A DNA stretch of 64,000 bases. Source: Pseudovirgaria hyperparasitica (taxonomy: Eukaryota). The translations under genes were made by a program, and so were the position numbers. The stretch lies in the NCBI GenBank assembly GCA_010093815.1, contig ML996568.1; one strand, written 5' to 3'. Shown here in pieces: positions 1 through 64,000 of the stretch (positions are counted from its first letter, which is position 1; each line of letters begins with the position of its first letter). The notes beneath the pieces were generated by a model. It was not told the origin of the DNA, ran no database searches, and worked only from the letters and a program-made list of their open reading frames with translations.

Positions 1-784
1 CAAGCTTTCCGGCACGTTGGCGAACAAAGAGTGCTATATCACGCTTGACTAATTCTTCCTCAAGGCTGACATGAATCACTTCAGGGTCTCTCAAAGCTTG
101 CTGCAGGTACTGTTTGGGGCGACTTGTCATCAATAGCTTGATTGTTTTTGGCTTCAGAGTCCCAAGCCGGTTGAGGCGCTCCAGAAACTTGTGATCAAGT
201 TCCATCTCATCAAGAGCATCAACAATGCAGTAGGCTCTTGGCAGAGATTTCAGAGCCGTCTGGAGATGCCGCCAGAGTTCTTCGCTTGACACAGTCTCTA
301 ATGCCACTTTGCTTTCGACGTGTTCCCAAAGAGACACTTGCAGGATGGCGCTAGAAGGCAGTAGCTGAGACAACCAGTCCCGGAGGAGCGAACGGCTGGT
401 CCGATTCTTCTCTATGATATGGCGAAAGAAAAAGAATAAGACTGGAACACATTCGTCTTCGGAGAGTGATTTGACCATAGAAGCAGCGATAACGCTCTTG
501 CCAGCACCAGGTACTGCCTTAATCCAGATAGAACCATGATCGGGCGATAGATGCCACAGATCGAACTGAGTTGTTTCTCGGATCCATTCTCCGGTGCCGG
601 GAGCCTGCGAAGAAAGATGTCGCATGTATTCACTGGAACTCGCGGCGTAATCTGTGGGCTGAAGCCATGCTCGGATCTTTGTCACATCGGGTTGCTTTCT
701 CGCGACAATTTCATTAGCGACATCATCGAGATCGACTCGCTCAAAACTATCACTGCCATCGGACAATTCAGTTTCAGATGTCAT
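1..784 (-). CDS. NACHT-domain NTPase (fungal NLR-like), 5' part; runs off the window edge
   Basis: Manual translation from ATG at 784 is open to base 1: MTSETELSDG...WLQPTDY...GTGEWI...IWIKAVPGAGKS (Walker A)...VLFFFFRH...AYCIVDALDE (Walker B)...LLMTSRP. Absent from the ORF track because no stop lies in the window. Confidence 0.9.
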   Translation of the reverse strand, partial: MTSETELSDGSDSFERVDLDDVANEIVARKQPDVTKIRAWLQPTDYAASSSEYMRHLSSQAPGTGEWIRETTQFDLWHLSPDHGSIWIKAVPGAGKSVIAASMVKSLSEDECVPVLFFFFRHIIEKNRTSRSLLRDWLSQLLPSSAILQVSLWEHVESKVALETVSSEELWRHLQTALKSLPRAYCIVDALDEMELDHKFLERLNRLGTLKPKTIKLLMTSRPKQYLQQALRDPEVIHVSLEEELVKRDIALFVRQRAGKL

Positions 785-1009
785 ACTTCAGATATTCTTT
801 GATCAGATAAAGAGCGCGAATATGTAGACATGGTATTGTCCTTTGGCACCACGAAGAGTTAGTTGCCTATCACGATTAGGCAGCAGTCAGGTGGTGGGAC
901 TCCACCGAATAGAAACTGTGACTGTGGTGAGATGTATGATCATCCATGCGATCTAGCTGTTTTCGGGTGATCCACCGACCGCTCCCAGAAATGATACCTC
1001 TGCACACGT

Positions 1010-1450
1010 GACCTTATGTATAAATTATCCCAGAAAACCATATAGGTCAAGGGAAGTAGACTGATACAAAGTGTTTTCAAGGGTATTGGAGTCGATCTTT
1101 AAGTTACCAGATAGTAATTCATAAGTAAATATATATAAACAGCAATACTTTATTTTATGGTAAGTAAATAGTAATTAGAATCTAAATAGCTAGATCAAAA
1201 CGTACATGTACGTATAACATGTGTGTATATAGCTTAGATTTTCTGTAGATTAGATGCACGTACAACAAAGTATTATATAGTACCATGAATTTTCTTAAAT
1301 TTAATCGTTTCTAGACTGTCTTGAAAAATAACGCTCCTATTCTTCGAAATAGTATTGATGTCTCTTCTCTATATTTATGATTCGAGCCTTGCTATGAGGT
1401 AAGTCTAAGAGACTAGGTATATAAGCAACTAGGTCGCTGTGTGATCAAGG
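1010..1450. other. AT-rich, TpA-rich tract; possible RIP-degraded repeat remnant
   Basis: Local AT enrichment with many TA/TAG motifs and no ORF in the track; no recognisable protein family. Confidence 0.3.
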
Positions 1451-2470
1451 ATTTTAACGGCGCTAGGTCGAATTGCTATCCAATGTAGGGAGTTACTATA
1501 GATGGTGCGATCAATACTACCTTTTAAGTCTCACTTTCCCAACCAATCTCGCCAAAATCCGGGACCCTTAGTAAATTATGTTCCAGAGTGGCTCTAGTCT
1601 GATGAAATTGTTCCAAGATGTCCTCGTTTTAGGAAGAGCGTTGAGAGCCTTTCTTCCGAGCTAAAGAGTGTTGGCATGAACTCTGCACATATGGCTGCGG
1701 GGACTTCTCTCAGCATTGCACGAGATTCGAACTTCGAGACAAGGTCTGCAAATAGTTGTACTGGGCAATGTAAGTTGGTTGGGATTGAGTTTAGATACCC
1801 ACCAGACCTTTAGGACAAACACCAAGCACTTAGTAGTCCGGAGTGTTCGGCTGACTGTGTAAATGGAGGGGTCAACTTTCAAGATTCGCCAACTTGAAAC
1901 AGGGCTGGTTGAGGAGTGGACTTCTAGGAGCCAAGTTATGGGCGTGAAGTAGTTTAGGCAAAGAGCATGAGGGAATAAGGAAAGAGTGTCAGAGCAGCAT
2001 GTCGTTGGTTTCATGCAGGGCAGTATGTGCCCTGACAAACAGGAAATTAGGGGGTACGGAGTTACGTTGTTAATTACGCATCATTAAATAGAAAAAGAAA
2101 AAAAGAAAATTAGAGCATCAATGAATGGAAGACAGAGACCAAATTGAGATTCCTTGTGTCACTTATCGACTCGAAACCGCCTTTTGATAGGTTGGATTAG
2201 CCACAAAGGAAACAGCCGCCATTGACTTCACTATCTTCTTTCTTTGTCCCGGTCTCTGTTCAAGAAGTAAAATTTCCACGTACTATCGCGAATTCATGCC
2301 TTCTTGACGTAGAGAAATGCTGTCAAGTGACTGATTCGTAGTTATTAGCTACGGCGAATATGGAGGCTTTACACCATCTTCTGTTATTGGCCTCGCTAGT
2401 CATACTGGCCATATCTTTGCTGTTCCATTGCTGCTTCTTTCACAAAGTGCTGTAGTGTCTTCCTCAGACC

Positions 2471-3460
2471 TTAAAACAACGCACCGCCCAACAGTCCACC
2501 GGCAAGCAGTCCACCACCCAGACCAGCAGCAAGTGGCATACCCATTCCCATACCACCGCCGTACCTGCCCCCATACCGTCCATACCCTCCTCCATACATC
2601 GACCTTCCATACGGATATGCCGGCCGTGCATACATCCCTGGGGCGGCATACAAGCCACCACCATACGGATTATAATAGTTTCTACCACCCATAGAGCTAT
2701 ATCCGCTTTGCTTTGGCGGAGTGAGGTACAAGTCGTTACCGTCTTTATCCTTGCCAATCAACTGCGGCTCTCCCGTCTGCATCGCCTTTACCATCGCTTT
2801 GCGCAGCTGCATGTGTCGCTCATACATCTTCCGCTCCTCAGCCTCACGTTGCGCACGTGTACGCTGTCGCTCTTCGTGCGTGGTGCCGGTGACTTTGTCT
2901 TTCAGTTTGCGGCCGAATGAGCGGTTGTCGTTGCCTTTGCCTTTATCCTTCCCTCCATCTGGTCGCGGCGGAAGTTCAGCAGTGCCAGCAGAATTTGATG
3001 TTGCAGCAGAGCCAGTTGGCGCATGTTGATGGTCGTCATCACTAACGTCGGAATGTGCATGTATGTAGTCTTCGTGTGAAGGGTCACGCTTTGCGCCACC
3101 CAGGTACGAGGTCATGTTTTCCTGCTCAAGACGTTCACGTTCGGCCGATGGAAGTGACGAGAGGTATTCATCATCGTCGTAGGGATGGTTCCAGATGCTG
3201 CGCGGTGGGTCTCTTGTTGTGTCGACATAGAACTGGTGCGTGCTGTCGGGATCGAAAGTGCGGACCCAGCCTTTTGGGAGTGGGCGCCCCTCATCTTCCA
3301 TAGAGCGGCGGTATTCATCAGGGATTCTGGAGTTTGAGGATGACGATGCGCCAGGGACTTCTAGATGTGAGGAAGTTGGGTTTGATGTTGGAGGAGCTGA
3401 TGAGCCTGTAGCTTCCGTGTAGCTTGGAGGAGCTTCATGCGGGATGCGTGAACCCGACAT
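2471..3460 (-). CDS. WW-domain protein with Gly/Tyr-rich C-terminus (Wwm1-like)
   Basis: LPKGWVRTFDPDSTHQFYVDT...SIWNHP is a WW domain; N-terminal PPSY; C-terminal GLGGGLLAGGLLGG. First ATG is at 3460. Confidence 0.85.
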   Translation of the reverse strand: MSGSRIPHEAPPSYTEATGSSAPPTSNPTSSHLEVPGASSSSNSRIPDEYRRSMEDEGRPLPKGWVRTFDPDSTHQFYVDTTRDPPRSIWNHPYDDDEYLSSLPSAERERLEQENMTSYLGGAKRDPSHEDYIHAHSDVSDDDHQHAPTGSAATSNSAGTAELPPRPDGGKDKGKGNDNRSFGRKLKDKVTGTTHEERQRTRAQREAEERKMYERHMQLRKAMVKAMQTGEPQLIGKDKDGNDLYLTPPKQSGYSSMGGRNYYNPYGGGLYAAPGMYARPAYPYGRSMYGGGYGRYGGRYGGGMGMGMPLAAGLGGGLLAGGLLGGALF

Positions 3461-3655
3461 GATAGAGTAAATAGGAACGCGAGCAAGAGTATCTCTTTTC
3501 GTATTGTATGAGGTCAAATGAGACACTTAGGAGAGTATAAGAATAGCGTGCAGAGAGTACCTAGCTAATTAAGCTACACAAGGTTGAGAGGCATGAAACT
3601 GAGGCTAATTAATTGTGGCAAGCGCGAACCCTGGTGGAACATTGTGATGAGCACA

Positions 3656-3670
3656 TGACGTCAGACGTCA
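3656..3670. promoter_or_regulatory. CRE-like site (TGACGTCA) followed by a GACGTCA repeat
   Basis: TGACGTCAGACGTCA lies about 200 bp upstream of the WW gene ATG and matches the ATF/CREB consensus; function is inferred. Confidence 0.35.
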
Positions 3671-4652
3671 GACGCAACCACTAACGCCTTAGGTAATCTA
3701 CAATTATCCCAAAGCAGAAAGAAAAAAGATAACGCCTCGAGACATAATTCATAAAATCTACTAGATCGTCAAGGCCTAGGTGCTAGTGTTTTCAAGATTG
3801 TCATGAACAACCCCTCACCACATCTAATCGCAACCACATGTGACCATCTTCCCAGTGCTTCTCACGTAATGAATGATGATGCAACTGCATCTCTCTTCAC
3901 TGCAGCTGGCATCGATATCGGCATTAATTCCGGGACTACGGGCACTATGCCACCCAGAAGCGAGATCGGTTCCTCGGGAGTCACCTCATTCTCCTCTCTG
4001 TTCACTGCCAGGGATGGCGTGGGAAGAGCGAACCCAGAAATGCCACCTGCAAATTGCCCAGCCAGAGACATCAAGCCCTCAGGACTTACTTCAGCATCCA
4101 TTTCACCACGGGTCCCTAAGAAAGCCTGCAATATTTTTCTCGTTCATGGTTCAACTTCAACCCCTTGTCATGTTCACCACTCATGACCTCCCTCTTCTCG
4201 GCGATCCTGAATTGCATGATTTCATCGATCGCCGATCGTGAACATCTGCAACGTTCTCAGTAGCCATGTCTTCGGATGGGAATATGATCTGAATCCGTCA
4301 TGTTCTTATCCGCGTTTTCCAGATAGCGTGTAATTACAGTCAGTCGCTAATAATATCGCGCATATCTCCCAGGCTACGCATATGACTAGTCTTCATGTCG
4401 GAAAGAAATCCGTCGATGCTATTGAAGTAATTTAATTGCGATGCTCTTCTTAGGTGATCATGGAGTTTGAGCTGTACAGGATTTCTATCAAGGAATATCA
4501 GCAAAATTTGGATAACAGGTTCAGATACGAAAATATGAGCCAGCAAAGAGAAGAGAAAAAATTCATTTGGGATCTAGATCCACTGACTTCTAATTGCATA
4601 GCTTGTTGATCATCTAAGTGGCTAGAGACGTCCAGATGTCTTAGAAGCTAGA

Positions 4653-5417
4653 TCAGAACCAGCCTTTCTTTTTAGGCAGACCATTCTGGACAAGCGGACT
4701 TTGCATGAATGTCTGCAGTATGTCAACGATCTTTTGGAATGCCTCCACCCAAGCTTTCATCTCAGCCTCTACAAGCTCGTGGTCTGCTCCTAGCTTAGCG
4801 TAGAAGTCCTTTCGGTATGGCAGTTGCCCAAGTAGTGGCTTAACAACAATCTTCACAGCAGCTCCATGGTGATTGCTTAGTGTGTTTCCGTAGCCTTCCT
4901 GGAAACAGGGGCCGAGTTCTTTGTCGGGCTTGGTCAGGTTCAGTCCGATAGATGCAGAAGCGAACTCGAGACCACTGTCGCTGGGATTCAGTTTTGATAT
5001 ATTAGATGCTTTGTTGTTCTTACCGGAGGAGCCACAAAAGACCCTCGGTAGCTGTGCTCTTGCCATCCTTTATCTCATTCTTGACCAGATCTTGAATTGT
5101 CTCCGACTCGGCAGGCTTCTCAAGCTGTCTTGTCCGAACCTTCTTAATATTGTTGGCGAGATCTTTGGTGACAAGAGAGAAGGCTCCGGAGCCGAGAAGG
5201 TCTAGAGGACATCAATTAGTTCATAGGCCGTGCGTCTACTCGCAGATACTGTGAGGAATGATAGCGTACCAAATAGACTTAGGAGAGACTCATTCGCTTC
5301 TAGAAATTCAGATGTAGACACGGCATTGTCTTTGCTCTGATCCACCGGTACATCCACGTAGGATTTCTTGACAGTGCTAAAGAAGGTCTTCCCAGCTGGG
5401 TATGATGAAGACGCCAT
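4653..5417 (-). CDS. het-c2: Glycolipid transfer protein (GLTP), HET-C2 family; 2 introns (5202-5269, 4975-5023)
   Basis: Spliced product: TFFSTVKKSYVDVPV...STSEFLEANESL...KDLANNIKKV...ATEGLLWLLRGLEF...YGNTLSNHH...PYRKDFYAKLG. The GLTP headgroup residues D/N/K/W/R/H are present. Confidence 0.9.
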
Positions 5418-5814
5418 GGTCTTAGATTGCTTGGTGTGGGATTGTAAGTTGCACAAGGACAGAGAGTATTGGAGGGGATGTTGTATGGGCCTTTATGTAG
5501 GTAATAGGGTGGGAGATGTGTGTCGAATAGGAAAGCATCGGCATGTGTTGTTGGACCCTGATGAGTAGTAACCCCACTAGGGCACCTTACCAATTTGAGA
5601 AAAGCGCAAAGGCGGGGCTCATTGGAGATACTGGAATGGAACAAGGGAATGATGCGCTACGGGCCATCGAGAAATGCAAGAGCAGGAAGCGAAGTTGCCA
5701 TAGACTGAAATTAAACTCAGTGGAACGCTGTACCCCTTCAATTCCATTCCCACAGAAATACTTCCGAGTCCATTACATTCAAGTTTTGAGGACCAATCTG
5801 CGCACCGAACAGTG

Positions 5815-6974
5815 ATGTCACCAAGCCACATCCATCATGTTGAGAGTTATTTCAAAGTCGGCGTAATAGCAGGAGATGGAATTGGTACTGAGATCACGGA
5901 GTCGGCCATCCAAGTACTGCAGAAACTGGCAGATGTGAGTGGGTCATTCGTGTGGGAATTTACACATTACGATTGGAGCAGCGACAAGTATTTGGAACGT
6001 GGATGGTATATGCCCGAGGACGGTTTGGAGCAGCTGAAGAGGCATGATGCGATATACTTTGGGGCGGTTGGTTCACCTAGTAAGATCTAGTTTGAGACTG
6101 TGTATACTGTACTCTACATACTAATTGTTGAATAGAGGTTCCGGATCACATCTCTCTTTGGAACCTGATACTACCTATTCGAAAGACGCTGACACAGTAC
6201 ATCAATCTACGGCCAACGCGCATCCTCCCTGGCACTTCCAGTCCGTTAAAGAGTTGCCAGATAGGGGACCTCGACTGGGTATTTGTTCGAGAGAACAGCG
6301 AGGGGGAGTATGCTGGACATGGAGGCATTACAGAAGTCGCTCCTGGTAATGCAATAGGGACCGAATTGGCCATATTCTCGCAGGCCGCCTGCGAGAGAGT
6401 ATTCCGCTTTGCCTTCGACACTGCAAGATCCCGACCTAGGAAGAAACTCACGATGGTCACCAAGAGTAATGCTCAGCGATATGGGATGGTTCTCTGGGAT
6501 AAGATCTTCTGGGAGATCGCCAAAGAATACCCTGACGTTGAGACAGATAAAATGCTCGTCGACGCCATGACCGTACGCATGACGCTACACCCTAAGTCTC
6601 TTGACACGATTGTTGCGACGAATCTTCACGCCGACATCCTTACGGATCTTGCTGCAGCATTATCTGGTAGTATCGGCATAGCCCCTTCTAGCAATCTTGA
6701 CCCAACTCGCCGCAACCCCAGTATGTTCGAACCGATCCACGGTAGCGCGCCAGATATAGCTGGCAAGGGAGTCGCTAATCCCATTGGAGCTTTATGGAGT
6801 GCGGCGGAAATGCTACGATGGCTAGGTGCTGGCAGGGAGGCAGACGAACTGGTGAAGAGCATAGAAACCGTCACTGAGGCAGGTGTTCGAACCAGGGACC
6901 TCGGGGGTGTCGCGACGACGAAGGAAGTGACAGACACTGTCTGTAAAGAGTTAGAAAATATTTATAAGAACTAA
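5815..6974 (+). CDS. Tartrate dehydrogenase/decarboxylase-like (isocitrate/isopropylmalate dehydrogenase family); intron 6080-6135
   Basis: IAGDGIGTEIT...AIYFGAVG..VPDHISLW...VRENSEGEY...TKSNAQ...VDAM...ATNLHADILTDL...SMFEPIHGSAPDIAGKGVANP. Confidence 0.9.
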
Positions 6975-7029
6975 TAGGCAGGCAAGACGATCGTACCTGC
7001 TTCAGCGACCCTTTTGTATCAGATATGCC

Positions 7030-7667
7030 TCATTCCTCGTACTCTCGGGGCATCTCAGACTTGCCGGGCTCAACACGAGTCCGCCTCGAACGGCGGTCTA
7101 CAATGGCTCCCATGCGACTTGGCGGCCACACCACAGCGCGTGCCTTCCCATCTATGAGGTTCAGAGAGATCTAGTGGCTTGTTAGCGACCGAAGCAAGGG
7201 TATGGTGAAACTTGACGTACAGGACCATAGTCATTGCTGTCAACAGATGCGTTTTGCTCATGATTGTCCCCTTCTACCCAAACGTGACCATGCGGTATGA
7301 CGACCTTTTTGAGCGGATGACGTCTTTGTGGGTAGACAATGTCCCCTTCGGTCGCAATGACACGCTTGATGGCCGTGCGGTCCGGGCGGTTTGGCGTCCA
7401 AAAGCTCACGATATCTCCACGCTGGAGTTCCAGTGCGGGTAGAAGTTTCTCCAGTAGAATAGTGTCTCGGTTGCCTGTCTCATGGTACGCTGGGGAGATA
7501 GATGGGGCCATGGATCGGCCGCGGACCCTTTGAACAGTTACAATGTTGTCGGTGAGGAAGACGAAGGTGCCGGCGGCGAGACCAAAGGTAGAAAAAAATG
7601 TACGCTTCTCGCACCAGCTTAGGCTTTGTGGCATCTTTCGCAGGAATGGGAGTCGGAAACTTGGCAT
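7030..7667 (-). CDS. IMP2: Mitochondrial inner membrane peptidase subunit (S26); one intron near the 3' end
   Basis: GRSMAP (catalytic Ser), RGDIV, IKRVIATEGD (catalytic Lys), PHGHVWVEGDN, DSNDYGP, then spliced ISLNLIDGKA...WPP. Exact start is uncertain. Confidence 0.8.
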
Positions 7668-8987
7668 ACTGAATCTCTTTCTTTGCGCGCGCTTCACTTT
7701 GTTCAACGGTCGCGAACTTCTCCGCAGTGCAGCTATGGATCTCCAGTCGACCTCTGCGCGACGGCTGCAGAAGAATGGCTAATGGGAAGGTAGCGAGTAG
7801 CCCTACAGTATGAGTACCTATTAGCTCCAGGGGTCCACCTCACCTGCAATCTCGAGTCAGGTCTGCACGCCTTGACCTCTTGGCATAATCTGTCTTTAGT
7901 GACGTTTCATTCCCGACGCCCATTCTCTGATTACAGAAGAACCCAATCCAATTTATGCCTACAGTATGTACATATATGCTAGGGTCTCGGTGCAGAGCGT
8001 CTCCCTTCACAATCCTCTGCCGCCGAAGGTTGTTCTATCAAGCGTTGTTACGTAAACGACGCATCGCTTGGGTACCATCCAACTGTTTAACGTTTTGTAA
8101 CATGATCTCATATGCGGGCACAGCGGACTCATATTGCGTATGTATGGAATGAGTAGTCGGTCTCTAGAAACTGACTTGGGAGCGTGACGAAAGTCACAAG
8201 AGTTGAGATTCTTCAGACTCTTACTAGACGATCAGTAGAACAATACCTCCCACGTCTTATCTCTCTGGCCGGCGCTTCTGTTGCGTTGCGTTGGTGCTAA
8301 TCTGCGTAGGTACCACGTGGGGCATAATATGTCTACCTAATTATCTTCCATTTGTGTCATCTGCCCACATATGTACGCCGAGCCGGGCTCATATGCAGTA
8401 AGGTCCGCAAGGAAGGATTGATAATGATCATGAAAGACCAGGTCATTACATACAATCTTACATTGTCTAACGCGAACTATAGAGCGCCTTGTGCTCTCGA
8501 AGAAAGAAGAAGCCTTTGTGGCGCCCAGTAAGCAATTCTTTTGCCTCTCCAATGCTGCAAGCCACCGAGCAGTCAAAAAAATATTCGATAGTGATGCCAG
8601 AATCAATCCCGAGCCATCTCCTTGATTGTTCAACGACAATCGAGCTCCTCAGCAACCAGCTATTCGCATCCCAACTTCCACTTGACTCTAACGATCAGTC
8701 CGTAGCAGTTACCCGATCAATCAAGTGTAATAATACGGTGCGATGAGAGTCTCCTGGCGGATGGTGAAGTGGTAGCTTTGCCTCGGTGCAGGAAACTTTG
8801 TCCCCAGCTATCCACCTCACCGGCGCATTTCCTTTACGCAAAATAAAATGATCGCACCACGCTAGTGTACACGCGGGGCTATTTCCACACGTTTTACTCC
8901 GCCGATGATCAGTCTGGGCCGTCTCATTTGCTTTAGCTGTTCCTCCTATGCTTGAAGGATGCGAGATTCTGGGATCTGGAACCAATC

Positions 8988-9016
8988 TTATCAGATGCCA
9001 GATAATCTTATCCGAT
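8988..9016. promoter_or_regulatory. Cluster of iron-responsive GATA (SreA-type ATCWGATAA) boxes
   Basis: 8988-8996 reverse-complements to ATCTGATAA (exact); adjacent CAGATAA on +; 9008-9016 reverse-complements to ATCGGATAA. About 320 bp upstream of the ferric reductase ATG. Confidence 0.6.
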
Positions 9017-9334
9017 GGTGCTAACCTGCTCCAGACGACCAAGTGAACATCGCGCATATGTTGCGTCCTTCCCGTGGACCGTCTTTACAAAAGGCCCGTT
9101 TAGTCTTCCTCCTGCCAGAAAAACGACACTATGGTGGGGCTCTCGCTGTCACGGTGTGACTGTCACACGGTTTTGACCTGCCCTTCAAACCCTGGGACGG
9201 TATTCCCGGTAAAGATCAATACATGCAAAGACTGCCGTACTAGAGACTGGTACATATTTTCTCCTTCCCCATGATACATCTTACGAATAGATCAGCTTCC
9301 TGCTCACCTCTGAGTTTTCTCATGTCCATACACA

Positions 9335-11612
9335 ATGCGGACTAAACCACTTCTCTTTACAGCTTTGGCTGCCATCTTCCGCGGCGTTGCAGCTGCTAGC
9401 GAGCCCAGTAGCACTGCCTGGTGTTTCATAGGGTGTCAACTTGCCGTCGCCGGCATCACTTTCGGCGGGAGCCCTTCTTTGCTGGTAGAAGGCTACTATG
9501 CGTATAATTGTCAGAATGAGCTCCTCGTTCACTCCACGTATGCTTGTACCAAGAAGTACTGCCATGATGAGAAACAATGGGAGGCTGGCTTAAATTATAT
9601 GGAGAAAACCTGCGAGGAGCAAAGTTTTACTCTTCTCGATGGAAACGTCGACGCAATTGCGAATGTTGATTTGGCCAAAGTCGTCGTTGTTGAGACCGGT
9701 GATCTCACTCAATACAACTCGACTGCCATTGCATCCGATGATACGTTTACTATAGCTTACAGGACAATCGTGGGTACACAAATTGGCAAAGACTTTCGAT
9801 TAGCGCCTAATATCATTCCTAGGATGAGTGGTATTCTCAGCGTCAATATCATCAATGGTATAGCAAAGCGATGTACATTTTCTGGGGCATCGTGCTTGCC
9901 CTGGGCGTCGGTGCAAACTTTGCAAGCTGGATAACTTCTCGGAAGGTCTCCTTGCCGAATGTCCCGGAAGACAGTAGTGTTCCTCGTAAGGGTCCTGCAA
10001 ACAAGATCTGGACAGCAATACGGACCCATATCCTGCTACCTGCAACCTTCTCGAAGTCCTGCAGCCAATCCAAGCTCGGAGCCACACTTCCACCGCGTGC
10101 GGAGACTCTCATCATTCTCTCATTCATCATAATCAACGTTGTCTTGTGTGCCGTGTCCTACACTGCATTCCCTGGCAATGCATACTATGCACAGACAAAC
10201 TTGCAAACATGGAGATACTTCGCCGACCGCACTGGTTACCTCTCGTATGCAAATTTGTCCATCTTCTTCGCATTTGGTATTCGCAACAACATTCTCATCT
10301 GGCTGACTGGTTGGGAGTATCCGGTGTTCAATCGCTTTCACCGATGGGTCGCCCGCGTGTCTACTCTGGAAGCTGTATTGCACTCGATAGGCTATACTGC
10401 CTTTTCATTCACGTTTGGTGGATATGCTGACTACTCAGCATCCTTCAAGCAGGAGTACTGGTACACTGGTGTCATTGCCACTACCGCCATGAGCTTGGTG
10501 CTTGTGTTTTCGATCATGTTTCTTCGCATACGCTGGTACGACTTTTTCCTGGTCCTACACATCGTGCTGTCAATCGTTACTCTGGTCAATCTGTTTTACC
10601 ACACGAAAATCTTCAATGGCGAATACAATGGCTTTCTGTGGCCATGTGTAGCATTCTGGGCCTTTGATCGCGCTGTCCGCATTGCCAGAGTTTGCTTCCA
10701 CTGGGCCTTTGCGGCTACACTCAAGGCGCCTCTGGAATATGACACCGAAGGCAACATCCTCCGCATCGATGTCACTAATGTCTTCTCACGTATCGCACCT
10801 CAAGGCGGTGCTTACTATTTCCTGTATGCTTACGCCATTACATTGCCGCTTCAATTCTGATCTAACAGGAACCTAGATACTCCCCTTTCACACTCTTCGG
10901 CTGGGAAAACCACCCCTTTACCCTTGTCCGCTGGCAAGAATCAAGCTCCCCATCACTTCCTGGTAGCCCCGTCATCGACAACGAGAAAACTCCTGACGAG
11001 AAGGTCCCTCAAAACACCACCATAGCGCCAATCTCCTCCACCCCCTCGACCCGCTACACATTCCTCATCCGCCCGTACAAAGGCTACACCTCCAAGCTCG
11101 CCCACAAGATGTCCAAAACTACCAACAAGACCTTCCTCTATGAAGGCCCCTACGGCCACACTCCCGACCTGAGTACATACACTGATATCCTCCTCCTCAT
11201 TGGCGGCAGCGGTATCTCGGTGGGTATATCCGCCATCTACACCGCCCTCGCCACAAACCCGACCGCCCGCATCTCCCTAGTCTGGGCATCCCGCAAAGCC
11301 GCACTCATCGACAGCGTACTCGCGCGTGAACTTAAGTGTGCTGTGGAAACGGGCCGTGTGCACGTCAACGCGCACATTACCCGCTCGTCCGATGCGCACA
11401 TCAGGGCGGAGAACTTGACGGAGAAAATCGAGACTGTCAGGCCCAGCGTGAAGGAGAGGATTGGCGAGGCAGAGAGGGAAAGTGCGGGGAGGCTGGCGGT
11501 CGTGGCGTGTGGGCCGGCGGGTATGATGGATGATGCGCGGAAGGCGTTTGTGGAGGTTCTGCCTGTGGCTAGGGGGCAGATGGAGTTGTTCAATGAGGCG
11601 TTTTTCTGGTGA
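9335..11612 (+). CDS. Ferric/cupric reductase transmembrane component (FRE family); introns 9770-9822, 10824-10876
   Basis: Signal peptide and Cys-rich N-terminus; ADRTG...RNN..IWLTGW..FNRFHRWVAR...H; ENHPFT (FAD); EGPYG; LLIGGSGI; VACGPAGMMD; EAFFW end. Confidence 0.92.
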
Positions 11613-12412
11613 TTGTGCTGGATGATTGCGGTAGAGCATACTAAAGGGGGGATAAATGATAATGTGTGGGACGACATCTTGTACGAATTTGCTTATGGTG
11701 CCGAGCCTCGGTGCTATGTGATAAGACAGACCTTACTACTCTCTTGCCTGGTTGACAGGTGGTAGTATGCTGATATCTCAGCAACTAGATCTCGGTGGAA
11801 GATCTAATCAAGGCGCCACTTCAATTCTGCAAAATACTTGTGAGTAAACCATCGATATACTTATGCGACAGCTTATTCGAGTATCACTCGAGTATGCCTT
11901 AACCATCAACACGGCACGCAGAGGTACGGTCCGAGAAATCCCAACTGTTATCCTAAATTACGATCGATCGAGGATTGGAGGACCTCTAATACTTGGGACC
12001 ACCGCTTGTCCATAAGACGAATGAGGAGATCATGCACAAGTAGGGTGCAAGTTTGCGTGGAAGACTGATAAACTACTGTGAGTAAGAGGAACGGGCAATG
12101 CCAGCTTTGAAGATCATTGACTGCACTACGACTAGTCAGCCCCGACATTGAATTAGCTTGAATGTTTTGTATATGCAACGTGGTCGTAAGCCCTAAGCCG
12201 ATCTGTACCATGACAGAGTGGAAATCGTCGATTCATCAGACTAAAAGTGTTTAAGCCTGAAAACCACAAACGCAGTCTTGGCAGGTCACATCCCATTCCA
12301 TCCCATGCGCCCAACAAATCTCACGATGGTTCCACCACGCCTCCAACATATATAACCTCATCTTTCCACACCACATCCCCATCTACCACCCCCTAATTCG
12401 AAAATCGAAATC

Positions 12413-12967
12413 ATGCCCCGCACCCCAGGCGTCGGAGTCGGCGTGCTAATCACACGTCCGCACTCCACGCACCCCGCGCGCATCCTCCTCGGCCTGCGCA
12501 CCGGGTCCATTGGGGAGAACACATGGGCCCTACCCGGCGGACACCTCGAGTTCGGGGAGTCATTCACGGAATGTGCGGTGCGAGAAGTGCTCGAGGAGAC
12601 GGGCCTGCGGCTCGAGGTTGGGAGTTGTCGAGTATGTGCGACGGTGAGCACGGTGTGGGATGATGTGCGGGCTGAGGATGGGAGGGCGCATTATGTGACG
12701 GTGTTTGTTACGGGTCGGGTTAGTGGGGAGGACGAGGAGCAGGAGGCCAGGGTGAGTTTTGCGGGGCTTGGGGGGGGGGGAAGAGATGGGTGTGGAGCTG
12801 ACGGGAAGTAGATTATGGAGCCGGAGAGGTGCAAGGAGTGGCGGTGGATGGAGGTGGCGGATGTGAGGGGGTGGGCGCTCGAGCAGAGTAGAGGGGAGTC
12901 TGAAAGGGGGGAGAAATTGTTTCCTCCGATTGTGAGTTTGTTTACTCAGACTACGTATGGGAGTTGA
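12413..12967 (+). CDS. NUDIX hydrolase (NUDT15-like); intron 12752-12811
   Basis: Nudix box WALPGGHLEFGESFTECAVREVLEETGL; HYVTVF; spliced MEPERCKEWRW...LFPP. Confidence 0.88.
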
Positions 12968-13133
12968 TGCTCCGAGAAGGAGCATGGTAGTATCGAAACG
13001 ATGCGCAATAGCTATTAGGTCCTCCACAGGTTCATTTAAGAATCTACAACGGCTGCCTATAACTATAGTTATAGGCTTTGAGCAGATTGCCAATTGTTTC
13101 GCTTTTTGAAACAAAGGGCTTGTTGATGATCTT

Positions 13134-14668
13134 TTAGAAGCCAAAGCTTCGTTTAACAAATGCTACTACAGCCTCTGTTCCATTCGAGCTTGCGACATCC
13201 GGATCAGGGTAGTACCACGCAGCAACCGCTACGATCACGTACACAATCTGAAAAGCCGTATCAGTATCTCAGAAACGATATGAAGGAGCAGACTTACCAC
13301 TAGGAGAGCTCCTTCGAGATAGTTGGATTCGCCATCGCGCAAGAAGTTACCAACCACAAGAATCGACAAGACCAACAACGCAACCATGAATATCTCGAAG
13401 TTCAGGTCAATTCCCTTGCCCATGATCCAGCCAACTATCACGACCAAAGGCGCGTTGAACAGTGCTGTCTGGATCGATGGGCCGATGCAATGGAACAAGG
13501 CAAAGTTCTACTGATATCAGCATATATACCGAATGGTAAGGGGATTTGCCTTACAATTTGACCATCCCACGCTTCGTCCACCGCCGTCAAATGCTCCGCT
13601 GCTTTCTCTACCAGCGGCAGCAGAATCAAGCCTAGGAATTGGTCGGGCACACCAGATTCAACGACATCCTCAATCTTCTCAACCAAGAAGACAGCAAAAA
13701 GGGTTACCAAAACAATCGAAGCTGTGATGGCAACGATACATTCCACGAACGTGAGCTTTGGCTTGGCTAGATCATCACTGCGGTCGAGATCGGCATGCTC
13801 GTCTTGTTCCAAAACCTCATCAAAGATACTGTGTTGTGATCGCATGTTGAAAATGATGAAGCTACCACCAGTCAGCATTCGCACAGTCGACTATGTATCA
13901 CGGTTTGACAAACATGGCAAAGGCTATAATAAGCAAGATCGATGTGATCTGACTGACCCTCAAGACATCCTGTTGCAGAATCCTGTCAGTAAAGTGCTTG
14001 TGTGCCGAGATGCTGATCTTGGCGGAGCCTTTCAATGCAGAGTAGAAGGCGCTCGGAATCAGCAGTCCAAATCCGGCGACTAGCAGAATTCCGCTACCAA
14101 CTTCACTGATTGCCGAGTGGAACCTTTGTGTTGTCTGTCGAAGACCACCGACGAAGAAGCACATGCCCAGACAAAGCAACAGATTTGTCAGTATGCTACC
14201 AAGGATGGCTGCTTGAAGAACTGGGATCAGATTGCCATGTTCCGAGGATCCTTCTCCGTGCCCTGGCTTGTGTCGCACGACCAGGACGAGGAACAGAACA
14301 ATTTCGATGACAGATCCGAACGTGGTCTCCATCAATATCCCAGAGACTTTGGGCATCTTTCGTGCGAATTCTTGACCAGCAAAACCGAGCAGGTTGGCCG
14401 ACGGAACCATCGCTATGTACGCAAATGCAAAAATGAGAAGAGGGTGGTTGGGGAGGACGTAACGAAGAATGATGGCAACAGGTACAAAGGGCCATAGGAC
14501 ATTGACGGCCATTGAGACTTTGTTAGAGCTCTTCCATGACACGCTCAGGAAGTGACCCGGGTGGAAACCGCTGCGCCCAGATTCACCATCGGCGTGAATG
14601 TGTATGTTGGCAACGCGAGATAGCAGAGGAGTGCTTTCGCCATTCTCGACATCGCCGTGGTGAGGCAT
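13134..14668 (-). CDS. VCX1: Vacuolar Ca2+/H+ exchanger (CAX family); about 3 introns
   Basis: Multiple TM segments; AAILGSILTNLLL; FLGLILLPLVEKAAEH; GPSIQTALFNAP; DGESNYLEGALL. This is a family member; orthology is not established. Confidence 0.8.
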
Positions 14669-15444
14669 GGTGAGAGCTTGTCACTTCTGGAGCGTAGGTG
14701 ATAGGGTAAAGGACGTACGCAGCACTCAATGGCGGCGATGGAGCATTGTTGATGTTCTCGTCGTGCCAGGAGAGAAGTGTGGAGCAGACAGCGGTTGTAC
14801 TTTCTTCCGGCTTGGAAAGTCTCGTATTCCGTCTTGGCGATGCTCCTATTCTCCGTCCGATGCATCTTGGCTTCATCCCTTTCAAAGTCAAACTTTACCG
14901 TGGACCGTGTCCGATTTCTATCGATGTTCAAGGAAAAAGAGTGCTGTAGCCAAAGTCCTCTCCTGGTGTGTCGACCAGACCTGTCTGTTTCCGGCCTAGA
15001 CCGGCACTATTTATAGCTTTCACTTGGACGTGCAACTCAATTACCTACGTACTCTGAAGATCCTTGCACAACCTACAACACAACATGAGATACTGTTCCC
15101 ATTGCATAAAACAGATGTCCAGCTTCTACTATTTACCCGCAGCCAGGAAGCTGAACCTGTCTTCAACACTGTCACGCCTGGAAATATTCCTGGCATCTTC
15201 CCAGGGTGGCAAGCTAAAGGATCTAGTTCAATGAAAGTGGCTTATTGAGATCTCTTTCCAGCATGAATCCAACTTTTACTAACGATCGCTGCTGACGACC
15301 TACTCATCTAGTCTCATCCTGCCGGCCGCAGTATGGTGAAGTCATGTTGTCTACTTTGTCCTTAAGTATGCCTGCTGGGTCCCCCCAGGTTCTTGGCTTG
15401 CATATTACCGTTTTCTGGCAAATCGAGGCGCATAATTTTCTCAA

Positions 15445-16635
15445 ATGCATGCGACTTCGGTATCATCAGCAGTATTCCTGGCCCTCATAGCTATTGTGGA
15501 TGCAAATCAAGGATCATTCGCCCCTTTGACCAAACGAGAGCTCGACAAGCCAGTCATTCAGCCACCCTTTTACGACAACAAACTCGTTCCTGCTCTCAAT
15601 GAGTCGCTCCAAACAACCGAGCATACCATAGACCTATGGGCCAACAACTCGATCCCGTCAATATGTAAGAGCGCAATCGAAGAACAGGCCGTCGACGGCG
15701 TCCTCCTGACCAGCGGCCCGGTCGAAGTCTTCAGCGTAACCTACGCAGACTGCGACACGCCGTGGATCATGTGTCGCCATCCAACAGCAAGCGCGTCACG
15801 ACAGACCATGGCCGAACTGTTCGGCAAGCTGCCCGTACGACATCGCTCGTTCGTGCGCCATCTGTCGGCAGCAGGCGGAGACTCGGGCGCATACAGCTCT
15901 GGCGACAACGTCTTCATGGCCGGGGACAGTAGTCTGGCAGTCACTGTGTATGGTCACGAAGTTGGACATAGTCTGGACGCGCATTTCTTCGGCAACGAGA
16001 CGGGCTTCACGGAGACGGATGCGTGGCTGGAGGCGTACGATGAGGATGAGGTTGTAGTGCAGGATTACGCCCAGGCAAGCCAGGCAGAGGTATGTTCAGG
16101 CGTCTCTCACACTTACTCATCTGCTCAATAATTGTATCCTGTCCTGGTCCGGTGCGTACTAACGCGTCCAGAACTTTGCCCAGATGGTCAACGTCGCCAT
16201 CTACACCCTCAACTTCCCCGGCGGCATCGCAAATCTCGCCCCAAACTGGCAGCAGTTCTCCCATATGCTCGACCTCATGACCAACGAGCTCAAGGACGTC
16301 TTGACGCAGGGCGGCGAGTGCCGCAATCGGCTCGAGAACAGCCCACTCGTCTCAAAAAGCGGGTTTGGCAGTCAGACATCATCCGTATTATCGTCGGAAT
16401 CCTCATCTACGGTGATGACTATCGCAAGCCCAACGTCAAGTCCAGCCCCAGGGACACGGACACGAGCATTACACCGACGACAACGACAGCACCAAGCGAA
16501 ATAACAACAGCCACAGCACCATCAAGCACAGATACACCAGGCTCCGCACCATCCTCACCACACCCAGTCACCACACGTATCACGTCTATCCTAAGCGCGA
16601 TAATATCGCTTCAGCTATGGTGGCATTTAATCTAA
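15445..16635 (+). CDS. Secreted con-13-like protein with HExxH motif and Ser/Thr-rich tail; intron 16090-16170; apparent frameshift near 16452
   Basis: Signal peptide; VTYADCDTPWIMCRH; GKLPVRHRSFVRH; HEVGHSLD; DYAQASQAE|NFAQ; C..RLENSPLV. The S/T tail and hydrophobic end lie in another frame. Confidence 0.7.
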
Positions 16636-17596
16636 CGCGCGAAGCAGAACTCATATATAACATATAGACATGAAACACGAAAAGTAAATACAACATTTCC
16701 ACATAACACGCACCCGTCTCCGTAATCGTGTCATCTCATCACAAGCAAAAACAAGCAGAAAACGAACCAAGACACCCAGAGTATTGGGATATTGACCGAT
16801 ATCTCGCTTATATGCCGTGCACTGCTGTCGAAACGCAGTGGAAATTGGTATGTCGGCGCGCACGCGCGCGCGTGGAACTGTGGAACGTCGCACGGCGTCC
16901 TCGTCAGCACAGATTGAAAGACAGGGCCAGGGAGGTAGAGGGGGAGAGAGAGAGACGCGCAACGTAACGTCAGGAGACGAATTTGGGACGCAAAGAAAAC
17001 AGGAAAAAGTCGGAGAAAGGGAATAGGGGAAAGAGACGAATTGCTATCACGACGCGACGTGAAGACGCATAACCAAAATAGCAGCCTCGGACGAAGACAA
17101 TCTACAGTACACACTACAGTGCAGTACCGTATGGCAAAGCACAGCACAGTACACATTTCCCACCAAGCATTCATTGCTCCTACTACTGCTACTACTGCTA
17201 CTGATACTAATACAACACAGAAAATAGGCAGAATCCGGAACTCTCCCAAATTCCACGTGCCGTTACCCTGCTGATGCGCAATGCGTCAAGCTTTGTGCCA
17301 TGGATTCGGGGGAAGGGGGTGTTTGGAAAGAGATATATATGTATGTGTATGTAAAACAGGAGCGGATGAGCACTGTGGTGCCAGTCCGCTGGTCATGAAG
17401 CGAAGAGACGAGAAGAGAAGAGGAATTGGAGTTTCGGGTTTGTGGCGGTGGTCGAGAAGAAGAAGATGATGATGATGATGAAGGGGAAGAAGAAGAAGAG
17501 GAAGAATAACCAAAAAAAAAGGAGTAAAACCTCCACGAACAGAATCCACACACCAGGGCGAAGGAACCACAAAAAAGGGGGAGACCCGACGAAGAT

Positions 17597-18733
17597 CTAC
17601 TCGTCGCTCCCGTCATCCCCATAGCCAGCATACCCATCATCCTCACCACTCCCATCATCCTCACCACCACCACCATACCCAGCACCACCACCCGTCCCCG
17701 CACCCCCGCCCAGCGTCTCCGTAGTCATACTCCCCGCCCCACAAAGCTGCACCCACCCATCCAACTCCAACGTCTTGACAATCGTCGAGAACCCCGCCGC
17801 GCCATCCCCACCGCCCCTCTCCTCCCCACACACATCCGACGAAACCTCCTCCTCCCCCTCCGACGTCTTCTTGGCCGTCGCATCACCGCCATTCGCGCCG
17901 GGATACTCAATGTTAAACACAGCCTTGCCGGCCCCGATGAACGGCTGCCAGAGCCCGCACTCGGCGTACTCGTGGCACTGCTCGTTGACGACAAACTGGG
18001 TGAAGGCGAGCGCGGAGGGAACGAGGTCGGCGGCGTTCTTGAGGCCGGTTGAGAGGCCGAGGCTGGCGGCGTGGGCGGCGAGGGTCTGCAGGTAGGCTGA
18101 TGCGTCGGCGGATGTGATTTGCAGGCCGCAGTCGTTTGCCTGTAACGCATGTCAGCAGGGGTTTTCGATGATGATGAAAGCGGGAAGCTTTCCAGGCAAA
18201 AACCCAAAAAAACAGTTGAAGAAGATGAAAGAAAAAGGAAGAAGAAAGGAAGAAAGAAGCCATACATAGCCATCCAAATTATCCGGATCCACGGCATCAC
18301 ACCCCTTCTCCGCCGCCACCCGCACCCGCGCCTCCATAATCCGCACCACATTCCCGCTCCGCACGTCCACCCACCGCTCATCCGGCCACCCATCCATGAC
18401 GGCGCCCAGATCCCCGTCCGCAAACTGGTCCGAGTCCGGGCGGCCGGGCTCGTAGGAGCCGGCGCTGAAGTAGCAGACGACCTTTTTGCCGCGGGCGTGC
18501 AGGGCGGCGATGGTGGCGGCCGAGGTGCCGAACATGTCGACGTCGTAGACGTCTACGTCGGGGGTGAGCGGGGTGGAGGGGGAGGTCGGGATGGCGATGA
18601 TGTCGGAGAGGATGATTTGCCAGGTTGTGCCCGGGGTGGGGTGCCAGAGGTCTTTTGTGCGGGGGGCGAGGGGGTGGGCGGTTGTGAGGGATGTGTAGAG
18701 GGCGAGGGCGGTGGTGAGGGTTGTGGCGAGCAT
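17597..18733 (-). CDS. Glycoside hydrolase family 114 (endo-alpha-1,4-polygalactosaminidase-like); intron ~18141-18265
   Basis: Signal peptide; WQIIL, VYDVDMF, VVCYFSAGSYE, GWPDERWVDVR, KGCDAVDPDNLDGY, GLKNA, VNEQC.EY.EC, VFNIEY; Gly/Asp-rich tail. Confidence 0.9.
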
Positions 18734-20911
18734 GGTTGTGGTGGTGGATGTTGGTGTGTTTTGTTTTGGTTTGTTTTGTTAGGGGGAAGGTAGTGGTAGT
18801 AGTATCAAAAACGAGGTTTTGAAATTGGGCCTTTTGGAGAATCGAATTTCAGATTTTAAAGGAATGAATGACTGCTAGAACCAAGCTAGAATGTGAATAT
18901 GATTGATCGATGGTAGTAGTAAGGAGTGACAGAAGCAGCTTCTAGAGCGCGTAGTTGGAAACGGCGGCGGTGGGGGGAGGAAAGGAATGTGAGCGGCCTT
19001 TTGAAGGGTAGCTGGTGGTGGTGAAGATATCCAGAAAACGCGCGGGCCAAAAGCATATTTAAACAAAGAAAACTGATACACCCAGACGCGGAATCCTCCA
19101 AACTCCACAAGAGACCGATCCAATCGTGGCTGCATGCCAATCCCAATCCATGCCAGGTAGGGGTCGGGCGTAGGTTTGGCGTAACGGGACGGACGTCCTG
19201 TAAGCGGTCAAACCAAGCCAAAAGGTCAAGTCAGAGTCAAGCCACCCTCCCACCGTGCAATTAAACATAACGGCAGAACACAGACAGACCCCTAAGGCTT
19301 TTGTTTGGGAGGGTTTTTGTTTTCGCAACGCACGCACGCAAGGTTCAGACTCATCCATCGTCATACATCCATGCCCTGGCATTCCCTTCTGCCCTTGCGT
19401 TTGAAACAAGGCAGCATCCTAGACGGAGACCCGACCCTCCTAAGCGCCGCCCCGGAATCTGGACATCGATCGCGTAGACGAACGATCGCCTTCTTGTTGC
19501 GCCCGTGTTGCGCCCGTGTGCTGTGCTGTGTGCTGTGCTGTGATTTGTGATGTGTGTGATCGGTCCGTCCATCCATCCATATCTATCCGTCCATCTATCA
19601 GATACCCCAGATTAAGTTATCGATACCAGCCCGTTCGGAAGATATAGTCCATGTGGCTCATGGATCTGCAGTATCTGGTCCATCCATCCATACATGCATA
19701 CATACATACATACATACATGCATAAACAGGCTTAAGATCATCATCCTCACATCCCATCCGGTTCCAACATATCGTCACGCAACGCCACACCTCGCACGAC
19801 AAGAACGCCCCAAACAGCCGTAAAAAGGGAATGTCCGTGGATATTGCACATATGTCGTGTCGTGGTCGTGGTCGTGCAATGTAGCGCAGACACGACAAAT
19901 TTGATCTTGCTGCGTGTGTGTACCTTACCTACCTTGCCTACCTTGCTTGCTCGCTTGCTTGAACCACGACAAAGTTGAAGTTGAGAAAGTAAAAGGGAAA
20001 TCTCACGATAGACCTTCTCTGTACTTCCGCACACTCTTTCGCATCCAAGAGAATTTGTATGCGGGAGGCCCTTACATGCGCCGCCCAGATTCTAACCTAT
20101 GAGACAAAAAGAAGGCGCGTGAAAGGAGAGGGCGCCATGTTTCAAAACAAAAAACCGATTAGATCCATCGACTCCTGCATGGATTACCCCTGGTCTACCG
20201 TGCGTTTCACGTTTCATAATCCTCACATCTCACCTTTCTCATCTTACATCTTGCATCTGCAGCTCAATCTCACATCTCAGCTTTTTTCGCCTTGTCTCGC
20301 CATGCTAGTCTGATTAAACTACGCGCCCGCCGCGCCGTCGTTAGCCGCGCCGTGGCATCTGCAGCATATCACGTCTGCATCTGCAGTACAGTGCATGCAA
20401 GGCTGTCTTGTTGTCCCATCCTGTCTTGTTTTCCCATCCCATCCTGTCCCATTGTTATATCATCCTGTCCGACCCCGACCCCAACACCGACACCCACACG
20501 ACATCATTCATGACGAGTCTTAGGCTCCGCTCACTCATTAGACGACAGACTTACATTTGGACATTCGTGCGATGACCTGGCCTGGCTAGCTAGCTAGGGG
20601 CTAATCAATTAATTAGGCAGAGTTTAGATTGAAAGAGGGAGGGGAGGAAGGGAGGGAAACTAGTGGTGTTTTGCCCTGCATGCCATTGCCATGGATGCTA
20701 ATCCATACATGCGCCTAAGGTATGCAGATCACAAACACGTGTATATATATATATATATATATGGATATCACGTGCTGCTTATGATGAATAGAGATCCCCG
20801 TGCCCTAGGACTCAGTACATATAGTACGGATTATAAACTACTTATGACAAAGGTAGGTACTACTGGATCATGGCATATTCGATCTGGATTTGGCGTTGTG
20901 TGTGTGAGGTA

Positions 20912-21152
20912 TGTAAGGATGTGTGTGTGAGTGATTGAGTGATTGAGTGATTGGTTGAGTGAGTGATGTGAGTGATGTGAGTGATGTGAGTGATGTGAGT
21001 GATGTGAGGGATGTGAGTGATGTGAGTGATGTGAGTGATGTGAGTGATTGAGTGATTGAGTGATTGGTTGAGTGAGTGATGTGAGTGATGTGAGTGATGT
21101 GAGTGATGTAAGGATGTGTGTGTGAGTGATTGAGTGATGTGAGTGATGTGAG
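20912..21152. repeat. Compound minisatellite of GTGAGTGAT (9-mer) and GAGTGATT units with higher-order duplication
   Basis: Directly visible tandem array; the block GTAAGGATGTGTGTGTGAGTGATTGAGTGAT occurs twice. Confidence 0.9.
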
Positions 21153-22077
21153 CGAGTACGCAAGGACAAAGGCTCGTATATAAATGGGCACAACTTGTGT
21201 TTATCTAGATTTGGGCCGTCTTTGTATTGATGTGGGATATGGTATGGGTATTTATGGAGGTGGGCCTGTAGTGTGTGGTAGATATATCCCATCCCAGCTC
21301 GTTATTTCCCATCCCATCCCGTCGCATTGCGGGATAGCGTGTCGCGTGTCCCATGTCCAGCTTACGGACAAAAACACTAATCTATCTTGATATATTATAT
21401 ACAAGAAATCCCCCGAGCTGGCTAAACATTTGACCTATCCAGCTCTCGCCGTAGTGCGATCGCATATCATGCCATCCTCACTTCTCGCGCAGTTTCTCCA
21501 CGCACGATCTACGCGCTGCATGCCTCACGTCTCCCGCACGTGGCATCGCAGCAGCGGCCTTGGTCGTCGTAGATACGATACATTCCTTGCCCCGCGTCTC
21601 GCTTTCTGGAGGCCATGTTCGCTGATACGATGTCCAGCCTCTCCTGGCCGTCTGCGCTTATTCTTCTTCCACATGCACTCAGTTCCCGACAATCAATGGT
21701 CTCGCCTCCATGGTCTCGTGGTTCGGTCGAGTTTCTTCTGCCGGATGTGGGTCTGGTATCGCACACGGGTTATCTAGACTTGGCGGCGACGATGATGTGG
21801 TCGGGACAGCGTAGATCGTGTGATGTCGTCCCGGAGACGAAGGATTTAGATAAGGCCTGGTTAGTAACGGCACTTGGGAAAGTTTAGCCGATAGTGGGTT
21901 TGCATCAATTTCGATATAATGGATCCACAGGCCCACGTCTGCTGGAAAGGATGCAAGACAAGCCCAGACGACTCAATACGCCAGGACGTCGACAAAAAGA
22001 GCCAAGGAGGGGTATCCTGCAAAACGGCTGTACGCAAGCCCAGCAATCACATAAAAGAACGCCAGAAAACCCGCATA

Positions 22078-24634
22078 TCACCTCCTGTCAGGATCCGCCT
22101 CGGGGGTGGCCGTGGCCTCACTCTGAAGGTGATAGGACGACGACGAGTCTATAGAGCTGAGCGTCGACCGCACATCGCTCAGCTCGCTCATGGCAAGAAT
22201 GGAGACATCGCTAGTCATCGAGTCGCGGATGGCGCTCGAGGGAAGGCCTTGGCCGGCAGGTTGCGGCCGCATGCCCGTCTTCCGGATGTGGTCCCGCATC
22301 CGGCGCATGGACGAAAGGTCGAATGAGCTGTTCGAGGAGGCCAGAGAGGACGCAAGGGTGGGGTGGAACGAGTTGCGCTTGTTCTCGACGGCCGGCGCGT
22401 CATTCTTGTTGAGTATCTCGGCGGAGAAGCGAGGAGCGCTGGTGGCCGGCCTGGACATGGGAGGAGGCATCTCTGTCGGTTTCTTGTCCTGAGACTTGCG
22501 CGACTTTTCCTTGACCGGCTTGTTGGTTTCGGGAATCTTGAGCTTGAACGTTCGCTCGACAATCTCAAAGGCGGCTTCCTTGATGCCCTTTTGCTGAAAG
22601 GCCTGGTTCGTGAACAGCAGACCTGAAGATCTGCGATAGGCAAACTCTCTCAGAAACACCCGGCCTAGACTGTAGTCGTCCTTCTCCGTCAACTTCTTCG
22701 AGCTCTTGTACATGTTCTTGACACGTTTCGACGACCCCGAAAGCGCAGAGAGGGCCGAGTTGCTATCTTTGCCAATCATGGTGCAGACCGAGATGAGCAG
22801 CTCGGTTGGCGATATGCCCATGCGCGTCTCGGTGTCGGTGATCCAGCTTTGCGTCATGGCATTGTCCGGCTTGAAGTCGAGCGCAACAAGGCGTTCCCAT
22901 AGCGTTGCGAATAAGAACAGCGACTTTTCGCCGCTCGACGGGAATGCGCCATTGCCAACCTTGCCTCCGTCCCTCGCCGACGAGCTCATGTCTTCCAACT
23001 CGATTGTGCACCATTCCAGGCACGAGCGGAGGCAAGGCACGCCCATGATGCCATCCTTGAGTTCAAACGGGCCGGGGATGCGATGCAGGATGACATCATC
23101 GCGAGCCTGCTCTACAGCCGAAGACGGAAAGGCAAAAGCGTACCAGGTGCTCCAGTCGAGTTCGCAGACCCAGACCAGGTGATAGGTCAGAAGGTCAAGA
23201 GTGCGATCGCTGTTGGGCAGCTGGGCGAAGAAATCCGTGGCTTTCCCGCGCTGGCGAGCGCGATTCATGTGACGGTTTTCCTTTGTCGTTTCAAAGTCGA
23301 GTCCGTGGCTGCGGATCGTGGTCATGGCGATGGTCATGTCGATGAGGAACATCTCCAACGCGGCGAGTCGAGAATATCGCACACCAGTCTCCTCGTCCTC
23401 GAACGAGCTCTCGGCCGAGACTTGGTTTAGCAGACTGCGAATAATCTCGCAATGTGTCTCCAGGTAGACATTGCGGCCGTAGATCAGGGTTGACCAGAAC
23501 GTTTTCCGGTCCTGTGCGGGGTTATGGCAGCGCGCGACATGCCACTTGATGACGATCGTGTAGAGCGAAAAGACGGCATCGTTGAGCTGGAAGGCGTCGA
23601 GGAACTGGGCGACCTGGATAATGTTGCGAATGTCCTCTTCGGTGTAGTCTTCGATGAGGCGATTGGTATCAAACGGCCGAGCGATGTCTCGCGCGATTGA
23701 CGGCACGTCCAGGCTGAGGCGACCAAACTCGGCAAAGGTGAATGTTTCCTCGGTGTGCTCGGCAACGGGCGGAAGACCACCAGTCACGTCCTGGTCGCCT
23801 TTGACGGACTTTGAGCTCGAACTCGAGGTTGACCGTCCGGCGCTCAGACGGGCATAATGCGAATCCGGGTCCGGCTTTGGGACAATGCTTGGCCGGCGCG
23901 ACTGACTCGAATCGTCGGTGGGCAGCGGCGGTGAATGGGTGCCGAATTGCGAGCGGTCTGGCGAGTGGTATTTGATAGAGGCGTCGCCATCGTCCCACTG
24001 CCGATCGCCATCCCGCTGCTTCTTCTTGGTCGGACCAGCAGTCGAGGTGGAGCCCGTCGAGCTCTGGATACTCCGTGGACGTTTGTCAGGACCCTCTTCG
24101 TCGAGAAAGTGCTGAAAGTGATGGGGAGTTGGAGTTGGTTCGGAGGCGGTTGGCGGGGAAGTAGTAGTAGTAGTGGTGGTGGTGGTGGTGGTGTTATTAT
24201 AGGTAGTATAGGTAGTACTGGCACCGGGCGTGATGATGTTTGGAGACTGGCTGTGCCCCGCGCGATCTGCCAGAGTGGCCGACGACTGGTTCCTACCGGG
24301 CTTTTGCAGATCCCACTTTTCAAACTGAAAGACATATTGTCGCCGTCTTTTGTTCGGGCGGGGATGGAGTCAGCAGGGATGATGGCAGCAGGAGAATGAT
24401 GGTAGGAGTAGCACGACGATGACGGGGATGGATGACGGAGTGGAAAGGGCGGGGGCATACGTACGAAGGCGTAAAGCCATATTTGTTCTTCATCGTCTCC
24501 ATCAGGCAGCGCAGGGTCATTGACTGGTACAGCTGGGTGATCTCGGCTCGGTGCTGATCCCACTCTTGGGGCGATATGCGTTTAGCACGTGGAGCTGAGG
24601 TGCCGCGCCATTGCAGCTCGATGGGCGTGGCCAT
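22078..24634 (-). CDS. Clr5-domain protein (N-terminal Clr5, unassigned C-terminus); one intron after GFTPS
   Basis: ISPQEWDQHRAEITQLYQSMTLRCLMETMKNKYGFTPS, then RRQYVFQFEKWDLQK, reading continuously into the 569-aa ORF. Confidence 0.8.
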
Positions 24635-26080
24635 GGTGGTGATGGTGGTGAGGGAGAGGATGTGAGAGTAGAGACAGGATGCGATGGATGTAGTCTCGAG
24701 AGCAGGATAGAAGAGCGTCAAAGCAGGAGGTTCGACGACGACGACGACGACGACGACACTTTGCGCCGCAGAGCAAAAGGACGTCGACAGCGGACAGAAG
24801 AGTAGAGTGAGGATAGAGGCATGTGAAGAAGCAGTAGTAGTCGAATGAATAATGAATGAATCTGTGGTTGTAGTAGTCGTAGTAAGCAGCACAAAGGACC
24901 CTGACAGCGCAGGAAAAAGCGTAGGATTCTATGGGGCCGCCCGCGTTCGCCGTCGTCGCCACCACGACAGGAACAGGGAAGGGGAGTTGTGGATGTAGAT
25001 GTGGTTGTTGTAGTGTGTGTAGTGGTTGATAGTGAGTGAGTGAGTGAATGAGTAGTAAGTAGTAGGTAAGTGGTAAGATATTATGCGGTAAGTGTGTGTG
25101 TGTGTGTGTGTGCGAGTGCTCAAACGTGGTCTTCTCCCCCTCTCCCCTCTCCCCTCTCCACTCACTGTCCTCCCTCCCCCTCGTCCCCCCAAACTTCGGG
25201 CGGCGGGGTCACAATCAAGCAAAGCAGGTAGACTCTCTACTACCGTACTACTACTCTCCAAGTGAAATTAAGCAACAGCCAGCGGGCGGAGTGGGCGTTG
25301 CTGCAAAGTGAGCGGGGTGGGCCGGCGAAGTGTGTGCAGCGATGCCATATCAGTCCTGGCACACGCGCATTTTGCAGTGACCAGTCGTGCCAGGCAGGGG
25401 GGGGGGGGCATTGATCAGAGAGATGCTGGGGAGTCAAGAGTCAGTGTTAGAGTCCAGTGCCTTGGCTCGGGCTCCCGTATATGCTAGGTAATAATTAGTT
25501 AACTAGGTATTACTGCCGACTGCTGCATAGATGATGCATATGATGATAATACATGCTGATGTGACGCTGGTGTGAGTTGCGACACCTCCAGGGGCTGACA
25601 CACTCGACACTCGACACTTGACGCTTGGCTGTGTGTATGTGTATGTACATGTCTAGATGGTAATTAACTACACCATCTTTCATCCACACATGCTAGTCTA
25701 TCAGTCTGTCGAGGGATGCGCCGGCGTGGAGGCATGACTTGCATATACTCTCACTACGCCCGCCAGCAAAAAGCACGCATACACACCACCACCCGCATAA
25801 ACAACATTCATCACAATACACACACAAAGCCCACCAGTGACAGCGACTGTGATGCAAGCCATTTGCAGCTAAGCTCCTACTACCACCACCCGCTACATCC
25901 TACGCCATGTGTAAGCCCGGAATAGCCCTTTTATAGCGCGAACTCTTTGCATATATGCATACATGCATACATTCATACATACACACTACACTGTTACTGT
26001 ATCGCTAGCTATCTCACTTGACAGTCATCCCGCCCATCCTTCATCCTTTGCCGCTCGGACCTGCATCCTACCGGAATATC

Positions 26081-26129
26081 CCACAGTCCACAGTCCACAA
26101 TCCACAGTCCACAGTCCACACAGTCCACA
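26081..26129. repeat. CCACAGT heptamer tandem repeat
   Basis: Directly visible; same unit family as the array at ~32860. Confidence 0.8.
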
Positions 26130-27389
26130 ACCCACCACTCTGGTCACTCTTCAGCCTCGACATATCACACACACACACACACTCTCTCTCTCTCTCTCGG
26201 GTAGATGTCGGATCTCATCAATGAAAAGATAAAGCCCATCTCACGGCCCTGAGTGAATTAATTAGCGCTTTTCAGACCTGGCCAGGCACAGGGCTGGTCG
26301 AGACCACATGCAATCAGCCCCCCCTTCCCCCATCTCACAGTCCAGCACCAGCACCAGCACCAGCAACAAACATGCCCTGTCAAAAGGTCCACGAGCGCAA
26401 GGCTGACATCCGATACCCTCTCCACAAAACCTCCCACGATAATACCACACACGCACACAACACAACACACACAGGCAGTCTGGCCCCAATGGTTGGTGCG
26501 GCAAGCATCGGGTCTTTTCCCCCAGCAAATCGCGCCGAATTCCCACCCCTCCCCCCTCGGCCTTTTTTTTTCCTTTTCTATTTATCCGGATGCCCAAACA
26601 GGACTACTTACTTACCTTACACAGTACGTGTATATATATATATATATCCCATGGGTCAGGCATCATATGAAACTCGGTCCGTGTCGATTCGGCCAACGAA
26701 TCACACCCGTGAGAAATTTACGAAAGATATATATAAAAAGACAAGGCAGCGGATAATAGTAAGCCCATGAGAACGTGGCATGTAATATGTGTGTAGGTGG
26801 GTGTTTCTTTTCTTAGCATCCTGTCGTGTCATGTCATCCTTCCAGGACTGACTGCCTCTGCCTGCTTCATGGCGCCGATCAGTATAAGTGAAGTCTGGAC
26901 TGGATCCTTCCGGCGGGCTGCGTGGGTTTGGTAACAGCGTGGGAGTCTGTCTCCAGCTAGTCTGGTGGGCGTCTCACCCCGTGGGAGTCTGGATGTTGTT
27001 AGTGGGAGTGCACCTTGAGTGGCAGATCTGATCGGCAGCAGCAGTCTGGATGTGTGTTTGCTGCGTGAGGTGCGAGATGTGAGGCGTGAGGTGTGTTGTG
27101 TCTCCTCCTCCAAAGCCTCGTTCCCCGAAGAAAAAGGACGCTAGACTCCCGAGGTCTAAACCCCGGCCCGACCCAACAACAACATTAATTCATCTGCAAT
27201 TACTCCGGTCACTTACTTTCCACATCATCACCCCATCTCTTCCACAACCCTCATCATTCACTCAAATCCACCACGACATCCCCACAACCTCCTCCTCCTC
27301 CTCCGTCAGCGAGCATCTCCAGGTTCCTCCAACCTCAGACCAACCTTACCCACAACCACAACCACAACAACACCACCACCACCACCAAA

Positions 27390-28150
27390 ATGTCCAACGC
27401 AACCGCCCAACGCATAATAACCCACATGAACACCGACCACCAAGACACCGTCCGTCCTCCCCCTTCTCTCCCCCATCCACTCACCACACCACCCAAACTA
27501 ACAAAACAAACCCCCAGCTCACCCGCTTCCTCGAACACCACCACTCCCTCCCCTCCCACCTCGCCCGCACCGCAACCCTCACCTCCCTCACCCCCACAAC
27601 CCTCACCATAACCACCACCTCTCCCCCAAAACAATACACCATCCCCCTAACCCCACCCCTCCACCCATCCCTCACCGACGCCCGCACCCGCCTCACAGAA
27701 ATGGACACCGCCAGCCTCGCCCACCTCCACAACCACACCCCCATAACCCTAAAAACCTACATCCCCCCAACCCGCAAACACATCCTCATCCTCGCCCTCG
27801 TCGCCCTCGGCCTCTTCAGCTTCACCTACCCGGCGCAATTCCACCCCTCACACCCACTCTACACGCTCATCTGGCGCCACACGCCCAACCTGGCCGCGAC
27901 GCTGAGTAAAGAGCGGAACGCGCGTGTGGGACTGGGGCTGATGGTGGGCATTCATGCGGCGGAGTGTGTGTTGATGCATTTTCGGAAGCTGAGGGTGCTG
28001 GGGGTGGAGACGGGGAGTTGGGTGTGGTGGGCGTGGATGGGGTCGACGTTTGCGGAGGGGTTGGGGTGTTTTGAGCGGATTAATGGGTTTGTGAAGGGGG
28101 AGGTGGCGGCGAGGAGGGAGGGGAAGGGGAAGGGGGGGAAGGAGCTTTGA
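27390..28150 (+). CDS. DUF2470-domain membrane protein; intron ~27449-27517
   Basis: RIITHMNTDHQDT|LTRFL...IPLTPPL...ARTRLTEM; C-terminal TM segments with IHAAE and W..STFAEG. Confidence 0.8.
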
Positions 28151-28195
28151 GGGGTGTGAGGTGGGTGTGAGGAGGGGAAGAGGAGGGGAGAGGAG

Positions 28196-28235
<40 letters not shown>

Positions 28236-28391
28236 TATCATCGAGTCTACTTGCCAGGACGCAGAAGGGGTGCGCGGTATAAGTCTATAAATCCATATAC
28301 TCACGTCGCAACGCTTCCATATATACTCCTTAATACAACCACCAAACGCCCCCCCTTTCCCCAATTCCACACCACCATAACTACAACACCC

Positions 28392-30504
28392 CTACGCCCC
28401 AACCTCAACCACCCGTCCAGCCCCCCACCCCTCCCCAAACTGCTCAATCTGATCCTGCGCCCTCGGCGCACCCACAAGCACAATCCCCCTCGGCACACGC
28501 ACATCCTCCACCCCAAAGCACCCAAACGTCTCCAACTTGCGCAGCTGCGGACACGACCCAAACACGCCCGCCACAACAGTCGTATCCACGGTGCCACAGA
28601 AATTGACATTCAGCGTCTGCAAACACGGGTACTGCTTCCGGCCGTCAAACACGGCGAGCCAGCACGCGAGGCTGATGTGCCGGCACGACGAGACGTCGAG
28701 GTGCTCTAGCTTCGACCCCGAATGCGTCATGAGGGCCTGGAAGCCTGCGTCGCCGAGACCGGTGGTGTCGGGCGGGCCGTCGGGGTTGCTGTTGTCGATG
28801 TCACGGGTGCTGTTCAGGTCGACGAAGCGTAGCGGGGGGTTGGTCCAGTTTGTGAAGAGGGCGGCGTAGGCGGCGTCTGTGCAGGCGTCGTTTTCGCAGA
28901 AGCGGAGCTTGGACAGGCGGTTGCAGGTGGTGTGGAGGGCGGCGAGGAAGGAGTCGTCTGCGTCGAGGGCGCGTTGGAGGGAGAGGGTTTGGAGCTGGTG
29001 GCCGATGGTGGTGAGCATGGCGACGAGGCGGTCGCTGGGGATCTCGTGGGAGAGGTGGAGGGTGAGGTGTTGGAGTTTGGGCAGGTGGATGATGTGTTCG
29101 AAGCCGGTGGGTGTGATTTGGCGGCAGCGCTCGAGTTTGAGGCGGGTGAGGTTTGTGCAGTGCTGGGCCATTGCTGCGACGGCGGCGTCGTCGAAGGCGG
29201 CGTCGAGCCATGTGAGCTTGAGGGTTTCGTAGTTTGCGCCGCGTTCCTCGAACAGTTTGATCCACATGTCGTTTGAGACGAGGTTTGCGGCGCCCAGCTG
29301 GAGCCAGGTTATGCCGCCTGCCTTTTCCTTCATGTACTCGACTGATGAATCCTTGAACTGGCAGGCGTTGTTGAGGACAAGTTTCTTTATGCGTGGAATG
29401 ACTGCGAATATTTGCTCGTAGTCCTCCGTCTCCAGGTCTGCGTTGTTGTCAGTAACATTACACCTCCATCTCCAGAACAATCACTTACAAGCTGCCTCGT
29501 GCACAGCCAGAGTATCGAGATCAGGCTGCAGAAACAGTCTCAGAGTCCGAGAATTCAACACCCTATTCTTGCCGAATATCTCGCCCAACCGGGTCAACAG
29601 GCCGACTGGCAAGTCCCCAAACTCCTCAATGTCGTTGTGATGCTGTGCGACCTTCTCGATACACAGCTGGACAAGCGTCTTCGCCCCGTTGCGCACAAGC
29701 CCGTCCAGACGATCACTCTCCAGCTTCCTCCGCTTTTTCGTCGCAGCAACCGGCTTCTTCGCCTTGCCAGCGAGTGCCTTCTCGTCCTTTGCCACAAGCT
29801 TCCCACACGGCGTACACAACAGCCCGCCGTCAGGGGCCGCTTTGCTGTACGGCGTGACCGTGAAACGCTTCCCACACGTCTCGCAGTTCTCCAGTTGCCC
29901 GGGCAGCTTCTTGGGTTTCTTATACATGTTCTCGAGTGCATCGTCATAGTCGCCATCACTCTCATCACTGTCGTCGTCTCCCTTTTTGGCCTTCTTGGCC
30001 TTCTTCTTGGCTGCTGCTTTGCTTTCCTTGACTTTGGCCACGGCCTTTTCCGATCTGCGCTTCCGCTTCTTCGTGCGCTCTATTGCGGCTTCGGCTGCGG
30101 CTGCTTCGGCGGCGGCTTCGGCGTCTTCCTCTTCAGCACCATCCTGGTTGTCTTGTCCGTCGTTTGCGGCTGGGTCCTCGGCTTCGGCTTGTTGGACGCG
30201 CTGCTGGTAGCTGTCTCTGATCTGTTGCGCGGAGATGTTGTTCGCCTGGGTATGATGTTAGGTGGTTTGTCACCAGGGCTTGGAAGGCGAGGAGAAGGCC
30301 GGGGCTTCAAGGACATGAGCATACTCACAGCAAGGAAATCCGTCAACGCAGAGTGACTGTCAATCGTGTCAATTGCCGGCATCCAAACACTCAGGATATA
30401 GGCTACACTTACGGCCCGCGAATGCGGTTTCCAGTCCGTCTGCCCGTCCTGTAGACTGTCTCAGTGCGGAACGGAAATGTGATGTGCAGAACAAATACTC
30501 ACAT
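28392..30504 (-). CDS. RAD7: DNA repair protein Rad7/Rhp7 (LRR); several introns, start codon split by intron 30449-30502
   Basis: Spliced N-terminus MTGRRTGNRIRGPHSALTDFLAANNISA; PGQLENCETCGKRFTVTPYS..LLCTPC; LRR region; FGCF near the end. Confidence 0.9.
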
Positions 30505-31212
30505 TTGTGCTACTCTAGATGGTTATTCCGTTCTATCGTAAGCGGGAAGTGGATGAAGTCAAAAAAGATGCGTACAAGAGTCTGAATTCGGGAGCCGTTT
30601 AGTTCAGGCGACAGCACTCGCCCCTCGCCACTTGCTCAGGCCCGCCACGGGAGTACGCGACGAGGCGCTAACGCGGTATCATGTGACCACTTAACGAGCT
30701 GCATCAGCCGCTCGGCCAATCAGGGGAAAGTGAGGGGATCGAGAATAAGACGAAAGAGGTGTGTCAGGATGCATGGCCGGAGAAGGCTATAATTCACTTT
30801 ATGTACAATGAAGATCACGAGTAGTCTTGAGATTTTGTCCGCGTAGCAGAACGAACGACACAAAATGCAGATGTGAACCAATGGCTACCACAACAAAGCG
30901 GACAACAGTGAATAAATGTGTTTATTTCTACATCGCACTGTGGAATGCGCCAAACAGACACTCTGCATACTCGAACACCAAACAACAATATCACAAAAAC
31001 CCCCGAACAAAGGCCATCCACGCGCCACCAAATCTCGAAAGCACTGATGAATCCACTACGTCATACCTAGCATCATACCTAGCTTTCCTCCAACACTTAC
31101 CTGCAGCAATAAGAAATATCAAACCCAACCTACCCTCCAAACTCCTACATACACCATCCCCTCACCCTACCTACCTACCTACACGCATCTCAACCCCAAA
31201 ACACAAACAACA

Positions 31213-32405
31213 ATGACATCAAACCTAATGACCACCGAGCCCGGCGGCGAGCAAACCCAGTACGCCATCTCTCCCCATCTCTCCCCTCCACCTACCGTCT
31301 AATTACTCACCAACAAAACATAGATACGAAGCCCAACACACAACCCAAGACCCACCAACCCGCGAACCCGGCCAAATGGGCACAAGCACCACCACCAACG
31401 ACGAACAAACCCGCCCCGAAACACGCAAGACAGACCCCTCAGTAGCAACGAATACAAAAGTAGCCAAGAGCGAGGCAATGCGCTTCGGACAGGCGATGAG
31501 CGAGGAGGGCGTGGGCGGGATGACGACGGTGGAGCGGAATGCGGGGAGTGCGGGGGTAGAGGGTGAGTTTCTTTCTTCTTGAAATTTCTGTTTTGATTCT
31601 CTGTTTTTGTGTTTGTTGCGAGGGTAGGTTTCTGGGTCGATGGTTGGGGCTGTGCTGTGTGAGTGAACTGTGCTGTGTGAGTGAACTGTGCTGTGCTATG
31701 TGTGTGGTTACATAGACTGGGAGAGTGGGAGTGGGGGTCCGTGGGGGTCCGTGGATACAAGGAAGACAAGCAAGACATTCCGACGACGGTCTGGAAGCCT
31801 GCCTGCCTGGGAATACCAAGCGAGACGAGCACTCACGGACCGCTTTTCGCAAGCAAGGGGCTGGCTCTTCAGCTTCATTCATTCATTCATTCATTCATTC
31901 GAATCATTCAAACAACGGCCCGGGGCAGCGGAAGGCGTCACTCTGCGATCATGCGGCATGCATACATGCATCATCATGCACCGCACCGCATCAAAGCGCC
32001 TCGGGTCGGGGGGAAAGCGTCCATCCAGTGTCCAGTGTCCAGACACCAGACCGGTTGCCTCGTTGCCCTCTCCTCGTCTCACTATCCTGACCACGCTCTC
32101 ACTATCGATCGGGCCGACTGGACAGCGGATACACGATCCAGAATACAGAACACGAGACACACGCACAGAACGCCCTAGATAACTACCCACCCCTTTTTCC
32201 TCCTAGTCTTCACACACGACCACATAATTCAATGCGCAAAGCAATACCGTCATGAAGAACGGAAAACTAACACCCAACAGGCGGCTTCGGCGATAACAAA
32301 GGCAGGGCACGCGACACTACCACGTCATCATCCTCGTCTGAACAGTCAAGGCGCGAAGCAGGCTACGACGCGTCGAATGAGCAGAGTAGGGAGATTGGAG
32401 GGTAG
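31213..32405 (+). CDS. Small hydrophilic hypothetical protein; introns 31260-31323 and 31563-32280
   Basis: Spliced: MTSNLMTTEPGGEQTQYEAQ...MRFGQAMSEEGVGGMTT...VEGGFGDNKG...RREAGYDASNEQSREIGG*. Canonical donors, branch sites and acceptors keep the frame. Confidence 0.65.
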
Positions 32406-32859
32406 ATGGAGGTTTGGATGGGCCTAGCTATGTTGAGCGTCGAGTTGATTGTGGAAGCTGTGCGTGGAAGCTGCTTGGTATAAATTCCAAGTACAGCTCC
32501 TCGGCTCTCAGGTCAGGCAAAGGCAAAGGCAAAGGCAAAGGCGAAGGCAAAGGCAAATAAGGCTGTATATACTACCAAGCAGATGAGTATATCAGATCAA
32601 TCAAGTCCAGAAACGTAGCTATGAAAGCAACATGTCGTCCTGCGAAACAATAATGTAAATGTAATATGTAAACTGTAATAAAAGTAACAAAACGCATGGC
32701 ACGCGACAGGAGAGGCGCAGAACAAGAAGAAGAACAAGGATAATCAACAACCAGATTTGCGCAAAAACGAACCGATCAGAGAGTCTCATTGCGACGGGCA
32801 GCATGGATTCATCCCTGGTGGGAAAAGGGTTACACGTTCGCCTCACGATTGCCCAATTT

Positions 32860-33110
32860 CCAGTCCACAGTTCACAGTCCACAGTTCACAGTCCACAGTT
32901 CACAGTCCACAGTTCACAGTCCACAGTTCACAGTCCACAGTTCACAGTCCACAGTNNNNNNNNNNNNNNNNNNNNNNNNNNNNNNNNNNNNNNNNTCACA
33001 GTCCACAGTTCACAGTCCACAGTTCACAGTCCACAGTTCACAGTCCACAGTTCACAGTCCACAGTTCACAGTCCACAGTTCACAGTCCACTTATATAGTC
33101 CACAGTCCAC
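32860..33110. repeat. 14-bp tandem repeat (TCACAGTCCACAGT)n spanning an assembly gap (N run 32956-32995)
   Basis: Directly visible; true array length is unknown. Confidence 0.95.
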
Positions 33111-33883
33111 AGCACCAGGAATAAAACCACGTGGCGACAATATATTATAATCAACCAATGAACGAATGAATAAATGCATGCTACAAAGCGAACAAACTAC
33201 CCATTCTGTATACATGCCATCCATCGCCCAGCAAGTGTTGCTTGCCGCCCAACACAATCTCAAAACAAATCATGCCCGATGATACATCTAATACAACATC
33301 CCGTAGTCTTGTACAACAACATGAACATCATCATAATCATCAAAGTCCATAAACACATGCACCCATGCACACATGCACACATGCAGAAGCCCGAAGACGA
33401 CACCAAAAAGGCAGCCCAACATAGCCCAATCTCCAATCTCCAATCTCCAATCTTAAAAGTCGTGAGACACAAGGGTCGAAAAAAAAGTAACAAGTACCTA
33501 GGTATCTGGTGGGAATATCGGCCGTTCAGCATAATGGAAAGTGAAGCGAAAGATTGGTCCTGGCGACGAGAAGAAGAATGGGTATATATAATAGAGAGAC
33601 GCCAAGCGCCCAACTAAAGAGAGAGAGAGAGAGAAAAAGAATGAAAGTAGGTATGGGATATATGAGTACAACAACATCAACGAGAAGAAGAACACGTCCA
33701 AAAATGCACGCTCAAGGTACGTACGCATCGCTATGCCCAGGTCGTCTCCACCGGAAAAAAGTCGCTTAGCTCATGAGGTCTCTCTGACAAGGGTCCAGGC
33801 ACAAGGCATTGGGGTAAGCCCGACAGGGAAGCAGTTGCGACCGGTCAAGGGCACGCCTGTCCATCGGGGCATTCCATGTATTT

Positions 33884-35806
33884 TCAATAGCGCGACGAGG
33901 GCGGAGGCGGTTGTGAATATGGCGTGGGGTAGTTGCCACCATACACATTACTCGTGCTGCGACTGCGATGGTAGTAGTCATCATCGTAGACTGATCTTGG
34001 GCCGGGTGGGTAGCTGCGGTCCACATCGTCGCCTGTCGGGCGGCGCGTGTGTTCGCTACGCTTGCTCTCAGCTTCCCGGTATCTGCTCTCCTCGTAGTCG
34101 TACATGTTCGAGGCGTATTGGTTCGCGGGGATATCGGTGACGCTGCTGTCTGAACGGTTGCCATAGCTCGCTCCCCTGCCGTAAGATGGACTTCGTCTTC
34201 GGCCGTTTGTGCTTTTGTATGCTCGAGATTGCCGAGAGCTGGACTGGCTGTAGTCCGCGGCACTCTCACGACCTGGCGAATATGCACTTGTTGCACTGGC
34301 ATTGGACTGTGATCTGTGCAGGCGATTGCCTTTGCTGTTTGATCGATCGTTGTCACCCTTGTCGTAGAATTTACCCGTACCTTCTCGAGCAGTATAGGGC
34401 TTCCTTTCACGCTCAATAGGTACTCCCACAGGCGTTTCGTGATCAGAGCTGTCTGCTGTATCACGACCAGGAGCACCTGAATACGGGCTCCGATCTCGTT
34501 CCAGCGTGGCCTGAGATTGCGTCGAGGGCTGAGAGTTGAGTGGTGGAGGTGGGGGAAAGGAGGTCGGTCTGTGGAGCGGCACTTTACCCTCACAGGCCAA
34601 CGTAGCACAGCACAACTGCTGGTACTGCATGTTGTCGGACTTTGGCAGAAGTCTGCGAGAAAGGGCCTTTGGAAATCTTTCCGTTGGTTTGTCCGGGTTG
34701 CTAATCGGCATCTCTTTTACGGCTTTTGCGAGCCGTTGAAACTCTACATCAGGATACGCTCGAATCATGGTTTCCATCCAGCGTCTGAATCCGTGAGGTG
34801 TCAATCCTGGAATGGATGGAGCATACTCGCAGCCATCGATCTCTTGGACCATGTGGTGTTGGCAACGAAGATCGCGATACATCTTCGATATAGAAGTATT
34901 TGGGAGTTTGCAGAAAATCTCTGAGTTTCAATCAGTAACGAAATAGAAATCTGTGGAGGTGCGCTCAAGACTTACTGCCCCACGGAAAGATCTCGTCATC
35001 AACCTGTGTTTCTCGATAGAATCTCAGCATCTTGTCAGGAGTCACTACAATGCTCTTCTTTGGCTCGTAGTCATCAATCTATCCGTATGTTAGTAAAAGA
35101 CTGGGCCAAGCGACGCCATGGTGCTACATACAAGGTGTTGTGCAAGACCACGCAAGAATTGATTGACTCTCGGAGTGGGAGTGCCATCTTCCTCAAATAA
35201 TCTCTCCCAAGTGTTCTCTAGTGGTGTAGCCTCGTTTTCGGGCGACACCTTTTGAGATATAACAGGACGTTCACGATCGCGCTTCGATTGGTCTGTACTA
35301 GTTTGAGATGTTGTGGACATGGTGCGGTGGACCCGGTCTAATCGAGGTGTAGGCGTCTCGTCCTGGCCGTCGAATGCAGATCTTTGACGTGGTGAGTCCG
35401 AGGCATTTGAATAGTCGCTCTGCCGGGTGGGAGAGGGTGGTGTGTAGACATTTCGAGACGGAAACGAATCGGGAGTAGACTCTTTCGATTGAGGAAAGCG
35501 ATGGATGCCAGACGACTTCAAACTATCAATGACTTGTTTCGACACTTGCTCGGTGATGATTTTGATCAGGTTTGGATCGACTTCGCTAGCAGCTTGAGAC
35601 CTGTCAAACGCCGTTTGGACGGCCTGGGCAGCATCGTGTATGGGCTGTGCTTGGTCTGAGATGACTGAGCTGGCACAGGACGAACCGCGAGAGCGACGCT
35701 GTTTGTTGTCGTGGGCGCTATCGTAGCGTAGTGCATCGCTGTGGTCCTGCGACGTGTACTGCGAGCGCTTGTCGGCATTTGGGCTTCTGTATCTGTCGTA
35801 GGCCAT
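33884..35806 (-). CDS. Conserved fungal protein, DUF7514-like domain with low-complexity Ser/Pro/Arg flanks; 2 introns
   Basis: WERLFEEDGTPTPRVNQFLRGLAQHL|IDDYEPKKSIVVTPDKMLRFY...SKMYRDLRCQHH...PSIPGLTPHGF..WM...PDVEFQRL. Confidence 0.75.
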
Positions 35807-38800
35807 TTTACAAGTCCTACATGAAGTTTTTGTGCGTCGGACGAAATATTGCAGGAGCAGGCGTGCGGATGGCAAATCAAGGTTTCGCTAATACCCGTCC
35901 GTCACCGCAAGTGCAGCATGTATGCGAGGCTAGATTGACGGCCCGGAGTGGTAGATATGACAGTCAGATGGAGATTGAAGAAGACAGGAGGATGAAGGTG
36001 GAGAGGAATTGGGTTTGTCTCGTTTGCAGAGTTTGTTGGGTAATATGTCGTTGGGCAGGTGCCAACTTTCTGGAGGCGTGTGAAGGGGAATTGTTTTCCT
36101 GGTACGACAGCTGGCGTGGGAACGGTCCCAAATGGCCAGGGTTCAGGGTCAGGAATGATAGGGTTTGGCTAAGCTGTCGCACATATAGGTTCCAGGTTGC
36201 AGTAAAGTAGGCGTAAGACTGAAAGATCAATGATATTGGATATGATAGGAAGAGGAAGAGGAAGAAGAGGAAGAGTGTTTTAAGAGGAAGGGAGTGTAGA
36301 GACTGGCGACATGCTATAGTGGAGTGGAGTAGTAGCATGAGGAGGTATAGATAGATAGTAGGAGTAGTAGTAGTATTAGTTAAGGGCCGTTAGCTAGGTC
36401 GTCAGGTAGGTAGAGAGCAGCCCACACAGCCCACACAGCCCACCAACCCACAGCCCATCGCCGGTAGCCCATCGCCGGTAGCCCATCGCCGGTAGCCCAC
36501 AGCCCATAGCCCGCCTGTCCACCCGCCTGTTGACCCGCCTGTCCACCCACAACCCAGCTAATTATCCTCCCTGCCTCCATCCCTCCCTCCTTCAGGCTTC
36601 ACCATGGCATGATGATGGCTTTTTCATGACCGGCCCCCTCAAGAGAACTGCGTCATCAGCTCCCAACATCAGTGATTGGGGGGGGGGGCAGCCCAAAGGC
36701 GTAAAGATAGGTAGTAGTAGGTAGTAGACTGATAACCCTGCATGACTACCTAGCTGTTTGCAGTTATTTACATACATATATTCCTATCCCGAACTGAATG
36801 CGTCATTGGCCACCTATCCACCTATCCAATCCTCACTCTCCATTACGGACATGTTTCAATGATACTGATCATCTCATAAGCAACATCCCTAGTATCCTCA
36901 TTGGCGCTTGAAACAAAGGATTTCCAACCGCTTCTTCCCTTTCCTGCCACAGCCCTTGCATTCCCATTTTTGGCACGTTGGCGCTCTTAATGCTTATGAC
37001 TGACTTATGCTCGTCGGTCAAGCCCGCTGTGGCCTGTAAAATTAGCCGTCGTTGATAATAGGTCTCGTTTCTGTATACATCCCAGGTAATTATGTGTGCA
37101 TGTTGAATTGTTTAAACACCGCACCCGGTCTCTCGCATGCTGTTCATGCAATGCCGCGGCCGCTACCGCTTCACTCACTCACCACCACCACCACCACACT
37201 GCCACCAACCACCATCATCATCATCATCATCATCATCACCGCCGCCGCCGCAGTACGTGATCGCTGTTTGGCTGTTTTATCCCGATTGTCATGCCCATTG
37301 CCACCGGTTTGTTTGATACCTAGGTAAGCTGCACAAGGAGACGGGAGCCTGCGTACCCCGCATCCATCTTTTATCGTCTGATCGCTCTCAAGCCTTCCTT
37401 TTCCCCCGACACACAACTCAACTCCTCACCATTCTTTGCTGTGGCCGGTAGCCTTGCAATGAATGGATTGGAGACATGAGTCTACAGCCCTGTAACGTGT
37501 TACGTTTGTGAACGTCCGACTTTGCGAATCGCAACGCAACGCCTCCCATCTTCCCGCATTGCACAGCCTGGTCATCGCACTCAGACCATCTGTCCTTGAT
37601 GTTTCAATTGCCAGTCCAGCGTGCAACACTGTGATACTTCAAGTTTAGAATGTTTCGACTGGATTAGTGTGCTTGCCGCGCGTGGCAGTACGCTGACAAC
37701 TCGTGGCTTTCACGAGTGCGCCTAAGCTGTCTCTCCGCATCATCTGCCGCTAATTACCCTCTACTTGGCCGCATGGATGATGAGGACGGTCCGCCATTGC
37801 CATTCAACCCGCGATACCGATCCCGTTTTGTGGAGATGCCGTTCAACGCTGTTCACCGGCCGCTGGCCTGTTCACATCTCGTAAAGAAAGAAGTGCGCCA
37901 TCTCAGCTGCATCTTGACTGGCACCTTGGCCGTCACCGGAAGCGTGAGAGAGGGCTCGAGCTGGCGTATCGTTGCTTTGCAACCAGCCTACCACCACGCC
38001 AACTTGGCTGTAAGACACACGCCTGCAGGGTAGCCATGTTGGCAGCAGGCTCGACACGAAAATGTCGTGGTGAGGAGCCGAGTGATCAGCGGAAATATTC
38101 TCGGCGACTTCTGGTTTTCACACACCCTCAAAGATATCATCGAATCTGGCAATCTACCTGATGCAACTCTCATCAAAACAACTTATAGACCAGGTATTGT
38201 AAGCCGAGCCACATAATGTCCGGTGAAACTATGCCAGAGTGAGACGAATGCGCCTACCATTCCATTCCTCGGCATCCTCCTCCTCCTCCTCCTCCTCCTC
38301 CAACATTGCTGTCATGCGTTAAAGTTAAGAGCCTCCAGATAGAGTGGCGCTGACCGCTGGCGCGTCGCAAGAGGCTCCACTTGCTGCTGGTATTCGCTAA
38401 TCCCATGCCATGGAGAGAAAATCCCTCTTCAGCGCCGCAACGGCGGAGCAAGGGCAGCACGGAGATAGAGTGAGATGTGATCTATCTATATATACGCCCT
38501 TCCGCGTCGGCGGCGTCACTGTTTGACGTGAGGACGTGTCCAATGTTGTGGAATGGGTGGAATGGACTCATCTGTTGGATCTGTTGGATGGGGGCGTGAG
38601 AAGAGTGGGTACAGGCCGGAGCGAACTTGACATGAAACTTAGTATGTTTGAAGAAAAGTGACGACCAATCAACGCCGGGCTTGGCTCAACAGCTTGCCTG
38701 CGTGCCTGTGTCCTGCCTGTGTCCTGCCTGTGTCCCTACTACACCACCACTCACCCTTCTCTTCTTACTCCCTTTGTGCCTTCACCGTCGATTTATTGTC

Positions 38801-39395
38801 TTTCCATCATCCACCGACGGGACTCTGTCGACAGAGCTGGTGTTGAGTTGAGTGTGTTGTGTGTTGTTTTCTCTTCGTAGACGTTTTCGTCCTTCTTACA
38901 CCACCGTTCCGACTCCACGGGTTCAGGAGACAAAAAGAACTCCGCTCCCAAGCGCCCAAGCCTACTCATCGAGCCAGCGTTCAAACAATCTCGTTTCATA
39001 TTCCCTCCGATCCAGTAACGAACCACTTGACTCCTCGGTTCCCGTTTGACTCGCGACACTCGCCTGATCACATCCTCCACTGACGCCGACCGCCCTAAAG
39101 ACTGTCCTCTGCCCTTCTCGCCGCCATTTCCAACACCTAGAGCCATCGTGTCACCTCGTCAGCAGCGAACGCTGCCGCTCTTCCGACCTTCTCCCACCCT
39201 TTGTGACACGAACATTCACAGACGATTTACGCTCAAGCACAAGATCTACACTTCACTCGAGAGTTCAATACCGCGGGTGTTCGCAATGACATTTGGTGTC
39301 CACAACTTATAATATCTTCGACTGCGAGGATCATACTTCACAGCTCGTCCGAGTGTTCGACCGGGGCAACACAGCAAACCTTATAATATTCATAC

Positions 39396-42300
39396 ATGGC
39401 AATGTTGGCGGCAAAGTCACCATTTCCAACGTCGTTGGGGAGCTCTTCCACTCAGAGCTCCAACCAGTACACCTCAAATATGAGCAGTTACCGAACACAA
39501 CCTTCGGCCGGTCGTTCGGAGCATGCATTCTTCGCCAGCCCTACCGAGTCCGAATTCTCCGAAACCTATGACGGACCGGATGCTGTAAGGTATGTAGGCC
39601 AGTCGCATAAGACGCCTGGGTCATGCTAATGTCTTTACTTAGGCACTGGGACGAAGACAAGGTTGCAGATTGGCTGCGGAGTATCAACTGTGGACATTAT
39701 GTCGACCTATTCAAGAGTACGTACGGGCGGTGATGCTAACATTGCTCCTTTCTAACACGTTCACCAGAAAACAACATAAACGGCGAGGTTCTCATGGAAA
39801 TGGACCAAGCATCACTCAAGGATATGGGCATAAGAAAGATTGGAGACCGCGTCAGGATAGGTTCGCAAGCCAAGCTTTTCCGTAATCGCGAGTATAAGAA
39901 AGCCTCGAAGAAGAACCTGAATCGACGGTCACTCGCCAGTCTCGACAACCCATCATACACACCGCCCTCGTCGGGCTCCCCCCGTCCGCTCTACTCTGCT
40001 CGCTCAATCCCAAGCCAGGGTAAATCAGACAAGAGGATGTCCCGCCAGCTTACTGGTGGTGAACTCAACTACGCGTCTTCCCTCACACTTACTGGAAAGT
40101 CTATCTCGCGCCCAGGTTCACCTCTAGTCGACCAAGAGAATCGTGGCCTTCGGTCATTGAGACAGGGCACCATGAATAGCCCCAAGGATGGTGGCCGTAA
40201 GGATGCGACTTCCTATTTCAGCCATCCTCCGAGCGCTTCGTCTGGCAGAACACCCGGCACCGACACTCCGCAGACTGCACGCTTTGGATCTCAACCTCGA
40301 ACAGCCACTTCTGTCAATACGCCGCAAACTGCTCGCTTTGCTAGCCATGTCCGGTCCAGCCCCAGCGTGGATACGTCTGTCACCAACAGTAGTATTCTTC
40401 CAGCCGACAAGCCTCTTATACGAGTAATCTTCGACAATGGGCGCATCTCTGTCTTTAGCGTTGATGGCTGCAAGACTGCCGACGAAATCATCTTGAAGAC
40501 TCTGAAGAAAGGCAATCTAAACGAAACACACATTAAGAACTATTGCATGTGGGTCCTAGATGGAGTAGACCCAAATCCAGCAAAGTGTCGCCGCTTGACT
40601 GAGTCTGATCTTGTTCGAGTGTGTCATGATCGGCTTCGCATGGAAAGAGGGAGACTCATCTTGCGCAAACTCCACGCAGGAGAGCCGGAAGACGAGCAGC
40701 TCAAGACTGCAGCAAGTATTGCAGCCCAACAACAACAGGTACAAAGGGAGAACATCCGAGACAACATTGTCATCCCGTCCAGCAATCGAAGCCAGCTAAA
40801 GATCGAGAAGATTACCGGAGAGTCGTTGGCGGCTGTCAGCTATCCACTATCTCCTACATCTGCTCGCGAGCGGGAGCGGCATATTAACTCCACCGCACAG
40901 GATCTAGAGCGAGCAGATAGTATCGCATCCACCACAAGTGCCAAGGCAAGGAAGCTGAAAAGATTTTACGGTGCCAGGCCTCCAAGTGAACTGATCACTT
41001 CTGATCTCACATCATACTTTCCAGATGTCGAAAAGGAAGAGATCGACAAGACTATTCGCATGTCCGTTCGCCGCTCGAGAAGGATAAGTCGAGCGACGAG
41101 TCGGCTCAGTACGGCCAGCAATTTCAGTGTGGCATCGAGCTTGAGGGATGCGCCACCTCTACCGTCCATCGCCGACCAGTGGTTCCAGAACTCTGGCCAG
41201 GCACGACCTGTTCGTCCGCTCTCGGTCATGCGGCTTGGTCTTCCATCACAAGGAGGCTACAGAGATTCAGTGGCCTCGTCGGTGCTTGAGCCTCTTGAAG
41301 AAGAGTCGCCTCTAGAACCGAGTCGCAAATCATATGTCTCTTTCGGGGACGACAATGCAGACCGCCTGTCTATCACTGATCCTGATGGCAATACTATGCC
41401 TGCAAGCTACTTTGATGATGCTGGCAGCAGTATTGCTGGCAGTAGTAGCCATGGTACCGAAGCTGGTGACTCGTTGAACAAGAGACTTAGTGAAGCCATC
41501 CGCGATGATGAGGATGAATCCGACGAGGAACTGACAGACTACCTGGAGCAAGACTCTTGGGAGAACGTCAAGTACATGAAAGGAGCATTGATTGGACAAG
41601 GCTCTTTCGGCAGCGTATATCTAGCGCTGCATGCAGTCACTGGAGAACTCATGGCGGTCAAACAGGTCGAGATGCCTTCGTCCTCCGGCACCTCCCAGCT
41701 TGACCAGAGAAAAACAAACATGGTCGAGGCGCTCAAGCATGAAATCGGTCTTCTCCGAGATCTCAAGCACCCAAACATTGTGCAATATCTTGGATCGAAT
41801 TCTGTAGAGTCGCATCTGAATATTTTCTTGGAATACGTCCCTGGTGGTTCCGTTGCATCGATGCTTGTCAATTATGGACCGCTTGGAGAAGGTCTCATTG
41901 GAACATTTGTCCGACAAATCCTCACAGGTCTTGCCTATCTTCACAGCAAGGACATTATCCACCGCGATATCAAGGGAGCTAATATCCTTGTCGACAACAA
42001 AGGCAGTGTCAAGATCTCAGACTTCGGGATCTCGAAGCGCGTTGAGGCCTCGACGTTGCTGACCCCAGGCGGCGGAAAGAAAGGCAACCCTCGCGTCTCT
42101 CTGCAGGGCTCTGTGTTTTGGATGGCCCCAGAAGTCGTACGACAGACGGCATACACTCGCAAAGCAGACATTTGGTCTCTCGGCTGTCTCATCGTAGAGA
42201 TGTTCACTGGCAGTCACCCTCACCCAAACTGTACTCAGTTGCAGGCCATCTTCAAGATTGGAGGTAGCGGAGACGCCAGCCCGACAGTACCTGATAATGC

Positions 42301-42409
42301 TGGTGAGGATGCTAGGGCTTTCTTGCAGAAGACATTCGAGATCGACCACGAGAAGAGACCAACTGCGGACGAGCTATTGCTCAGCCCATTCTGCAATCCT
42401 AAAGCATGA
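39396..42409 (+). CDS. STE11: MAP kinase kinase kinase Ste11 (SAM, Ras-association and kinase domains); introns ~39590-39642, ~39717-39767
   Basis: SAM domain WDEDKVADWL...LKDMGIRKIGDRVRI; RPPSELI; GALIGQGSFGSV, MAVKQV, HRDIKGAN, DFG, SLQGSVFWMAPE. Confidence 0.96.
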
Positions 42410-43244
42410 TTATATGAAGGGACAGTCGTCACGAGAGAGTTTGATGGTTCATAATGTTATCGGAGAGGTCTCATTAGCCGGCGTTTTGTGATTTGGAGGG
42501 AATACCTTAGATTTGCTTGCACACTGAGCGCCTTACTGTACACGTTCTTACGACCGCACGAGAAAGGAACCTTGATGCCAAACGAAGAAGACCAGAGAGG
42601 GTCTAAGATGAGATGTTAGATATTTGAGATGTCTAATGGAATGTTTGAGAAAGCTTGCTGGTACAAGTGGTTGTATTGATTAACAGATGAAACCTTCAGC
42701 ACCACCAACCACCCTTTACTTTCTTAGGCTTAATCCCATCTGTTCCTTGCAGTCTGTCGGCACTTGTTCAAAATCAATACTAACAGTGGCTTTTTGCACG
42801 CGCGCTGCCCCGCAATTTGGCGTGGCTGGGACCCACGTTTTCACCCCCGCATTGAGGAGTTGTTTACAGGCGATTGCCGTTGCCGATTTCCGTCCCACTG
42901 TTTCGCGGGTCGCTTTGTCTTGTTCAGTTCCAAGGACTGGACTCGCTTGTTGGCATGGAGTGAAAGGTCGGGAACCGTTCCTTTTGCTACCTAGGTGCCT
43001 AGGTTGATGATGTATTACTGCAGAGAATGCTTCGCTTAGCGTAGAGATTGACAGAGCGTGCACGCGTCTACTTAATTGAAGGCAACGGGCTTCATTATCT
43101 GACCTTCTAACTACCGAATTTGCTCCCATTTCACTTCTATTCTGACACCGTCATCTCGCCTTTTCTGTTGATTCCCACTTCCAATCTGAAGGTTTCTTTC
43201 GATCTTCCACTTTTCAACCCTCAAACCAACAGAACTCTTGCCTC

Positions 43245-44870
43245 ATGGCTGAAGTCGAGATCCCAAAGACCCACAAAGCTTGCGTGTATGATAAGCCAGG
43301 TTCCATCTCAGCTGTAGTGCAGGATGTCGAGACGCCAACGCCAGGCGCGGGAGAGGTGCTCATCAAACTGTATGTTGCGAAGCTGACGTCACATGGAAAA
43401 ACCTCTAATTGTTTTCGTATCTAGAACACATTCCGGCGTCTGCCATTCCGATTTGGGTGTCATGACGAACACGTATGTCAGACCACTTCCTAATTAGATC
43501 GACTCGAGATACTGACCAGAAGGGTCTAGTTGGGTGTCATTGCCGTACCCTACGCAGCCTGGACAGATTGGGGGCCACGAGGGCGTGAGTAATAATGAAT
43601 ACTATTGGTAAAGAATTTCTGGGGATTTTGATGGACTAATCGGAGGTTTAGGTTGGTACAGTGGTCGCGATGGGACCCGGAACAGAACTCTCCGCGATCA
43701 AGGTCGGCCAGCGGGTAGGCATCAAATGGATCAGTGCGACCTGTGGGTCATGCTGTACGTAAATGCTCCGATTTGTTCTGGGTACCAAGTTCTGACGTAT
43801 GCTCTTACTATATAGTTCCTTGTCTTGAGGGCCATGATGGTGTTTGCTTCAACCAGGTTGGTGACTCTGTGGAGAATGGGATTGACAGTGCTGATGAAGG
43901 GATAGAAAGTCAGTGGATACTACACCCCTGGAACCTTTCAGCAGTATGCAATTGGACCTGCGAACTATGTCACTCCTATTCCAGACGGTGAGATTGAACT
44001 GATTGCGTGATTAGGGTGGTCTGACTGACGACATAAGGTCTTGATTCTGCTGATGCAGCCCCTATGCTTTGTGCGGGAGTGTGAGTCTAGATGTACGTAC
44101 TTGGAGAATTTATTGCTGACACTACTCAAGAACAAGCTACTCAGCACTCCGCAAGAGCGGTGCTTTGAGCGGACAGTTTGTGGTACTCCTTGGTGCAGGG
44201 TAAGATACGGATACTTCTACTTGAAAGACACGATAGCATATCTGACATGATATAGTGGTGGTCTCGGCCATCTTGCAGCTCAACTCTCCTCTAAAGGCAT
44301 GGCGCACAGAGTCATCGGCGTAGACTCCAAGTCCAAGAAAGATCTCGTCCTCAGCTCCGGGGCAGAGCACTTCATAGCTCTCGAAGATACTCCAGATATC
44401 CCCGAAGCCGTCAAGAAACTTACAGGTGGTCTTGGAGCCCATGCTGTTCTCGTTCTCACTGCTGCCAATCCGGCTTATGCTTCTGCCGTTGATATGCTCC
44501 GTTTCGGTGGTCGCTTGGTGTGTGTCGGTATTCCTGAGGGTGAACCAGTACCTATCAAGGGCGCTCTGCCTCAGATTCTGGTTGCAAAGGCACTGAGCAT
44601 TGTTGGTGTTGCAGTTGGAGATCGCAAGGAGGCCATTGAGTGTTTGGACCTTGCCGTAAGTCTCCTGTACTGGGGAGTGAAATTTGCTAACACTTCTCAG
44701 GCCCGAGGCATTGTGAAGGTACACTATAGGACTGAGAAGATGGACAAGTTGACTGAAGTAAGTTTCCACATTTCTCGGGAACATAAAGATACGAACTAAA
44801 CCGCTTTTAGGTCTTCGAGCAGATGCACAAGGGCGAACTTCAAGGTCGTGTCGTGCTCGATCTCTCGTAA
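43245..44870 (+). CDS. Zn-dependent alcohol dehydrogenase (MDR family); 10 introns
   Basis: Spliced motifs: THSGVCHSD, GGHEGVG, VGIKW..C..C..C..C, PGTFQQY, AAPMLCAGV, GAGGGLG, GRVVLDL. Largely invisible to the ORF track. Confidence 0.9.
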
Positions 44871-45339
44871 GCATTTCCAGCACCAATGCGTGACTGTGGG
44901 TGGGCGTTTGGAGCGGCATTAGAGGGGCTGGTCATCAAGTTGTAAACACCCTGACATATAATCCTGGCGTGTTGCCTTTGTTTCTTCGTTTCACTTGACT
45001 GCGTGACGTTGTGCGTGAACCATCCCCTATGATAAATAGGCTGTGGAATTCCAAGATTAGGTTCGTTGCTCAGGCAAAGACCGGGAGAGTGGTAAGCCGA
45101 GGAAATTGCTTGTATACATAGTTAAGGCAACTACGTCCGAGCGTCCGGGTGAACAAATTGTACTTCTACAGCTCTCCCTCTCTCTCTAGGTATCTTTCTT
45201 TCATCCCACGTCTTTCCTTTGCCAACCTCCGAGCTTTGCTCAGTTTGCACATAACGCTCGCTATCAACCATCCTCAAGCCAATCTATCATAGCACATAAG
45301 GCTTCCCCTGCGAAGACATCTCTTGGCAAATCGACCAAG

Positions 45340-46600
45340 ATGCCCAATTCCAACATGCAAAGGCTCGCTGTGCGAAATGCTGGATATGCTTCGTCAGTAT
45401 TTATTCGCTGGTTCCTGTTCCAGCTAACATGATTAGTGGCAGCAACAGCGGTGGAGGTCGAGGTCGTTCCTTCGGTGGATATAACAGCGGTCCCAATAAC
45501 GGACTTCCTTCAAAGTTAGTCTGAACTGATTGTATTAGCCAGGGCTGACTGACTTTCCTATTAGGATCAAGTGTTATAAATGTAACAAGCCCAAGACTGT
45601 CACCGCTTTCTCCACCAAGTCAGTCAACTTGACATTTTCCTCAAGTAGCTTCCGCTTAATGTTTCTAGGCAGCGTGAGAACGCCCAGTCTTCTGTTCGCT
45701 GTGGTCGTCCGATCCAGATCGCGTGCGTCGAGTGTAACCAACAGACCGTTGTGGAGATCACCTGCATCGAATGCAAGGTTACCAAGTCGGTGCCCGAATT
45801 CTCCAAGGCACAGGCCAAGGAGACTGATACTGCCGTAAGTTATAGATCCAAGAGTCAAGGCTAATTCCGCTTACCATCAATCTAGCGGTGCTTTAAATGT
45901 GTTGAGGAGCGCACCACGATGGAAGCCCAGAAGTCGGATTCCGACGATGATGATGCGGCATATTCCGCTGACGACGATGATGATGATGCTACATCTTTCT
46001 TCCTGAGCAGCATCCCTTCACAAACCGTTAGTTAACAACCCATGTTCCTAGTTTCTACTCTGATTGATCATAGGGACGTGCTACATCAAATAATGGCAGT
46101 GGTGTTGCTGTTGGCCCTGTTTCGAGCCCTTCAGTCTCCTCGTATGACGATACCCGTGATGGATTCATGCCCTATAAGACAAAGTCGTACATCTCAGGTC
46201 AGACCGCTGGCAAAAGTCACAACCGTGTACCAATGCACAACTGGGCTCCAGGCCGTGCGCAGGAAGCATCTCGATCCACCCCATCAATCGCCACAGGTGT
46301 TAGTTTGCTTACCCAGTCGGGCTTCAATCCTCGCGGTTATGGTCATCCAGGTTCTAGTACTGCACCTTCTGTCTCAGGCTCCGAGTGGGGATCTACCAAT
46401 ACGGAGCGCAACAGTACACGCAACGTCACTGGCGCAAAGCACAGAGCGTTCGCCAAGGTCAAAGCCTATGTAAGTACCAGAGACAAAATTCGGAATTCAG
46501 CTTCTGACCCAGCCAGAAACCACCCAAGAAGGAGGAACTGAACGATCCTTCGGACAATGGTACCTCCGACTCCGGAGAGTCCTATGATTCTGATATCTAA
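45340..46600 (+). CDS. Stc1-domain (tandem CxxC zinc-binding) protein; about 6 introns
   Basis: IKCYKCNKPK..AFS; IACVEC...EITCIECKVTKSVPEFSKAQ...RCFKCV; acidic tract; FAKVKAY near the C-terminus. Confidence 0.7.
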
Positions 46601-47309
46601 GGTTGAAGAGAAATAATGCAATGGCCTATCGTAGAGTGGAGCCAATCTAGAGCTTATCTTGGATTGAGGACGGATCGGGCACATTGGCATGGAAGATAGG
46701 CTGGAAGCGAGCAGATGTTGCATAACGAATGCATGCACGCTTAGACGGCCATGATACCAAGGAGTGGTCCAGAGAGTCTTTCATAGTCTTGGTCAAATTG
46801 TTACGTTGCTTATCGGTAGAAGAAGAGAGCTTGCAAAGGCTATTGGAATCTTCAATGCTTGTGATTCTATCGACAAATGATGAAATTGTCTGCGAAAGGA
46901 TAGCGAATCAAAATCTTGACGTCGTCTATAGCTAGCCAATGCGAAGAACGCTCTGATCTCGTGGAAACTTTGTGACCGTGAAACCTTTTCGAAGTCAGGT
47001 AGCTCCGCACAATGGTTGTTCGTTGAGTGAGAATCTCGTGTGAAGAACAGTGTGAAAAGTGATGCAGAGTGTTAGTATGCTGGCTGCAATGATGAAAACA
47101 TGAAAACGGAGGTCGTCAGTTGTCGTTCGAAGCTCGCACTAAAGTCTTGGCACTCATGGATGGATGGATGACGTTCAGCCGAGGCACGCGAGCGCGAGCT
47201 TCGGCGGCGATCCACCCATACAATAAAGCTACCATCATCAGATCTGCTCTTCCAAGCGCACCCATACCACCAAACACCACCTCCACCACCATAGCACCCG
47301 TTATACACC

Positions 47310-48685
47310 ATGCCAGAACCCAAGAAGCCCTCGATACCCTCGTGGCAACTCCTGCACAAGAAAGACTCGCCCTCCTCCCCGGAACCTAGCACCGAAGATC
47401 CTACAAGCACAAGCACGACAACCACCGCGATAGATTCGGAGACTGGCGTGGATACTACCTCCTCCTCCTCCTCCGATGCCAATGCAAATGCCGATACTGA
47501 TACCAGTGCTGATGTCGAGCAAGTCCCATCGCTGGAGGCGGCGGAGAAGCTGCTTCGGGATGAGGGGAGCTTAAGAGATGCGTCTGTGGAGGAGAAGCGC
47601 GGGTTTCTGCAATCCAAGGGTGTGAAGAAGGGGGATGTTGCGAGGGTGCTGGGTGGAGAGGATGGAGGAGAGGAGGTGCAGGTGGAGGGGAAGGTTGTGT
47701 TGGATACGTCGTTGGAGGTGAGTTTGATGTTCTGAGGGTTGTGCACTCGCTGATGGTAAGATAGGGATCTACGTTGCAGCCTCGCTCACAGTCTGCGACG
47801 ACGACATCTACATTACAGCCTTCAGTCCCGCAAGCTCCAGTCTCGCAGCCGCAATTGCCAGCCGCCCCTCCAATCGTCACATACCCCGAATTCCTCACCC
47901 AACCCACCGACAAAGCCCCCCTCGTCACCGTCTCCCGCCTCGTGAACACCACATATATCGCCGGCGGCATCGCCGCCACCATCTACGGTCTCTCAAAATT
48001 CCTCGTCACACCCATGGTCGACAGCCTCACAGTCGCGCGCCACGACTTCGCATCCAACACCCAGACACGCCTCAACGAGCTGAACGAGAAGCTCGCCGGC
48101 ATGGTCTCTGTCGACCCAGCAAGCAAGAGACCGCGGTCCGTGATATCAGAAGCAACAACACCAGCAACCGACTCCGACGACGCCGAAAGCATAGACTCCG
48201 ATCCCACGGAGCTCTACCACCGCGACTACGGCACGCAAACAAGCCCACACATCAGCCGCCGACCAAGCACAACCCACGAGGAGGACCACGCGTCCACAGA
48301 CATCGACACTCCTCCCCCACCAGCATCCGCCGCCGAGAAAGTCCCCACAGGCCACAGCGCCCGCCTAAAGATCATGACCTCACACATGCGCGATCTCCAG
48401 ACGGCCAGCGAGACAAACGACAGGACGGCAGACAGCCTGAAGAAGGAGCTGCGCGCGCTCGACGACTATCTGACCGCGATGCGCTTTCAGACACCGCGCT
48501 CGGCGTACGACTCGGATTTTGCGAATGTGTATCATGCGAGTCGGGGGCTGGGTGTTGGTGGTGGTGGTGGTGCGAGTGAGAGGGACTCGAAGGAGGATGC
48601 GGTGGAGGATGTGCGGGCGAGTATTCGGGGTGTTAAGGGGGTGTTGCTGGCGGCGAGGAATTTTCCGGCGGGGTTGCGGAAGTGA
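47310..48685 (+). CDS. PEX14/17: Peroxisomal membrane protein Pex14/17 (Pex33); intron 47718-47764
   Basis: IPSWQ; Pex14_N-like LRDASVEEKRGFLQSKGV; PPIVTYPEFL; SDPTELYHRDYGTQTS; IRGVKGVLLAARNFP. Confidence 0.85.
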
Positions 48686-48760
48686 ATATGACCCCTGCGT
48701 TTCACTACTACTCGGCTGGATGTGGGTTTTGTGGTGTGGTGTGGGGCTATCCTCGGTGTA

Positions 48761-48791
<31 letters not shown>

Positions 48792-49920
48792 GGGTATCCA
48801 AAGGTATTCGAACATGAAGCGTTTGACCTTCGTATGAGAATGGTCTGAATGGCGGAGCTCGTATGGCCGTTCTTCTTTCGGCTCCATTGGAATATGAATT
48901 TAAGGGGCGGGTGGACATGTGCAGTGTGGAAGCACGAGCGATGACAATACTTGGATTTGCACTAAGCTTTCAAATCAGCAATGACATCGACTATGTGTCA
49001 GCCAGCCATGGCATATGGTTGGTTATGTGCCAATCTCATGTAGTCAGAGCTCATGTTGTCTCTGAGGCACTTACACAGGGTCGAGTCTGGGCACTGGGAG
49101 CAGTACATAAACAATGTCGTCTCCCTATCGTTCAAGTATTATGAGCTTTGTACATGCCACACCGACCCTACGATGATCTGTCGCTCTTCTAAGAAAACAC
49201 CAGGCCTGGGCCGCGACAGTACTACTGTTGGGCGACCCCGCGGCGAAGAGTCCACTACCGGGGCAAATGAGCGTCCAGGAGACCTGATCGGTACATGGGC
49301 AAATGGACTGAAAGTCTCAGGGGGGAGTTCAAGAGGAATGTACTCTTTGTCTGGAGCGCTATGGAAATAATTCGAAGACTTTGCGGACGTATTTCCACTC
49401 AGACTGCATGCTGGAGGGAAATCTGCCAAAACTATACAGCTAACAGTACTAGTAAGATGCAGGGGCTTGAACCATATCGAACAATCATCGCGGGCAGAGA
49501 TCTGTCTACTTCGTAGTGAAAGAATCCGCATTGGGCTACCTGACAAAAATCAGAAACCTCAGCATAGGACGCGATTGGGGATATGAAACCGTATGATCTC
49601 AAGGGGTAGTTGCATAGAGGTCGGTGAAAATGAATCTCGACTTTGAAGCTGATCGCCTAGGGTGGGATAGCTCTTGAATTGAAAAAGAATAGAGAGTGGG
49701 GAAGGTATGCATGTTGTTCCTCAGCCCAGCATCTATAGACCATCTCGAGAAGTCCCACACCGAATCGCGGTGCTTACGCTCGACATTCACTTGACAAGCC
49801 TCCGTGGTTTTGAAAGAGCTAAAGCTCTAGCATCGGAGAGGACCGAACATCGGGCGCCAAGCTTTCCCATCCATGTAACTATGGATAGGCACTACGCGCG
49901 ACGCTTGGCCGGTCGCGGGT

Positions 49921-50870
49921 TCATGTCCTTGTATACACTGCGTCGCGGTCGACCTGCTGCCAAACCAACGTTAGGGAGCTTCCTCTGGGGCGACCTCGTC
50001 GCTTGGCTGGTGGTTTACTGACGTCAACGTCTTGGTCATCGTTCTGGTCGACTTGCGGCATCTTATCGGCGGCTGGTGCGCTTGTCGGTTCGTGGAAAGC
50101 TACGGCGGCCTCCCCTTGTGCGTTATTTGAGTCGTCTTCTGGGAGAACCAGCTTTACGACCTTTTTGCAAGTCTTGCAATACAGAGGTCCATTTGGGAGT
50201 AGTTCGGTTAGACAAGGTTCGCACCATTCGTGCCCACAGGTGGCCATAGTAGCGTCCAGAGATGGGCATATACAATCCGAATCTGTGCAATCTCAATCTG
50301 GGCCAAAATTTTAATAGAGAATACAAGCTCAATCCACGCCTCAAAATGATTGCCAAGACGGTATAATCTCAATCCGATTGGTTAGATTAATTGTATTAGA
50401 TTAAATAAAGTAGGATATATACCTATATATAGCCGCGGGCCCTATCTTAGGCCATATTTAGGCATTATTTCTGCCTAAGGCTACTATATTAGAGCCTAAG
50501 GCTAAAGTATAGGCCTTAGGCAGAAATAATGCCTAAATATGGCCTAAGATAGGGCCCGCGGCTATACATAGGTATATACCCTACTTTATTTAATCTAATA
50601 CAATCAATCTCAATCCCTTAGTATAGATTCTAAGCTTAATCCGTACTTTTAGAGTGACTAATCATACAATCCTAATCTAGGACCTTGGATTGTATCCGAT
50701 TGTATATGCTCACGTCTGGTAGCGTCCTCGAGCCCAAAACCACAATGTCGACAGATGTCTTGGTGGTATTTTACCATCTGTTGTAGTACTGACTCCTTAG
50801 CATAGAGCTTGCACTTGGCGTCATGGGTCCGATTCGGGCACTCCCATACAGTGTATTGGTCATAAAGCAT
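49921..50870 (-). pseudogene. RING-HC (C3HC4) finger gene interrupted by a transposon insertion (possibly rescued by splicing)
   Basis: Removing 50257-50718 and one TSD copy joins two ORFs into DICRHCGFGLEDATMATCGHEWCEPCLTELLPNGPLYCKTC; the C-terminus has an AT-hook-like KRRGRPR. Confidence 0.8.
50257..50718. mobile_element. Non-autonomous hAT-like DNA transposon (MITE), 462 bp
   Basis: 8-bp TSD GTAGCGTC at 50249-50256 and 50719-50726. Imperfect TIRs CAGAGATGGGCATATACAATC and (rc) CAGACGTGAGCATATACAATC. Subterminal CAATC repeats. Internal inverted repeat 50385-50480 / 50514-50609. Confidence 0.9.
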
Positions 50871-51039
50871 GCCATTTTCTATGTACGTGTACGGTCGGTT
50901 GTATATATACACCCGACCGGTGCGTAGCTACTGCCTACATTAATTATACATGTTGTTTGCTACTGCCGTAGCCGTAACACCCACCAGCACCAGCATTACC
51001 AGCACGAGCACGTGCACGCGTATCATCAGCACGAGTAGG

Positions 51040-53649
51040 GGTACTATCAAGATATGGGAAGACCGCTGTAGCAGCTTTCCCTAGCTCTCTAGAAGACGAA
51101 GCTCACGTAAAGAATATTCTACTCTCGATACAACGAGATCCGAAGAGCTTCTGGGAAAATGTTCTTATTGGAAGTGGGAGGCCGGACAGCAATGACGTAC
51201 GTCGAGCCGAGATACTAGAGCGGCTGGCCCAAGACGTTCGGAACACGGGCGCACGTCAAGCAGTTACACTCCTGATTCTTGCAACTGATACTAAGCCTGC
51301 TACCGGATTTGTTTGAGCTTTTACTGGGAAGTCTGGGCAGTTGAAGCAGGCCGAACGAAAGGTGTTAAGAGCTAAGAATACATGCGAAAAGAAAGCCATG
51401 GTCGACGAAAATCTTAAGCGAAAGTGTGGCGATAGATTCGCGAAACTTGGTGTAGCAGGCACGGTGTTTGTTAGTTGTAAATGAGCAGCATCATCCTCAT
51501 GGGAGCGCCTGACTGACGAAGAATTCACCTCCCTGCGAGTTAAAGTCGAATCGAGATTAGCCCTGCTTGATCTCCCGGAAACTAGAGATTCTCTTGGGCC
51601 ACTTACCGATGCTTTCTGGGGCGTTCATCAATCTATTGCTGCTGTTCATGGAGAGCTCGGGAATTCTGACCACGCGTCGTCAGCGGATCGATCAATCACT
51701 TGCACAACAGAGCCACAAAATCCTCGCCCGGTAGCAGGTACCGGGGTCACCTTTGATTTCAGCCTCACAGCGTCCCCTGGCGTTATGAACAGTTCCGCAA
51801 ACTTCAGTCGTCCGCCCCTTGATGAATCATGTTCTAGACTTCCAGAGCATTCTAACGACACCGTCAGGCGGGACGTTGCCGTGAGTGATGATATGCCTAT
51901 TGACGGATACCACAGTGGCAGCAATCTCGATTCCGTCGCACCTAACCTGACAGAAGATGCATTGGACCCCCCTGTTACCAACGTTAATCCTGAGTCTACC
52001 TCCCTCGAGAGATTGGGCTCTGGAACCGACGATCACTCGCAATTGAGCGGCAAGAGTTTGCCTACCCCGGGACTCCTTGATATCCGCGCTTCGAAGTCAT
52101 CCGGGAGTACCTCTTTGTCACTTCAACACACTTATGATTCTTCTGATATAGGGTCGGTACACACATCACCTGACAAGTCACTCTCGAACGAAGCAGAATG
52201 TAGCTCCGGAACATCCCAAAAGAATTTTGGCTTGAAAAAGCTCAATAATTCGAAGCTCCATTACATTGGTGCGCAGATTGTTGATCCGCGAATACCAAGC
52301 GACACTTTTAGCGGATTAAAACGACTTCGAACGAACGCTAATGGAAGTTCCTTAATATCACCAGAGAGCTTCACGAATAGATGTATGGAATATCCTCAAT
52401 CGAACTTACCTGACCGAAATGGGATGCAACATACAGGCGGTCTGACCAGACTTAAGTCGTTCGCTCCTAACCCAGACCAGCTTACGTGGTCCACCAACGC
52501 TGTTGCAAGTCGAACTCGGTTCGAGGACAATTCTATATCGAACGAAGAATGGATAGAAAGCACCCTTCCACCGTCGACATCGCAACAAGGCCCCTGGGCC
52601 TCCTCTTACCCTTTCCTCCAGGCTCCTGTAGTCATGCCATACGAGTCACCAATCTTCATACACGTCCAGGAGGGTAATATCGCGGAATCGATGAAGCTCA
52701 TCACTTCGGGTCTCGTATCGATTCATTCGGTCGATCCTTATGGACTCGGTCTTCTTTACGTAAGTTAGCGCCACGGTGTAAAGCCTTGTGTGGACGCTAA
52801 CCTTGATAGTATGCTGCATACTACTGCTTGCATAACTGTGATCTCAGAACATCGCTTCAAATATGTCATAGTCTCCTGAAGGCTGGTGCAGACGCTACTT
52901 ACCCCGATGATATTGGAAAGTAAGTTAGCTACATGCTATAAATCTTTTTAAGGTAGCTTACGGTCTTAAGTACTCCATTGTACACATCTGTAGATAATGT
53001 TCTCGCATTGAGAGCGCAAGCCCTCATAAGTCCAAAAATGGCAAGGAAAAGTATTCAACTGATCGGCAAAATATTCAATACGCCAACTCATGAACTCTGC
53101 ACGAGCTACCACAGTTCAAGACAGTTTTCCCCTCAGCATAAGGCACTTTTGGCGTTACCATGGGCATCAACTCAAGAATGCAATCTAGAGCGGACGCTTC
53201 CTCAAATTCCTCACAACGCAAGAATGGCAGAGATAGATGACACGGATTGCACAGGTAGAAGTGCATTGGCATGGGCAGTCGAATACGGCTGGCCAGAAGC
53301 AGTGGAAACTTTATTACGTTTGGGAGCTGATGTACGTCAAACACGGCAGTCTGGAAAGCGCGTTATGCCTCTGTTACATCTTGCGATTGCAGGACCTAGG
53401 AAATCAGAAACGAACAGAATTGCCGTCACCCAGATCCTCCTGCAAGGCGGGGCCGACATCAATGCCAGGGATGACGGGCAATGGACCCCACTGCATGTAG
53501 CCGCATCTTGGGGCTTGGAAGGGGTAGTCAAAGGACTACTCCAATCTACTCATGGCACTGCAGATGTCGGAGCTCTTGATAGTTACGGTCATACAGCCCG
53601 CGATATTGCCTTAGGGGCAGGATTTACTGGTTCTATGTTATGTTTTTAA
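51040..53649 (+). pseudogene. Ankyrin-repeat protein; the upstream frame has two in-frame TGA stops; 2 introns near the 3' end
   Basis: One frame continues from ~51040 into the 51785 ORF except for TGA at 51314 and 51482. Ankyrin motifs GRSALAWAV, PLLHLAI, QWTPLHVAA, GHTARDIA. A shorter product from ATG 51785 is possible. Confidence 0.6.
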
Positions 53650-53790
53650 TGCCTGAAGCAGCCGATGCCAGGTATCATATGTAAGATTAGAAGTATCTGA
53701 TGTAATCAATCCACATGATACTGGGCAACCCCTCTACCCGGCAATTTGTATATACGTCCCATCAGCAGCATCCTCGACGCGGATTCAGAA

Positions 53791-54549
53791 ATGTATGAAA
53801 AGCACTTCATTCCTCTAGAGTCTGACCTGCAGGTTTCCAACGAGCTCCTACGGGATTTAGGGGTGCGGACGAGTCTACGGTTTGAAGATGTTATGACTCT
53901 AGATAATCCGCTACTACTACCAACCTCAGCCTTGGCGCTAATTTTAATCTTTCCTACATCAGAAACATACGAATGTCGAAAATCCAGGGAGGAAGCATCC
54001 TCCAAAGAGGACGATATCTCGGACACTGGCTTGATATGGTTTCGACAAAGCATCAATAACGCTTGTGGTCTCTACGCCATTCTTCACGCAATGTATAATA
54101 GCGGAGCGAAGCATCTAATGTGTAAGCTTCTATGATTTCATGTTGATAGGAGCTGACAAGCAGTAGTACCTGAATCATTGTTGGCCAATCTACTAGGTAA
54201 CCCCTTACAGCTGACCCAACAACAGCGCTGCAAGGCCCTAGAACAGTCTAAGGAGCTTGAAGATGTCTACACTAAGGCAGCTTTACAAGGTTCATCGACA
54301 CCCCCAATCAATCCTCAAGAAGAGGTCGACTATCACTTCATAACATTCGTCAAGGACTCAGACGGCCATGTATTTGAGCTGGACGGAGATAGGAAATGCC
54401 CGTTGAACAAGAATATTGTGACAAGTCCTAACGAGGACATGCTTTCTGAACAAGTCCGTACGATGATTCGAAACTTCATTGATCAAGAAGAGGGCAGGAG
54501 TGATGGATTTTCACTCATGGCCCTTGTAGAACAACCTGAAGGAGGTTAG
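53791..54549 (+). CDS. Ubiquitin C-terminal hydrolase (peptidase C12, UCH-L3/Yuh1-like); intron 54122-54165
   Basis: FIPLESD; ALILIFP; WFRQSINNACGLYAILH (Gln, Cys); YHFITFV (His); FELDG (Asp); FSLMAL. Confidence 0.9.
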
Positions 54550-55233
54550 CGACTGGATTACAAACTTTGTGATCGCTGTCTTCATCCTCGCTCTTATCTG
54601 TTAAAAGCAGTCGCAACACTAGTACTGCCCCATACCACAGAAATACATCCCTAGCACACCGATGAAATCTCGGTCGTGCTCCGTCTAATGTCAAGACCAC
54701 ACGTACGGTAGCATGATGGGACAAAAATGCTTCTCATGCAACTCTGCACAAATTTTGCTGCGGATACCTGGCCATCAACGCAGCATGTCTACCAACATTC
54801 TTTAGACAGCAAAGGTGCGACCCAATTAGCGGACGAATGGAAGCCCTCTATGCATTACTGCACCGTTCCCACCCCGAGACTCTGGTGCAACGTGAGGACT
54901 ACACCTCCGCGAAGGATCAGCACATTGGCTGGGCTTATGGTGATGCTTCTTTCTTGTCTTCGGCATCTTCGATGGAGAAGAGCGTGCTCGTTTTTTTGCG
55001 TCGCCTCGCGTTCAGCAAGATATATCAAGATGCAAGGTGACATTGCGAAGTCTGAAAAGCCGCACAGAATTTGCCTTGCTATGTTGAAAGAGAATGACTA
55101 TTTGCTGCGGGACCTATAGAACGCCTCTGTCATAGGAAATCTTAAAGAGTGTCAAACACGTCGGTCAGCTATACTTGGGTTGTAGTACTTTTGTGTTCCG
55201 TGTCTAGCAAGAAAAGTCTTATTCTTCTTGCCT

Positions 55234-56192
55234 TCAACTCATGCTAATACTTTGAATATCATTTTGACGCCCTTCGAAATCCTCTAGAATGTGAGCTACT
55301 TCTTCGTGGTTGCGTTGTACAGCCCAGAACCGTGCTGTTTTGCCCTTACTATCCAGTTTGAGAGGATCAGCACCTTTCTCCAGCAAAAGCATAACAATCT
55401 CCGTCTTCCCAAACTCTGCCGCCCGGTGGAGCGGAGTACCTAGACCAAAAGGGACACGCTCCCGATAGGTTGTCAGATCATCTTCGTATTTGATCTTATT
55501 GACAGGTGCACCACAGTCCACAAGTCTGCGCACCAGCTCAAGAGCACCCGGCTTAGCCCTAAGGACAGCGTGGTGGAGAAGCTGACCCTGTCGAACGTCT
55601 GCGCCCCGCGAGAACAGGTACTCGATCGTTTCAAGAGAAGCGGTATACATTGCTTGCGATGTCGGGGTCATGTCCCAGGCACAGCGGCGATTGGGATCTG
55701 CATGGTGATCAAGAAACCACTCTACCATGTCATGATCGCCGGTACGGAGAGCTATGCTGGTATACCATGAGCAGAACAATTGACTTGGAGTGATTGGGAA
55801 GTGTATCCCACGCACCTCAACGCAGGAGGTTCAATCCTATGCATAGGCTGGTTTATGCCCCATCCATACTGAAGAAAGAGCTCCAGTATTTCCTTTGCGT
55901 GTTCTCGCACAGCAAGCTCAATAGGAAGCCCTATATGTGCAACATTTTTGTCGAGTAGAAACCGCGCCATCTCGAGATCGTGTTTCTCGACAGCGGCAGC
56001 AAGAGAATATGATAACCAGGCTGGGTTTGCATCGGGATGCCGACGGAAGAGTTGTTCGACTTGGTGCCTTACTTCCGTGATATCGCCCTTCAGGGCTGCT
56101 TCATAGCATGATTTCACTTCTTGCGGTCTTTTATATAATGGCTGATCAGAGCGCATCGGTGAAGGCGTAAAGGCTAGGACCTCTTCTTGCAT
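55234..56192 (-). CDS. Ankyrin-repeat protein; one intron near 55760-55815
   Basis: Two ORFs joined by a GT..AG intron; LLHHAV, GTPLHRAAEFGK..IV.LLLEKGADP...GKTA. Confidence 0.8.
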
Positions 56193-56699
56193 GTTGATTG
56201 ATGAGATGGTGGTGAGCGCGAGAGTGGGATATTATTTCTGGGCAAGTAGGTATTCATCCTATCGTTTCGCTGATTAAGCGCCAGACACGGTGGTGGTGCA
56301 AGAAGCGACTGGGATGCAACTTAACGGCGTGTAGGGAGGGTCTACTGTCTGCACAAGTCTCCGATAGATGAGTGGGGGTACTCCGTACCGTGGCTGGCCT
56401 GGTGAGGCTGGGACGAAGTAGAGAATGCTGGTATCAGTTATGGAAGAATTTGTTTACAATAGAAGGTAATGCTTGTAGGCTCATTGTCGAGCATGGAATA
56501 TGTGATTCTCAAGTCTATATCTCCTTGATCTCCGAGCGCATTATAGCTGGTTTTGAGAACGATTTGGAGCTGTTTCAATTAAAATTTTACTTGTCAAACT
56601 GAATGTCTTCCCGGAGGCTGCTCCTCGCTCTGTTTGGCCCAGTGATAGTCCAAGTCAAACCATAAATCAGTCGGTAGCAGTCTTGTTCGTCTTACTTTT

Positions 56700-57480
56700 G
56701 CTATCGACTTTGATCACGGCTACCTATCCATCTGAAATGGATCCATCAGAACCCGTATCTGCTGCTGTGACAGAGCTCACATTTGATTCAGTTCCGAGGT
56801 CGTATTCTTTGATCACAGTGTCTATCTCCATGTCCGTAAGACTGAAGAACTCTTCTTTTTCGCGTTTTTCATCTCGTCCAGAGTTCGGAGAAATAGGGGA
56901 CCTAAGAGATCTTCCTGTAAGAGACAGAGTCCCCGTCTTACTTGATGACCACAGACGGAAAATAAGCAACGCAATCATGGACGAAAGGTTATGTTAGGGT
57001 TGCGCTAGTTATGAGGTATAGTAATGTGTTGGTATCATCAATGAGTTTCTGAAGCCTGATCCATCGTTATGCCATACACCTTTTTCGTTGGTTTCTCTAG
57101 TGGCATTTCTAAGTCCTCTCTGAGAGCAATGACATAGTCGTCGCTGTTTTCGACATCGTCGTCTTCGCCATCGTCCACCCCTTCCATGTCCTCATCGTCG
57201 TCGACCCTATCGGCAGCCTCGGGCACCGTAAAGTGCTTGTCTACCTGGTCGTAACAGAACTCGTGCGGGCCCTCGCACGGGATGTTGAACTTTTCAGCAA
57301 TACAAGGAACTAGCTCCACGTATACGGCTGCACCCCTGGCTTTGAGTATGTTTTATTCTTTAATGCCAATGTCATCCACGCTGTATCCCTCAGGCAAGAC
57401 ATATGGAGGAGGTTTCACGACCAAGGAAGTGCTACTCTGACTGCTGTGGTCCTGAAATTGCCATAGGACAGGGAATCGAT
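56700..57480 (-). pseudogene. Degenerate hypothetical gene with acidic tract
   Basis: Coding-like segments (KPPPYVLPEGY...ELVPCIAEKF...DDDEDMEGVDD) interrupted by an in-frame TAA; family not recognised. Confidence 0.3.
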
Positions 57481-57789
57481 ATGGCTTCTGTGCGCGAGTT
57501 TCTTCCAAAACGCGCCCAGTTCGAAGCGGACTATTTATGCTTATTGGCGGCTCAAGGGACCCACGGCCAGGGACGTGTATAGGAGCATGTGTACACTCTG
57601 TTTCAGTATCAATAAGTTGAGCTGGGGGTAGGTTTTCGAGAAGTGTATATGCCGAGGGCGAGTACTTAGTACAACATGACTCTGCCTGTTGATTAAGAAT
57701 AATCTAGCTGTCTAATGTTCAACGAAGTAAGTTAGGGACTACCTTTATTGCCAACCCCCTCGCCCCTTTCATGTTATGTATTGTGAGGG

Positions 57790-58626
57790 GGATGGGAACT
57801 GACGCGGACAAGCGAAGAAGGCGCCCGCTTCTCTATTAGCAAAGTCTTTTCCGGCGTATGGTCCGGTGAAATCCCCCTCGAGACAGTGTACACAACCTTC
57901 AAGAAATCGGCACCGGCACCGGCACCGGTACCACCGGCAAAGCAACCAGCCGCACACCCGCGCACCACACCGCCAACACTCTCGCCGCCCACTTCGAGCT
58001 GCACATCGAACATGGCGCCATCTTCGAGACCGAGCGGCGCCGCAAAGCTGATTCCGCAGAACCACAAGGTCGCCGGCCAGCACAGTGCGCTCGCATCGCC
58101 GGGATCCTGAATCTCGCGCCTGGGTCGACATACACAGTGCCGGGGCATGTGCTGTTTAGCCTTGATATCCGCGCGGCGAGGGACGGGGTTGTTGATGAGG
58201 CGGTGCGCAATCTGCGGGCTGACTTTGAGGCTATTAACCACGGCGAGGACCGCGCGTGCGAAGCCGTGTGAGATTGAGCGGAGAGCGGATAGTGTGAGTG
58301 TGGGTACTAGCTTCCATGAGGACTGTATCGCGTATGTGCGGCAGAGCGTGGAGAGCGACTTTGGCAGTGGGGAGGTGGATGGGTTGGTGAGGCAGATGGT
58401 GTCGGGGGCCGGGCATGATTCTGTATATGCGAGTAGACGCGCGCCGACCGGGATGGTTTTTGTCCCGTGTCAGGCAGGCGTGAGCCATAATCCGAGGGAG
58501 TTTTGTAAGCCGGAGTATTGTACGCTTGGGGCGCAGGTGTTGATGCACAGTGTGCTGAGGTATGATCGGTTGACGGCCATGAGTGACGTAACTCGGGGGT
58601 CTCCAGGGGTCGGCGGAGCTACCTAA
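57790..58626 (+). pseudogene. M20 amidohydrolase (beta-alanine synthase / N-carbamoylase family) pseudogene; 5'-truncated, internally deleted, frameshifted
   Basis: Motifs are split across frames: EEGARF...SGVWSGEIPLET; AAHFELHIEHG; ILNLAPGSTYTVPGHVLFSLDIR; SGAGHDSVYAS...MVFVPCQAGVSHNPREFC. Confidence 0.8.
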
Positions 58627-58901
58627 GTCTGTATGAAGTCCTTGCAAGGCTTTGTTAGTCTCTCTTCCAGATGTCACGTTGTTAATGTTGATGAATGGAA
58701 ACTCTTTCGACAAGTGGAATCAGAAGGACATCTGTTTGCTATTCTACAGATGTGCAGATAGGTGTTGCAGTGTCAACTGCCTACTCGACCGTTTCGACCC
58801 CCGGCAATTTCTGTCACTCGATCGTACACGCTACCGTCCGACCCAACTCGTTCACAGTAAAGGGAAAAGAGGAATTTCTGCTTTTCAATTAAGACATGTG
58901 T

Positions 58902-59497
58902 CTATGACGCTGGGGGAGCACCACGGCCACGGCCTGGATATAATGTCAGCTTAATAGTTCAGTAGCCTGCAGCTAGAATGCCACATACCGAATCCACCAC
59001 GGAAGCCAGGGTTGAAGTCACCCGGAGCACCACCCTCCTTGCCCTCACCAGCATCACGGCGTCTGTAGTCACCACGCTCTCTGTCACCACGCGGGCCACC
59101 ACGGCCACCCGGACGAGGACGGTCGTCACCAGACATCATGCCACGAGGAGGAGCACCGGATCGCTGTTGCTTGATGTGCGTCTGAGGAACGATTTCGGCG
59201 GGGAGGTGGAGCCATTCACGGAGATAGTCGAGACCCTCGGGGGTGAGGGTGTAGTAGTACCATTGCCAGGAGAATTGAGTCTTGAGGTAGCCGCGCGAGG
59301 TGAGTGATTGGCAGGCCTTGATCACGTATAGGTTCTTGGTGTCGATTTCGCCGTGCTTGGGCTGGTTGAAGTCCTTCTTCGCGACGAGGACGCCCTCGCG
59401 GAAGAGGTATTCGTGGATCTTCTTGCGGTCGGCCTTTGGGATGAGCCTATGTACGTCAGTATGCGCACAAACGTGCACTTGGACATCGGGCTCACAT
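58902..59497 (-). CDS. RPS10: 40S ribosomal protein S10 (eS10); 2 introns, start codon split by intron 59447-59495
   Basis: [27 protein letters not shown]...[16 protein letters not shown]...[14 protein letters not shown]-rich tail. Confidence 0.97.
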
Positions 59498-59834
59498 TTT
59501 GGCGGTGTTGGGTGGATTGGAGTTGGGAGGTTGTCGTTGCTGGGCGTCGAAGTTCAAAGTTCGTGCATCTGGTGGATTTGTGCTAAGGAAATCTTGCGTG
59601 TGAGCTCGGACCACGCTAGTAAGCGAACGACTACAGCCTTGTCAGTAAGGCAAGAACACTTCTTGGCATTTGCTTCTCCAACTTCACAGCCACGCTACCA
59701 GTACTTTCATCATATTGCTGAACTACATCAGCGACACGGCTTACGCAGCTGGGTTTCACAAAATACACAATCGCTTGGACGACTTTGACTGTATACCTGA
59801 TTCATACTTCGCAACACCACTCGCTGTCGCTGCT

Positions 59835-60725
59835 ATGGCCCAACAAATAAACATCCTCCTCACCACCTTCACTGGTTTGGGCCTCCCTCCCACTCTATCT
59901 TTCGCAGTATCATCCTCCACTTCCGTTGCAAAACTAGGAGAAGCTATTGCAGAGCATCTACCAGCGATCCCCTCCAGACTCATTGTTACTACCAACCGAA
60001 ATAGACAACTCGAATTCTGGTCCAGGGAAGAACCAATCACTACCCTTCTCTCATCACCAAACGATACCTTCTTACCTCTGAGACTCTCTGTACCACTATG
60101 TGGTGGCAAGGGCGGCTTTGGGTCACAGCTTCGCGCTGCTGGTGGCCGTATGTCGTCCCGCAAGAAGAGAAAGCAGGGGGATGAACATGCTTCGAGCCGC
60201 AACCTCGATGGTCGCAGACTACGCACTGTCGCTGAAGCCAAGGCTCTCGCAGAATACCTTGCGATCAAGCCCGATATGGAGAAGAAGGAGAAGGAAGAGC
60301 GTAAAAAGCGTTGGGAGAGCATCGTGGAGATGGCCGATAAGCGCGAAGAGGAGATTAGGAACGGCAGGGGAAGGCTGGATGGCAAATGGGTCGAGTCGAA
60401 AGAAGAGGCATCAGAACGGACCAGAGAAGCAGTCCTAGCTGCTATGAAAGCTGGGGATATTCAGGATGCCTTGGGCGCCAAGGAGAGTGATAGCTCTGGG
60501 GAAGCGTCTGGAACAAGTGATGGCAGCGATAGCGAAATGGAAGTGGAGGAGTCGGGTGCGTCGAGCTCTAAGCCAGTGAAATCTCAGACCGCCGCTAAGA
60601 CTTTCTTTGGCTGGGATGATGAGGATGAAGATATGAGCGATGAAGACGAGGAGGCTGATGTAGAGGAATCAGGGCTGGCAGAAGCTGCAACGTCGGATAA
60701 GGGAAAGGGAAAAGCGACTGAGTGA
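59835..60725 (+). CDS. SDE2: Sde2 (ubiquitin-fold-activated splicing/telomere factor)
   Basis: N-terminal Ubl followed by the [16 protein letters not shown] cleavage motif; [15 protein letters not shown]. Confidence 0.92.
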
Positions 60726-61168
60726 TGCTGGGGATACATGTCTCGACTTCTACATTTATGCATAGCACGGGCGTTTGGATCTGGTACCTAGATACCCTAA
60801 TGATTAAGATATTCAGTCTAATCAAACAGTATCACAACAGTGACTCGACCGAAATATTATCTGGCGGTGTGAGCAGTCCGTGAACCCAATCTTCCAGCGA
60901 GGAATAATGAGTAAATCAATCACAATGGTTGTAATCTAACTACAAGTCGTGCATCGTATATTGTGAGCTTGTGACGTCTTGGTGGTCAAAGCTCCTTCCT
61001 GCCAGGCACCCTTGACGGGCAGTCTTCAACTCTGGGGTATGAAACACGCTGCCCAGTCTCCAACTCTACCCGGCGCAAAGAAACATGTACACTGCAATGA
61101 GCTGAAGGAATCTTGACCTGCCATACAGTTCCGCAAACCGGGCATATCTTCTCAAATGCACCTCCACC

Positions 61169-64000
61169 ATGCTCTCGGCCTTCACAGCTCGACCCATTGT
61201 TGAGTTCAAGCAACGCGACAAGTCCAAAATCGAGTCGATTCTAGCATTCGGTGCGTCGGATTGTTGTGCGCATCTACTAGACTACTAACACATGACTAGG
61301 CGACCGCGTGTTAGTTGGCCTTCAGAGCGGTGCCTTGCGTATATACCGTGTCAATGAGCTACATGACCAGGACGTCCCAGAAGTTCAAGATGTAGATGGA
61401 GTAGAGGGTGAGGAAGTACATGAAGAGAAGATCAAACTTGCAGATCTCCTGCGAGAAGAAGAGAAGTTTTCGCGGAGACCAGTCCAGCAACTCGCCATCA
61501 TCAAGGAAGCCAGCATCCTACTCTCGCTCTCTGACAGTTATGTGTCTATCCATGACCTGAATAGCTATGCGCTTCAGGAGCGTCTCGAACGCACGAAAGG
61601 TGCGACCACATTCGCAGTAACATCTGACATCGTCATCAAGGATGAGATACCTTCGATCGTCACAAAGCTCGCGGTTGCGGTGAAGAGGAAGATACTCATA
61701 TGGTCGTGGCAAGACATGGAGGTGGACGAGGAGGTCACAGAGATGACACTGATTGCAGCTGTCAAATCGTTGACTTGGTCAACGAGGACGAAACTCGTCG
61801 CAGGCATGGATCCCGGCTTCGTTATGGTGGATGTGGATAGCCAGGAGATTACGGACATCAACAAGCCAAGTGCGCTTGGAGAGGCAGGCCCACCTGGCTC
61901 TGCGCGCTTCGGATCTGTAAACTCATCTGGAATGGGCTATATGGGTATGGGAAGCTGGATACCGAAACCTCTCGCTACGAGGCTGAAAGAAGGGCAAATG
62001 CTTCTCGCGAAGGATGTCAATACACTTTTCATCGACGAGGACGGCAATGCTCTCGACAAGCGACAGATACCTTGGCCTTCCGCCCCGGAGTCACTCGGAT
62101 ACTCTTATCCATATATGCTGGCTCTTTCTGCGCCAGCTAAAGGCGCCCTCGAAGTACGAAATCCCGACACCTTATCCTTGCTGCAATCAATCGCTCTACC
62201 TAATGCAAGCTTCATACATGTTCCGCAGCCATACATAAGCTTGGCTCATGCTGGCAAAGGCTTTCTCGTTGCCAGCGATCGCTGTATCTGGCGAATGGGT
62301 GCTCTTGACTACGATACCCAGATCGAGGACCTCATACACAGTGGACGGTACGATGAAGCCATTAGTCTGCTCAACATGCTGGAGGATACCCTCCTAAAGG
62401 ACAAGGAAGGCCAATTACGACGAGTGAAAATTCTCAAGGCACAAGGCTTCTTCCATCAGAAGAGATATCAGGATGCGATGGATCTCTTCGGAGAGGCGCA
62501 TGCGCCCCCTGAGCTCGTCGTTGCTCTGTATCCAAAATCGATAGCTGGTGAACTGTCGTCCTTTGAAGCCGAGCAGGAGCCTGAAAATGAAGCGGCCGCC
62601 GAGCCGCCCACTGAAGGCTCAAGCAGCGTGCCAGCTTCGCCAAATAAGAGCACTCTTGGGACAGCATCAACTCTAGGACGTGCTATGTTTGGAAAGTGGA
62701 AAGCGGAACACAAGGTACCCGACTCTGATGCCGCTTCGATACGATCAGAGAAGCCGAGTATGGACGATTCGGCTAGCGTTCGAGGAAAGCCTGCAGTAGA
62801 CAAGCCCCTTGAAGGAAAGGACTTCCTAAAAGCAGTGCACGCATTACAAGGCTTTCTTGCGGAGTCTAGAAAACAGATACAGAAATTTATTAACTTCGAC
62901 GGCACCCTAAAGCAGCCCCTCCCTACTTCCTCCGACTCTCAGGTAGAGCCAGAGAAGCCTGCTTTTCAGAAGTTTATCCTGGAACCTGAAGAAGGGGACA
63001 TCGACTGGACTCAAAAGCTGCTCGAAGTGGCAATTACAGTAGATACAGTACTATTCCGAGCATACATGATCAGGAGTCCAACAATGGCCGGCTCGCTGTT
63101 TCGCATCGAGAATTTCTGCGACCCTGAAGTTGTCAAGGAGAAGCTGTACGACAATGGCAGATATCTGGATCTGATCGACTTCCTTCATGGCAAGAAGCTC
63201 CATCGTGAAGCACTGGAGCTCTTGGAGAAGTTTGGTAAAGACGCGGCCGAGCAGAGCGGCAACCCGGCCTTGAAGGGACCTCAACGAATGGTCGGGTATC
63301 TCCAACAGCTCCCGCCAGATCTTGTCGAGCTCATATTCGAATTTGTGAAGTGGCCGCTCGAGGCTGACCCGAAGCTGGGCATGGAAGTGTTTGTGGCGGA
63401 TACGAAGAATGCGGATGATCTGCCCCGACACCGTGTGGCAGAGTATCTTGAGAACTTTGATTACAAGCTTGCAGTGGCTTATCTGGAGCATATCATATAC
63501 GAGCCTCACATTAACGAAGGAGAGCCACACTTCCACCAGAAGTTGATCGATCTATATCTGAGGCGACTAAAGTCCAGCGAAGGGGGAGAGTTTGGCGACT
63601 TTAGCTCTGAAGAAGAGCGCACGCAATGGAAGGAGAGCCTGGAGAAGATCCTGAAGACGAGTACTCACTACCACAGAGCCAAGGCATTCAGCCAACTCCC
63701 ATCAGAAGGTCCGTTTTTCCCAGTACCAGACCTAACACCATCAAACTAACAGCCCTCTACAGACCCCATGTACTACGAGTCCCGCGCCATCGTCCTCAGC
63801 TCCATGGGCCAACACAAACAAGCCCTACAGATCTACGTCTTCAACATCCAATCCCCGCAAAAGGCCGAAGAATACGCAAACGAAATCTACCGCTCCACCC
63901 ACCCGGCCCTCGACAGCACCTCCCATCCCCTCCACGCCACCCCAGATACCTCCCCCGACGACGACGCCGACCCAGGCATCTACCTCACCCTCCTCGCCCT
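61169..64000 (+). CDS. VPS39: HOPS subunit Vps39/Vam6 (CNH domain and helical repeats); partial at the window end; introns 61251-61299, ~63708-63761
   Basis: MLSAFTARPIVE..KSKIESILAFGDRVLVGL; ISLAHAGKGFLV; VDTVLFRAYM...LFRIENFCDP; KKLHREALELL; YESRAIVLS.MGQH. Confidence 0.93.

Follow-up and report, generated by a model that had tools for sequence, protein, structure and literature searches.

The closest described system is the maize element Ds1, a non-autonomous Ac/Ds (hAT) element of about 400 bp that is spliced from exons (Wessler 1991, as excerpted in PMC5432752). According to the same excerpt, Ds1 provides three donors, all no more than 35 nt from one end, and its two acceptors lie 24 nt from the opposite end. 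A second relevant group are the introners, non-autonomous transposons that create introns, as set out in excerpts of PMC9860276 and PMC12130899; the latter excerpt derives them from at least half of the TE superfamilies. The introners of Aureococcus add 4 + 8 bp to the mRNA, that is 12 bp or four residues, and the introner-like elements of ascomycetes are described in the same extract as having neither TIRs nor TSDs (PMC9860276). Fungal MITE families are also known, for example in Epichloe (PMC3227409, in the part consulted).

Here we analyse an element that lies within a minus-strand RING gene and carries candidate splice sites close to both of its ends. Throughout, the window denotes the whole stretch of DNA analysed, 64,000 nucleotides in length.

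The element and the RING gene it interrupts

The insertion is 462 bp long and is delimited by its TIRs, by a perfect target-site duplication and by the points at which contigs of other copies depart from it. The features of the element are as follows.

50257..50718, minus strand (orientation of the interrupted gene): non-autonomous hAT-like element (MITE), placed by TIRs, TSD and contig breaks; 462 bp
50719..50726, minus strand: target-site duplication (TSD), upstream copy GACGCTAC, identical to 50249-50256
50249..50256, minus strand: target-site duplication, downstream copy GACGCTAC, 8/8 positions matching the other copy
50695..50718, minus strand: 5' TIR in gene orientation, starting CAGAC, then the donor-like GTGAGC
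50257..50280, minus strand: 3' TIR in gene orientation, differing from the other TIR at 4 of 24 positions in the present copy
50384-50492 and 50502-50610, no strand assigned: internal palindrome of two 109-nt arms, 93% complementary, with a 9-nt spacer

Both 24-nt TIRs start with CAGA and they match at 20 of 24 positions; the repeat search gave the pair as 25 nt and 84% complementary, one TSD base being included. A subterminal 14-nt motif (repeat family D1) occurs in five copies within the element, and coding capacity is nil, the longest wholly internal ORFs being 30-33 aa. The 8-bp TSD, the short CAG-initial TIRs, the subterminal repeats, the small non-coding body and the multiple copies are all hallmarks of hAT elements, whose TIR consensus starts (C/T)A(G/A). 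We infer the superfamily from these features, an 8-bp TSD being found in some other superfamilies too. The initial annotation had described a hAT-type MITE at 50249..50726; this span is the element together with both TSD copies, and a non-autonomous DNA transposon with testable hAT features (8-bp TSD, 24-nt TIRs, many copies) is what we find there. A second match to the TIR was absent from the rest of the window, and none of the 52 window ORFs of at least 170 aa contains a transposase domain. The predicted fold of the element has an energy of -256 kcal/mol (z = -25.5). Direct repeats AATCTCAATCC at 50365-50375 and 50606-50616, 241 nt apart, bound the palindromic core (50364-50604), and family members without precisely this segment occur among DNA and RNA contigs. 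The 462-bp copy is thus a short MITE whose foldback core was nested into it or expanded, or else the parent from which deletion derivatives arose.

The gene is divided by the element into two open parts, the second of which contains an intron of its own.

50721..50870, minus strand: N-terminal 50 codons of the RING gene from the ATG, with Cys1-x2-Cys2; without a Pfam match of its own
49921..50247, minus strand: C-terminal 108 codons and stop of the RING gene (protein P0001), with Cys3-His-Cys4..Cys7; Pfam zf-C3HC4
49957..50022, minus strand: 66-nt in-frame intron in the 3' part of the RING ORF, GTCAGT...CTAAC...CAG, seen in an X3 contig

The ATG lies at 50870 and the stop at 49923-49921, and after the insert the frame resumes as Cys-x-His-x2-Cys-x2-Cys...Cys-x2-Cys. 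Excising 470 nt in silico, which recreates the empty site, gives a single minus-strand ORF of 159 codons, and its product fits the C3HC4 RING spacing at residues 40-78 with all eight ligands (pattern C-x2-C-x(9-39)-C-x(1-3)-H-x(2-3)-C-x2-C-x(4-48)-C-x2-C). In the present sequence the frame stops at codon 70, about 20 codons inside the element. Pfam zf-C3HC4 (PF00097) matches the downstream half at 22.4 bits against a cut-off of 21, covering profile positions 15-40 of 40, which indicates that the first third of the RING domain lies on the other side of the insertion. The insertion point falls between Cys2 and Cys3, separating Cys1 and Cys2 from the other six zinc ligands; on this placement, in the loop between the second and third cysteines, the ORF pattern and the Pfam match agree with the initial annotation.

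A single X3 contig of low depth (3.5) joins 49956 to 50023 with CT..AC ends on the plus strand, removing the 66-nt intron, whose CTAAC lies 14 nt from its end. By this one joint, transcription and processing of the gene's 3' part are shown to follow the orientation of the ORF. As the intron is in frame and free of stops, splicing and retention would give two protein forms, the retained form having 22 extra residues with a basic, AT-hook-like Arg-Gly-Arg-Pro stretch. Upstream of the gene, a 28-nt near-perfect palindrome centred on TATATA (50892-50919) lies 22-49 nt before the ATG and may be a core-promoter feature.

Searches for homologues of the RING protein returned the query itself only, both in a word-based search (59-189 aa) and with phmmer against 1.84 billion representatives at E <= 0.001; the Atlas gave generic RING look-alikes below 0.9, which serve as leads only. 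Judged by these sequence searches, the gene is a small lineage-specific orphan. Since it has no homologue besides itself, there is no sign of a strong constraint that would demand rescue of the interrupted gene.

Copies of the element in four sequencing runs

Four public runs (X1-X4, from two samples) carry the stretch, and their contigs were aligned on positions 49000-60000. X1 and X2 were taken as DNA, as their depth is flat (about 273 and 315) and they are without intron joints. X3 and X4, whose run type is not on record, were taken as RNA from their intron joints and their uneven depth, which ranges from about 14 to 20868 with the peak over RPS10. Joints with GT..AG or CT..AC ends occur at eight places, in X3 and X4 only.

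Contigs of all four runs leave the element exactly at 50256/50257 and 50718/50719 and pass into differing flanks. On these 11 kb, 94 (X1) and 345 (X2) DNA contigs were aligned; the summed depth in the bin 50468-50834 was 5606 and 13914, respectively, against flanks of about 273 and 315, and at position 50665 it reached 25107 and 60365. Over the element the summed depth, which does not equal copy number, is 20-90 times that of the flanks. The many flanks at fixed boundaries, together with this excess, establish that the element belongs to a real multi-copy family; the other copies that the initial annotation had proposed to look for are thus present, with the same ends and differing flanks, in the contigs of the four runs.

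The possibility that the insertion is an assembly artefact was rejected, because DNA contigs of single-copy depth run into the element from each of the unique flanks, and the TSD is perfect. These contigs (X1 records 3 and 6; X2 records 10 and 11) enter the element by 30 and 28 letters and do not reach the 31 letters set as the threshold for 'bridging'; such short entry is expected of k-mer contigs at a repeat.

Joints that skip 241, 242 or 319 nt across the palindrome are found among DNA and RNA contigs, indicating that shorter family members of about 220 bp exist and that many members are without the palindrome. The form with the 241-nt skip was seen in RNA contigs only (depth 101 and 58), and its 9 mismatches to the present copy indicate that it comes from another locus. 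In X1 and X2, loose ends at 50266 reveal CAGACGTGA at the opposite end of other copies as well; the donor-like motif is therefore a part of the TIR consensus. Furthermore, among the loose ends listed, RNA contigs of other copies cross the GTGAGC-bearing end unbroken into their flanks: at least eight X3 and at least two X4 contigs depart at 50716-50720, and one X4 contig departs at 50709. Retention of copies in RNA, in one orientation or the other, is thus frequent.

A metagenome scan with the 15-nt TIR core gave 118 loci with one match each, and blastn with the whole element extended none of them past 25 nt; these loci were accordingly set aside as chance matches. A literature search with the TIR strings gave no relevant match among those listed, all of which are unrelated (primers and the like).

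The contigs also carry a signal around the gene itself. In X1 and X2, one contig each of single-copy depth (296 and 313) leads from 50979 back to 49888 by way of 40 other letters. The stretch 50864-50979 stands at about twice the usual depth with a variant at 50891, and in X3 and X4 one contig each fits up to 49887 and then continues with 255 unlike letters. The breakpoints 49887/49888 and 50979/50980 bracket precisely the RING gene with its MITE, a unit of 1092 bp whose borders lie 109 nt before the ATG and 33 nt beyond the stop. The arrangement of the window is nevertheless present in a DNA contig as well, which covers 49846-49939. A second copy of this unit, partial or head-to-tail, may exist elsewhere. 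Neither the 40-letter linker nor the RNA loose end at 49887 has a match in the window, and the window holds no paralogue of the flanks of the RING gene.

As to the surroundings, a run of 40 N at 32956-32995 marks an assembly gap or a masked stretch. An NPHP3_N/NACHT ORF occupies 5-787 (minus strand), and ankyrin-repeat ORFs lie at 52957-53646 (plus) and 55237-55830 (minus), a mix of NACHT and ankyrin ORFs typical of the NLR-like genes of Pezizomycotina. Housekeeping neighbours include isocitrate/isopropylmalate dehydrogenase, a Byr2/Ste11-type kinase, RPS10, SDE2 and Vps39.

Candidate splice sites and the introns of the host

Two sites within the element could serve as the borders of an intron.

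50708..50713, minus strand: candidate 5' splice site GTGAGC, 5 nt inside the element; the same hexamer as in the RPS10 intron
50283..50290, minus strand: candidate 3' splice site TTGCACAG, 26 nt from the element end; no CTNAN within 99 nt upstream

Their use would remove 431 nt (50713-50283) and leave 39 nt, namely 31 of the element and 8 of the TSD. The predicted product is open to the natural stop; it retains the RING pattern and has 24 residues instead of 11 in the Cys2-Cys3 loop. GTGAGC also opens the RPS10 intron (59447-59495, minus strand), which is spliced in X3 and X4, so that the hexamer is a working donor in this organism. The initial annotation had named this donor and its use by RPS10, the CAG acceptor ending at 50283, the 431-nt size and the in-frame remainder of 39 nt with 13 extra residues, and each of these points is borne out by a check on the minus strand, by the in-silico product and by the RPS10 joints.

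Among 90 GT-AG pairs around the element, ten are in frame and free of stops, and the pair described here is the one that is consensus-like at both ends. When the element was shuffled by dinucleotides, such a consensus-like in-frame pair arose in 35 of 2000 cases, and a consensus-like donor within the first 40 nt in 178 of 2000; the criteria were fixed post hoc, after the case had been seen, and these figures overstate its unusualness. The transposon is more than chance, as contigs of four runs part at its exact borders into many flanks; the splice-site pair is so only mildly. The 31 retained letters of the element are open in all three frames and, as 31 + 8 = 39 is divisible by three, the candidate splicing would be frame-neutral at any insertion phase. 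In the flipped orientation the present copy has no in-frame GT-AG pair.

We consider it unlikely that the insertion is mitigated by leaky splicing, in which a fraction of transcripts would be joined from GTGAGC to CAG, as in Ds1, and would retain 39 nt encoding 13 extra loop residues. The same observations that favour such splicing count against plain disruption. The sites exist, their product is open with the RING pattern kept, and a pair that is consensus-like at both ends and in frame is uncommon by chance under the post-hoc criteria above. The donor hexamer is that of a nearby, highly expressed gene, and in the modelled fold donor and acceptor would be placed near each other by the hairpin. 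Neither half of the ORF has decayed, which fits a very recent insertion and, equally, a function kept through splicing. The locus is also not silent, its 3' part being transcribed and spliced from the minus strand. By analogy, the splicing of Ds1, a hAT element of similar size, from exons offers a precedent (excerpt of PMC5432752), as do the 4 + 8 bp left by Aureococcus introners (excerpt of PMC9860276).

Against leaky splicing stands the comparison with the introns that this fungus is seen to remove. The eight RNA-verified introns in the window are 45-66 nt long, and all eight contain a CTNAN branch motif whose A precedes the 3' splice site by 7-25 nt. The candidate intron, at 431 nt, is 6.5 times as long as the longest of them, and its nearest CTNAN (CTAAC) lies 99 nt upstream of the acceptor; it has neither the length nor the branch-site geometry of the host type. 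With that CTAAC, the best branch site, use of the first AG downstream would remove 346 nt and shift the frame. The donor is also shared by shorter cryptic introns, for example of 79 or 84 nt, in which branch motif and acceptor are normally spaced; these would compete and would leave stops in the message. The donor is moreover predicted to be sequestered, five of its six bases pairing with the 3' TIR in the TIR-TIR stem of the minimum free energy fold. The 13 added residues would include two cysteines adjoining the zinc ligands.

Among the 12 joints listed, none is 50282/50714; contig cover of the gene is thin in X3 and X4, and contigs show presence rather than absence. With the same limit on what contigs show, the empty-site joint (a 470-nt skip) is not among the joints listed for any of the four runs. 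The X3 depth for the bin 50835-51201 comes from one contig at 51081-51635, and the first 36 nt of the CDS fall in a gap in X3 cover. Downstream of the RING gene, a 50-nt intron at 49540-49589 (minus strand), in a transcript without an obvious ORF, is spliced in one X4 contig (depth 6.4) and retained in an X3 contig; its donor, GTTTCA, is unusual.

Of the account given by the initial annotation, the transposon, the RING gene, the potential splice sites and all coordinates stand. Its further proposal, that intron gain or a self-mitigating insertion is in progress, is not supported in view of the intron length (431 against 45-66 nt), the branch motif 99 nt away and the paired donor.

Disruption, its alternatives and known systems

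The locus is probably explained by the ordinary disruption of an orphan RING gene through insertion of a MITE. One copy from a non-autonomous hAT-like family with many members would have transposed into a coding exon of the minus-strand gene and duplicated 8 bp of the target, parting Cys1 and Cys2 from the remaining zinc ligands. Read-through translation would end some 20 codons into the element, and the allele is for this reason most likely null or a severe hypomorph. Since GTGAGC is part of the TIR of the family, its first role would probably be in transposition and not in splicing. The in-frame GT..AG pair is then probably a by-product, used inefficiently, rarely if at all.

A different outcome, which we regard as improbable, is that the allele makes a truncated product from a new start, the ATG at 50247-50245, one base past the downstream TSD copy, on transcripts that begin within the element or traverse it. 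From there the ORF is open to the natural stop, the resulting 108-aa ORF is present as a called protein in public protein collections, and the 3' part of the gene is seen spliced in X3 RNA. The product would be a RING fragment with six of the eight ligands, and a RING without Cys1 and Cys2 should not fold around the first zinc of the cross-brace; the Atlas model of the fragment is poor (pLDDT 0.56, pTM 0.21).

Similarly improbable is a hAT-derived introner of a Pezizomycotina fungus, in which the TIR would supply a working donor at 5 nt from one end, the acceptor would lie 26 nt from the other, the 39-nt remainder would be frame-neutral and the hairpin would assist the splicing of 431 nt in a host with introns of about 50 nt. 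Such an element, still adding 13 residues, would be the first introner of the TIR/TSD type in ascomycetes.

Least probable of all is that the MITE family as a whole is adapted for splicing and creates introns in many genes of the fungus: the donor motif does belong to the TIR consensus, the remainder (31 + 8 = 39) is open in three frames, RNA contigs are abundant (X3 depth over the element up to about 280, against 14-130 for neighbouring genes) and introners of many TIR superfamilies are known (PMC12130899, as excerpted), but RNA contigs cross the element end unbroken, so that copies are often retained, the flipped orientation of the present copy is without an in-frame pair, and the element is far longer than host introns.

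What the locus documents at present is a transcribed, multi-copy hAT-like MITE family, undescribed as far as its TIR strings were compared with the text of the literature, with shorter members that are without the palindromic core, and an orphan RING gene cleanly disrupted by an insertion. For annotation, the 108-aa gene call is a fragment. Were the splice real, this would be a datable case, at a single locus of a filamentous ascomycete, of an intron arising from a DNA transposon, it would contrast with the ascomycete introner-like elements described as free of TIRs and TSDs (PMC9860276, in the extract used), and the limits on intron size in this host would make the role of the hairpin testable. 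Even so, transposon splicing from exons is already known from maize Ds1 and from introners, and the proposed mechanism is of a known kind. The finding is unsurprising to specialists, the splicing of hAT elements from exons having been known since the work on maize Ds.

Compared with Ds1 as described in the excerpted source, the element is likewise of the non-autonomous hAT type, of about 400-460 bp, with an 8-bp TSD and inserted in an exon. The distances of the splice sites are similar, the candidate sites here lying 5 and 26 nt from the ends, and imperfect removal leaves letters of element and TSD in the mRNA, which in the present case is a prediction. In contrast to Ds1, whose splicing has been shown by experiment, the candidate sites here are predicted from the DNA, and the host is a filamentous fungus with introns of 45-66 nt and not a plant with long ones; the two elements share no sequence similarity, and the present one has no known autonomous partner.

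The resemblance to introners, as these appear in the excerpts, is that of a non-autonomous TIR/TSD element with GT..AG sites, at the level of sequence. What defines introners is that many copies are spliced within genes and that their size is one the host can splice, whereas here a single copy is known by its letters. The interrupted gene resembles the C3HC4 RING proteins (PF00097) in the eight-ligand spacing of the reconstituted ORF and in a C-terminal half that scores above the Pfam cut-off, and differs from them in being an orphan whose domain is physically split by an element. Finally, the family is like fungal MITEs such as those of Epichloe (PMC3227409, in the part consulted) in consisting of short, multi-copy, non-coding TIR elements of Pezizomycotina that often lie in or near genes.
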